Assembly (NCBI RefSeq): GCF_006345805.1
Contig: NC_043000.1
Span: 682,001-746,000 of the forward strand
Length of the DNA stretch: 64,000 nt
Source of the DNA: Octopus sinensis
Taxonomy: Eukaryota
Direction of reading: 5' to 3'
The stretch's first letter is position 1; each line of letters starts with the position of its first letter. The notes beneath the pieces were generated by a model. The model was not told where the DNA came from. It ran no database searches and saw nothing but the letters and a program-made list of their open reading frames with translations. The position numbers and the translations under genes were made by a program. This document shows, in pieces, positions 1-64,000 of the stretch.

Positions 1-264
1 TGCCGTTACGTTCTGAGTTCAAATTCCGCCGAGGTCGACTTTGCCGTTCATCCTTTCGGGGTCGATAAATTAAGTACCAGTTACGCACTGGGGTCGATAG
101 AATCGACTTAATCCGTTTGTCTGTCCTTGTTTATTCCCTCTGTGTTTAGCCCCTTGTGAGTAGTAAAGAAATAGGTATTTCGTCTGCCGCTACGTTCTGA
201 GTTATTTAATCGACCCCGAAAGGATGAAAGGCAAAGTCGACCTCGGCGGAATTTGAACTCAGAA
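1..264 (+). mobile_element. Family A tRNA-derived SINE, partial multimer with an inverted fragment at 204-264
   Basis: gttctgagttcaaattccgccgaggtcgactttgcc..catcctttcggggtcgataaattaagtaccag matches more than 25 copies in the window. Confidence 0.9.
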
Positions 265-299
265 TTTTTGTCCATGTTGTGTGGACAAAACATATGTAT

Positions 300-500
300 T
301 ATGTGCTTGTTTGTCTGTGTTCGACCCTAACGATCCCATGACAACCGATGATGGTGTGTTTACATCACCGTAACTTAGCGGTTCTACAAAATAGACCAAT
401 AGAATAAGTACTAGGCTTACAAAAATAATTCATGAGGTCGGTTTGCCAGCATGGTAACAGTCAAATGGCTGAAACAAGTAAAAGAATAAAAGAATATAAA
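300..500 (+). mobile_element. Family B SINE, 3' half
   Basis: gacaaccgatg.tggtgtgtttac..cgtaacttagcggtt...ctgaaacaagtaaaagaataaaag. Confidence 0.8.
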
Positions 501-1071
501 GAACATTATTATTCATAAGAAATAATATTAGTGGCTGCAAGCAAAAAAAAACGTACAGGCAAATTAATAAATATATATAAAAATATATATAATTAGGGTA
601 TTAAGGAGCACCAGCTTTGCTAAGAATAAGAGTCATAAAAGACCCCGAAACCGCAAGAATTATAAGGACAGACAAGGGGGATTAAGTCGATTACATCGAC
701 CCCAGTGCGTAACTGGTACTTAATTTATCGACCACGAAAGGATGAAAGGCAAAGTCGACCTCGGCAGAATTTGAACTCAGAACGTAACGGCAGACGAAAT
801 ACGGCTACGCATTTCGCATTTCGCACGGCATGCTAACATTTCTGCCAGCTGGCCGCCCCTTTTTTTCTCACTATACCTGTAAAAATTCAACGGTATTTTA
901 AGTCTCGTGGTTTCGGGGTTTTTTTATGACTCCTATTTTTAGCAAAGCTGTTACTCCTAAGTACCCATATATATATATAATTATATATATTTATTAATTT
1001 ACCTATACGGATTTTATGCATGCAGCCACTAATATTATTATTTCTTATGAATATTAGTGTTCTTTATATAT
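494..1071. repeat. Foldback/MITE-like element with ~165-bp inverted arms
   Basis: 494-660 is the reverse complement of ~905-1071 (attagtggctgca...agctttgcta...ccccgaaacc); a family A SINE lies in the middle. Confidence 0.8.
666..858 (-). mobile_element. Family A SINE
   Basis: Near full-length reverse copy including head ggcggccagctggcagaaatgttagca. Confidence 0.9.
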
Positions 1072-1087
1072 TTATGTGTGTGTATAT

Positions 1088-1292
1088 ATATATATATATA
1101 CAGGAACAGCCAGGAACAGTCTTCGCTACATTTGCGGTACCTGCCAGAGGGAATGTTTGTCCCGGATAGGACTACACAGCCACAGCAGGAAATGTATCAG
1201 GACATGAAATGTAAAAGCCGGACTAGACTACTTTATGCGCAACTCCATTGTCTCCCGAGACAAAAAGGATGCCAACAACAACAACAACAACA
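1088..1292 (+). mobile_element. RTE-clade LINE 3' end
   Basis: Frame GTARNSLRYICGTCQRECLSRIGLHSHSRKCIRT* (RTE C-terminal C2H2-like motif), then short 3' UTR and (CAA)n tail. Confidence 0.8.
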
Positions 1293-1399
1293 ATATTTAA
1301 AGAGCTGTAACTAAATACCACCAAGTTATTTTCTCTAATAGTATAATGATTGGGCTAATTCACCGCCCTAACTATGATTATGCTGATGATGAGGATAAC

Positions 1400-1478
<79 letters not shown>

Positions 1479-1504
1479 CAACAATAATAAGGACAATAGT
1501 CATT

Positions 1505-1631
1505 TCTATTATAGGCACAAGGCCTGAAATTTTGCAGGAAGGGGCTTGTTGACTATATCGACCTCTGATCTCCACTGGTACTTATTTTATCGATCTCAAA
1601 AGGCTTAGTCAACTTCGGAATTTGGACTCAG
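1505..1631 (-). mobile_element. Degenerate family A SINE
   Basis: ggcacaaggcctgaaatttt...ctggtacttattttatcga. Confidence 0.65.
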
Positions 1632-1729
1632 TATAATAAGGATAATAATTTCAATAATAAAAGAAAATAAGATAATGTGAAAGAAGAGGACAGGAGAAGA
1701 AAAAACAGAGAAGAATGGTGAAAAAAAAG

Positions 1730-1955
1730 GCGGTGGTAGTGGTAGTGGTAGTGATTATGGCGGTAGTGGTGGTGGTGGTGGCGGTGGTGGTGGTGGTGGT
1801 GGTGCTGGTGCTGGTGAGGTGATAGAGGTGATACTAGGGATTGTAGTGGTGAAGGCGGTAGTAGTGGTAGTGATTATGGCGGTAGTGGTGGTGGTGGTGG
1901 TGGCGTTGGCGGTGGTGGTGGTGGTGGTGGTGGTGGTGGTGGTGGTGAGGTGATA
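1730..1955. repeat. (GGT)n-rich tract with an internal ~100-bp duplication
   Basis: gtgattatggcggtagtggtggt...ggtgaggtgatagag occurs twice. Confidence 0.85.
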
Positions 1956-2016
1956 GAGATGGTAATTTGCCGGGCGTAGTTTTGGTGAGAAAAAAGATGG
2001 CACATAATTCCAGAAT

Positions 2017-2237
2017 AAGGCGGCGAGCTGGCAGAAACGTTAGCACGCCGGGCGAAATGCATAGCAGTATTTCGTCTGCCGTTACGTTCTGAGTTCAAAT
2101 TCCGCCGAGGTCGACTTTGCCTTCCATCCTTTCGGGGTCGATTAAATAAGCACTGGGGTCGATATAAAATCGACTTAATCCGTTTGTCTGTCCTTGTTTG
2201 TCCTCTCTGTGTATGGCCCCTTGTGGGTAGTAAAGAA
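2017..2237 (+). mobile_element. Family A SINE
   Basis: Full head aaggcggcgagctggcagaaacgttagcacgccgggcgaaatgc plus body. Confidence 0.9.
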
Positions 2238-2633
2238 AAAGAATGATAAAAAGGAAAAGGAAGGATATTAATATGATGGACAAAAATGAAAAAAAAAGGA
2301 AACACTTTTAAACAAGAGAATTTTGAAGCAAACATAGGTCCATTGTTATACTTGGGGCCAATGAATACAAAACATATTTCGATGACGATGTTAAAACAAA
2401 ACAAGTGCTTTTCATTAGTGCTTCGTCAACTGTCCCCAAAATGTCCTTTAACGCATCGTAAAGTTAGGATATACAAACGAGTTTTGGTCACGATTTTCAG
2501 ATATTGTGCATATATACATTGACACCAACTGCTGACATTCATACACACTCTCTCAGTCAACTGGACTCTCACTCACTCTCTCTTAATTCTTGTTCCTTTC
2601 TCTTAATGCAAAATTTCATATATATATGTGTGT

Positions 2634-2687
<54 letters not shown>

Positions 2688-3204
2688 ACACATACATGCA
2701 AACACACACATATGGTGTTCAGTTGAATTGCTATGTTACAGCTAAGATATTCAATTTCCTTTATGAACTGAAGTTCCCACCGTGTTAACCCTTAAATTTG
2801 AGGTTCATATTTGTATTGGCAGAAATTGTGGTTGTCAAGCAGTTTAGTGTGGCAGCTCATGAAATGAAACGGACTAATAAAAGTTTTGATATTTACTAAA
2901 GCTTTACCTAAATATTATGATATTAAATATGTGAAACTCAAAGAGAATAAATAGATAACTGTTTTACTGTAAAGTATACTAGCCATCTCAATATGGCTAA
3001 CTACTTTTTACTGTGTTTTTTATGAAGATTTTCACAAGTGTTTCTCAACGAATTTCACTTCGAGCTCATCCCAAGCAAAGTTACCAGAAAATTATTTTAA
3101 ATAGATTATGATGTCTGAGAGAGAAAATATTCAGGTCTTATTTGTGGATATAGACATCAAAATGAGAAGAAATTGTAATTACTAGTCATGAATTTGGAAT
3201 AATA

Positions 3205-3610
3205 GCCGGAAGAGTATGATCAAGAATAGAAGCGGCCGAAAAGGGGTTTCCACCGAAGGATCTCTAAAGTAATGTTACTCGACAAGATGCATAGCTCGGG
3301 TATCAGGGTGTCTCTTCAGGTCGAACCTCTACTTCTTCGTACTGAGAGGTCGCAGCTCTGGCACTACGGACATGTGATTAGAATGTTAGAGGATAGAAAT
3401 GCCTCATTAATTCTTCAAGCCGAGCTATCTGACAAGAGAGCTAGGTGGTGGAGGTGGAGAACCAAGAAAGTGTTGATTGGATAATATCCACATGGTTCTG
3501 GGTTCAGTCCCACTGCGTGGCACCTTGGACAAGCGTCTTCTACTATAGCCTCGGGCCGACCAAAGCCTTCTGAGTGGATTTGGTAGACGGAAACTGAAAG
3601 AAGCCCGTCG

Positions 3611-3689
<79 letters not shown>

Positions 3690-4012
3690 GTGTGTGTTTA
3701 TCCCCCCAACATTGCTTGACAACCAATGCTGGTGTGTTTACGTCCCCGTAACTTAGCGGTTCGGCAAAAGAGACTGATACAATTAGTATTAGGCTTACAA
3801 AGAATAAGTCATGGGGTCAATTTGCTCGACGAAAGGCGGTGCTCCAGCATGGCCGCAGTCAAATGACTGAAACAAGTAAAAGAAAGAATAAAATAGTTTC
3901 AGCTAGGCACACATGGGAATCCAGCAAGAAAATCTAATGAAGACTGCTTCTGAAAGGACCCTATGGAAGAGGTGTCTGAGTATTTTATTCCCACGATCCT
4001 CCCTGATATAGT
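3205..4012 (+). mobile_element. RTE-clade LINE 3' fragment split by a family B SINE
   Basis: RIEAAEKGF..LLDKMHSSGIRVSLQVEPLLLRTERSQLWHYGHVIRM before the SINE; MGIQQENLMKTASERTLWKRCLSILFPRS after it; typical RTE RT C-terminus. Confidence 0.8.
3488..3892 (+). mobile_element. Family B SINE (CORE-like motif, internal TA/TG microsatellite)
   Basis: gggttcagtcccactgcgtggcaccttggacaagcgtcttctactatagcctcgggccgacc... Confidence 0.9.
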
Positions 4013-4413
4013 TAGCGGAGAAGATGGAGGGTTGGATAGAGTACTACTGTGTCGTCTGTTATATTTCCATGCATTTCAGAGATTAGTTCCAACACTGCCC
4101 CATTTAGTGGGGTCCACGTTGTTGCTAGATTTTTTAATTCCTGATCTACATTTCTCCGCTACTCCACCTATAGTTTCCTTTGCACATATTGAATTGATAA
4201 TTTTCCGGCTGGCTATGAACGGCATCAATGTCAACACGGAAGAACCGACGTAAACTTTAGGCACGTTCATTAATTTGCAAACAAGGTGATGGAAACTAAT
4301 GTTGTAGAGGCAATACAGCTATAACTTCCGATCGGCTGTTGCTTGAGTACAATTTGTAAGGAGCGTTTTCTTCAACAAATAATCCCATATGATGTGATTT
4401 GCAAATGGCAAAC

Positions 4414-4480
<67 letters not shown>

Positions 4481-4481
<1 letters not shown>

Positions 4482-4610
4482 GATGGGCTTCTTTCATTTT
4501 CTGTCTACCAGATCAACTCACAAGGCTTTGGTCGGTGCGAGGATATAGTAGAAACACCTACCTAAGGGCCCACGCAGTGGAACTGAACCCGGAACCATGT
4601 GGTTGGGAAG
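4481..4610 (-). mobile_element. Family B SINE, 5' part
   Basis: Reverse match to family B head. Confidence 0.75.
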
Positions 4611-4623
4611 AAAATAAAATATA

Positions 4624-4693
<70 letters not shown>

Positions 4694-4707
4694 ATACACA
4701 CACACTA

Positions 4708-4825
4708 GAGCAACGTGTAATGCATTTTTTTCGCTCAAGAATGCAACACACCACTCGGTACGGGATTCGAACCCACGATCTAGTGTTCGTGAGTGCAATA
4801 TCCTAACCACTACGCCACGTGACTT
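4708..4825 (-). mobile_element. Degenerate family C2 (OR2-like) SINE head
   Basis: Minus strand gtggcgtagtggttagg...gggttcgaatcccg..ttcttgagcg; A and B boxes. Confidence 0.6.
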
Positions 4826-5090
4826 TGCATAGCTTGACATAAAAACCAATATTATGTGTATGTATTTATAAACATGCATATATGCACAGAGGGGGAAAGA
4901 GAGCAAGAGAGAGAGAAAGAGAGCAAGAGAGAGAGAGAGAGAGAGTGAGTGAGTATTTGGGTTTCTAAACTGATAAACAATAACAGCAGCAATATCATGA
5001 TGTCAGACAGTTACTAAATCATACTCTGTTCTTATTCAAGGAAGGACACATTAGCTAATGTATTTCTACATGGTATTAAATTATGACACA

Positions 5091-5411
5091 TACTCTTTTA
5101 CTCTTTTACTTGTTTCAGTCATGTGGCTGTGGCCATGCTGGAGCACCGCCTTTGGTTGAGCAAATCGACCCCACGACTTATTCTTTGTAAGCCTGGTACT
5201 TATTCCAGCGGTCTCTTTTGCCGAACCGCTAAGTTACGGGGACGTAAACACAGCAGCATCGGCTGTCAAGCGATGTTGGGGGAACAAACACAGACACACA
5301 AACATATACACACACATATATACATATATACGACGGGCTTCTTTCAGTTTCCGTCTAGTCTACCAAATCCACTCACAAGGCTTTGGTCAGCCCGAGGCTA
5401 TAGTAGAAGAC
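5091..5411 (-). mobile_element. Family B SINE, 5'-truncated
   Basis: Reverse match to family B body and tail. Confidence 0.9.
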
Positions 5412-5749
5412 TTTAATAATACTTTAACGAAAGTGTACTTCCTTGATTAAGACAGAGGAGTATGGTCACATCTGGAATGTTTTCGATCGTAGGTTTTTCG
5501 GGACTGGTTTGTCCTGTGGGTAAACGACAGCAACGACAATATTAATGTAAAGGAGAAACTATTTTTCTTTTATTTGCTTTTAGTTATTTCCCAATATAAT
5601 TACTTGTTGAGAAAGAAGAGGACAAAATTCTAAAGCGAGAAACGAAATTGTGTGAGAATCATGCCTTTCTCAGGGGCATAAATAGAAAAATAAAACTACA
5701 TGGATGCAAACGGAGACAAAAATATAGAGAAAACTCGCCTTCAAAACTC

Positions 5750-6340
5750 AGACTCGGTAGAAAGGAAAATTTGACGTCAAAGACGAAAAATGGCTGCAAT
5801 TTGGAAGTGAAAGTAAATGGCAAAAATAGAATTTGATGGGCATTGTTACTCACCTGCTGATGATATATATATATTTATGCTTTGTTTTGGAAAAAAGTTT
5901 AATATTAACACGATACATTTTCTAATGCGCAATGCAATTTCATTATTTATATATTTTCGTATTTGTTGCTTTAAATTAGCAAAGCGTATCTTCGTATCGT
6001 TTAACAAAATTCATCGATAATTTGTTTGTTCAGAGCAATATTGCCCTTTGAGTGATATTTTCACTAATGTTCGTTTCTTTATTTGAATCAATAAATAAAA
6101 CAGAAGGGGAAAAAAAACTAATATCAATCAGTAAATGCATAAATGAAGGAACAATTTTCAAACATTCCGAGACCGGATGCTAATACGTTAAATTAATCTG
6201 CTTATAGCTGTGTCAACAGGACGGGATTCTGGGTGTATTTGTGTTCCAAAAATGAAATGGTGCCGTCACGTGACAAGTAAGTGCAGTAGCTTAACAAGTT
6301 ATCTTTGTCCAAACACGTGACGAGAAACAAAATGGCTGGA
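5750..6340 (-). pseudogene. Decayed coding element with twin E-boxes (copy 1 of an inverted pair)
   Basis: Homologous to 11400-11990; frameshifted KQIIDEFVKRYE..FANLKQQIRK; two CACGTG motifs upstream. Confidence 0.5.
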
Positions 6341-6349
6341 TAAACTGAC

Positions 6350-6735
6350 TGTAATATATTCATTGACAATTTTTAATGCTGTGTAACTAACCATATATAT
6401 ATATATATATAGTGAGGGCGCGTGGCTTAGTGGTTAGGGCATTCGGCTCATGATCGTAAGGTTGTGAGTTCGATTCCCGGCGACGCGTTGTGTCCTTGAG
6501 CAAGACACTTTATTTCACGTTGCTCCAGTCCACTCAGCTGGCAAAAATGAGTTGTACTTGTACTTCAAAGGGTCAGCCTTGTCACTCTCTGTGTCACGCT
6601 GATTATCCCCGAGAACTACGTTAAGGGTACACGTGTCTGTGGAATGCTCAGCCATTTGCACGTTAATTTCACGAGCAAGCTGTTCCGTTGATCGTATCAG
6701 CTGGGACCCTCGTCGTCGTAACGGCGGAGTCTTTT

Positions 6736-6786
<51 letters not shown>

Positions 6787-6982
6787 ATAACCATACGTAT
6801 ATAACCGTATATATATGTTGATAGATAGATAGATATACACATACAAATACCAATATATGTACTTTTATAAAAGCACATTTATATGCCTACATTCTTATTT
6901 GTACATTTTATAGTTACACAACCACTACTGCACTTATTAACTGTAATATATTCATAGACAATTGTTAATGCTGTGTAACTAA

Positions 6983-7028
<46 letters not shown>

Positions 7029-7146
7029 TGATAGATAGATAGATATACACATACAAATACCAATATATGTACTTTTATAAAAGCACATTTATACGCCTAC
7101 ATTCTTATTTGTACATTTTATAGTTACACAACCACTACTGCACTTA
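6350..7146 (+). repeat. Tandem duplication of a ~215-bp unit
   Basis: ctgtaatatattca..gacaat...ctaacc(at)n...gttacacaaccactactgcactta occurs twice; only copy 1 carries a SINE. Confidence 0.85.
6412..6735 (+). mobile_element. Family C2 SINE (OR2-like tRNA head, CORE-like middle, tail shared with C1)
   Basis: gagggcgcgtggcttagtggttaggg..gagttcgattccc..gtgtccttgagcaagacact, then the C1 tail from aaagggtcagccttgtcactc. Confidence 0.85.
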
Positions 7147-7453
7147 TAAACATATTATTGTATTGACGGAATTATTTGTACATTAAAATATGTGCCTGTG
7201 TATTTCAGTATGGCTACGTTTTTATGCTTACATACACACACACACAAACACACACGTATGTATGTGTGTTTACGTTTACGTGTTCACTAATTTACGCATA
7301 TTGATATACGTACACTTATATATGCACATATTATGGGTTATCACATCATATGTATGTGTACTTATACATGTACATTTTCATATTTTTTTGAGGATTCGTG
7401 TGTACATTAAAATGTATAGATTTATATTTGTACACTTTTATACTTTATTCCAG

Positions 7454-7479
7454 AACTATCCAAGGAAATGTTATCACCG
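7454..7479 (+). CDS. Candidate 26-nt micro-exon (TIQGNVIT)
   Basis: tactttattccag|...|gtatgt; in unique sequence; joins in frame to 8613. Confidence 0.35.
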
Positions 7480-7595
7480 GTATGTAAGCCTATAACCCTT
7501 TGATTTGTAACTAGCTTCACAAGTGCTAACGCCCAAAAACTCTCGGTACTTGAGTCACTTTGTTTCTGATATATACTACTAAAAGACATATATAT

Positions 7596-7794
7596 AGGTG
7601 CAGGTGTGGCTGTGTGGTAAGAAGTTTGCTTTCTATCCACGAGATTCGGGTTCAGTCCCATTGCGTGGCACCTTGGGCAAGTGTTTTCTACTATAGCTTC
7701 GGGCCGACCAAAGCCTTATGAATGAATTTGGTTAACGGAAAGAGGAAGAATCCCATCATATATACATATATATATATATATTTATATATACCTA

Positions 7795-7893
<99 letters not shown>

Positions 7894-7909
7894 TAACAAC
7901 TAACTATAC

Positions 7910-7979
<70 letters not shown>

Positions 7980-8210
7980 TAAGTATATATCTATGTGTGT
8001 GGGTCCATGGGTCTGCATTTGTCCTCCCCTCGTCACCGCTTGACAATCGCCGTTGCTACGTTTACATCCCCATAACTTAGCGTTCGGCAAAATAGTCCGA
8101 TGCAATAAGTACTATGCTTAAAAAATAAGTCCTGGGATATAACCCTTCAAGGCGATAATCCAGCATGGCCGGAGCCAAATGACTGAAACATATGAAAGAA
8201 TAAAAGAATA
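7596..8210 (+). mobile_element. Family B SINE with expanded internal (TATC)n/(TA)n
   Basis: Head 7596-7755, microsatellite 7760-7995, tail 8000-8210. Confidence 0.85.
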
Positions 8211-8612
8211 CACGTGTTTTGTGTTCTATATTTCCTGTTTGCATCGCTAAACCTCTCTGCACAATTAAATATTCATTCTTAATTTATAGAAAGCTGGAAT
8301 TTAATAAACTGGCAATATATAAAAAAAAACTGGGAATATTTCCCATAATTAGTCCTACATGGGAAACGGGAAGCTGAGAAATCATTTATTAATTTTCAGT
8401 TTAAATTAAAATACATAAATCTGATGGGTTACTCTATATTTTTTTGTAGCGTACAAATTTATAATTATCGTACAAAAATGTCATTGACTGTGACTTCGAA
8501 GTTTCGACCAGATAAGCTTTGTTATTAGTTAGTCTTCCATAAGTCAGAAACAAAAGTTCACTCAATGTAAGTAACTGAAATGATATATTTGTATATCGTC
8601 AAACGTTGTTAG

Positions 8613-8648
8613 AACGTGACTGTCAGTTTCGCGTCGACTATTTGACAG
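8613..8648 (+). CDS. Candidate 36-nt phase-1 micro-exon (RDCQFRVDYLT)
   Basis: gttgttag|...CAG|gtaagg; only one of three frames is open. Confidence 0.35.
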
Positions 8649-8703
8649 GTAAGGTGGCAAAACCTGTAATATAGTGTTTGATGATATAAAAATATACATA
8701 TAT

Positions 8704-8916
8704 ACTCTTTTACTTTTTTACTTGTTTCAGTAATTTTACTGCGGCCATGCTGGAGCACCGCCTTTAATCGAGCAACTCGACCCCGGGACTTATTCTTTGT
8801 AAGCCCAGTACTTATTCTATCGGTCTCTTTTGCCGAACCGCAAAGTAACGGGTGCATAAACACACCAGCATCAGTTGTCAAGCAATGCTAGGGGGACAAA
8901 CACAGACACACAAACA

Positions 8917-8963
<47 letters not shown>

Positions 8964-9150
8964 ACACACATATATATATATATATACGACGGGCTTCTTA
9001 CAGTTTCCGTCTACCAAATCCACTCACAAGGCTTTGGTCGGCCCGAGGCTATAGCAGAAGAAACTTGCCCAAGGTGCCACGCAGTGGGACTGAACCCGGA
9101 ACCATGTAGTTGGTAAACAAGCTACTTACCACACAGCCACTCCTGCGCCT
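8704..9150 (-). mobile_element. Family B SINE, full length
   Basis: Complete reverse copy from aggcgcaggagtggctgtgtggtaag to the gtaaaagag tail. Confidence 0.92.
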
Positions 9151-9734
9151 ATGTATACATATTTACATATATGCATACATTTACATATGCGTATATGAAT
9201 AGGCTTTTCTTTCCATGGATAAACCTTATCTGCTTCCCACTTTACACTTTACATCATAACGTTTCTGTGATACACGATCCCTTTTCATCGTTTTTTTTTT
9301 GTCTTTTTTCTTTTTTTTTCTCTCTCTTTTTACGATCCCTTTTGATCGAAAACCTACTCCCCTTTTTATTTTCTATTTTTCTTTTTCTTTTCTTTTTTTT
9401 CTCTCCAAAAAGAAAAGCTCTACTTTGGAATTTGTCCCCTCTCTGTTCAGCCCTGTGTAGCTAATAAACAAACATATCTACCTGTCTATCTATCTAATTA
9501 TGAATATAACAAAACAGGAAAGTGGAAATCTATTCGTATTATTTATTCTCCATCACACGTCTTTCATTTGTTAATAAGAATCACAGAGTTTTACATGTTA
9601 GATAGGCATGTCAGGAATTTTCTATTGGAGATTATTGAGACAGAGAAAAATAATGATATATAGAATAACACACACACATACGCACACAAATGCATACGCA
9701 CACATATATATATAGACACACAATACATACATAG

Positions 9735-9766
<32 letters not shown>

Positions 9767-10148
9767 GGAAGCACTCCGTCGGTTCCGACGACGAGGATTC
9801 CGGTTGATCCGAATCAACGGAACAGCCTGCTCGTGAAATTAACGTGTAAGTGGCTGAGCACTCCACAGACACGTGTACCCTTAACGTAGTTCTCGGGGAT
9901 ATTCAGTGTGACACAGAGAGTGACAAGGCCGGCCCTTCGAAATACAGGTACAACAGAAACAGGAAGTAAGAGTGAGAGAAAGTTGTAGTGAAAGAGTACA
10001 GCAGGGATCACCACCATCCCCTGCCGGAGCCTCGTGGAGCTTTAGGTGTTTTCGCTCAATAAACACTCACAACACGCCGGTCGGAATCGAAACCGCGATC
10101 CTACGACCGCGAGTCCGCTGCCTAACCACTGGGCCATTGCGCCTCCAC
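9767..10148 (-). mobile_element. Family C1 (OR1-like) SINE
   Basis: Head gtggaggcgcaatggcccagtggttaggcagcggactcgcggtc; tail cggagtgcttcc. Confidence 0.9.
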
Positions 10149-10174
10149 ACACACACACACACATATATATATAT

Positions 10175-10549
10175 GGAAGCACTCCGTCGGTTCCGACGAC
10201 GAGGATCCGGTTGATCGAATCAACGGAACAGCCTGCTCGTGAAATAACGTGTAAGTGGCTGAGCACTCCACAGACACGTGTACCCTTAACGTAGTTCTCG
10301 GGGATATTCAGTGTGACACAGAGAGTGACAAGGCCGGCCCTTCGAAATACAGGTACAACAGAAACAGGAAGTAAGAGTGAGAGAAAGTTGTTGAAAGTAC
10401 AGCAGGGATCACCACCATCCCCTGCCGGAGCCTCGTGAGCTTTAGGTGTTTTCGCTCAATAAACACTCACAACGCCCGGTCTGGGAATCGAAACCGCGAT
10501 CCTACGACCGCGAGTCCGCTGCCCTAACCACTGGGCCATTGCCCTCCAC
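10175..10549 (-). mobile_element. Family C1 (OR1-like) SINE, tandem near-identical copy
   Basis: Near-identical to 9767-10148 including the (CA)n(TA)n flank. Confidence 0.9.
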
Positions 10550-10562
10550 ACACCACACACAC

Positions 10563-10990
<428 letters not shown>

Positions 10991-11399
10991 CACATAAGTC
11001 TGTATACATAATGCATACAAATTTGCGCATATAATCCACCTGCAATTTTACGCATATATATATATATACGTGTGTGTTTGAGCGTGTGTGCGTGCGTGTG
11101 TATTCAAACAAGAAAATAAGTGTTAATGAACGAAACTCTTGGACCTTGAGTCACTCTGCCGATTATTTATAAAAAATATATAGTTATATATATAATGATG
11201 CATATATATATATATATAGGCTTATACAAACTTGCAAACACACATACGCGCACATTCACGCACACATACACACAGACATACAGACACGCAAATATACACT
11301 TATACACCCATACACACATACTCATGTGTTTTTAAGTACGCAACATTAATAAAATTGAACTTGTATAGATATAGAACAATTATTCTAGTCCGAATTTTT

Positions 11400-11990
11400 T
11401 TTTCATGTCACGTGTTTGGACAAAGAAAACTTCTGCAGTTCAATCATTGCGTTTACTTGTCACGTGACAGCACCATTCCATTTTGGAAGACAAACACACC
11501 CAGAATCCGGTTCTGTTGACACAGCTATAAGCAGATTAGATTGACGTACTTGTATCCGGTTTCGGAATATTTGAAAATTGCCTCGGCATTTATATATTTA
11601 TACATTTACTTTTTTGTTTTTCTATTCTATTTATTTATTTATTTTCTCCGTTTATTTATTCATAATAAAGAAACGAATGTTATTGGGAATATTGCTCAAT
11701 GAGCAAAAAACCGCTTTGACTAAACAAATTATCGATGAATTTGTGAAGCAATACGAAGCAAAATTTTGTAAATTGAAAGTAAAAATTAGAAAATAAAAAT
11801 GAAAGATAATTAACTTCACCGTTTGAAAATAAGTATCGTACTGACGTTAAGCTTACTTCTAAAACGGTGAACAGAAGGTGGAGAATGTCTCCATAGTAGG
11901 CTATCGCTTGTTTTCTTCCTTCTTTCTGTTCCAAATTCTAATCATTTTTACTTTGAAGTCAATTTTTCGTTGGTGTCTACGTACATCCTT
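11400..11990 (+). pseudogene. Decayed coding element with twin E-boxes (copy 2)
   Basis: MLLGILLNEQKTALTKQIIDEFVKQYEAKFCKLKVKIRK; inverted homolog of 5750-6340. Confidence 0.5.
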
Positions 11991-12377
11991 TCCTTCTCAC
12001 ACAAAACAATAAACAAGTAAATACGTAAAATAACATAATTAACAATACATAGAACAAAATAAAATAAATAACAATACATAAAATAAGTAGCAATATCTGG
12101 TGACTAAGTGACGAGACTTTTGGTAGGAAGTCTTCAGTTGTCCACGAACAAGACACCCTTTCGTTTCCCTCTCGACAGCGTTATAGTCCTGTTCTTGAAT
12201 AAAAAAAAAATGAAGTCAAAAGATATCTAAAATTAATATTCTCTCTAAAAGATTACGATGCTTGTATTCATGCTTATCTCTAGATCGACCCTCGCTGAAC
12301 TAGAAAGCTATATTCAACCTATAAAGCTGTATTCAAAGAAATTCCAGTCGTGACCATTCCGTCTTTATAATCGTATA

Positions 12378-12800
12378 TCTCTTATTATAAAAGGCAGATT
12401 TTATCTGCCTCCCTTTGGGAGTTATACAAATCTACAATATAGGATTTCTTCAATTACAATTTAGCTAGCATTTTTAAGAGTACAATGCATCGCGTCATGC
12501 CAGGTCCAGTTTTTAAAATTTAAACTCCAATTAAGCAAAATTTACAGAAAACTCACATTCTGGTGTGTGTGTCAAATGCTCTTCTTAATGTGGTTTACAC
12601 CACACGCAAACGCACACACACAGTGTGCTACGAATAAAGTGAAACTAATTCAGTGTGTTGACAGGTAGACAATAGAATGCGATGACGACTATGACGCTGA
12701 TAGATACATGAGTAAAATGTATGGGAAGCTAACAGATAAAAGTGAGTGAAAATGTTCTTGGAAGAGAGTAATAGCCAGAGAGAGTGATTTGAGGAAGGAC
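12378..12800 (+). mobile_element. Non-autonomous Helitron-like 5' fragment
   Basis: a|TCtcttattataaaaggcag start; homologous to 59350-59815 on the minus strand. Confidence 0.6.
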
Positions 12801-13280
12801 TTTACATTAAATAACCGTAGTGGCTTGTGTTAGTAATAAAGTAAACATACACTCTACATACATACATACATACAACTACACACACATACACACACACATA
12901 CATACATACATACACACACACATACATACATACACACATACATACATACATACATACATACATACAGAACATACTACATACATATACATACATACATACA
13001 ACACACACATACACACAACACAGTATTGAAGCTTGAGAACAATCAGATACATTTGCAACCATCTGTTGAAAATATTATTGTTCACACACATACATATAAC
13101 ATATATACATACAGACAGACAGACAGATAGACAAACCACACCACACACACATGATCCAGCATGGCCACAACCTCAAGGCTGAAACGTATAAAACAATACA
13201 GAATATAAATGTGTGCATGTGTGTGAGAGAGAGAGTATGTGTGTATATGTGATGTATATGTATGTATGTATATATATATA

Positions 13281-13870
13281 ATAATGCGGTTTTTTCAACA
13301 GCTTGAACTAAATGTCAGAGGGGAATGGGATAAACTACTTATATTACTTGCTATAAAAGCAGGTAGTAATTTTATCTTGTCCTTATTCATAGTGCAAGTT
13401 TTGAAGAGTGCATTTCGATTTTAACAGCTATTTTTTTCAAAGCTATATTGGAAGTAACAAAGGGCATTTTGGCATATTTTGCTTTATGAGTTCAATAAAG
13501 ACAACAACGCAACGGAAGTACAAGAATATTAATGCAGTATATGGGGATTGGACAATAAGCGTAAGGCAGTGTCAATGGTGGTTCCAGAAATTCCGAGCCA
13601 TAAACTACAGCCTAGAAGACGAGCCTCATCCTGAAAGATCTGTAGAACTCGACAAGGACATCCTGAAAACCCTGGGACAAAATCTCATCGTAACTATTGA
13701 GGACTATAGAGAGGAGCAGAGAGCTTGGGATTTGGTCATTCACCATTCATTGAGACCTGTGTGCTATCGGAAAAGTCAGCAAATTGGTCAATGGGTTCCT
13801 CACGAACTTTCCGAGTCTAATTGCATGCAAAGAGTGAATGTATGCTTTTCTTTGCTGTCACATCTCACCA
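13281..13870 (+). pseudogene. Mariner transposase N-terminal half
   Basis: NINAVYGDWTISVRQCQWWFQKFR..LEDEP and GQWVPHELSE (WVPHEL motif); frameshifted. Confidence 0.88.
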
Positions 13871-13884
13871 CTACTGCGCTATGT

Positions 13885-14523
13885 ATATATATATATATAT
13901 AAAACTGTAGTTGTGTGAGTGTCTGTCCCCTTCGATTTAGATTCCTAACTACTCCCACATTTTGCGGTGCAGTTTAACCAAATTCGGGTAGCTTATAGTC
14001 GTGATTCATATCGAGCCCGTCTGAGTATTAGCGCGCGTCTACGATGAGTCTACGATTTTAAAAATAATTTAACATTTTAAATTCCATTTTAATGCATAAT
14101 TTTTCGTGTGTCGATTGCGGCGGAGTTGGCGTCCACGCTCACACCTGCACTGTGGGGAAGGGAGTGTAAGGAAATCAACGTCGTAATGCGTTGTCAAGGA
14201 GACCAGCGTTCTTTTAGAACAACGACTTCATGGCTTGAAGACACCAAAACAGAAATGGCTAAGAAAGGCGTCTACATGAGTCTACGATTTAAAAAAAAAT
14301 TTACCATCGTTTTTTTTCCATTTTAATGCATGATTTCGCTATTATATAAGGGAAGTACACTCTCTAAAAATGTCTACGATGAGTCAACGATTTAAAAAAA
14401 AATTTACCATCATATGTTTTCCATTTTAATGCATTTTTTGCTATTTTTTGGCTATAACTCTCTAAAAATGCTTATATAGTTATTTCCCTTACAAACCCGA
14501 GCAACGCCGGGCGATACTGCTAG
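13885..14523 (+). mobile_element. Non-autonomous Helitron
   Basis: 3' hairpin cccgagcaacgccggg followed by CTAG|t; homolog at 58557-58950. Confidence 0.8.
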
Positions 14524-14660
14524 TAGTATATAAGAATACATTATTCAATCTGTTCTTCGCTTATGACGTATAGTTTGATGAGAAATTCGTCTCCTATATC
14601 TTGCATGTCAATTGACCTCATAGAACAGAAGTCTTCATCTTAGTTCGTAATATAGCCCTT

Positions 14661-14691
<31 letters not shown>

Positions 14692-14724
14692 CATGCATAC
14701 ATACATACATGCATATATTTAATA

Positions 14725-14766
<42 letters not shown>

Positions 14767-15504
14767 CTATATATATACATACATGCATACGTATATTGAT
14801 ATATATATATATATATGTAAGAGAAAAAATCTATCAGAAGGAACTCTATCTCTCTTAAAATATCTTTTGATAAGCATAACAAATGCGCAACCGGTAAAAA
14901 GAACTTTCACCTAATTAAATACACTCTCCCTTACTTAAATCATTTTGTCAGCTTTTCTTCATTTCCTTTTTTATATATCACAACTCGTGTTCCACATCTC
15001 CTTTTTTAAATATATATATATATATACATACATATCTAAGGAAAAAGTTAATCGTCACTACATGTGACTGGAGCGGGAGGAGAAGCACCTACATCGCTAG
15101 AAATAAGAGTCAAACCCTCTTCATGCTGTAAGAGCGCAATATATATACAGTGACAGAGGAAGTAGCCGCGTCATGACTAAAATCACCAGACTAGACTAGT
15201 TTCGCCTGTTTTGTGGACATCATCAGTAGTAACTACTCAAACGGTCGGTGGTTTGACTACCTCCGTCTACCAGTATATATATTTTTACCATAAAAATTTA
15301 TGGCTTATATATATATATGCATACATGAATGAATGTATGCATGTACGTACCTATGCTTGTATTCATTGCTTACTTATTGATATTTTGAATGTGTCAGAAT
15401 TGGTAAAATATGAATCTAGAGTTGATACAACAGCTAGGTGAAGTACTGGGTGCTCGTATGTAAGTAGTGCCATGGTATATTCACCGTTTTTAGAACTGAC
15501 ACTA

Positions 15505-15865
15505 ACATAATTCTGTCCGTCTTTTCGTTCTGAGTTCAAAATCCGCCGAGTTCGATTTTACCTTTTATCCTTTCGAACTCGATAAAATGAGTAACAATTG
15601 AGTCCTGGGGTCGATGTGATCGACTTACGCCTACACCAAAATTGCTGGCATTGAGCCAAAATTTGAGAGCAATATTTGACTCAAAGCTAGAAATTTTAAC
15701 GGAAAGACCCAAGTATTTAACTAATATTTCCTTTTATCGATACCGGAAGGAATGACAGGTAACGTTGATCTCAGTGTGACTTGAACTCACAGCGTAAGGC
15801 GCCAGAAGAAATGCCGTAAGACATTTTGCCCAATGTGCTAATGATTCTGCTAGCAAGCCATCTTA
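15505..15865. mobile_element. Two degenerate family A SINEs, convergent
   Basis: + copy 15505-15670, - copy 15700-15865. Confidence 0.65.
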
Positions 15866-16140
15866 GATTAATAAAATAATTTTTAAAATATAATACTGGA
15901 TCTAGGATTTTTTATCAATAAAGAGACAAACAGAAAAAATAAGCTCTTTATAAGAACATGAATATAATTAAAATACAGTTTCAGTTTTGATAGTTAAACT
16001 GGGATCCAACACTAAAAATATTATGTTTACATTGAAAGAAAAGAAAAACCTGCAGATTTGTTTACAAGAATGAAAATATGTGAGAGTTAGTTTTCATATA
16101 TTTATCTTCTTTATTGTTTGTATTATTTTATTTGTAACAG

Positions 16141-16161
16141 CACGTTTCGCTTTGTTTAACT
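16141..16161 (+). CDS. Candidate 21-nt phase-1 micro-exon (RFALFN)
   Basis: Long T-rich tract ending gtaacag; donor T|gtaaat is moderate. Confidence 0.25.
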
Positions 16162-17164
16162 GTAAATATCGTAATATTTCTTTAGAGTTTAAGGTGGCTC
16201 ATAAAAGTATTCAGACAGAACATTAAGAATTATTCTCAGTGTTATTAAAGTAGCAAAATGACTTGAGAAGATTAGGAACTAGACAAACATACTGTGGTTG
16301 ACATCCTGACATCGGCAATTTGCCATGGACATAATTACATCACAGGAGATTGTTTACAGTAACAAATGTACTTCCCAAATTGCACTTGAGCTTAAAGGCA
16401 ATCCGAACTTTTAGCAGTATTGTCATTGCAGTATTTGCTTTTATGAGTCAGCCATAAAAGAAGAAAGCATTAACATTTGCCGAACCTACGTCCCCTTATG
16501 AGAATGGTGTTGTCAATACTCAATCTGAAAGTCTATTAGGGAAAAGCATAGGTTAGCGAAAAAAAGTAAGCCTGGTTCGAATTCAAAATGAATTCCTGGT
16601 TCGAATACAAAACGAATTCCACTGAAAGATGGAATGATGGGCCAAACTTCTAGATTGTATGACAGTTTGAAAGAAAACGTCATAATTCTATGAGCATCGC
16701 CTGTATTTGTTTAAGCCTGATAGCTAGACCCACATATAAGCCATGAGTCATTTGCACGTATTCATAAGCATGTCTTTGAAATAATTTTCCGAAATCTGTA
16801 GTAGGAATAATTTCCGGTATGCAACACCTGAATTTTCAGGACCGAAATACCTCCTCAGAAATTCTACCTGTAAAAGTTAATTAATCATTCGTCTATTTGA
16901 GCGACTTCTAAGTGAAAAATAACCAATATCACAATAACAGTCAAATACACCTGCAGTACATATTCAGTGACTTCTAATTTTCAGCAAGTTAGCCGTATTT
17001 AGTCTGATGACAACATGCCAGCTAAAACTTCGAAGTCACTGTTATCTCTTTCCTTGTAAATATTAATAAACATAAACTATACAAAAAAAATATCCCTCGG
17101 TTTCATATTAAAGTGTTTTTAATTTCACTTAGGAACAAACATTGATATATACATATATAGGCTA

Positions 17165-17335
17165 ATCAAAAATACAAACAAGAACAAGAAAAACAACAAA
17201 AGTCAAAAGGACGTATAGAGTAAATGTATTACACCGACACTCAAGAAGGCTTAAGAGGGGAAAAAAAGCAGGGCGGGACGTTTCGTGTATGGCTGTCCGG
17301 AGAGAAGGAAAAGAATAGTCCGAGAAAACGATATA
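17165..17335 (-). mobile_element. Degenerate Penelope-like terminal repeat, ribozyme core lost
   Basis: Resembles 19970-20150 and 61833-62030; only acgtttcg of the hammerhead remains. Confidence 0.45.
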
Positions 17336-17376
17336 TGTTGTTACATATGTATACACACACACACATATATGTATAT

Positions 17377-17462
<86 letters not shown>

Positions 17463-17518
17463 ACTATATATATATACATACATATATATATGTATGTGTA
17501 TATATATATATATATATC

Positions 17519-17686
17519 TTCTACTGGTTTCAGTCATTTGACTGCGGCCATGCTGGAGCACCGCCTTTAGTCAACCAAATCGACCCCGGGACTTATTATT
17601 TGTAAGCCCAGTACTTATTCTATCGGTCTGTTATGCCGAACCGCTAAGTGACGGGGACGTAAACACAAGCAATGCTAGGGGGACAA

Positions 17687-17720
<34 letters not shown>

Positions 17721-17896
17721 ATATATACATATATACGACAGGCTTCTTTCAGTTTCCGTCTACCAAATCCACTTACGAGGCATTGGTCGGCCCGGGGCTA
17801 TAGCAGAAGACACTTGCTAAAGATGCCACGCAGTGGGATTGAACCCGGAACCATGTGGTTTGTTAGCAAGCTACTTACCACACAGCTACTCCTGCG

Positions 17897-17899
<3 letters not shown>
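17519..17899 (-). mobile_element. Family B SINE, full length
   Basis: Complete reverse copy. Confidence 0.92.
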
Positions 17900-17946
<47 letters not shown>

Positions 17947-18052
17947 TATATAATTTCAACAATTGAGGGTAAAATTAATTAATTAATTAATCAATTTCAC
18001 CAAGTATTCAGTATGCAAAGGGACCATTTAGGCAAATTCAAATTATTACATT

Positions 18053-18404
18053 ATATAAAAGGGCTTAGTAAAATAAATTACTTTGCCGCATACTGAACTC
18101 GTTAGAAATAGCAGCTGAAAAAAACTATTTCTAACACTTAAAGAAACCTCTCTCATATAGTGTTGCTCAATTCAACCCAAGAAAGTATGAGGGTAGAGAC
18201 ATTAAAAAATCAATGCAAAGGTTATTTGAATAACCTTTGCCATTTGATTTTTAATGTCTTACCCTCATACTTTCTTGGGTTGAATTGAGCAAACACTATA
18301 TGAGAGAGGTTTTCTTTAAGTGTTAGAAATAGTTTTTTTTTAGCTGTATTTCTAACGAGTTCAGTATGCGGCAAAGTAATTTATTTTACTAAGCCCTTTA
18401 TATA
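18053..18404. repeat. ~350-bp near-perfect palindrome, 2-nt loop
   Basis: aagggcttagtaaaat...gcaaaggttatt-tg-aataacctttgc...attttactaagccctt. Confidence 0.92.
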
Positions 18405-19455
18405 TATCATATATATATTATATATAATATATAAATATTTAAATAATGAGGGAGATAAATTAATATTAATTTTGATATCAATTTAAAACCGGTAGTCCAG
18501 CATACAAAAAATCTGAGAAGTCAGAGAAAATTCTAATATATGTGTATATTGGCAGGGCAAACTGCTAGGTAGTCGGCTGTATGCTAGAAATAGATCATCA
18601 ACGATCAAACTACAAAGGAAATTCTCTAGAGGAAAAATTCAGCGAACACCAGAACCAAATTTGGCGGGCAGGACAGATGAAAATTTATATGAAAAACAGA
18701 ATTGCCCTGCCAATATATACATATATATATATATATATAGATATATATATATGGGTGTGTGTGATTGTGTATAGAAGAATATATTAATAAAAAGAATTCC
18801 AACCTTGTCTGATTTTATTCGTTTATTTACAATCTTATAATGATATATTATAAGATAATATATTATAATTGAATAAAATAAAATGAAATAGTAGAATGTT
18901 AAATATTCATTCTGATTGAACTAGTACTTTCATGCATTGAATTCTGCAATCTTCGGGTTCATGTAGTAGTGTTGACAGTCATGCTTCACAATTTTTGACT
19001 GTAGTAAGATGATTGATTCTGTGCTATAAATACAGCTGGGAGAGGCTCCAGAGTGCTAGGTTTTGCAAACTGTATTCTGACCAATCAGTGTGTAGTATCA
19101 CTCAATACTTAAGCTGATTGGTTGGTTGAGCTGATTGGTTTAGGCATCACGCTTTGTTGGACATGTCAAGAGTCCTGTATCTTGACCCTGGCCGAAGCAG
19201 CAATTGTTGGGTTATTTTTAGAAATGTTGTAAATATCCTTTGTCAGAGATTTTTATATTTTTATATTTCAATTGTCATCATCATCATTGTCAGCACCTTA
19301 ATTATTGTTGCTAGTGGTGATGGTGGTGGCAATAGAATTTTTAACCCTAAATAAGATAATTTTCCTGCTATCTTCATCTTGATCACCTTTAGTATTGTTG
19401 TTGTTGTTAGTGGTCATGGTCGTAGCAGTGGAAGTAGTACCTCTAAGTATTATTA

Positions 19456-19917
19456 TTATTGCTTATTTAGCTTGGGTTCGAATTTATCAATAAAATTTTT
19501 TTCTCTGATTTTCCTCTCGATTTCACTTGGGCTGTGTAATTTGTAGAATGGAAATATTATATATATTTTCCGACCACATGTTGCTAGGTGGTTACTCAAA
19601 GGCATCTGACGGACCTCTGGGTCTCTAATCTGTTGTCGGTGTACACGTGAGCGTTCTAATAGTGCGTTTCCCGTCTGACCTACATATATTTCTTCACAAT
19701 TTGGGCATTTGATGCAGTAAATTAAATTTCTGCTTTTGCAGTTCATATTCGCGTTTGTGAATATTTTCTCGGTTTTTGTGTTTATATATTGACCGGTATG
19801 TATGAATTGGCATGTGCCACATCGGCTATCATTGCATTTAGATACCGTGAATGTTTGGTCTTTGTTGCTGAGGTCAAATTTTGCCTTTGTTAGTAATGTT
19901 TTCAAGTTTTTAGGCTG

Positions 19918-19925
<8 letters not shown>
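19456..19925 (-). mobile_element. Penelope-like element GIY-YIG endonuclease domain, open frame
   Basis: KCNDSRCGTC..NCKSRNLIYCIKCPNCEEIYVGQTG..ERSRVH..IREKNFIDKFEPKLN; Zn-binding linker plus IY-x-YVG, R, E, N motifs. Confidence 0.92.
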
Positions 19926-19969
<44 letters not shown>

Positions 19970-19971
<2 letters not shown>

Positions 19972-20150
19972 TAAATACAAAAGAGCCGAAGAACAAACAC
20001 AAGAAACAAACAACAACGCGAGGATGTGGTACATGCAAAGTATTAGCAGACGTACAGGGAAGGAGAAAAAGGTGATTTTACGTTTCGAGCAAAGCTCTTC
20101 TTCAGAAACGAGACAGAAGAAAAAAAAATCGCCAACGATTCACATGTGGT
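19970..20150 (-). mobile_element. Penelope-like terminal repeat
   Basis: Contains a hammerhead motif; homologous to 61833-62030; same orientation as and adjacent to the GIY-YIG fragment. Confidence 0.7.
20076..20108 (-). ncRNA. Minimal type I hammerhead ribozyme
   Basis: ttt CTGAAGA a gagc-ttt-gctc GAAAC GTA aaa. Confidence 0.75.
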
Positions 20151-20154
20151 TATT

Positions 20155-20350
20155 AGCAGAATCGTTATCACGCCAGGAAAAATGTTTATCGGTATTTCTT
20201 CCGTCTTTACGTTCTGAGTTCAATATCCGCCGAGGTTGACTTTGCCTTTCATACTTTCGAGGTCTTAAAAAAACATTTACTAATCGAGCACTGGTATCTA
20301 TATAATCGACTTGCACACTCCCTCGGAAATGTTGGCTTTCTGCTAAAATA
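20155..20350 (+). mobile_element. Degenerate family A SINE
   Basis: gcagaatcgttatcacgcc...gttctgagttcaat..gccgaggttgactttgcc. Confidence 0.75.
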
Positions 20351-20483
20351 TGAAATTAATATATATACTATTATGCATCTAATTTTGAATAAAGAGGAAA
20401 GAGTGAGAGATTTTGAAATGAGAGAGGGAGAGAGGGAGAGAGAGAGAGAGTACGTGTGTGTGTGTGTATCAGCAGTTAGTATA

Positions 20484-21049
20484 TTGGGCTGTCCGGAAAG
20501 TTCGTGCCGATTTATAGTAGCTTACATTTCCACTTATTTTAGAACATGGTTGAATCCATAAAATAGGATTTGACTACACCTCCATTTAGAGCACAGTTTA
20601 AGCTATCTTTTCATGGAAGAATGTTTATGTTCCTATAATCTGTGTTAATTCTGTAACCCTTTAAAATGGAAGATAAGAAAGTTCATTTTCGGCACTTGAT
20701 GCTTTGGGAAGCAGACAAAAATTGCTGCAGCTTGGCTGGGATGTGTTACCCCACCCTCCATATTCACCATATATTGCTCCTTTGGATTTCCACTTATTCA
20801 GGTCTCTGCAGAATAGTCTTAATGGTAAAAATTTCAATTCCTTGGATGACGTAAAAAGAGACCTTGATGAATTCTTTGTCATGAAACCACCTCAATTCTG
20901 GGAAGAGGGTATTTTCAAGTTAAAGGAAAGATGGAGATGCATTGTGCAACAAAATGGTTCAAATTTGGTTGATTAAAATTATAATAGCAAGTATTTATTG
21001 ACCTTTCTCTTTCCTTTAAAAATCGGCACGAACTTTCCGGACAACCCAA
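20484..21049 (+). mobile_element. Internally deleted mariner with both TIRs and TA TSD
   Basis: ta|ttgggctgtccggaaagttcgtgccgattt...aaatcggcacgaactttccggacaacccaa|ta; MEDKKVHFRHLMLWE fused to LGWDVLPHPPYSPYIAPLDFHLFRSLQN. Confidence 0.93.
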
Positions 21050-21284
21050 TACGTATGCAGAACATCTGACAGCTGCCATTTAAGCTCGTTTATTTGTCCT
21101 GAGCTTAAAGTTACGAAGGCGTCTTAACCGTTGTTTTAACATCGTCGGTGAAATATGTTTTGTATTCATTGTCTCAAAGTTTAACAATGGACGCGTGTTT
21201 GCCTCATATTTGTCTAATATAATCGCGTTTTTTTGCTTTCTTTTCTTCTATTTTATTTTCCATATTCTTTCCCTTTTTCTTCTG

Positions 21285-21895
21285 GCAGAATTCTTAGAGT
21301 ATTAACCTTCTGAATTCAAATCTCACTGAGACCGACTTTGCCTTTCATCCTCCCAGCGGTTGATAAAATAAAGTACCAGTGAAAAGTCACAGTCGATGGT
21401 AACGAATAAATCCCTTACCTCAAAATTAATGACCTTCTTACTAAATAAAATACCCTTATAAAATGGCGCTGTGCAGGTATATTCAATAAAACGTAGGACA
21501 AAATTCTTCGTAATATTTGTTCTGGTTCTTTACTGTTTCTGGGGTCAAATACAGCCGAGGTCATCTTCACCTTTCATGCTTTCGGAGCAGATGAAATAAA
21601 GAACCAGTCAAGCACTGGGGTTGATGTAATTGGCTTGTTTCTTCCCTACCAATTTTGAATCAATTCTTATTTTATTATTATATGTATCGCAAAGGCGGCG
21701 AGCTGGCAGAATCGTTAGCACACCAGGCAAAATGCTTCGTGGCAGTTCGTCCGTCTTTACATTCTGAGTTCAAATTCCGCTGAAGTCGACTTTACCTTTC
21801 ATCCTTTCGGGGCCCAGTGAAATACTGGGGTCAATGTAATCGACTAATCCCTTCACCAAAAATTTCAGGCCTTGTGCCTTTATTAGAAAGAATTA
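21285..21895 (+). mobile_element. Three family A SINEs in tandem
   Basis: Copies at ~21285, ~21490 and 21692. Confidence 0.8.
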
Positions 21896-21974
21896 ATTAT
21901 TGTATTGCAAGAAACAAATTCCTGTTCTTGATAACTATATTTCGGTAGTTTGTATTGCACCACACACACACACA

Positions 21975-22125
21975 GATGCGTGACAGTGTGGTAAGAAGCT
22001 TGCTTTCCAACCACATGTTTCCAGGTTCAGTCTCAATGTATGGCAAACTAGGTAAACGTCTTCTGTTATAGCCTTGGGCCGACCGAATCATTATGAGTGG
22101 ACTCGGTAGGCGGAAAATCGCATAT
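21975..22125 (+). mobile_element. Family B SINE, 5' part
   Basis: gtgtggtaagaagcttgctttccaaccacatg. Confidence 0.75.
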
Positions 22126-22430
22126 ATATATATATAAAACGGATTCACAAATTCAATACCAATACATATCTTACATCTATTTTCTTTCCTCCACCTCACT
22201 CTCTATTTTGCATCACATCGAAACTAACTATGACTTAATTTCTCCTCTCACACCGTTACCGATGAAGGGATATTATTAATTAATATCCTAGAGACAGCCG
22301 TAAGACCTTCTATCGATAAATGCTCTAATATCTGTACAGCCTTGGTTTTTATCTTATTACGCAAATATATATATATGTATATGTATGTATGTATATATAG
22401 ACACACATACACAAATACATCCGGTAGACA

Positions 22431-22489
<59 letters not shown>

Positions 22490-22655
22490 ATTATAATGAG
22501 AGTACTACTATTAGTAGATACCAACACGCTAAGAGGGACCAATGCGGTCAAAACTACTAAAATAAACAAAATATTACCGAATGCAAAACTTCAAAACACA
22601 TCATTTTAAAAAAGAATTCAGTTACATATCACATGTGATTTCGCATTTAATGCAG

Positions 22656-22714
22656 AATATGCATTTCATGTTCGTCAGTGCAACAAACTCAAGAGATATA
22701 AGAAAAAAACATAA
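22656..22714 (+). CDS. Candidate phase-1 terminal exon (YAFHVRQCNKLKRYKKKT*)
   Basis: catttaatgcag| acceptor; aataaa at ~22837; weak support. Confidence 0.2.
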
Positions 22715-23165
22715 CATTACAAACTCGATAGCCAACCGTAGAATTCATCGTAGCATGTACGAATGTTTATCCTTACATATCTATGAAAATGGCGGGCTTT
22801 TTCGCAATGCATTTCGGTCACAAATTGCCTAGTCGGAATAAAAATTCAGTATTGAACTATTCCGGTGAAAAATATAAATTAACAATTGAGGATAAAATCT
22901 TTAAAAGGAATTATCAGTAGTCAGCGTGAAAAACCTCGTAAGAGAAAAAATCCGTAAATTCTTCCTCTTTGAAAATATTCATTTATATTATAATGAGGGT
23001 ACTACTATTAGTAGTGTAACTGGTAACATGTAACCCAGTACAACCTGTTGCATGGTCGGGTCGTCGGCGACTAAAGCGGCAACTCCACCAAGCTTGCTTG
23101 GTGAGGAGGGTGTTTATTGGACACCCTGCGGGATGAAAAACAAAAACCGTCAAAGGTTTATATAC

Positions 23166-23256
<91 letters not shown>

Positions 23257-23334
23257 TAGTTAGGGAATATAAAAATTCCCAGCGAAAAAAATTTCAATTT
23301 CGTACACTAAATCAAAAATTCACAATATATTTTA

Positions 23335-23620
23335 TAAATATATATAATTTAAAGACAAACTGCAATTTAGTTATTCAATCAATGCCGAAAATATATTATC
23401 TATAATACCGATTTAGAAAATAATTAAATATATTATAATTTATAATTATTAATCTAAAAAAAATCATAAAATAAACCACACATTTTGGTTTGTTTTGTGA
23501 TTTTTAGATTAATAAATATAAATTATTATATATCTAATTAATTTCTATGTCAGTATTATAGATAATATCTTTTCAGTATTAATTGGATAACCAAATAGCG
23601 GTTTGTCTCTAAATTATATG
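23335..23620. repeat. AT-rich imperfect palindrome, ~140-bp arms
   Basis: ataatttaaagacaaactgc...aaacca-cacattt-tggttt...gcggtttgtctctaaattat. Confidence 0.8.
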
Positions 23621-23741
23621 TATATATATATATATATATATAAAATAAAATATTAGGGAATAAATCCAAACTTACAGGGAAAAATCAGATTTAGGATTGA
23701 ATCTAATTTTATAGCCTAATAGTGGTTTTATCTCAAATTTA

Positions 23742-23784
<43 letters not shown>

Positions 23785-23789
23785 ATATA

Positions 23790-24182
23790 TCTTTCATCAT
23801 TTACTTGTTTCAGTCATTTGACTGCGCCCATGCTGGGGCACCGAATTGAAAGGTTTTTTGTCGCACAAATCGACCCAAAGTCTTATCATTTTTTAAGCCC
23901 AGCACTTATTCGATCAGTCTTTTTTGTCGAACCATAGGGAACGTAAACACACCAATATCAGTTGTCAAATGGTAGTGGAGTCAAGCAGACACAGATACAC
24001 ACACACGCACACACACAAATATATAGTGCAGGTTCCTTTCAGTTTCCATCTACCTAATCCACTCACAAGGCTTTGGCTGGTCCGAGGCTATAGTAGACGA
24101 CACCTGCCCAAGTTGCCACGCAGTGGGATTGAACCTGAAATCATGTGGATCAGAATTCAGCTTCGTACCACACAGCCAAGCC
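23790..24182 (-). mobile_element. Family B SINE, degenerate
   Basis: Reverse match over head and tail. Confidence 0.85.
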
Positions 24183-24551
24183 TGCAGAAAGTGTATATGG
24201 GCACAGAGAGACACAGAGACACGTACAAATACATACATACATGCCTACATGCATGCATACATACGTACATACATACATACATACATACATACATACATGC
24301 ATACATACATACATACATACATACATACATACATACATACATACATACATACATACATACATGCATACATACATACACGTATTACAAATACGGAGGGGAA
24401 AGCACAAAAATGCCAGCAAAAATACCGTACCCCAACAAAATAAAAAATGAAAATGATAGTTAAAGAGAAAAGCAATAAAGAAAATACAACAAAAGCAAAC
24501 AACAAATGTTGGGGAAAAGGCACCAGCGACAATGGAGAGAGAAGGGAGGAA

Positions 24552-24684
24552 GTCACGTGACCCTTTTTGCTGTTTGCTAGACACCAATCAGCACCCCTTC
24601 TATTGCCTCATTTGTAAAATGTTCTAGCTCTGAAAGCAACTAAACCAAACGTCTGCCGAGAGTTTAAACGTTTCTAAGGTGAGT
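24552..24684 (+). promoter_or_regulatory. Candidate Pol II promoter/first exon: E-box, CCAAT, Inr-like, strong donor
   Basis: GTCACGTGAC 24552, CCAATCAG 24584, TCATTT 24608, AAG|GTGAGT 24678/24679. Confidence 0.35.
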
Positions 24685-24789
24685 GCAGATGTTCCTTGGA
24701 TTTTTATTTCCTAGACATGTCCTTGTTCATGGTCCTTGTTGTTGTTGCTGTTGTTGTTGTTGTTCTTATTCTTCTTCTTGTTCTTCTAC

Positions 24790-24869
<80 letters not shown>

Positions 24870-24870
<1 letters not shown>

Positions 24871-25065
24871 GGTGGTGAGTTGTCAGAATTGTTAGCAATG
24901 CTGGACGAAATATTACGATCTGAATTCAAATTTCGCCGAGGTCACTTTTGCCTTTGATCCTTTCGAGGTTGATAAAATAAGTACCAGTTGAACACTGGGG
25001 TCAATGTAATCGACTCATCCCCTGCCCCCGAAATTGCTGGCATTGTGTCAAAATTTGAAACCATT
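24870..25065 (+). mobile_element. Family A SINE
   Basis: Follows an (ATT)n tract; head to tail match. Confidence 0.85.
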
Positions 25066-25223
25066 AATAATGATGCTATTTTTATTAGCCACATGGGCCT
25101 ACGTAGAACGTACACGGACGCAAATATAAGAGCACAAACGGACACAAACGGAGGTGTTTCCCGAATAAACATTTAAAACAAAAGCAAAAATAAACCATAA
25201 AATTATATCAAGTACAATTCCTC

Positions 25224-25712
25224 AATAGGCACATACATCACAGTGGAGGCGCAATGGCCCAGTGGTTAGGGCAGCGGACTCGCGGTCGTAGGATCGCGGT
25301 TTCGATTGTGAGTGTTTATTGAGCGAAAACACCTAAAGCTCCACGATGCTCCGGCAGGGGATGGTGGTGATCCCTGCTGTACTCTTTCACCACAACTTTC
25401 TCTCACTCTTACTTCCTGTTTCTGTTGTACCTGTATTTCAAAGGGCCAGCCTTGTCACTCTCTGTGTCACGCTGAATATCTCCGAGAACTACGTTAAGGG
25501 TACACGTGTCTGTGGAATGCTCAGCCACTTACACGTTAATTTCACGAGCAAGCTGTTCCGTTGATTCGGATCAACCGGAACCCTCGTCGTCGTAACCGAC
25601 GGAGTGCTTCCATGTGCGCGACACGGGGATCTCATATCAATATAGACAGCACATGACCTTGCAGATGGGGCCCAGTTAGAATTTTCTTCTGTTCGAGTAA
25701 CCCATCGAAAGG
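25224..25712 (-). mobile_element. Family D fragment interrupted by a C1 SINE
   Basis: ggcacatacatcaca on the left continues as tgtgcgcgacac..ggggcccagttagaattttc on the right. Confidence 0.7.
25243..25612 (+). mobile_element. Family C1 (OR1-like) SINE
   Basis: Full head and tail, small deletion after the B box. Confidence 0.9.
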
Positions 25713-25854
25713 AAAACCGTGTAAACTGTTTCCTTGACCACTTAGGCAAGTGTTTCTTCTCCCTTTTACTCCTCTAAGAAGCGCTTGCACAGAGCAGGTC
25801 CGTTCACACGAACCAAGCTCGCCACCATCGTTCACCTTTCAATAAATTAAAACC

Positions 25855-25889
<35 letters not shown>

Positions 25890-26320
25890 GCCAAGTTGGC
25901 AGAATCGTTAGCACACCGGGTAAAATGCTTAGCGGTATTTCGTCCGTCTTTAAGTTCTGAGTTCAAATTTAGCCGAGGTCAACTTTCTTTTTCAATTTCT
26001 CGGGGTCAATGAAATAAGTACCAGTCGAGTACTGGGGTCGATGTAAACGACTATCCCATTTTCCCAAATTTCAGGCCTTGTGCCTATAGTAAAAAGGATT
26101 ATTAAGGCGGTGAGATGGCAGAATCGTTACCGTGCCGAGCAAAATGAATACCAGCATTTCGTCCGTCCATATGTTCTGCGTTCAAACTTCGCTGAGGTCA
26201 ACTTACATTTTATTCCTTCGGGGTCGATAAACTGAGTAGAAGTTAAGCACTGGGGTCAACATAACCCACTTACACTCTCCCTCAAAATTGCTGGCCTTTT
26301 GCTAAATTGTGAAACCGTTA
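25890..26320 (+). mobile_element. Two family A SINEs in tandem
   Basis: Heads at ~25890 and ~26105. Confidence 0.85.
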
Positions 26321-26337
26321 TTATTATTATTATTATT

Positions 26338-26733
26338 GAGTGAGAGATCAGTGCATGCCATCAAAGTGACACTAGGTTAAAGTATAAGAAGCCCAGTATA
26401 CCCATCATGACTACCCGTCTGATAAGGGTACACTAGGCACATGCATCACAACCAAATGTACGCGACATGGTGATCTCATATCAAGACAAAAAGCGCATGA
26501 CCTTCTGGTCGAGTAGCCCATCTTGCTCAAAAGGTCCCTGAATAAGGGTTGTTTAAGGATGTTGAACGAAACACCCATGTTTCCAAAGGTGAATTATCCA
26601 AACCTCCAAGAATTCCTTTCAACACACGGCTATGATGCTCCCCCACTACTTCTGCTCGTGGTCAGAGATGCATATATCATCAGCCACCAAGGGACATGCT
26701 CAACTGGTTAAGGTCAAACAACTGACAAGCAAA
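26338..26733 (-). mobile_element. Family D (AAT)n-tailed retroposon, 5'-truncated
   Basis: gagtgagagatcagtgcatgccatcaaagtgacact...; (TAT)n on both sides. Confidence 0.85.
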
Positions 26734-26754
26734 TTATTATTATTATTATTATTA

Positions 26755-26810
<56 letters not shown>

Positions 26811-26811
<1 letters not shown>

Positions 26812-27015
26812 GGCGGCGAGTAGAATCGTTAGGTCGTCGGGCGAAATGTTTATCGGTATTTCGTCCGTCTTCATGTTCTCAGATCAAAGTCCGCCGAGGT
26901 CGACTTTGCCTTTCATTTTTTCGGGGTTGATAAAATAAGTACCAGTTGAGAACTGAAGTTGATGCAATCGACTTACCCCTTCTCCCAAAATGGGTGCCCT
27001 TGTGCCAAAATTTGA
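26811..27015 (+). mobile_element. Family A SINE
   Basis: aaggcggcgag..tagaatcgttagg..gccgaggtcgactttgcc. Confidence 0.85.
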
Positions 27016-27024
27016 AATCATTAT

Positions 27025-27125
27025 TATTAGTAGTATTTACGTTATTGTTGCCTTGTTTTATATGAGCTGTTCCAAGTTTCATCCAGAGACCTCAACTGAC
27101 AAAATGTTGGATGTCTTGATATGGG
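27025..27125 (-). mobile_element. R4/Dong-like LINE 3' UTR remnant
   Basis: Minus strand ttgaggtctctggatgaaacttggaac resembles the 42450-42480 UTR ttgaggtctctgggtgagacttggagc; ends in taataataat. Confidence 0.45.
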
Positions 27126-27454
27126 TGTTATATATGATTAGAACTGAAATAGTGTATGTGAAAGAGGCAAGAATCTAGGAATAAAGATTCTGCTAAATTT
27201 GTAATATTTCAGTTTTGATAGAGTTTAAAGAGAATCAGGTTTTTCAATTTAGCAAATTTTTTTTTTTTTTAGGGTGTGGGCAGTTCTCATGAAAACAATC
27301 TTTTGAAGGTCTGATGCCTTAAATTTCCTACAGGTATCTGACTACGGTGTTTAAGAACGCATTTGGCAATTGACTCATTCAAGAATTGGTAGTAACATAC
27401 TACTTATTCCATGATGTCAACTGAGAAACTATCTTGCGATTATACGGAAGTCTT

Positions 27455-27660
27455 CTGCTGGCAGAATCGTTAGCACGCTGACCAGAATGCCTAACAGTAT
27501 TTCGTCTGTCTCAGGTTCTGAGTTCAAATTCTGCCAAGGTTGTCTTTGCCTTTCAACCTTTCGGAAGTGATAAATTAAGTACCAGTTGAACACTGGGGTC
27601 GATGAAATCGACTTAGTCCCACCCTGAAACTGTTGTCATTGTGCCAAAATTTGAGACCAT
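27455..27660 (+). mobile_element. Family A SINE
   Basis: ctggcagaatcgttagcacg... Confidence 0.85.
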
Positions 27661-28280
27661 GCTATTAATTAATAACAAATTCTGCTATCATCTTCAGAAA
27701 CGAAATAGAACACATCGATTCCTTCTGTAATTAGAAGGCCTTCATACGTTTGCAAGGGTATTTTCAGTTGTCTATATAATGGCATAAATAGTACGTTGTT
27801 ATGAATTTTCGTACGAGACAAAGTGAATCTCTGAAGTATAACTTTCAATTCACGAACCGCAAACACCGAAACTAAAAGCTATAAATACACTTAGTCCATA
27901 AAATGGTAAGTTGGCTAAAGTAAGACTAATACAAAATGCAAGGTTCGAATTCAGAAAAACTTCCTTGATTCCTCCACACAAGACTGCCAAAGGTAGCTGT
28001 TAAAAAATATTCATAGCACCTGTGGAAGCTACAGAATCTCCTGAAGATTCAACCATTTCTATTGAAATTGTAATGGCATGAACTTTCCTGCTATGAACTT
28101 TGCGTTGCGTGCTCAAATCTCTCCGAAGTTAATTTCGCCTGTTGTCTCTCTGCCCCCGCCCCTCAAAAAAAAAGCTATCAGTGAAATACTGGGGTCGGTA
28201 GTATCAATTAATCCCCTCTCCTGAAAAATTGTTGTCCTCGTGCCTAAATCAGAAACTAATATGTCTTGAAATGACCACAT

Positions 28281-28435
28281 GCTGGAGTGGCTGTGGTAAG
28301 AAGCTTACTTCCCTACTACATGATTCTGGGTTCAATCCCACAGCATGGCACCTTGGACAATTTCCTTCTGCTATAGGCTCAGGCCGACCAAAGCCTTGTG
28401 AGTGGATTTGGTGGGCGGAAACTGAAAGAAACCCG

Positions 28436-28491
<56 letters not shown>

Positions 28492-28698
28492 GTGTATTTG
28501 TGTCTTTGTCTCTGTGTTTGTTCCACCATTACTGCTTAACAACTGGTGTTGGTGTGCTTACATCCCCGTTTCTTAGAATAAGTACCATGCTGAAAAAGAA
28601 ATTAAGTGTCTGGGTCGATTTTTTTCGATTAAAACCCTTCAAGGTGGTGCTCCAGCATGGCCGCAGCCACATGACTGAAAAAAGTAAAAGAATAAGAA
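28281..28698 (+). mobile_element. Family B SINE
   Basis: Head, internal TA/TG tract, tail. Confidence 0.88.
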
Positions 28699-29005
28699 TC
28701 TGTGTATGTGTATGTGTGTGAGTATGTATGTATGATTTTATTATGTATGAATGTATGTGTGTGTATGTATGTATGTATGTATGTATGTATGTATGTATGT
28801 ATGTATGTATGTATGTATGTATGTATGTATGTATGTATGGGTTTCTTTAATATGCGTGAACACCTGATAATGTATGCACAACCCCCGGAACGTTTTACCT
28901 GATTGCATACATACATTCATACACCCCGCCACACACACACATATATACATGTATGTATGTATGTTGGTATGTATATATGTTTGTTTGTATGCATGTATGT
29001 GTGTC

Positions 29006-29068
<63 letters not shown>

Positions 29069-29385
29069 TTATGAATCACTAAATTTTGTAATTCCATAAT
29101 TCCATTCCTTCAAAATCCATTTGTAACACAAAGACTCAAGTAATTTTCTATTGTATCTCATCCATCCCTTTCCCACCTACTTTCTCACTCTCTCTCTCTC
29201 TCTGTGCGTCTCTCACTTCTTGTCATCTACTCCCCACCTCTCCCTATTTTTATTTCTCCTTCTGCCCTACTCCAACTCCTTTATTTAGCTGGTAATTCTG
29301 AGTAGCATTTCATAGAATCTATTACGTAACTAATGTACAAATAAACTCAGCTGTTCGCTTCTTCTGTTCATTAAATATATTTCAG

Positions 29386-29412
29386 ATTTTGAAATCCTTT
29401 CCGATTCTCAAG
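29386..29412 (+). CDS. Candidate 27-nt symmetric micro-exon (FEILSDSQ in the phase-1 frame)
   Basis: cttcttctgttcattaaatatatttcag|...CAAG|gtaaca; upstream actaat. Confidence 0.45.
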
Positions 29413-29863
29413 GTAACATTCCCAGCTGCCGCTGTCATTTAATCTAGAATGTTCAGGATATTTCTAATACTTCAACTAACCCCAGTTGAGATAAGGCACA
29501 CATATCTCTTGGCCTCTTATCGATTTTCTATTACACTTTAAACTACCAGCTATTTCTGTCGTGTTTCTGCAGTGTTGCGAATGCGTATGGTAATTTCGTG
29601 CCTATAAACGCACATATGCATATATAAATTACTGCATGTAGTCCTGTATGTATGCATTTAAGTGTACGTGATTGTGCGTGTATGTTAATGCTGTTAGCTT
29701 CATTTGTCTGAAAAATCCATTGCTAACTCAAAGAATCAAAGCTGTTCTAAGTATGTTTGTACATTTGTACGTGTTTAGGTAGGCTTGTGTATATATTTGT
29801 GAGAACGAATGTTATGTTTAAAAGCATATTTACGCATCTGTCTACTTCTCCATCTATCTATCC

Positions 29864-29956
<93 letters not shown>

Positions 29957-30169
29957 CTTGTTTGCATATATGTCTCAAAGTTTCCACCTATAAATCTCTA
30001 TTTATACGTGTTTCTTTTTCTAGATTATCTAGATTAACACAATCCTGATGGAAGGAAATTTGGTGGTTTGCAAAAAAGCCCACCTCTAAATGGTCTTGTT
30101 ATCTGTTTTTTAAAGACATTTTTTGTATAAAATTAATAGTTTTTAATTCTGGAATACGTTTATTCATGT

Positions 30170-30385
30170 CGGCAAGCTGGCAGAAACGATAGTACGCCGA
30201 GCGAAATGCTTAGCAGTATTTCGTCTGTCTTTACATTCTGAGTTCGAATTCCGCCGAGGTCGACTTTGCCTTTCATCCTTTTGGGTCCGATAAATTTAAG
30301 TACCGGTTGCGTACTGGGGTCGACCTAATCGACTGGCCCCCTCCCCCAACATTTTTGGGCCTTGTGCCTGGAGTAGAAAAGAATA
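30170..30385 (+). mobile_element. Family A SINE
   Basis: Full match. Confidence 0.88.
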
Positions 30386-30404
30386 GATTTTTCATATATT
30401 GTAA

Positions 30405-31060
30405 CGGCGTGGTTAGCAGTTTGCTTCCCAACCACATGGTTCAGAGTTCAATCCTACTTCGTGGCGTCCTGGGCAAGTATCTTCTACTATAACTGCGGGC
30501 TGATCAAAACCTTCTGAGTGGAAACTGAAAGAAGAGCGCCGTATGTCTTTTATCTTATCTTTCACTTTTTTCAGTCATTAGACTACTGCCATGCTGGGGC
30601 ACCACCTTGAAGAATTTTAGCAGAATGGATCGACCTCAGTATTTGCTTTTAAGCTGGTACTTATTCTATCAAACTCTTTTGCTGAACCGCTAATTTACGG
30701 GTACCAATATTGGGTGTCAAACAGTGGTAGTGGAACAAAAACATAAACATACACACAAATACGGCAGGCTTCTTTTAGTTTTCGTCTACCAAATTGACTC
30801 ACAGGTCTATGGTCAGCCCGTGGGTATAGAAAAAACACTTGGGTAAGGTGTTGGGAAGCAAGTTTCTTACCACAAAGTCACACCTGCGCCTATGTATATG
30901 TGTGTGTATATGTGTGTGTATGTGTATGTGTGTGTGTGTGTGTGCGTGTGTTTCTTTGTGTCTATCCCTCACCACCGCTTGGAAAACGGTGTTGGTGTGT
31001 TTACGTCGCAGTAACTTACCGGTTCGGCAAAAGAGACTAATAGAATAAGTACCAAGCTAA
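30405..31060. mobile_element. Nested family B fragments (+ head, - copy, + tail)
   Basis: 30405-30545 +, 30555-30890 -, 30940-31060 +. Confidence 0.7.
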
Positions 31061-31229
31061 AGAAAAAGCAAAAAACATGAAATGAACTATTTTTTAAAAA
31101 AACACTACAATCGTTTCGACACGCTTTTACACTCGTAACATATTGGTTATCTCCATCATCCACCTGAGGTAAAATGCACCTCCTCAGGTGGTTGTTTTGA
31201 ATAGTCCCTTCGTAAGTATGTATGTGTGC

Positions 31230-31260
<31 letters not shown>

Positions 31261-31978
31261 ATGTGTGTGTGTGTGTGTGTGTGTATACATGTGTGAGTGT
31301 GTGTATGATTGTTTTGTGTGTGTGTGGGGGGGGGGTTGTGTGTGTGCGCACGATCCTTTGTAATTTATGTAGATTACAGGGTCGGAAGTCAAATAGTGAC
31401 TAGATTGACAGTTCCATAGTTTGTCTGGAGCCGAAGTGAGAAAATCCGCTCAGTCCCTCTCTTACTGAGTTCCATCATCTTTAGCAGAAAATTTCGCCCG
31501 GCAAAGCCAACACCATGCCCTCTAGCCCCATTTAGCCCTTTCCCTGCTAGAAAAAAAGGTAAAAGCCTCCCTCAGAAAGAGTTCCTGATTCTGCAAGACG
31601 TATTTGATGGAGTGTTGTGATGTCCATTCCAAATTTTAGAAGTTCATTGTTAATCACTGCTTCTCTTCGTGTATCACTGATGTTCAGGAGGTAATATGAC
31701 AGTCTAGTGATCGTATTCTATACATTCCAGGATTATAGAGTGAATGTTGGTTTTCTCTTGCTTTCTGACTCTTGGTGCATTTTTAGCATCTGTACTTCAG
31801 ACTACTTGTATCTCTAAGTCCTACGTATCCTATGCATTGAGGCGCACTGACTGTGGCGAGATAGCACCTAATTTGATGGTTTCTGCTCTATGTTTAAGAG
31901 ATGAGGAATTATGTACATTATGTACATTATTTACATTATTTACGTTTGACGGATATTTGTCCTCATCTTGTTTCTTGT

Positions 31979-32024
31979 AACACAATGTTTCGGCTTATAT
32001 ACCCCCCAGTCTTCATCAGGTGTC
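31979..32024 (-). ncRNA. Minimal type I hammerhead (family E), slightly decayed
   Basis: gacac CTGATGA a gact..gcc GAAAC ATT gtgtt. Confidence 0.6.
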
Positions 32025-32082
32025 TTGGGGAAATTTCGAACCTGGGTTCTCATTCCAAAGGTATTTTTTGATGTTGTTGTTG

Positions 32083-32127
<45 letters not shown>

Positions 32128-32482
32128 TATATTATTATTATTATTATTATTATTATTATCATCATCATTATTATTGTTGCTGTTGTTGTTATTGTTGTTA
32201 TTGTTGTTCAGGTCACTGCTTGGAATCGAACTCGGAATCTTGGGTTTAGTAGCCCGCGCACTTAACCTGGGTTCTCATTCCAAATGTATTTTTCGATGTT
32301 GTTGTTGTTATTGTTATTATTATTATTATCATCATTATTATTGTAGCTGTTGTTGTTATTGTTGTTCAGGTCACTGCTTGGAATCGAACTCGGAATCTTG
32401 GGTTTTATAGCCCGCGCTCTTAACCCCTACGCCATATGGCCGTGGGCTTAGGAATGAGAACCTAGGTTCGAAATTTCCCCAA

Positions 32483-32529
32483 GACACCTGATGAAGGCTT
32501 GGAGGGTATATAAGCCGAAACATTGTGTT
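32483..32529 (+). ncRNA. Minimal type I hammerhead (family E)
   Basis: gacac CTGATGA a ggctt-ggagggtatat-aagcc GAAAC ATT gtgtt; G-to-A change breaks the ACGT palindrome. Confidence 0.65.
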
Positions 32530-33399
32530 GACAACAAACAAGATGAGGACAAATATCCGTCGAACGTAAATAATGTAAATAATGTAAATAATGTTGGGGG
32601 TTTCTGTTCAGCTTGAGGCGGGCGGTAGCTGTCTGGTGAGTCAGGATGGCCCCTCCCTTCCTTGAAGCAAGTACTGAAAACATACTCGTCCACAGTGTCC
32701 CTTTTTAAGATTATAGGGTGTGATTTGAGGTAGAGTAGGTGGCTATTTCTAGCCTGACAAAAATCACATAGAGGTTCCCACTTTGGTACACACTTTTAAC
32801 TATATAATTCAGAATACGTACATAAACAGGTGCACAAAATTCTCATTTCACTAATCAATGATATAATTATTTCAGTCACTTAATCAATCAATCGATGATG
32901 GAGATCTAATCAATAAATACAGATCTATTTTCCTAGACATTGATCACACGGATATAGAGTTGGTTGCAAAACAAAGCTAGGAGACTTACGAGTATATCTT
33001 ATCGCAAGCAGCAAAAGTATGTTAGTAAACCTATAACAAGTTTTCAAAATAATTAACAATATTATTAAAGCTATCTTAACTATCTCTTCCATTCAAACAC
33101 TGCGTTACACTTTCTTGGACGAGTCCGCAGTTAACGTGTATAACTTCTATATCTACGTTCTTTATATTGATTTGTTATATTTTTGTTTTGTTGTTGTTTA
33201 CCTTAGCTACAGGGCGAGTATTCATTGTAACACTGTGCGAATGTTCATTGTGAAAGATAATAATAATTCTTCTGCGCTCTTTTCATGAATTTCATACAAA
33301 AGAGGCTTATGCTTTCCTAATAGATATTTCTTTTTGTATATCTACCTTATGTTTTTTTTGGGCGTTTTCTGGATATATCCTTGATATATCTCTTAATCT

Positions 33400-33402
<3 letters not shown>

Positions 33403-33490
<88 letters not shown>

Positions 33491-33525
33491 GTATATATAT
33501 ATATGTATATGTATATATACATATA

Positions 33526-33592
<67 letters not shown>

Positions 33593-33640
33593 CACGTATA
33601 TATATATATATAATATATATATATATATAATATATATACA
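33403..33640. repeat. (TA)n microsatellite with TG interruptions
   Basis: Direct inspection. Confidence 0.9.
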
Positions 33641-33645
33641 TGCAT

Positions 33646-33678
<33 letters not shown>

Positions 33679-33958
33679 GATATTATAGATATATAGCAGA
33701 GAAAGAAAGAGAGAAAGAATGGCCTGTATGTATGTATGTAGATATACATTGTATGGTGTATTGTATAAGCGAATTGTTTGAAGCCGTCGTTACGCAGTGT
33801 TACCCCCAAAATTCTATAGATACAGTATGTTGTATAGTACATTATAAGAGTGAAACAAAATACTATTAACATACCAGTTACCTATCTCTGTGTGTATACA
33901 TATGTATGTATGTGTATATATGCATGCATGTATATATTATGTACATTATGTGTGTGTG

Positions 33959-34018
<60 letters not shown>

Positions 34019-34339
34019 TTCTTATATTCTTGTACATGATATTCATGCCTGAATTGATGAGATGCTATTTTAATAACTCAAGCATTGCCAACGTATTTCT
34101 GATCCGAGGGAGCAGAAAACACTGACCGCATCCTTCGATAGAGAAATTATAGAAAAATGGTTACGTAAAAAATACAATCGCACAGAAAACGTAATAAAAA
34201 AAAGATGAAAAAGAAAATAGAGTATAGAGAGTTACCCACAGGAAGATCAGGGAACCATAGAAGTAGATACATAAGTGGAAGAAGGACAAGAAAGAAATAT
34301 TTAGTAAAGAAAACAAAAGTGAGATTAATTCTTTTCGAC

Positions 34340-35175
34340 TCTAGGCACATGACCCGAAATTTTGGAATCGATTACATCGACCATAGTACGCAATTGGTAC
34401 TTACTTTATCGACCCCGACAGGATGAAAGGCAAAGTTGACCTCGGCGGAATTTGAAGTCAGAACGTAAAGACAGACGAAATAATAATAATAAAATAAATG
34501 CGCCCTTTTAAAGCATAGCCAGGCTCATGCGCCCGGTTTCCCGGTTTCTATGGCGTATGTGTTCCCCAGCTGGACGTGACGCTAGTCCATCGCAGCGTTA
34601 CTCATTTTTGCCAGCTGAATGGACTGGAGCAACGTGAAATGAAGGGTTTTGCTCAAGAACACAACGCGTCGCCCGGTCCAGGAATCGAAACCACAATCTT
34701 ACGATCATGGTGCTGACACCCTAACCACTAAGCCACGCGCCTACACAAAGACAGACGAAACACCTATTTCTATTTCTTTACTACCCAAAAGGTAGAAGAC
34801 AAACACGGACAGACAAATGGATTAAGTCGATTATATCTACCCCAGTGCGTAACTGGTTCTTATTTAATTGACCCCGAAAGGATGAAAGCAAAGTCGACCT
34901 CGGCGGAATTTGAACTCAGAACGTAGCCGCAGACAAAATATCTATTTCTTTACTAACCACAAGGGGCTAAGCACTGAGAGGACAAACAAGGACAGACAAA
35001 CGGATTAAGTCGATTATATCGACCCAAGTGCGTAACTGGTACTTAATTTATCGACTCCGAAAGGATGAAAGGCAAAGTCGACCTCGGCGGAATTTGAACT
35101 CACAACGTAACGGCAGACGAAATACGGCTATGCATTTCGCCCGGCGTGCTAACGGTTCTCCCAGCTCGCTGCCTT
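34340..35175 (-). mobile_element. Family A SINE multimer (3-4 units, one head)
   Basis: Head at ~35175; units rejoin at aaagaaatag(g)tattt. Confidence 0.88.
34481..34742 (-). mobile_element. Family C2 SINE with an alternative tail and 14-bp TSD
   Basis: TSD aaagacagacgaaa (34467-34480, 34747-34760); tail gcgatggactagcgtcacgtccag...gggcgcatttatttt. Confidence 0.85.
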
Positions 35176-35885
35176 AAAGTGAGATTGAAGAAGAAATGAG
35201 TGAAGAGTTAGTAAAGATGATAAAGCAAAAAAAAATGTGATAATAGAAAAAATGGTGGGTGATGGAATATATATGTTAATGTAAAACCAATTAGAAAGAC
35301 AGTTGGAAATAAATGAAAAGTAGATAAACTGTAAGAAGTGAAGAATGGAGGAGAAAAAATAATGATAGAAAAACGGAGAGTTAGAAATATGAGAAATAAG
35401 TAAAAAGTGTTGAAATATAAAATTGATGTAAGGGAATAAACTCGAAGGTTGAAAAAAGAAACAGAAAGAGAATAATACGCGAGAGAGAATATTTGTGTAT
35501 ACATGAGAGATAGATGGACAAGACAAAATGGCGGAGTAGACAAGCTGGTCATCTTGATGTTTTTTGCTTGTTTTTGTTGCTGTTTAACATTAGTGTTAAT
35601 TTATTAATGGATGATGTTAATGGACGACATTAAAATCTGAAGGAGACGAACACTACAGAATCCATGATGGCACTTCAGTAAACAGAACCCTGATTAATCT
35701 ATCAGCAACAGAACCGAAACAGAATCGGTTATTTTCTCACCTTAGAACGAAGAGAGCGCTGTGATAATAATGAGTGACGTATTGAATCGATCCCGTCTTA
35801 TCATTAGCTTATTTTTAACAAATAAAAATTGAGCTGAAATCGAAAGTAGAGATAAAGGGGTAATGAGAAAGATAAATGGAGAGAA

Positions 35886-35934
<49 letters not shown>

Positions 35935-36634
35935 TTGAGAAAGAAAGAGCGAGAGGGAGAAAATGAGAGATAAATGTGTTGCAATTATTTTTATTATCCG
36001 AGAAGTCAGGTGATGATGTTAGAAATTACGGGGGTGGTAAACGTGGCCACTGGAGATTTGCAAATCGGTTTTTCCTCGTCTCGTTAATGGATAAGATAAC
36101 TGTGAAATGATGCAGTGAGGGATAAGTGAATGGTAGGGGATAGGTTTGTGAAAGTGTGACGTAGAACAACGAAATGTAATAATGATAATTCTTTCTGTAG
36201 AGGTGGTAGTTGTACCGTGATTTGCTACTTGAATATATGTAGAAGGATAGAAATTGGTTGATAAAAGTAAGGAGCTGACGGTAGATGAATAAGAATGGTG
36301 GGATACAGGACATGTATTATGATGAAAAACATTTTGAAAGGTGGAGTTAGTGGAATATTGCCCAATAATGGGAGGTACGGATAGAAAGTAACAATTTGCA
36401 GTAAACATACACGTATAATGAACAAACAATAGCACAAACAATGAATGCGTTTACATCAATGAACATACAGGCTCAGCTATCCATATATCAAACGATCTAT
36501 CCAACCTTCTAGCTATTCACTCACTCACACATCAATCCATTCATCAATCCATCCGTCCATCCATCTATCCATCCATCCATCCATCCATCTATCAATCCAT
36601 CCGTCCGTCTGTCTGTCCATCAGTTTGTCTGCTG

Positions 36635-36706
<72 letters not shown>

Positions 36707-36707
<1 letters not shown>

Positions 36708-37320
36708 TAGGTCATCCCATAAGTTCTGCCCGATTTTCCCTTTTTTTAAAATTGAATGAAATTTAATAGTATTTTAGAATGTCTAATGGAATTTAAAATT
36801 ATTTTTATGCATTTGTGTTCATTTAAACTAATTAAATATTATTTTACAGAATAATAGAATTAAAATTTCTTTGATTAAAACCCTTTTTAACAAGGAAGTA
36901 TCCAAAAAGCATTTAAGGCACATAATGCTTTATGAGTACAACGATGGAAACTCTGCAGCTGAAGCGACTCGAAACATACACTCAGTTTATGGGAAAGAAT
37001 GCTTGAATGAAAGAACTTGCAGAAGATGGTTTGCAAAATTCAGAAGTTGAGGTTTCAGCCTTGGTGATGAAGATCGAACAGGACGTCCAGTTGAGTTTGA
37101 TGATAAACTCCTTGCGGCATTACTTTTGAACCAAGCTTTGTAAAAGAAAAAAGACCCGCTTTATCGGGACAATGCGCGACCCCACACTGCAAATATCACA
37201 TCACACAAGATCGAAGAGCTTCGTTGGGAAAAAATTCCTCATCCACCTTATTCTCCCGATCTTGCTCTTTCAGACTACCTTTTGTTTCGTAGTTTACAGA
37301 ATCAATTACAGAATCAATTA
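36707..37320 (+). pseudogene. Mariner remnant, internally deleted and 3'-truncated
   Basis: ta|ttaggtcatcccataagtt TIR; HLRHIMLYEY..RTCRRWFAKFRS; DNARPHT..KIPHPPYSPDLALSDYLLFRSLQN. Confidence 0.9.
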
Positions 37321-37397
37321 TGAATACCAGAGAATACTGCCTCATATATGTATATATATGTGTGTGTGTGTATTTGTGTGTGCATATATATGTATGT

Positions 37398-37566
37398 AGG
37401 AAGGCTGTGTGGTAAGTAGCTTGCTTACGAACCACATGGTTCCGGGTTCATTCCCACTGCGTGGCACCTTGGGCAAGTGTCTTCTACTATATCCTCGGGC
37501 CGACAAAAGCCTTGTGAGCGGATTTGGTAGACGGAAACTGAAAGAAGCCCGTTGTATATATGCATA

Positions 37567-37646
<80 letters not shown>

Positions 37647-37890
37647 TGTATGTATGTATGTCTGTGTGTGCGCGTATGTGTTTGTATGTCTGTGTCTGTC
37701 CCCCAATATCGCATGACAACCGATGCTGGTGTGTTTGCGTCCCCTAAACTTAGCGACTTGGCAAAAGAGACCGATAGAATAAGTACTAGGCTTCTAAAAA
37801 ATAAGTCATGGGGCCGATTTGCTCGACTGAAGGCGGTGCTCCAGCATGACCGCAGTGAAAAGACTGAAACAAGCAAAAGAATGAAGAGTG
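37398..37890 (+). mobile_element. Family B SINE with internal (TA)n(TATG)n
   Basis: Full match. Confidence 0.92.
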
Positions 37891-38024
37891 TAAGAGTACA
37901 CACCTACATACACATATTAATGTATATATGTGTGTATTTTGTGTGTATGTATGTGTGAATGTGTATGTGTATATATATGTGTGAGTATGCGTATATATAT
38001 ATATAATATATATATATATAATAT

Positions 38025-38101
<77 letters not shown>

Positions 38102-38517
38102 TATATATATATGCATATATATCTTTGTGTGTGTGTGTGTGATAAACGTGAAACGATTGAACAATTTAGGTAATACCACGCCCGTTTCGGTAGTAAATTT
38201 ATTATCAATACTTTTCGCCATACAATTTGACGTGCAACAAAATGCGAAACTATACAGGGTTGTGCAATAAGGAGTTTACGTAACATTGTCACATCTTCAG
38301 GTAATACTCCACAAGAGGTTTATAATGCCTTATGCTCCGATGACATTATTGCAGCATATCCATTCGTTCCATACTTTTTTTTAATTGTAATTACGCTACA
38401 TTAAACTTACCAACAACCATTGGATAATACAGTTCTGTATTTAAGAGATGAGGAATTATGTACATTATTTACATTGTTTACATTTGACGGATATTTGTCA
38501 TCATCTTGTTTGTTGTT

Positions 38518-38563
38518 AACACAACGTTTCGGCTCATATACCCTCCAGCCTTCATCAGGTGTC
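38518..38563 (-). ncRNA. Minimal type I hammerhead (family E)
   Basis: gacac CTGATGA a ggctg-gagggtatat-gagcc GAAAC GTT gtgtt. Confidence 0.75.
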
Positions 38564-38605
38564 TTGGGAAAAATTTCGAACCTGGGTTCTCATTTCTAAG
38601 CCCAC

Positions 38606-38678
38606 GGGCATATGGTCTAGTGGTTAAGTGCGCGGGCTACTAACCCCAAGATTCCGAGTTCGATTCCAGGCAGTGACC
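38606..38678 (+). other. tRNA-like Pol III cassette (not a functional tRNA)
   Basis: A box tggtctagtgg, B box gagttcgattcc, anticodon-like loop ggg-ctactaa-ccc; acceptor and T stems do not pair well. Confidence 0.7.
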
Positions 38679-38687
38679 GGAATAATG

Positions 38688-38773
<86 letters not shown>

Positions 38774-39315
38774 TACCAGGCAGTGGCTCTCATGGCTTCT
38801 GATCTTAACTGATTGGAAGTGTTATCATGTACATTGTTTTGTCTTGGTATAAAAGATGGGCTACAGCAAATAGTCTGCTCGATACCACAGATTTGCTTGT
38901 CAGTTGCTTGACCTTAACCAGTTGAGCATGTCCCTTAGTGGCTGACGATATGTGCATCTCTGATCACGAGCAGAAGTAGTGGGGGAGCATCATAGCCATG
39001 TGTTGAGAGGGATTCTTTGGAGTTTGAATAATTCACCTCTGGAAACATGGGTGGTTCTTTCAACATCCTTAAACAACCCTTATTCAGGGACCTTTTGAGC
39101 GGTATGGGCTACTCAACCTGAAGAAAATTCTAACTGGGCCCCACCTGCAAGGTCATGTGCTGTTTATCTTGATATGAGATCACCATGTCGCGCACATATG
39201 GTTGTGATGCATGTGCCTGGTGTACCCTTATCAGACGGGTAGTCATGATGAGTATATTGGGCTTCGTATATTTTACCCCAGTGTCACTTTGATGGCATGA
39301 ACTGCTCTCTCACTC
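38774..39315 (+). mobile_element. Family D retroposon inserted in the (AAT)n of family E
   Basis: Longest D copy; ends ctctctcactc(aat)n. Confidence 0.88.
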
Positions 39316-39358
<43 letters not shown>

Positions 39359-39417
39359 TAATAATAACAACATCGAAAACACCTCAGCAATGAGAACCCA
39401 GGTTCGAAATTTCCCCA

Positions 39418-39464
39418 GGATACCTGATGAAAGCTGGAGGGTATATCAGCCGAAACGTTGTGTT
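39418..39464 (+). ncRNA. Minimal type I hammerhead (family E)
   Basis: gatac CTGATGA a agctg-gagggtatat-cagcc GAAAC GTT gtgtt. Confidence 0.75.
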
Positions 39465-39575
39465 AACAACAAAGATGACGACTAAATATCCGTCAAATGT
39501 AAATAATGTAAATAATGAACCATTGGATACTTTTGAATTTACTGAATACCTGATACCCGTGAAATATAATTTCTT

Positions 39576-39981
39576 AGGAGTGGCTGTGTGGTAAGTACCT
39601 TGCTTACGAACCACATGGTTCTGGGTTCAGTACCAATCCGTAGCACCTTGGGCAAGTGTCTTTTACTATAGCCTCGGGCCGACCAAAGCCTTGTGAGTGG
39701 ATTTGGTAGACAGAAACTGAAAGAAGCCCGTCGTATATATGTATGTATATATGTATATATATATGCGTGTTTCTGTGTCTGTGTTTGTCGGCCCAACATC
39801 GCTTGACAACCGATGCTGGTGTGTTTACGTGCCCGTAACCTAGCGGTTCGGCAAAAGAGATCGATAGAATAAGTACTGGGCTTCCAAAGAATAAGTCCTG
39901 GGGCCAATTTGCTCGACTAAAGGCGGTGCTCCAGCATGGCCACAGTCAAATGACTGAAACATGTAAAAGAGTAAAAGAGTA
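39576..39981 (+). mobile_element. Family B SINE, full length
   Basis: Full match. Confidence 0.92.
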
Positions 39982-40372
39982 ACCCGACTTTCTTTGTTTA
40001 CTTGAGTTTTTCGAGATACTCTGGCTCACCAAAACATACTGTTTCTTTCGTTGTTGATCCTTTTAATTTGTCTTCGTATCTTTCACTATACATATATGCA
40101 TTTAGATTTGTATGTAAGTATGTATATACCTGTATATACATACTTTAATGTCAGACAACGGTTCATGTAAAAGATGATGTTAGCGTTCACACACAACCCT
40201 ATTTTTGACACGCAGCTACCAACAGCGGCCTCCAATACACATCTTACAGAACAAATGATTTGTAGATTTTTCCATTACAAACAAATAGCATATACAAACA
40301 TGCAGTTGTGTGCCAAGCAGTTTGTTGTGTTTTTGTGTGTATGTAAGAGAGGGAGACGCACCGGCAGAAAAG

Positions 40373-40427
<55 letters not shown>

Positions 40428-40906
40428 TGTGGAAGAGAAAATGACAAAGAGAAAGAGAGTGAAGAAAGCTGAATCCACTTCGCGCAGAGCGTTTGTTGAA
40501 AAGATTGAGAGGCAATTTTTGATGGACGCTGAAGAGAGACCTACTCGGGAAAGGTATGATTTCAGTAAAGCCATAAAAGGCAAACGAAGCCCTTGGAATC
40601 CAACTAGTTCTTTAATGGTTTGAAATGAAGGTTAATGATATGCATTTCAAGCATTAAATTTTTATACTATAATGTTAAGTTCGAAGAGTGTATTTGCTAT
40701 GAAGACAGTAAGGATGTGTATATGGGTACTAAACATGTATCTATGGATGCATGATGAAATATGCCCAAATAGGTATGTGCATGTATATGTACGTTTGTCC
40801 CATATTATTTCCTGCTGCTTTTCTTCTGCTCCCTTAACACCATTCCCATTCGACACTGCTCGAATTTTTTTTCACCTCTTCTTTTAATTCTGGCTCTGTT
40901 TGTAGA

Positions 40907-41072
40907 ACATACATACATACATACATACATACATACATACATACATACTACATAATACATACATACATACATACATACATACACACACACACTACATACA
41001 TACATACATACATACATACATACATACATACATACATACATACGTACATACATACATACATACATAATACAT

Positions 41073-41109
<37 letters not shown>

Positions 41110-41562
41110 TACATACATACATACATACATACATACATACATACATACATACATACATACGTACATACATACATAATACATAATACATACATACATACAT
41201 ATATACATACATACATATATACATACATAATACATAATACATACATGCATTCATACATACATACATATATACATACATACATAATACATAATACATACAT
41301 ACATACATATATACATACATACATACATACATACATAATACATAATACATACATACATTCATACATACATATATACATACATACATAATACATAATACAT
41401 ACATACATACATACATATATACATACATACATAATACATAATACATACATACATTCATACATACATACATATATACATACATACGTAATACATACATACA
41501 TACATACATACATACATACATACATACATACATACATACATACATACATACATACATACATA
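40907..41562. repeat. (TACA)n array with higher-order structure
   Basis: Marker ataatacataatac recurs at ~50-60 bp intervals. Confidence 0.9.
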
Positions 41563-41570
41563 AGAACACT

Positions 41571-41960
41571 GGATAATGACCGAGTGAAAACCTCAATAAA
41601 ATGTATACATATTGCATTTGATATAGTGATTTGGGACTGTATATTAGCGGAAACTGTGTAGAGTAGTGGAAATTAGCTGCGCTAACACAAGGTTAAAGTT
41701 GAGGGAAAAAGAAAATACCTACACTGAACTATTGAGAAATATGCAGTTATTATACTCAAATTTCAATTTCAGGTTCTTACCTGTAAGTATTGGGGCACTG
41801 GGATATGTAACACGCTGCCTAAGTACCAAATCTCAAATCTCCAAAAAAAATAAGCTTCTCAAAACCAGAAAGGAGAAAGCTGATTCGAAGACTACAGATC
41901 CAAGCCATCACTGGAACTGTAAAATTTTGTACAACTTGCCAGAAGTTTATCATTGAAGCA
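41571..41960 (+). mobile_element. Restriction-like endonuclease C-terminus of an R4/NeSL-type non-LTR element
   Basis: DIVIWD..VEISC..LREKENTYTELLRNMQLLYSNFNFRFLPVSIGALG, then frameshift to LIRRLQIQAITGTVK. Confidence 0.75.
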
Positions 41961-41982
41961 TCTCGTATGGGTATATGTAGAC

Positions 41983-42032
41983 GCGCGGGCTACTAACCCC
42001 AAGATTCCGAGTTCGATTCCAGGCAGTGACCG

Positions 42033-42093
<61 letters not shown>
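41983..42093 (+). other. 3' part of the family E tRNA-like cassette plus (AAT)n
   Basis: gcgcgggctactaaccccaagattccgagttcgattccaggcagtgaccggaataat matches 38630-38684. Confidence 0.85.
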
Positions 42094-42097
<4 letters not shown>

Positions 42098-42537
42098 CAA
42101 TACCTGTTGTCATAGGTGCCCTGGGAATGAAACAATACCTGTTGTCATAGGTGTCCTGGGAATGAGACTAAAACAATAGCTGTTGTCATAGGTGCCCTGG
42201 GAATGATAGCGAAAGGGACTGATTGCTACCTAACTCAGATACCAGGAAACCCCAAAATGGCAGAAATTCAAAAGATAGTGCTCATGGGAACTGCTCATAT
42301 CCTTAAAAAAATACTCTCTATGTAATCCCAAGGTTTAAAACAAACTTTTTTTTTATTTATTTATTTTTTTTTATGTATTAGACATTCACTAGTACAACAC
42401 CAAAAAAAACCCCCAAATATATGGCACAGAACTTCCAACCTGTTGTCTCTTGAGGTCTCTGGGTGAGACTTGGAGCCAACTTGTACAGACATAAAGCAAA
42501 AGTCAAACATCGAATAATAATAATAATATGCATGAGA
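42094..42537 (+). mobile_element. R4/Dong (Rex6-like) LINE 3' end
   Basis: VVIGALGMIAKGTDCYLTQIPGNPKMAEIQKIVLMGTAHILKKILSM*, 3' UTR, (AAT)n on both sides. Confidence 0.82.
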
Positions 42538-43104
42538 ATAGATACCAAAAACGAAGCATGCAAATCTGCACATGTATTGATTCCAAATACTGCACATTTA
42601 CACACATACATGAAAAAATACCCTGTTGATGTTATTGAAATTCTAATGAAGGAGTCTTAGACTTAGGTTAGAAACCGGCTCCTCTATTGGCAAGAAATCT
42701 TGAAATAAAACTGAATAATGACATACATACATACACATGTGCGTGTGCGCGCGTACTTTTTAAAGATGTGCTTGTTTATCGAGAGATTTCATCTGACACC
42801 ATGTGTTGGCAGGAAAGCAGCCACAATGTACCACCAGTGTTGTTTATATGAATGATTAAAGAACACTATCATTCGTACTATTAAATTCCCTAATGTATCT
42901 TTAATATTTCGCAACAAAATAACATCTACGTCCATGTATTATTGACTTTCTTCACGCATCACGATCTTCTCATTAATCGTGTACTTAACATCTGTCGTAG
43001 CTATTGCCTCATATCGTCAGCCGTGATTTCAGTCATCCTCATCCTGCCCTTCATTGTATCATGGATCACATTGTCTAATGTTTATATCTATTTTCTTATT
43101 ACAG

Positions 43105-43184
43105 TAGAAAGTGATTTTAAGACAGTAGAGCGTGATTTAAATAAGATTTTGCCGCTACTTTTAGTAGATCGAGGAACAGCGTAG
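43105..43184 (+). CDS. Candidate phase-1 terminal exon (ESDFKTVERDLNKILPLLLVDRGTA*)
   Basis: gtctaat branch site, tatctattttcttattacag|tag| NAGNAG acceptor; only one frame open. Confidence 0.35.
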
Positions 43185-43330
43185 AGATTTCTTACTGGGG
43201 CACTTAACAGTATCTGACATAAGGGATTATCAGAGATATTGTGAAGCATAAGATTTCGTTATGCGTTTGAAGAATATCTACATTTATATATATTCCCTTT
43301 CAATTTTATGTCTGTATGTTTGTATGCCTG

Positions 43331-43403
<73 letters not shown>

Positions 43404-43564
43404 TATTAGAAAAACACCATTTTTTATCAACTGAACAATGAAAATATTAAATTATACTATATAGGAATAAATTACATCCTATAGAAAAATTAAATATAAG
43501 ATAAAACCTATACCAATGATTCAGTAATGTGAAAAAATAATAATAAAACGTATATATTTGGTAA

Positions 43565-43650
43565 AATGACTACACATGTTTCGTGGTTATATTTAAGAAT
43601 GATAACAGTAAAATCAATTCAGTATAAATATAGCCACTCTTCAGGTTAAA
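43565..43650 (-). ncRNA. Type I hammerhead-like motif with long stem II in an AT-rich Penelope-like end
   Basis: CTGAAGA gtggctatattta..29 nt..taaatataaccac GAAAC atgt GTA; stem I weak. Confidence 0.55.
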
Positions 43651-43747
43651 GATAAAACAATAAAATAATTAAATAAATAAATATACGTATATAATATTCC
43701 CTAATATTATCATTACTATTATTATTATTATTATATTATTATTATTG

Positions 43748-43790
<43 letters not shown>

Positions 43791-43793
43791 TAC

Positions 43794-43850
<57 letters not shown>

Positions 43851-44152
43851 ATATATATATATATATATATATACATGTGTATGTATGTATGTATGTATGT
43901 ATGTATGTGTACCTGTGTGTTCAGGCTTTCGTCCTCCTTCAGTCAAAATTCCCAGCCTTGGGTGACCGCAAAGGAGTACAGCAAGAGAGACAACTACCTC
44001 CTCCCCACACTTCTGTATGTCTTAGGCATCAGCGATCCTCATGTTTTCCAACATCTTCCTTCTAGTCTATTCCTAGATGTTTTTCCACCATCCGGTTTGT
44101 TATTTCTTCTCTATTATTATTTTTTTTTGTTATTTTACCTTTACTATTAAAT

Positions 44153-44350
44153 AAGGCGGTGAGCTGGCAAAATCGTTAGCACGCCAGCCAAATTGTGTAG
44201 CAGCATTTCACCCGGCTTTACGTTCTGAGTTGAGATTCTGCCGAAGTCGGCTTCGCTTTTATCTTTTCGGGATAGGTAAACACTGGGGTCGATGTAATCA
44301 ACTAGTTCACTACCCCAAAACTTCAGGCCTTGGGCATTTAGTAGAAAAGA
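44153..44350 (+). mobile_element. Family A SINE
   Basis: aaggcggtgagctggcaaaatcgttagcacg. Confidence 0.8.
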
Positions 44351-44383
44351 TTATTATATATATGTATATATATATATACATAT

Positions 44384-44796
44384 AGCAGAAGTGGCTGTGT
44401 GGTAAGTAGCTTGCTAACCAACCACATGGTTCAGGGTTCAGTCCCACTGCGTGGCACCTTGGGCAAGTGTCTTCTACTATAGCCTCGGGCCGACCAAAGC
44501 CTTATGAGTGGATCTGGTAGACGGAAACTGAAAGAAGCCCGTCGTATATATTTATATATATATATATGCGTGTGTGTGTTTGTGTGTCTGTGTTTGTCCC
44601 CCTAGCATTGCTTGACAACCGATGCTGGTGTGTTTGCGTCCCCGTAACTTAGCGGTTCGGCAAAAGCGACCGATAGAATAAGTACTGGGCTTACAAAAAC
44701 AATAAGTCCCGGGGTCGAGTTGCTCGATTAAAGGCGGTGCTCCAGCATGGCCGCAGTCAAATGACTGAAACAAGTAAAAGAGTAAAATAGTAAAAG
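44384..44796 (+). mobile_element. Family B SINE, full length
   Basis: Full match. Confidence 0.93.
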
Positions 44797-45630
44797 TCTA
44801 TTAGAGAAGTAACCAAATTCCTTCTTGAGTGGGAGATGCGGGTCAAACACATACACGCACACATACGACGAGCTTCCACACACTTTCCATCAACAAAATT
44901 CACTCACAAGTCACTGACCAGCCTAGGGCATGTAGAAAACGCTTGCCTAAGGTTACACGCTGTGGGACTGAACACGAAACCTTATGGTTGCAAAACGTGC
45001 TTCTTAACCACACAGCCATGCCTACAGTAAATATTTATTACTATTTTTATTTCATTTATTTTAAGTGGATCCTAAGTATAATAAAACGTCTTTCTAAGAT
45101 ATTTTTATATCAAAAGTATGATTATTTTCTCACTTTTTGCATCAAATATCCATAACTCGCACCAAAGAGAGCAAATGAATTATTGCTATTAAAAAAGCAA
45201 CAAAACAGTTCTTATTTTTATCTTAAAACGATTCCATAGCGTCTTAATATGAGATTTTATACCATGTTCTATGATGAATTTCTCACTCTCTGTATTAAAC
45301 GACATGACCAGCACTCGATGAAAGCAGTTAAAAATATTACGATAACAACAGAATATATAAATACTTTTTAGTTATTTTGCAGTAATTTTTTTTTTTCATG
45401 TTAACGGAGCTAAAACCGCTCTAGCTGCAGTAATCTGTCATTTTAGTTTCTTCTTTGATCTCTCATATCTCGTTCATTCTTTACAAATATTTAAATTTAT
45501 CAACTACTTTGCGCGTCATTCCTGCTATTTCAATTGGTTTAACTATTTTCTTTCTGCTACACTTTGTTGTTGTTTTAGGTTCAACTAACACCATACTCTC
45601 GTATACTTTTTCACTCTTACCTCCCTTCAG

Positions 45631-45705
45631 CTATATCAACGCTGTTAGTTGTAGGTTACGGTCGTTTTCGCGAACTAGCGCGAAGACTGACACTAGTGGG
45701 AAAAA
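45631..45705 (+). CDS. Candidate 75-nt phase-1 exon (ISTLLVVGYGRFRELARRLTLVGK)
   Basis: actaac branch site, tactttttcactcttacctcccttcag| acceptor, A|gtgaat donor. Confidence 0.4.
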
Positions 45706-45919
45706 GTGAATATTTTGCATTACTTTTCAGTATAAGAGGTACCCAAAAGTAACCGGATGTGGTTGTCTTGATCAGTATTGACCTGGGGCAGTATTGACCT
45801 TTCGGGGTGAATGCAATAAGTACCAGTTCAGTACTGGGTCAATGTTGTCGACTTACTCCTCCCACAACCGAAACTGTTGACATCCTACCAAAATTTGAAA
45901 TCAATATTGTGTCTTTGGA

Positions 45920-46320
45920 AGGCGGCGAGCTGGCAGAAAAGTTAGCGCACCGGGCGAAATGCTTAGCGATATTTCTTCTGCCGCTACGTTCTGAGTTCAA
46001 ATTCCGCCGAGGTCGACTTTGCCTTTCATCCTTTCGGGGTCGATTATATAAGTACCAGTTACGCACTGGGGTCGATATAATCGACTTAATCCCTTTGTCT
46101 GTCCTTGCTTGTCCTCTCTGTGTTTAGCCCCTAGTGGGTAGTAAAGAAATAGATATTTCGTCTATCTTTACGTTCTGTGTTTAAATTCTGCCGAGGTCGA
46201 CTTTGACTTTCATCCTTTCGGGGTCGATGAATTTAAGTACCAGTTGCGTACTGGGGTCGATCTAACCGACTGGTCTCTTCTCCAAAAATTTCAGGCCTTG
46301 TTCCTAGAGTAGAAAAGAAC
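45920..46320 (+). mobile_element. Family A SINE dimer
   Basis: One head, two bodies joined at aaagaaatagatatttcg. Confidence 0.9.
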
Positions 46321-46569
46321 GTTGTGTCTTTGGATTGGCAGAGTCATCGGAGTGTCGGATAAAATATCTTTCAGTATTTATTCCGGTTCTTTATATTCTG
46401 AGTTAAAAATCATGTCTAGATATTCTTCCATAGGGTGCATTGAATGAAACGATAAACTTTTCGGTGTTTGTTTCGGCTCTTCAAATTTTGAGTTTAAATC
46501 TCGACAAAATCAACTTTGTCCGTCAATGTTCCCGTATCGATGGTATGAACTACACAGTCGATTTCGTTA

Positions 46570-46573
<4 letters not shown>

Positions 46574-46608
<35 letters not shown>

Positions 46609-46666
46609 GCTACGACGACGACGACGACGACGACGACGACAACGACTACTACAACCACTGCTGCTG

Positions 46667-46709
<43 letters not shown>

Positions 46710-46877
46710 GACGACGACGACAACGACAACGACTACTACAACCACTGCCGCTGTAGCTACTACAACTACTACTATGACGACGACGACGACAACGACGACG
46801 ACGACAACGACGACGACGACAACGACGACGACGACAACGACGACGACGACAACGACGACGACGACGACGACAACAGG
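46574..46877. repeat. Compound (CTA)n/(CGA)n/(CAA) array inside a degenerate family A SINE
   Basis: Bounded by the direct repeat gtcgatttcgttaacta. Confidence 0.85.
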
Positions 46878-47090
46878 GTCGATTTCGTTAACTAACCCCT
46901 TTCTCCTATATTTCTGACCTTGCAACATTTATTTCCGATCTTCAAGTTTTAAGATCAAATCCCCATAAAATATCAACCTTGTTCAATTTTTCTCTGTCGA
47001 TGAAATGAACTACCCAGTTAAGCACTCAGGTCGATTTCGTTGACTGAACCCTTTTTCCTAAATTTCTAACCTTGCGTCTTTGTTACAGAC

Positions 47091-47123
<33 letters not shown>

Positions 47124-47246
47124 CGGTGGGGTGGTTTGCCATGAAGATGACGATTGCAGTCACTAATCCGATGGGCGCTGTCGGATCTTTAAATGTCTGT
47201 CGAGGAGCAACTGCGACTAATCTCTAAACCAATCTTCTTTCTATAG

Positions 47247-47270
47247 AAAGGGTCAACCGTATTAAGTCAG
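47247..47270 (+). CDS. Candidate 24-nt symmetric micro-exon (RVNRIKS in the phase-1 frame)
   Basis: actaat branch site, aatcttctttctatag| and CAG|gtaaac. Confidence 0.45.
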
Positions 47271-47385
47271 GTAAACATGTTAATCGGTCCTTAATCAGAG
47301 AAACACGTTAAAAAAAATAACAAGAATTCGAAATTGTGTAGCAACAGCAGTAGCAGTCGTAGTAGTAGTAGTCGTCGTCGTCGTC

Positions 47386-47416
<31 letters not shown>

Positions 47417-47589
47417 GAGGAGGAGGAGGAGGAGGAGATGGTGGTGGAGAAAGTGGAGTGGAATTGTAGCGGCGTGAATTCGTTTGATGTGTGTGGGGGA
47501 TGATGTGGTAATGCTTTATTTGTTTTGTAGTAGTTGTGGTACTAGGGGCCCGTGGGGGGCGGGTTTTAGGTGTTGTGATTGTAAGGGCA

Positions 47590-47621
47590 GATTGTTTGTG
47601 TGGTAGTAAGTAGTTCTGCTG

Positions 47622-47658
<37 letters not shown>

Positions 47659-47814
47659 CAGCAGCAGTGGTTGTAGTAGTCGTTGTCGTCGTCGTCGTCG
47701 TCGTAGTAGTAGTAGTAGCCGCAGCGGCAGTAGTTGTAGTAGTCGTTGTCTTCGTCGTCGTAGAAGTAGTAGTAGTAGTAGTAGTAGCAGCAGCAGTGGT
47801 TGTAGTAGTAGTAC

Positions 47815-47872
<58 letters not shown>

Positions 47873-47875
47873 TGC
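47590..47875. repeat. (TAG)n/(TCG)n/(CAG)n compound array
   Basis: Direct inspection. Confidence 0.9.
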
Positions 47876-48139
47876 GGAGGTGTTGATGGTATTTGCCAGA
47901 GAAGCGATGGCATTGGGGTTAGGCTTGTGATTGCGGTGATATTTCTGGATGCTTTGATGGTGAACCATGATTATGGTATCCATAGATATGAAAATGGTGG
48001 TACTGTGAAAATAGGAGTCTGATGGCGGATGGTGGTAATAAAGTCTAGTGACGTAGGTAGATTGTGTGCCTCTCAAGACAGCCCTTGGCTTAGCCGAGCC
48101 TTCCCTTGGGCATCCAGTCCTATACAAACTTATATAACT

Positions 48140-48915
48140 GTATAGATTTTCCAGGACGAGATTCGTCTTCTAGGCTGTAGTTTCCGGCTCGGAATTTCTG
48201 GAACTATCGTTGACACTTGCTTACGCTTATTGTCCGAACCGCGTATACTGCATTAGTGGAGGCGCAATGGCCCAGAGGTTAGGGCAGCGGACTCGCGGTC
48301 GGAGGATCGCGGTTTCTATTCCCAGACCGGGCATTGTGAGTGTTTATTGAGCGAAAACACCTAAAGCTTCACGAGGCTCCGGCAGGGGGTGTTGGTGAAC
48401 CCTGCTGTACTCTTTCACCACAACTTTCTCTCACTCTTACTTCCTGTTTCTGTTGTACCTGTATTTCAAAGGGCCAGCCTTGTCACACTCTGTGTCACGC
48501 TGAATCTACTCGAGAACTACGTTAAGGGTACAAGTGTCTGTGGAGTGCTCAGCCACTTGCACGTTAATTCCACGAGCAAGCTGTTCCGTTGATCGTATCA
48601 GCTGGGACCCTCATCGTCGTAACCGACGGAGTGCTCCTACTATACTGCATTAATATCCCTCGCACTTTCCGTTGCGTTTTTGCATTTATTGAACTCATAA
48701 AACAAAATATACCGAATATGCTCCTTTGTCACTTCCATTATAGCTTTGAAAAAAATAACTGTTAAAATCGAACTGCACTCTTCAAAACTTGTACTAAGAG
48801 TAAGCACATGATAAAATTACTACCTGTTTTTATTGCAAGTTGATGCAAGTAGTTTACCCCGTTACCCTCCGACTTTTCGTTGGAAAAAAAACTGCATTTT
48901 CTATGGGTGACCCAA
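48140..48915 (-). pseudogene. Mariner 5' end (same family as 13281) split by a C1 SINE
   Basis: ta|ttgggtcacccatagaaaatgc TIR; MEVTKEHIRYILFYEFNK..NATESARDINAVY continues left of the SINE to KFRAGNYSLEDE. Confidence 0.85.
48256..48640 (+). mobile_element. Family C1 (OR1-like) SINE with a 12-bp TSD
   Basis: TSD tatactgcatta at 48244-48255 and 48641-48652. Confidence 0.93.
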
Positions 48916-48989
48916 TATATATACATGTGTGTGTGGTGTGTGTGTGTGTGTGAGAGAGCGAGAGAGAGAGTGAGAGTGAGAGAGTCATT

Positions 48990-49200
48990 ATGTCTGTGTT
49001 TGTCCCCTACCATCATTTGACAACCGGTATTGGCGTGTTTACATCCCCGTAACTTAGTAGCCCGGCAAAGAACCGCGATAGAATAAGTGCAAAGCTTAAA
49101 AAAGATATTAAGTACTGGGGTCGATTCGTTCGTCTAACGTTCTTCAAGGCGGTGCCCCAGCATGGCCGTATTCCAATGGCTGGAAGAAATAAAAGATAAA
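48990..49200 (+). mobile_element. Family B SINE, 3' half
   Basis: gacaaccggtattggcgtgtttacatccccgtaacttag. Confidence 0.75.
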
Positions 49201-49630
49201 TGTTAAAAGCGATTGGTTACAAGGTGATTTTAAGAATGGCCATAAACGTGGTCGTGTAACTGTTTTTGTAGTGTATCGGTGTGTGTGTGAGTGTATGAAT
49301 GTGTGTGTGTGTGTGTTTGTGTGTATGTGTGTGTGTGTGTGTGTGTTAATGTGTGTGTGTGTGTGTTTGTGTGTGTTAGATTACCCTTGGGAGTGGGAGA
49401 AATAATGCACACTTTCAAAGATCAACTTTGATGTTACCGGTTTCACCCTCCACCCTCTGCGCCACTTTATTTCTGCTGATTCGTGATAACGACAACAACA
49501 ACAACAACAACTACAACTACGACGACAACAACAACTGCAATCACATAAAAAAAAAGATTCGCTAACCTTAGCAACAACTACTTGCTTGACTACTACTTCT
49601 ACTACAACCACTGCTACTGCTAATGATGAA

Positions 49631-49664
<34 letters not shown>

Positions 49665-49677
49665 ACTACTACTGCTG

Positions 49678-49718
<41 letters not shown>

Positions 49719-50104
49719 GCTGCTGCTGCTTTATCCACCCACATCAACCAAAATCCTGACAGAGTGGCTGTTATATACACCATAACCACCACCACCACTA
49801 CCACTATTACTGAAAACCACCACCTCAACTATCGCCACAACCGCCACTACAACTACTACTACTACTACTACTACCACTACTACAACTAAAGCCACAACTA
49901 CTGTCGTCGCTGTCATTGTCCGCCTTCTCTGCACCATCATCATCATCATCATCATCATCACCGGCCCCAAAAAAAATTCCAACAAAGAATAGAAAAATCA
50001 AAATACCAAAGACAACAAATCCCTAAGGATTCTTATTTAATCCCTACATAAATTCAGGGTCACTCACGGTTGAGACTATCAGCACAACACGCAACTACGT
50101 TAAC

Positions 50105-50131
50105 TCTGCGTGCTGCTGCTGCTGCTGCTAT

Positions 50132-50179
<48 letters not shown>

Positions 50180-50180
50180 G

Positions 50181-50227
<47 letters not shown>

Positions 50228-50228
50228 G

Positions 50229-50281
<53 letters not shown>

Positions 50282-50344
50282 GACGACGACGACGACGACG
50301 ACGACTACTACTGCTGCAGCTATTAATATTACAGTTGCTGTTGT

Positions 50345-50392
<48 letters not shown>

Positions 50393-50419
50393 AGCTATTA
50401 ATATTACAGTTGTTGTTGT

Positions 50420-50478
<59 letters not shown>

Positions 50479-50480
50479 TT
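50105..50480. repeat. (CTA)n/(CTG)n/(CGA)n compound array
   Basis: Direct inspection; gcagctattaatattacagttg occurs twice inside. Confidence 0.9.
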
Positions 50481-50559
50481 CAATTGGCGTTCCAGTCTTG
50501 GCTGTCTTCATCCTTTCGGTTTGCTCGAAATTGACGGTGGTAATATATTTGTTGTGGAA

Positions 50560-52030
50560 AAATACTCTACGAGTCTTCAATAACTTAATAGCCAGGGTAA
50601 CAAAACGCAACATTGATCTAAGCTGATTCTGTTGTTTCTCGGCAGGGTCACTATGCCAGTAATGAATACGAGGTCGTATCAAAAAGTTCCCGAACTCGTT
50701 CTGTGGGGCGCCAACAGATGGCAGCACTTGGTTGAGTGCGCAGTGAAAGCTAGCAGTGACCTTCATGAGGCAGCCTGTCGAGTGACGTCACTGTGTTTAC
50801 TTCGCAAGTTGTGAAATTTGATTTTTTTGTGATCACATGTATACTGTTGTTCGCGATTTTGTCATGGATGGGGGACAAAAGCCCAACGAGAAATATTGCG
50901 TTAAACTTCGGAAGTCTGCTACAGAGACATTGAGCATGCTTCGGTAATCTTACGGTGATGGGGCAGTGGGTTGTGCGCAATGTTTCGAGTGGCACAGACA
51001 CTTCAAAATCTGAAAAACGTTCCTGAAAGACGGTGGGTAGTCTGGAAGACTTGCCACGAACGTCATCCCCGGAAATGTGGTATTGTGTATCGAAAATTCG
51101 TCCACCAGAACCAGACCGTAGAGAGTTCAACTGCGACGTTTTGAAGCGTTTTAGTGGGCGCATTCGGCAAAAGCGACCTACATCCTGTCACCGAGCTCTC
51201 CACACTCGCAAGTTTCTCGCCAAAAAACAACATGGCATCGCTTCCGCACCGCCCTCTTTGCCGGATTTAGCACCTGCGAACTCCCATGTCTTCACCAAGC
51301 TGAAACTGCAGCTCAAAGGTCGCCCTTTTAACACCGTTGTCAAAATCCAGAGTGTATTACAGAAGTTCCTCGGTTCGCTCTCGGAAAACGACTTCCAAGC
51401 CGGATTCCAAAAGTGGCAGGGACGATGGGACCTGTTTATTGCGGCGCAAGGCGACTATTTCGAAGTAGATAATGCTAAAACTTGGGTAAATAAGTTATTT
51501 TTTTTATTAAACGTAACTAGTCCGGTATTCTTTTGATACCACCTCGTACAATGAAACCATGCTTGCTGCTCAGACTACTCAGATGGACAAGTCAAGTCTG
51601 ACACATGGAAAAATCCAGAATGCCGAAGACTATTTTCTAGAGTGAGCACAACCAGGGTAAAAGAGTCAGAGGTGTCCCCTCCCTCGGAAGCTTTTCAAGG
51701 GCCAACAAAAACGCCAGCTTACCCAAGCAGGGATAGACCTCGCTGAGTCGAAAGGAGTTGCAGCACAGGGGAAATCATAGCGTGATTGCATCCAGACTGG
51801 TGCAAGAAGTTCTGAGAAAGCCAGAGCTACTGCGGGGAATGAGTCATTGTCACCACCTGCCATCTGATCAAAACCTGCTCATTTGTTCCAAGCGCGCCAG
51901 ATTCTGTTACTCAAGGATCCGGTTACATAGCTATTTAAGGGCTTGCTGCCCTTCCTTATGATCTTCTGGCACGAAAAAACTGCCCTCCTCATCCCCCTCC
52001 TCCTCCTCCTCCTCATCATCATCATCATCA
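50560..52030 (+). mobile_element. RTE LINE 3' fragment interrupted by a mariner
   Basis: LLRWTSQV..MEKSRMPKTIF, QAGIDLAES and ICSKRARFCYSRIRLHSYLRAC*; (CCT/CAT)n tail. Confidence 0.75.
50669..51546 (+). mobile_element. Internally deleted mariner with TIRs and TA TSD
   Basis: ta|cgaggtcgtatcaaaa...ttttgataccacctcg|ta; CVKLRKSATETLSML and PPSLPDLAPANSHVFTKLKLQLKG..AQGDYFE. Confidence 0.9.
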
Positions 52031-52419
52031 TTATAAGTCAAGTGGTTGATCATTTAGCTAATTAACCAATAAACTAATCGGTAATTTTATTAATCGTTCG
52101 ATCAGTCAGTCAGCTTAGTTTGTCAAATGTCTTTCGTCACCATTCGCCACCTCATCATTGACGTGTCTCTCTAATCCACGTTTGATTCCATCATTATTAG
52201 CATAGTGACCCTCCCGAGATACAAAAATATGTTCCAATACTCGAATTTACATTATAAATCCTGCAAACCAAATACAAAAGCGAAGTAATTTAACTTGAAT
52301 TCACGAAAAATAATCCAGTTTTCTTGGCCCACCTTTAGATAATATAACGGCTTACATCTGATTAAGCATGATTATAATAAAATTATCAATAACAGACTGA
52401 TCCGTATTGACTCATTCTG

Positions 52420-53388
52420 TCCAGACACAACGCCTGGGATTTCAGGGGACAGGGTAAGTCGCTTACATCAACCCCATTACTCAACTGGTATTTATTTTAT
52501 CGACTCCGAACGATAATAGGCAAAGTCGACCTCGGTGAAATTTGAACTCAGAACGCGGAAACAGAGGAAACACATTTAAGTATTTTGTCCGACGAGCTAA
52601 CGATTCTTTTCTACTCTAGGCACAAGGCCCGTAATTTGGGGAGAGGGGCCATTCGATTAGATCGACCCCAGTACGCAACTGGTACTTAATTTACCGACTC
52701 CGAAAGGATGAAAGGTAAAATCGACCTCAGCGGAATTTGAACTCAGAACGTAAAGACAAATGAAATACCTATTTCTTTACTACCCACAAGGGGCTAAACA
52801 CAGAGGGGACAAACAAGGACAGACAAAGGGATTAAGTCGATTATATCGACCCCAGTGCGTAACTGGTACTTAATTTATCGACCTCGAAAGGATGAAAGGC
52901 AAAGTCGACCTAGGCGGAATTTGAACTCAGAACGTAACGGTAGACGAAATACCGCTAAGCATTTCACCGGGCGTGCTAACGATTCTTATTTCTTTATTGA
53001 CCATAAGGGGCTAAACATAGAGGGGACAAACAAGGAAAGACGAAGGGATTAAGTCAATTACATAGACTCCAGTGCGTAACTGGTACTTAATTTGTCGACC
53101 CCGAAAGGATGACAGGCAAAGTCGACCTCGGCAGAATTTGAAATCAGAACGTAGCGGCAGACTAAATACCTATTTCTTTACTACCCACAAGGGGATAAAC
53201 ACAAAGAGGACAAACAAGGACAGACAAACGGATTAAGTCGATTACATCGACTCCAGTACGTAACTGGTACTTATTTAATCGACCCTGAAAGGATGAAAGG
53301 CAAAGTCGACCTCAGAACGTAACGGCAGACGAAATACGGCTACGCATTTCGCCCGGCGTGCTAACGTTTCTGCCAACTCGCCGCCTTA
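52420..53388 (-). mobile_element. Family A SINE multimer (five units, one head)
   Basis: Head at 53388; units resume at gtatttcgtctg or aatcgttagc. Confidence 0.9.
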
Positions 53389-53499
53389 TCTTCTGCCAAG
53401 AAATTCCTATATTCGTTTAATAGGATCAACTTGGATTTCAACTTGCTTTAAGCTATAGGGTAATTCAATGGTACAATGCTGTCTTATTTAGTTGTTGCC

Positions 53500-53890
53500 T
53501 CAGTTGGAAGAAGAGGTGCCCAACTTCATTATACTGTAAGATGGTGTCCTGCCACATTGTCTGGATCACATACCCTAACATCTTCAAAAATGCTAGACTT
53601 GCCGTACCGGGGTGAATGATTTGCCATTGATGGACAGCACCCCCTCCCACACCAGGTCTCCCGTCCTAATGCCTTGTGATTTTTTCCTTTGGTCGTATCT
53701 GAAACACAAAAGTGATCATACCCCTCCTTCCACAGGATTTCCAGGAGTTAAAACAGCGTATGGACGACGCAGTCGACTCAGTTCATTAGGCTATATGCTA
53801 GCACGGATATGGCAAGAACTAGACTATCATGTTAGATGTCAGCATGTCTGCTGCTGTTTGGCTAAGAACCCATATATTGAAAATCTCTGA
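53500..53890 (+). pseudogene. Tc1/mariner transposase C-terminal remnant (RSPDLxPCDFFLW type)
   Basis: TRSPVLMPCDFFLWSYLK...RIWQELDYHV..YIENL*. Confidence 0.75.
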
Positions 53891-54853
53891 CTGTCGATAG
53901 AATCTTGAAGAGTTAACCTTTCATGTTACATCTGTTTGTTTTCTTTTTGTACTGTTCAATTTGAATTACCTAGTGGAATCTACATGTGACAGTGAGGGTG
54001 CTCTTCTAGAGACGAGACTTATCCAGTATTGTATTCAAATATTCATATATAAACCTTCAACTATATTTTTGAGAATATTTCAACTATATTTCACAGCCAA
54101 GCGAAGGAGCTTCTGCGTGTTTATTTTACCTACCAAATGCTGAACCCAAATATCCATAAACGAAATTTTTACTATCTTTAACATAAGAGCCTAAGGTTCC
54201 AAATCTTAAGTATTATTTCTGATTTAGGCAGAAAACAAGCCATTTTAAAAGGAAAAAGTTAATCGATTAAATCAATGTTAGCATTGACTGACTCTTTATT
54301 TTATCGATCCCGAAAAGATGAAAAGTAAAGTTGACTTCGACAGTATTTGAACTCAAAAGGTAAGGAGCTGAAATGAATACCCAGAAGCATTTCCCAAAGC
54401 TTCAACGATTCTGCCTATCCTCTGCCTTTGTAAGTTCAAAATATTAAAGCAGTATTCCCAACGACAAATATTGAGAACCGATGACTGGAACACAGATTTA
54501 ATCATCTGTTATTAATTAAGCACGTCCGTGTTATGTGTCTAGCTGTGCATAACTAACTGCAACTACACCACAAAACACCATTATTTCCGTTCAACATCAC
54601 TAACATCACAGGCGCCGCCATTATCAGCGGCGGCCTATACTAATATATACCGCAGCCATTACTCCCCCGTCACCGGTACACAACCTTAGTCAATATCAAC
54701 GCAACCACCACCACCAACTCTGGCACCGTCGCCGCCGCCGCCTAACACTCATTTTCTACTCTTCTACCTCATCATCACCAGACCTGTGTCGTTTCTACTT
54801 TTACTTCCACCACAACCACTCACCACCTCAAAACACGACGACTAATGTCAGGT

Positions 54854-54895
<42 letters not shown>

Positions 54896-55209
54896 ACGCA
54901 CGTTCTAACAGAGACATGCACGAACACACCAAGTGATTGAGACATCGATGCATAGAGATAAACTAAGACATGCTCAAACAACACATTAAGAAACACACAC
55001 ACACGTACACATACTCAGATATAACCCAAAGGCTTATAACGTACAGCAAAACACACAGATGGTCCTACACGCACATACACACAAACAACACTCACGCACA
55101 CACATAAACACGAATTTACTTGAATACTCACACGTGTAAATAAGGATATAACAGTCTTAGAGGGAGATTTTATCCAGTAATCACTTGGATAATCTTTGCT
55201 CACTATCGT

Positions 55210-55588
55210 AGCAATCCGTCGGTTACGACGACGAGGGTTCCAGTAGATCCGATCAACGGAACAGCCTGCTCGTGAAATGAACGTGTAAGTGGCTAAGCAC
55301 TTCACAAACTTGTGTACTCTTAGCGTAGTCCTCGGGGAGATTCGGCGTGACACAGAGTGGGACAAGGCTGGCCTTTGAAATAAAGGTACAACAGAAACAG
55401 GAAGAAAGAGGAAGAGAAATTTGTGGTGAAAGAGTACAGCAGGCTTCACCACCAACCCCTGCCGGAGGCTCGTGGAACTTTAGGCGTTTTTGCTCAATAA
55501 ACACTCACAACGCTCGGTCTGGGAATCGAAACCGCGTCACTACGACCGCGAATCCGCTGCTCTCACCAGTGGGCCATTGCACCTCCAC
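55210..55588 (-). mobile_element. Family C1 (OR1-like) SINE
   Basis: Full reverse copy; gctcactat repeated on both flanks. Confidence 0.9.
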
Positions 55589-56171
55589 TTAGCTCACTAT
55601 GCCACATGTGGGATACAACATCTCTTTAGTAAGCAAAAAGTTCGTCTGCCGTATTATCTCTCAACCATATCGTTTATACATATTATCAATGTCATGTAAA
55701 CTCTTTATATGCCTATTGACATAATGATCAATTTTAGAAATTAATGTATCAATAATATAATATTCTTCACTGAAGATGACAAATAAAACCGAAACATGAC
55801 AGTTGCTTTTACCAGTGGGATTTAATAACTGTATCAACTGAAATTCATATTAGTTTTGTTGTCCAAAAATTTCGATCGACTCATCTTATTAAGTTTATCT
55901 TCCTTTGTCTCTGCTGTTTGAATTTAAACACACCTTTGTGGGAATATGTGTTGACTAGTTGCATGGATGATCTCAGCTTATGAAAAGTTTTCATCTCATT
56001 GTATTACATATGTGAGACTCTAACGTATTTGTAGACAGGCGTGGACAACTCTGATATTAGTAATGAAGGAGTTTTAAAGTACCAGTAGAACCAACTTTAG
56101 TAGCTGCATATTATTATTATTTTTGTTGTTGTTATTGTTGTTATTATTATTATTATTGTTGTTGTTATTGC

Positions 56172-56282
<111 letters not shown>

Positions 56283-56339
56283 GGAACAATGCTAGAGAAC
56301 TGCTGTTGAACTATGAACATGTGTAATTCTGCAGTTTCA

Positions 56340-56518
56340 AGAATGAAAAATAGGAAAGCGAAATAAAAAGGAAATGCGAGAAAAAAGCACCGAGGAAAAG
56401 AGAAATGGAGAGAAAGGAGATGAAAGAGAGAGAGAAATAAAGTGAGAGTGAGGAAAAGAGAAAGAGACAGAGAGAATAGAGTAGAAGCGAGAAAGAGGTC
56501 GGGAGAAACAGATAAAGA

Positions 56519-56557
<39 letters not shown>

Positions 56558-56875
56558 GGGATAGACATTTGATTTTGTTGTTTGTTTCAGTCATTAGACT
56601 GCGGCCATGCTGGGGCAGAAAGAGTGAGAGAGAGAATGGGGAGACAGAGAGACAGAGAGAGAGACAGAAATAGGGAGAGAAAGACAGAAAGAGGGAGAGA
56701 AAGGGAGAGAAGGGACTGACAGAGAGACAGAAAGAAAGAAAGAGAGAGAGAAAGAGAGTGGGCGAGAGAAAGAGAGAGAGAAAGAGAAATTGAGAGAGAG
56801 AGGAAGAGTGAGAGAGAGAGAGTAGATGGATAGATAGATAAATAAAGAGAGAAAGAGAGAGAGAAGGAATATGTA
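56340..56875. repeat. Purine-rich (GA)n-type tract
   Basis: Almost exclusively A/G, with a short family B tail fragment at ~56580. Confidence 0.85.
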
Positions 56876-57298
56876 AGTTCTTTTAATCTGAAGTGAAAAG
56901 AGGTACCGGAAGTACAGCTGTGGACGAAAATAACTGGACCTCTATGTCCAGCATATAGGGGAAGCTGCGAAGTTAAACATTGACATAACTGAACACGTAC
57001 TTAGTGAGAAATATATAGCAGGGGTAGTGGTGGCGATGGTGGAGGTGGTGGATGGCTGGTCTATTGTAGGGGTAGGTTAGGGGTCAGGGTTCGCTATCTC
57101 GAGACCGGATATATGACCTGCAGTGCCAGGATAAATCTAGCAGAGGGAAAAGTAAAAACAATCCGTAACTAGGACAACTTTGTCAGCGACAGTAATAACA
57201 GAATTATTATTATTATGAGTACCAGTTGAGTACTGGGGTCGATGTAATCGATTTGTCCGCTTCTTCGAAATTGCTAGCCTCGTGCCAAAATTTGTAGC

Positions 57299-57365
<67 letters not shown>

Positions 57366-57761
57366 GAGTGAGGGAGCAGTGCATGTCATCAAAGTGACAC
57401 TGGGGTAAAATATACGAAGCCCAGTATACCCATCATGACTACCCTTCGGATAAGGGTACACCAGGCACATGCATCACAGCCATATGTGCACGACATGGTG
57501 ATCTCATATCAAGATAAACAGTACATGACCTTGCAGATGGGGCCCAGTTAGAATTTTCTTCTGGTCGAGTAGCTCATCCCACTCAAAAGATCCCTGAATA
57601 AGGGTTGTTTAAGGATGTTGAAAGAACCACCCATATTTCCAGAGGTGAATTATTCAAACCCCAAAGAATTCCTCTCAATACATGGCTATGATGCTCCCCC
57701 AATACTTCTGCTCGTGATCACTAAGGGACATGCTCAACTGGTTACGGTCAAACAGCTGACA
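57366..57761 (-). mobile_element. Family D retroposon
   Basis: Follows (TAT)n; matches 26338-26733. Confidence 0.88.
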
Positions 57762-57762
57762 T

Positions 57763-57830
<68 letters not shown>

Positions 57831-57838
57831 TTATTATT

Positions 57839-58171
57839 GAGTGACAGAGCACTGGGAGTACAAATATACGAAGCTCAATATACTCATCATGACTACCCAA
57901 CTGATAAGGGTATACCAGGCACATGCATCACAACCATATGTGCACGACATGGTGAGCTCATATCAAGTTAGAATTTTTTCAGCTCGAGTAGCCCGTCCCG
58001 CTCTAAAGCTCCCCGAATAAAGTTTGTTTAACGACGATGTTTTTAGAGGTGATTTATTCAAACCCTAAAGAATTCCTCTCAAAATATGGCTACAATGCTC
58101 CCCCTACAAACATACTTCTGCTCGTGATCAGAGATGCACATATCGTTAGCAACCAAAGGACATGCTCAGCT
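57839..58171 (-). mobile_element. Family D retroposon, tandem second copy with deletions
   Basis: Follows (CTA)n-ttattatt. Confidence 0.8.
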
Positions 58172-58196
58172 GCGCATATAACCTTTTATATTTAAA

Positions 58197-58556
58197 CTAG
58201 CATTATGACCCGGCAACGCCGGGTCATAGTGCTAGTGCATGCATATACAGCTGCGTGCGTGCGCAAATACACGCGAGTACTGTCCAAATTTCCGACCAAT
58301 CATATACAGCTAGTTGACATTCAATTGGCGTATCAAGTTTCGGGCATTTTGATTGGGCTTTGGATAGAAAATTCACAAAAAAGTCACTTCTATTGATTTT
58401 TTAATGGCTTTGCGGAGTGACTGGGGAAATGTGAAGTTGTGCACGACCATCCTTGGACGGTTTTGAATGACCATAGGAAGTGCGAGCTCTCTAACTGAAA
58501 AATTGTGGATTTGTATAAAGGACACACATACAGACATTTTGCTGTTTATATATATA
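58197..58556 (-). mobile_element. Non-autonomous Helitron with a long palindromic 3' end
   Basis: actagcattatgacccggc-aac-gccgggtcatagtgctagt; tatatataaacagcaaaatgtctgtatgtg 5' end. Confidence 0.7.
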
Positions 58557-58950
58557 CTAGCAGTATCGCCCGGCGTTGCTCGGGTTTGTAAGGGAAATAA
58601 CTATATAAGCATTTTTAGAGAGTTATAGCCAAAAAATAGCAAAAAAATGCATTAAAAATTGAAAAAAAATGAAGGTAATTTTTTTTTAAAATCGTTGACA
58701 CATCGTAGATATTTTAGAGAGTTACTTCCCTTATATAAAAGCGAAAAAAATGCATTAAAATGGAAAAATATGATGGTAATTTTTTTTAAATCGTAGACTC
58801 ATCGTAGACGCGCGCTAATACCCAGAAGGGCTCGATATGAATCGCGACTATAAGATACCCGCTTTTGGTTAAACTGCACCGCAAAATGTGGGAGTAGTTA
58901 CGAATCTAAATCGTAGGAGACAGACACACAACTTCACTCTTATATAAAGA
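58557..58950 (-). mobile_element. Non-autonomous Helitron
   Basis: a|TCtttatataag 5' end, hairpin plus CTAG|t 3' end; homolog of 13885-14523. Confidence 0.85.
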
Positions 58951-59279
58951 TGCTTTTTTTTTTCAGTCATAGAGTTAGATTTATGAAGGTCTTCAGTAGA
59001 AAATCCTTCGAATTCTGACTCGCTGCTTGATATAATGAAATTCGCATCCATTTTTTGTCAGAATTACAAATTTTGAAAACACAATAGGAACAAATTTCGG
59101 AAAAAAATCTCCCATAATTCACGGAATTAAAATTACACTTCGATTTTTGTACAAAACTGTATTTGAAGTGTTTACGAAGTATAATACGTGTTTTCACGAA
59201 TGTACTAAAGAGATTTACTCTGATATTCTCATTTAATATGAATAGGTAAATTCGGGCGGTTTGGTAACGAAAGGGTTAA
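58951..59279 (-). mobile_element. piggyBac-like 5' end
   Basis: TTAA|CCCTTTcgttacc terminus; acidic start MDANFIISSSESEFEGFSTEDL cut by the Helitron. Confidence 0.5.
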
Positions 59280-59349
59280 ACGGATGCATACATTTATTAA
59301 TAACTATATATAAGTGTCGTCTGTTTATACATAAACACTGTTTCATACT

Positions 59350-59815
59350 TTCAATTTAGTCTTCCTCAAATCACTCTGTCGCTATTTACTCTCTTCCAAG
59401 AACATTTTCACTCACTCTTATCTCTTAGCTTGCCATACATTTTACTCATGTATCTATCAGCGTGATAGACAGAAACAAATATTACATCGCCATCGCCATC
59501 GCCATCGCATTCTATTGTCTACCTGTCAACACACACACAGTGAATTAGTTTCACTTTATTCGTTGCACACTGTGTGTGTGCGTTTGCGTGTGCTGTAAAC
59601 CAGACTAAGAAAAGCATTTGACATACACACCAGAATGTGAGTTTTCTGTAAATTTTGCTTAATTGGAGTTTAAATTTTAAAAACTGGACCTGGCATGACC
59701 CGATGCATTCTACTCTTAAAAATGCTAGGTAAATTGTAATTGAAGAAATCCTATATTGTAGATTTCTATAAGTGACAAAGGGAGGCAGATAAAATCTGCC
59801 TTTTATAATAAGAGA
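59350..59815 (-). mobile_element. Helitron-like 5' fragment
   Basis: Reverse homolog of 12378-12800. Confidence 0.6.
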
Positions 59816-60419
59816 TAGAGAGATATATCCAAAACTGTGTTTTGGTGGCCGACGCGGTAGAGTTGAAAGCTATAAAGCTTTGTAGTAATTAGTATATTCT
59901 TTTGGACGCTCGGTGTTCGATTCCCGTTCCATTTTCCTAGGTTTTAATTTCATCCGAGAGTAGAATCAAATTATTGTTAGTCGTGTAGTGGCGTCAATTC
60001 GATCAATTATTTCTCACCTTCAGTTATGTGTGCCCTTGCATTTAATGCTAGAAATCGATATACATGATTGGGGAGAAAGAAAGAGAGCATGTATGTTTGT
60101 CTGTGTGAATATTTGAATTAGCACTTTGGTGCATTTTTAGCGAAGGCTGAAAGTTCAACATTAGCCATTTATAGCTTCTAAACCATTGAACAACTATTTA
60201 CCGTTGTCGAATACTAATTAATTGCTAAAATGCCACAACACATCATGAATTAAATATTACCATATATTGTTCTCAGTGAAAGCAGATCTTCTGTTTCATA
60301 AGGATTGTGGTGGTGAGATGAGGCATCTGTGATTCTGAAGCATATATTAGTGGAATATACTAAAAACAGAGGACAATATATGTTAAATTGTTATTTTATT
60401 TATTATTCATGTATAGCTA

Positions 60420-61080
60420 TAAGTTGGCGAGCTGGCAGAAACGTTAGCACGCCGAGCGAAATGCTTAGTATTTCGTTCTGAGTTCAAATTCCGCCGAGGT
60501 CGATTTTGCCTTTCATCCTTTTGGGGTCGATAAATTAAGTACGAGTTACGCACTGGGGCTGATCTAATCGATATAATCCCTTTGTCTGAGCTTGTTTGTC
60601 CTCTCTATGTTTAGCCCCTTGTGGGCAATAAAGAAATAAGAGACGTTAGCATGTCGGACGAAATGCTTCGCAGTATTTCGTTCGTATTTACGTTCTGTGT
60701 TCAAATTTGCCTTTCATCCTTTCAGGGTCGATAAACTTAAATACCAGTTGCCTACTGGAATCGATGTAATCGTCTGGCGCCCCTCCCCACAAAATTTCGG
60801 GCCTTGTTCCTAGAGTAGAAAAGAATCGTCATCACTCTGGACAAAATACTTAGCAGTATTTCGTCTGTCTTTACGTTCTGAGTTCAAATTCTGCTGAGGT
60901 CAACTGTGCCTTCCATCCTTTCGGGGTCGATAAATTAAGTACTAGTTGAACACTGGGGAGAGGGCGTGAAATCAATCTATATCACCCTCCATAAAATTTC
61001 CGGCCTTGTGCCAAAACTTGAAAGCATTATTTATATACAACTATAAAGCTGCAAGCTGGCAGATTTTTTAGCATGCTGGA
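60420..61080 (+). mobile_element. Family A SINE multimer
   Basis: Head then 3-4 bodies resuming at aataagagacgttagc or aagaatcgtc. Confidence 0.88.
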
Positions 61081-61111
61081 CAAAATGCTTCGTCTTCATG
61101 TTCTGAAGATA

Positions 61112-61253
61112 TGGGGTCAATTTTTGTGGTTGTATACACCAAAATCGACGTAACATACCCTAACTTCCAATTTGCACCCCGAACAACAAAACTTTGCTTT
61201 GCTGTGTTTGCAACATGCTCCCAGATTAGGTACAACCACAAAAATTGATCCCT
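61112..61253. mobile_element. Small MITE, ~22-bp TIRs
   Basis: ggggtcaatttttgtggttgta...tacaaccacaaaaattgatccc with TA at the flanks. Confidence 0.55.
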
Positions 61254-61775
61254 TATCGCATGGGCTGCTCAAGTGCACAAAGCATCAAATTTAGGGATTA
61301 CGTAAAGCTGACTTCAGTACTTGATTTGTATTTGATTTATCGAGCCAGAAGGAGGAACTGGCTGATATGCACCACGGGATGTGAGTTCCTCGCGTTAGTC
61401 GTAGAGTGTTTCTGGTATTAACAGCAGTACGGGCTCTATTACCTACGTCATTGTGGTCAAAATGAAGTTGCAGTTATAGATGATACTACAGTGGCCAGCT
61501 ATCATATTTTTTCGGCTATCTGCGTTGTTGTTCTAATGTAACAACTTTCTCCTTGTTGAACACTTCCATGAATGAACTATATTCAGATTAGAGCCTTTCA
61601 AAAGCCGTGGAATGGTGTGATTGTCTAAATATGAGTCGTCTTCACGTGTAATGATGTCATGAAGTTGATTCCTAATAGAATTGTTGGCACAATGTCGTGA
61701 CATACGACATGTCTTGGACACATTGTAAACCTGACGGGGCCAGTAACATTCCAGACCCGACCACAGTCGATTACT

Positions 61776-61832
<57 letters not shown>

Positions 61833-61835
<3 letters not shown>

Positions 61836-62030
61836 CCAAACAAGAAAGCACAAAAAGACACAACAATGCGAGGACGTGGAACAAATATAGCTCAGGAAAG
61901 AAGGAAAGAAGGAGGGTTTAACGTTTCGAGCGGAGCTCTTCGTCGGAAACATAGGAGAAGGAAAGATCCAGAGAAGGGAAGACAGAGGAAAAAAAATCGC
62001 CAAACGGTACACACGAGGTCACATATATTT
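61833..62030 (-). mobile_element. Penelope-like terminal repeat abutting (GA)n
   Basis: caacaatgcgaggacgtgg...aacgtttcgagcggagctcttcgtcggaaac; homolog of 19970-20150. Confidence 0.7.
61916..61950 (-). ncRNA. Minimal hammerhead with a U4-to-C core variant
   Basis: gttt CCGACGA a gagc-tcc-gctc GAAAC GTT aaac. Confidence 0.6.
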
Positions 62031-62085
62031 ATGTATGCATATATGTGTGTTATATATATTTATGTATGTGTGTTATGTATTTATG

Positions 62086-62150
<65 letters not shown>

Positions 62151-62156
<6 letters not shown>

Positions 62157-63082
62157 TATGTGTGTGTACATATAAGTATATACATATATTCATTTATACG
62201 TTTCAGTGCTAAGGCTGTGGCCATACTGAGGGTACGTACACACACACACACATACACACATATATATATAACAATCTCGAAGGGATTACCACAGAGCAAT
62301 GTACCCGACGCTCTAACGCATCTGCCGATTGTGCTTTTCATACCATTGAATAGTGATATGAACCAACTCTGCATACATCTCCTGTTGAAATGCTCAATCC
62401 AGTGTTGAACCCGAAACCAAAATTTGTGAAGCACAATGAAATGAAGTATGTTTATACAACAGTGGGTGCCATGTTTAAATTCTGCGATTCTGGTGTCCAT
62501 GTGACAATAAGATTTAAATTGCATTCGACTCGGTCCAGCAACTGATAACCAATCAAATCACATAACATCCTTTGCAAGTCTTGTTTACTCAAACTGATTT
62601 TTTCCCACAAACAGCAACTACAATGTTGTATCGTCCCCGTTAATGATAAATATTTGGTCATTTGTCGGGCGTTTACAACCTACCACTCACACCACACATA
62701 CATACTACATAGATGAGGGCAGACGTTGATGCATACACACACACACACGCAAACACATACACATACACACGAACGGAACCCCCATGCATCCACACACACA
62801 CGAACTGAACCCCCCCCCCACGCTTCCACACACACACGCAAGCACACACATATACATAATTTTATTCACATTTTTATAGTCTTTAGGTGTGTATGTATAT
62901 ATGTATGTATGTATGTATATGCGTATATGTATGTATGTATGCATGCATGTATGTATGTATATATGTGTGTGTGCGTGTGTGCGTGTGTGTGTGTGTATGT
63001 ACGTACCCTCAGAATGGCCACAACCTTGGCACTGAAACGTATAAAAGAGTATATTTATATACTTATATGTACACACACATAC

Positions 63083-63087
<5 letters not shown>
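62151..63087. repeat. Inverted pair of ~90-bp arms (62151-62240, 62998-63087)
   Basis: gtacatataagtata..tttcagtgc.aagg.tgtggccat.ctgagggtacgtac in both orientations. Confidence 0.8.
62275..62660 (-). pseudogene. Possible highly decayed Tc1-like transposase C-terminus
   Basis: VTWTPESQNLN resembles WPxxSPDLN; LFNGMKSTIGRCVRASG..FE resembles the terminal helix; different frames. Confidence 0.3.
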
Positions 63088-63124
<37 letters not shown>

Positions 63125-63128
<4 letters not shown>

Positions 63129-63370
63129 ATTTTTAATTTAGAATAAAGTCAGGTGTATGTGTGAGTTAAGGTATGCTTGCATGGATATGTGTACATGTGC
63201 ACAAGTATATGTGTGTGAGTGTGTATGTGCGTATATATGTATGATGTGTGCATAAATGTGTCTTCGTGTATGCATATATATATGTGTGTGCGCGTGTGTT
63301 GTGTGTTGTATGTATATGTATATATATATGTATATGTATATATATGTATGTATATGTATATGTATATATA

Positions 63371-63453
<83 letters not shown>

Positions 63454-63695
63454 ATAATATATATATATATACATATACATATACATATACATATATATAT
63501 ACATATACATACAACACACAACACACGCGCACACACATATATATACGCATACACGAAGACACATTTATGCACACATCATACATATATACGCACATACACA
63601 CTCACACACGTATACTTGTGCACATGTACACATATCCATGCAAGCATACCTTAACTCACACATACACCTGACTTTATTTTAAATTAAAAATCAAT
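63125..63695. repeat. Near-perfect inverted duplication centred on (TA)n
   Basis: attgatttttaattta.aataaagtcagg...cctgactttattttaaattaaaaatcaat; only a few substitutions. Confidence 0.92.
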
Positions 63696-64000
63696 GAGAT
63701 TTTCCACTTTCTTCTCGTCCATTCTCACACACCAAATAAAGAAATATTCACTGCAGACACCGATGAAGATAAACAAAACAATAAAAACATAAATAAAAAA
63801 AAAACAAAAACTATTGTCTGTCTGTCTGTCACTCTTAGAATCCTCCTGGCACTTATCTAATTTTAGTAATTGTCTTTTTGTCATTTTTGCTGTGTTCGTT
63901 TCTGTGGAGGTGGTGCAGGGGCAAGCGCTGGTGGTAGCGGTATTGTTGTTTGTTAGGGTTACAATAGGGACTGGATCTAAGCTACCACAATGCTAACGTT

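What the first reader, a model, noticed from the sequence alone, without database searches (positions are those of the whole stretch)
31885..32594. Second family E copy has its core flipped relative to the long and short arms
Seen: on the + strand both copies have the complete arm on the left (starting g.tct.t.tttaagagatgagg) and an arm truncated in the aaataatgt repeats on the right. The tRNA-like/(AAT)n core points left here and right at 38.6 kb. Inference: either the core inverts by recombination between arms, or RNAs from both strands are templates (each strand has its own hammerhead) and the same end gets truncated.
Basis: partly seen in the sequence, partly recalled or inferred. Interest (0 to 1): 0.72.

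Follow-up and report, generated by a model that had tools for sequence, protein, structure and literature searches.

The report
Octopus Penelope-like cassette with one-sided tail
The "flipped core" belongs to a small octopus retrotransposon built from two head-to-head copies of the end piece of a Penelope-like element, and its one long arm and one short arm are that element class's known one-sided 30-40 base "tail", so no flip needs to be invoked.

Summary
Window 31886-32593 and 38427-39517 are the only two copies of this family in the window. Each has ~140-nt inverted arms around the same core: a tRNA-like head, (AAT)n and a linker. The core points in opposite directions in the two copies. 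In both, the left arm is 30 or 36 nt longer than the right arm. Both right arms stop at the same sequence, ...GTAAATAATG, directly against a target-site duplication (13 and 12 bp).

The arms match the terminal module of a Penelope-like element (PLE). They carry a PLE-type minimal hammerhead, with the hallmark extra base between A9 and G10.1, a 5-bp helix I and an ACGU helix III. They also begin with an ATG-led reading frame. They are homologous to a module that follows a GIY-YIG-like ORF end in another assembly. There the same architecture recurs: head-to-head arms, 8-10 bp duplications and exactly one 35-39 nt tail.

The literature already describes this. PLEs cut and extend both DNA strands, start reverse transcription at two sites 30-40 nt apart, and leave an optional tail at either end. 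So which arm is long is most likely set at integration, independently of cargo direction. Neither core inversion nor two-strand templating is needed, though neither is excluded with two copies. I rate it a new member of a known kind, of moderate interest.

The parts
31873..31885 (.). Left target-site duplication of copy 1 (TTGATGGTTTCTG)
   Evidence: Matches 32594-32606 at 11/13 positions, with 8 exact.
31886..31915 (-). 30-nt 'tail' of copy 1: the extension of the left arm beyond the point where the right arm ends
   Evidence: Alignment of the four arms. It contains UCCUCAUCU, which pairs with AGAUGAGGA in the arm (fold z = -3.5).
31916..32060 (-). Arm L1, on the linker/(AAT)n side of the core. 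It is hammerhead-sense on the minus strand and has 3 nine-base repeats before the tail.
31979..32024 (-). Minimal hammerhead motif of L1, degenerate: helix II is broken and helix III reads ACAU
32061..32446 (-). Core of copy 1, pointing left. It comprises the linker, (ATT/GTT)n, a ~224-bp internal tandem duplication joined at GGTT (partial head 32211-32267), and the full head 32369-32446.
32447..32593 (+). Arm R1, on the head side and without a tail. It ends ...GTAAATAATG directly against the duplication.
32483..32529 (+). Minimal hammerhead of R1: helix I GACAC/GUGUU, CUGAUGA, extra A, helix II 5-6 bp, GAAA, ACAU, U17
32594..32606 (.). Right target-site duplication of copy 1
38415..38426 (.). 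Left target-site duplication of copy 2 (AACCATTGGATA)
   Evidence: 12/12 match with 39518-39529.
38427..38462 (-). 36-nt tail of copy 2
   Evidence: The same stretch is translated in the O. bimaculoides proteins P0038 and P0039.
38463..38600 (-). Arm L2, on the head side, with 2 nine-base repeats before the tail
38518..38563 (-). Intact PLE-type minimal hammerhead. The predicted cut is GAAACGUU^GUGUU, between 38523 and 38522.
   Evidence: Strict descriptor hit, against 0 hits in 200 shuffled windows.
38601..38773 (+). Core of copy 2, pointing right: tRNA-like head (38601-38677) followed by (AAT)31
   Evidence: It is not recognised as a tRNA.
38774..39367 (+). Nested, 5'-truncated (AAT)n-tailed retroposon inserted in the core's microsatellite. 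This is a secondary insertion.
   Evidence: Other copies lie at 26343-26734, 57371-57761 and 57850-58172.
39368..39517 (+). Linker plus arm R2, on the linker side and without a tail. The reading frame's ATG is at 39390. The hammerhead motif is 39419-39464, with G10.1 changed to A.
39518..39529 (.). Right target-site duplication of copy 2
41983..42095 (+). Solo 5'-truncated core (head 3' half plus (AAT)n) without arms. Its head is 51/51 identical to that of copy 2.

Best explanation
Family E is a non-autonomous retroposon of an octopus genome, mobilised by a Penelope-like element (PLE).

What the arms are (shown):
- Each arm is the PLE terminal cis-module. It runs from an ATG (the start of the PLE reading frame), through a minimal type-I hammerhead, to a stem-loop holding 9-nt repeats. 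There reverse transcription can start at either of two points 30-36 nt apart.
- Two such modules lie head-to-head around a cargo: a tRNA-like head, (AAT)n and a linker.

How the asymmetry arises (inferred from published PLE biochemistry, not tested here):
- At integration the PLE enzyme cuts both target strands 12-13 bp apart and primes cDNA synthesis from both.
- One cDNA starts at the inner site (...GUAAAUAAUG). The other starts 30-36 nt further downstream, so it carries the 'tail'.
- Whichever cDNA runs on through the cargo fixes the cargo's direction relative to the tail.
- The two ends can be joined because the long cDNA ends in an arm complementary to the short cDNA.
- The long and short arms are therefore written anew at each insertion, and cargo direction is uncoupled from them. 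Nothing has to invert.
For: (1) The ends are precise.
- Both short arms end ...GTAAATAATG directly against duplications of 13 and 12 bp.
- Both long arms continue with the homologous TACATAATTCCTCATCTCTTAAA..., for 30 and 36 nt.

(2) The arms carry a PLE-type minimal hammerhead.
- Helix I is 5 bp, followed by CUGAUGA.
- There is an unpaired base between A9 and G10.1, then a G10.1-C11.1 pair.
- Positions 15.1-16.1 form the palindrome ACGU, followed by U17.
- These are exactly the hallmarks listed for PLE hammerheads in PMC4209133.
- A strict descriptor gives 3 hits in the window against 0 in 200 shuffles.

(3) A reading frame starts at the arm's inner edge.
- In the consensus, MRTQVRNFPKTPDEGWRVYKPKRCVNNKQDEDKYPSNVNNVNNVHNSSSLKHR stays open through the tail.
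- From the ATG it is 128-140 nt to the inner start site and about 170-176 nt to the outer one.
- In the anole PLE, reverse transcription starts 111-118 nt into the ORF, and the first 172 nt of the ORF are the minimal template (PMC11167929).

(4) There is homology to a real PLE end.
- The arm matches a module in ENA assembly ERZ21867824 at 73-75% identity over 134-151 nt, E about 1e-20.
- In L015 that module directly follows a GIY-YIG-like ORF end.
- L015 8972-10195 and L021 7999-8580 are head-to-head pairs with 8- and 10-bp duplications. Each has exactly one tail, of 35 and 39 nt, starting at the same homologous position.
- All four inverted pairs examined therefore have exactly one tail.

(5) An O. 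bimaculoides protein model links the arm to a PLE.
- P0038 joins the tail and outer arm to a PLE endonuclease C-terminus-like FLDKIQPKLNRL.

(6) The two arms of one copy share derived states.
- These are ACAU versus ACGU, CG versus TG at the repeat border, and 3 versus 2 nine-base repeats.
- This is expected if both arms are repeatedly copied from one template arm.

(7) The literature describes the same features.
- Inverted 5'-truncated copies and a 30-40 bp tail at either end (PMC8557442).
- A 31-bp tail on one of the inverted pLTRs, and unrelated DNA captured between pLTRs (PMC3846280).
- Both strands cleaved and extended, with two reverse-transcription start sites (PMC11167929).
Against: - Only two octopus copies could be examined, and no autonomous octopus PLE with this N-terminus was recovered (one search returned only short ORFs).
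- No Rfam hammerhead model matches.
- Counts across 14 related arms show the pairs fit in register (80% paired, against 12-51% when slid). They give no covariation beyond the shuffles, and only one compensatory pair.
- Self-cleavage is untested, and in copy 1 the motif is mutated.
- Pfam does not call GIY-YIG on the L015 peptide. That assignment rests on in-register BLASTP to PLE endonucleases (E = 9e-4 and 2e-5).
- The inverted-arm|head junction is identical in both copies, so the palindrome is inherited as a unit. The step that rejoins two cDNAs through the arms is my inference.
- The second pair of examples was found through a tail-containing query, which biases one arm of each towards having a tail.
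Confidence: 0.7

Rival explanations
1. DNA-level flip-flop. In a master copy with one long and one short arm, homologous recombination between the ~140-nt inverted arms inverts the core. Two isomeric sub-families then spread.
For: - Arms within a copy are 88-97% complementary.
- The junctions on both sides of the core are identical in both copies, as inversion would leave them.
- The arms of one copy share derived states, which gene conversion between the arms would also produce.
Against: - It does not explain why the short arm ends at one exact site abutting the duplication.
- It does not explain why relatives with different or no cargo show the same one-tail asymmetry.
- It is unnecessary once the tail is set at integration.
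Confidence: 0.1
2. Both strands serve as templates. Because the element is palindromic, sense and antisense transcripts both end in a hammerhead-sense arm. Each can be reverse-transcribed from the inner start site, so the 3' arm is always the short one and the core appears in either direction.
For: - Both copies have the tail at the left and the 9-mer end at the right of the + strand.
- Antisense templates and bidirectional pLTR promoters have been proposed for PLEs (PMC3846280).
Against: - A daughter with a short 3' arm cannot give an antisense RNA that regenerates a full 5' tail, so masters with two long arms would be required. None was seen.
- The tail-bearing end also abuts the duplication precisely, as a reverse-transcription start would and a transcript 5' end need not.
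- With two copies, the shared left/right arrangement has a probability of 0.5.
Confidence: 0.12
3. An ordinary LINE-mobilised tRNA-SINE whose 3' tail is (TAAATAATG)n, with an accidental inverted duplication of its 3' region at the 5' end.
For: - A/B-box-like head.
- Variable 12-13 bp duplications.
- An end in short tandem repeats of variable number.
Against: - The arm carries PLE-specific hammerhead hallmarks and is homologous to the end of a GIY-YIG-associated element.
- No LINE with this tail is present in the window.
- The head is not recognised as a tRNA.
Confidence: 0.05
4. A DNA transposon of the MITE or foldback type with long terminal inverted repeats.
For: Long inverted arms flanked by direct duplications.
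Against: - Duplication length varies: 13 and 12 bp here, 8 and 10 bp in relatives.
- The termini are asymmetric by 30-39 nt.
- The arms have retroelement-type content.
Confidence: 0.02

Closest known systems
Endonuclease-containing Penelope-like elements (Penelope/Poseidon, Neptune and related clades) and their pseudo-LTR insertions
   Same: - Head-to-head inverted terminal modules.
- A 30-40 bp tail on one end only, at either end.
- Target duplications of variable length.
- A minimal type-I hammerhead with an extra base after A9 and a palindromic helix III.
- The module spans the ORF start up to internal reverse-transcription start sites.
- Unrelated DNA can be carried between the modules.
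   Different: - Family E has no RT/EN reading frame and no direct (tandem) pLTR.
- Its cargo is a tRNA-like head plus (AAT)n.
- The whole palindrome, with a fixed inner junction, has been copied at least twice.
Animal non-LTR retrozymes (non-autonomous PLE partners with hammerheads)
   Same: Short, non-coding, hammerhead-bearing and proposed to use PLE enzymes (bioRxiv 10.64898/2026.07.22.740005).
   Different: Retrozymes are tandem direct repeats thought to cycle through circular RNA. Family E is dispersed, flanked by duplications and has inverted arms, so only one hammerhead is sense in any transcript.
Schistosoma Sm-alpha/Sj-alpha SINE-like hammerhead retroposons
   Same: A Pol III-type promoter region followed by a hammerhead in a short dispersed repeat (review PMC6765202).
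   Different: Those carry canonical hammerheads and no inverted arms or tail. The comparison rests on the review's description, not on sequence.
Twin-primed 5'-inverted L1 insertions
   Same: Two cDNAs primed from the two target strands and joined internally. This knowledge comes from my own memory of the L1 literature, not from a tool.
   Different: In L1 the junction differs at each insertion, and there are no two alternative internal start sites or tail.

Membership tests
Penelope-like element, non-autonomous derivative | Terminal module homologous to the terminus of an element that encodes a GIY-YIG endonuclease and RT | tested here: met
   - The arm matches the L015/L016 module at 73-75% identity, E about 1e-20.
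- In L015 the module follows a GIY-YIG-like ORF end, although Pfam does not call the domain.
- P0038 joins the arm to an endonuclease C-terminus-like peptide.
- No RT-linked copy was recovered.
Penelope-like element, non-autonomous derivative | [quoted passage not shown] | tested here: met
   Tails of 30 and 36 nt in the window and 35 and 39 nt in L015 and L021. Each pair has one tail, starting at the same homologous position.
Penelope-like element, non-autonomous derivative | Inverted (head-to-head) or direct pseudo-LTRs flanking the unit, with target duplications of variable length | tested here: met
   The duplications are 13, 12, 8 and 10 bp.
Penelope-like element, non-autonomous derivative | Hammerhead motif in the pLTR with PLE hallmarks: extra base between 9 and 10.1, G10.1-C11.1, palindromic 15.2-16.2, short helix I | tested here: met
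   - Descriptor hits at 38558(-) and, relaxed, 32488(+); 0 hits in 200 shuffles.
- No Rfam model match.
- No significant covariation.
Penelope-like element, non-autonomous derivative | Self-cleavage of the hammerhead, and internal initiation of reverse transcription at two sites | not testable with these tools
   These need in vitro assays as in PMC11167929.
Autonomous Penelope-like element | A single ORF with RT and GIY-YIG domains inside the element | tested here: not met
   There is no ORF longer than about 90 aa in either copy, and all are low-complexity or arm-derived.
Animal non-LTR retrozyme | Tandem direct repeats, each with a sense hammerhead | tested here: not met
   The arms are inverted and the copies are dispersed with duplications.
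tRNA-derived SINE | 5' head recognisable as tRNA-derived, with A and B boxes | tested here: inconclusive
   - The strings TGGTCTAGTGG and GAGTTCGATTCC are present.
- ARAGORN and the Rfam tRNA model give nothing.
- There is 67% similarity to another SINE head at 6416-6481.
MITE / foldback DNA transposon | Symmetric terminal inverted repeats and a duplication of fixed length | tested here: not met
   The termini differ by 30-39 nt and the duplications are 8-13 bp.
Invertible DNA segment (recombination between inverted repeats) | Both orientations found at one and the same locus | not testable with these tools
   There is a single assembly window. Long reads or population data are needed.

The most novel reading that the evidence does not exclude
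Family E may be a self-perpetuating palindrome: a Pol III-type, SINE-like transcription unit that has adopted the minimal PLE initiation module as its 3' end. At each insertion both outer arm ends would be rewritten by two target-primed cDNAs that anneal through the arms. It would then be the first described tRNA-head SINE partnered with a Penelope-like element. Its orientable cargo would also be a natural reporter of which DNA strand receives the tail during PLE integration.
Probability: 0.2. Interest if true: 0.65.

Novelty: new member of a known kind. Interest (0 to 1): 0.4.

Why it matters
How Penelope-like elements integrate is still poorly understood. The origin of their inverted repeats and of the one-sided tail has so far been addressed with one enzyme in vitro.

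This family adds three things:
- **A natural delimitation of the cis-module.** Its arms run from the ORF start codon to the two start sites, about 130-175 nt. That is close to the minimal template mapped for the anole element, and it comes from a distant animal phylum.
- **An asymmetric cargo.** Each genomic copy records which end received the tail relative to the template's direction. A genome-wide tally could show whether the tail marks first- or second-strand priming, and whether antisense templates are used.
- **An annotation point.** It explains a class of octopus palindromic repeats that could otherwise be mistaken for MITEs or invertible segments. It also shows these arms being drawn into gene models.

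Tried and rejected
- **Rfam.** I searched at gathering threshold and at E<=10 on 900, 161 and 121 nt. No hammerhead or tRNA model matched. The hammerhead call therefore rests on a PLE-specific descriptor, not on a curated model.
- **My first hammerhead script.** It demanded a looped helix III and found no helix I. That was my error. The PLE type has a loop-less palindromic helix III, and with it helix I (GACAC/GUGUU) appears.
- **A long-range 7-bp 'helix III' to the 9-mers.** Rejected because no helix I follows it.
- **Metagenome scan with a 19-nt arm pattern.** It gave 12 loci, all bare 19-nt chance matches.
- **Empty-site paralogues of the flanks in the window.** None were found.
- **Searching arm translations to reach more octopus copies.** This gave three O. 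bimaculoides protein models but no octopus DNA. One gene range was too long and two are not on record. The Logan contigs L017-L020 hold only single, old arms next to microsatellites.
- **The 3' UTRs of PLE relatives of the window's own endonuclease fragment (L013, L014).** They show no arm.
- **A possible link between the tRNA-like head and the region upstream of the L015 module.** Not significant: 64 of 500 shuffles scored as well.
- **Independent SINE insertions into an arms-only palindrome.** Rejected because the head always adjoins CCTAAG and the (AAT)n side always adjoins the linker, in both orientations.
- **Fold-back synthesis of the tail.** Rejected because only 9-10 nt of the tail are complementary to the arm.
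Full report
**What is there**

The window is cephalopod DNA. It is AT-rich, packed with microsatellites and SINEs, and translated arm sequence matches Octopus bimaculoides protein models.

Reading both copies shows one architecture in the frame of the core:
- an inverted arm;
- a junction ...CTCATTYCTAAG|CCCACGG;
- a head with A/B-box-like strings;
- (AAT)n and (AAC)n;
- a linker ATCGAAAAATACCTTTGG;
- an arm in the opposite sense.

Both junctions are the same in both copies. The head points to the minus strand in copy 1 and to the plus strand in copy 2.

**Exact ends**

Copy 2 is flanked by a perfect 12-bp direct repeat, AACCATTGGATA (38415-26 and 39518-29). Copy 1 is flanked by TTGATGGTTTCTG and TTGGGGGTTTCTG (31873-85 and 32594-606; 11/13, 8 exact). 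The elements are therefore 31886-32593 and 38427-39517.

Both right arms end ...GTAAATAATG directly against the repeat. In the alignment of the four arms, the partner arm continues at exactly that point with TACATAATTCCTCATCTCTTAAA.... This continuation is 30 nt in copy 1 and 36 nt in copy 2.

The 'truncation' is thus one defined site, not decay. That both long arms lie to the left on the + strand means nothing by itself (probability 0.5). What is informative is that, relative to the cargo, the long arm is downstream in copy 1 and upstream in copy 2.

Both copies also carry secondary changes:
- Copy 1 has a ~224-bp internal tandem duplication of the core, joined at a GGTT microhomology.
- Copy 2 has a nested 5'-truncated (AAT)n-tailed retroposon at 38774-39367. 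Three further copies of that retroposon lie in the window.

**The hammerhead**

No Rfam model matches, even at E<=10 on 161 nt. My first script, which required a looped helix III, found no helix I.

The description of PLE hammerheads in PMC4209133 lists their features: no or minimal helix III with palindromic 15.2-16.2, a 4-5 bp helix I, a conserved unpaired base between A9 and G10.1, and G10.1-C11.1.

The arms fit this exactly: GACAC-CUGAUGA-A-GGCU...AGCC-GAAACGU-U^GUGUU. A descriptor built on those rules hits arm L2 strictly, and R1 when one helix III mismatch is allowed. It also hits two unrelated sites in the window (20105 and 15226, minus strand). It finds nothing in 200 shuffled windows.

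Several arms are damaged:
- Both arms of copy 1 have ACAU instead of ACGU.
- R2 has lost G10.1.
- L1 has a broken helix II.

Across 14 related arms the proposed pairs are formed in 80% of cells, against 12-51% when the partners are slid. Covariation does not exceed the shuffles, and there is only one compensatory pair. The motif is therefore convincing as a PLE-type hammerhead by its form. Activity is untested.

**The arm is the PLE terminal module**

In the hammerhead sense the consensus arm begins with an ATG 7 nt inside its inner edge. The frame MRTQVRNFPKTPDEGWRVYKPKRCVNNKQDEDKYPSNVNNVNNVHNSSSLKHR stays open through the tail.

A profile of it finds O. bimaculoides models (P0039, and P0043 annotated as a dystrobrevin isoform). 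It also finds short ORFs on contigs of other samples.

In ENA assembly ERZ21867824 the homologous module is 73-75% identical to the octopus arm over 134-151 nt, E about 1e-20. Three loci there are informative:
- **L015.** The module sits immediately after the end of a GIY-YIG-like reading frame (...DCVYAILCSCGRKYKGETDRPL...). This frame aligns in register with PLE endonucleases at E = 9e-4 and 2e-5, although Pfam does not call it.
- **L015 8972-10195.** This is a head-to-head pair with an 8-bp duplication (CTTTTGAC). The arm attached to the endonuclease end stops at ...GTAAATAAT, and the inverted partial copy carries a 35-nt tail.
- **L021 7999-8580.** This is an arms-only head-to-head pair with a 10-bp duplication (CATGCGTAAT) and one 39-nt tail.

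All four inverted pairs I could examine have exactly one tail, beginning at the same homologous position.

In O. bimaculoides, P0038 joins the tail and outer arm to FLDKIQPKLNRL, which resembles the conserved C-terminus of PLE endonucleases.

**Fit to what is known**

- Craig et al. describe PLE insertions as 5'-truncated, often with an inverted 5'-truncated copy at the 5' end. [quoted passage not shown]
- Arkhipova et al. describe a 31-bp tail on one of the inverted pLTRs, 8-10 bp duplications, unrelated DNA captured between pLTRs, and palindromes at pLTR 5' ends (PMC3846280). The octopus arm's inner end likewise holds GAACCYAGGTTC and GAAATTTC.
- Frangieh et al. show that a purified PLE protein cleaves and extends both DNA strands. 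It starts reverse transcription at two internal sites whose spacing is the tail, 111-118 nt into the ORF, and needs only the first 172 nt of the ORF as template (PMC11167929).

In family E the distance from the ATG is 128-140 nt to the inner site and about 170-176 nt to the outer one. The start sites lie in and just beyond the loop of a stem, AGAUGAGGA/UCCUCAUCU (fold z = -3.5 for copy 1).

**Mechanism**

Shown:
- precise ends;
- one tail per pair;
- duplications of variable length;
- a PLE-type hammerhead;
- homology to a PLE terminus;
- an identical inner junction in both copies.

Inferred:
- Each insertion is made by two target-primed cDNAs that start at different sites of the same kind of 3' arm.
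- The longer cDNA crosses the cargo, and its terminal arm anneals to the shorter one.
- This makes the tail side independent of the cargo's direction.
- It also explains why the two arms of one copy share three derived states: ACAU versus ACGU, CG versus TG at the repeat border, and 3 versus 2 repeats.

A core inversion by recombination between the arms, or the use of both strands as templates, would give the same two copies. Neither can be excluded with n = 2, and neither is required.

**Limits**

- No further octopus copies could be fetched. The metagenome scan gave only chance hits. The octopus protein models have no accessible DNA.
- The autonomous octopus partner was not found.
- The 'tRNA-like' label rests on box-like strings only.

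**Verdict**

This is a new member of a known kind: a non-autonomous Penelope-like cassette showing the class's known one-sided tail. Interest is moderate, chiefly because the orientable cargo could be used to dissect PLE integration.

Noticed in passing
window 19456-20105 (minus strand): A 5'-truncated PLE fragment. It comprises the GIY-YIG endonuclease C-terminal ORF (Pfam E = 2.8e-6), next to (TA)n, with a separate PLE-type minimal hammerhead at about 20071-20105 just upstream. It belongs to a different family from the arms, with no nucleotide similarity.
   Followed up: partly
window 15186-15230 (minus strand): A third PLE-type hammerhead motif: ACUA-CUGAUGA-U-GUC...GGC-GAAACUAGUC^UAGU, with a perfectly palindromic ACUAGU helix III. 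Its context was not examined.
   Followed up: no
window 41983-42200: A solo 5'-truncated core (half a head plus (AAT)n), 51/51 identical to the head of copy 2 but without arms. It is followed by three tandem 37-mers that repeat the end of a LINE-like ORF (...IPVVIGALGM...). This suggests the core also moves or is copied on its own, with template switching.
   Followed up: partly
window 38774-39367; also 26343-26734, 57371-57761, 57850-58172 (minus strand): An (AAT)n-tailed retroposon family. All copies are 5'-truncated and each is preceded by a trinucleotide microsatellite. The longest copy (inside copy 2) begins with CCAGGCAGTGGC, like the end of the tRNA-like head, so the head may be this family's 5' end.
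   Followed up: partly
window 32211-32446: Copy 1 carries a ~224-bp internal tandem duplication (two-thirds of the head, the microsatellite, the linker and 12 nt of arm), joined at a GGTT microhomology. This fits template switching or slippage.
   Followed up: partly
P0043 (O. bimaculoides, NCBI 'dystrobrevin beta isoform X1'): The predicted N-terminus GEGWRVYQPKCCVNNKQDEDKYPS is arm sequence in the hammerhead sense. An arm has therefore been annotated as an alternative first exon, and the 9-mer GTAAAT is probably read as the splice donor.
   Followed up: no
P0038 (O. bimaculoides A0A0L8H9T6): The arm-derived part of this model stops within 2 nt of the predicted hammerhead cleavage site. It then continues with a PLE endonuclease C-terminus-like peptide. 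This could be a cDNA that ran off a self-cleaved RNA. It is inferred from protein sequence only.
   Followed up: partly
L017 1-183, L019 1-165, L020 40-224: In other sequencing samples (SRR118693xx), single old arms lie directly 3' of (AAT)n, (ATT)n or (ATG)n microsatellites. L017 keeps the same linker as family E. This fits the microsatellite bias reported for PLEs.
   Followed up: partly
window 13408-13902 and 51033-51536: Mariner/Mos1-type transposase fragments: an HTH_48 hit at 13.4 kb, and a typical C-terminal region at 51 kb that Pfam does not call.
   Followed up: no
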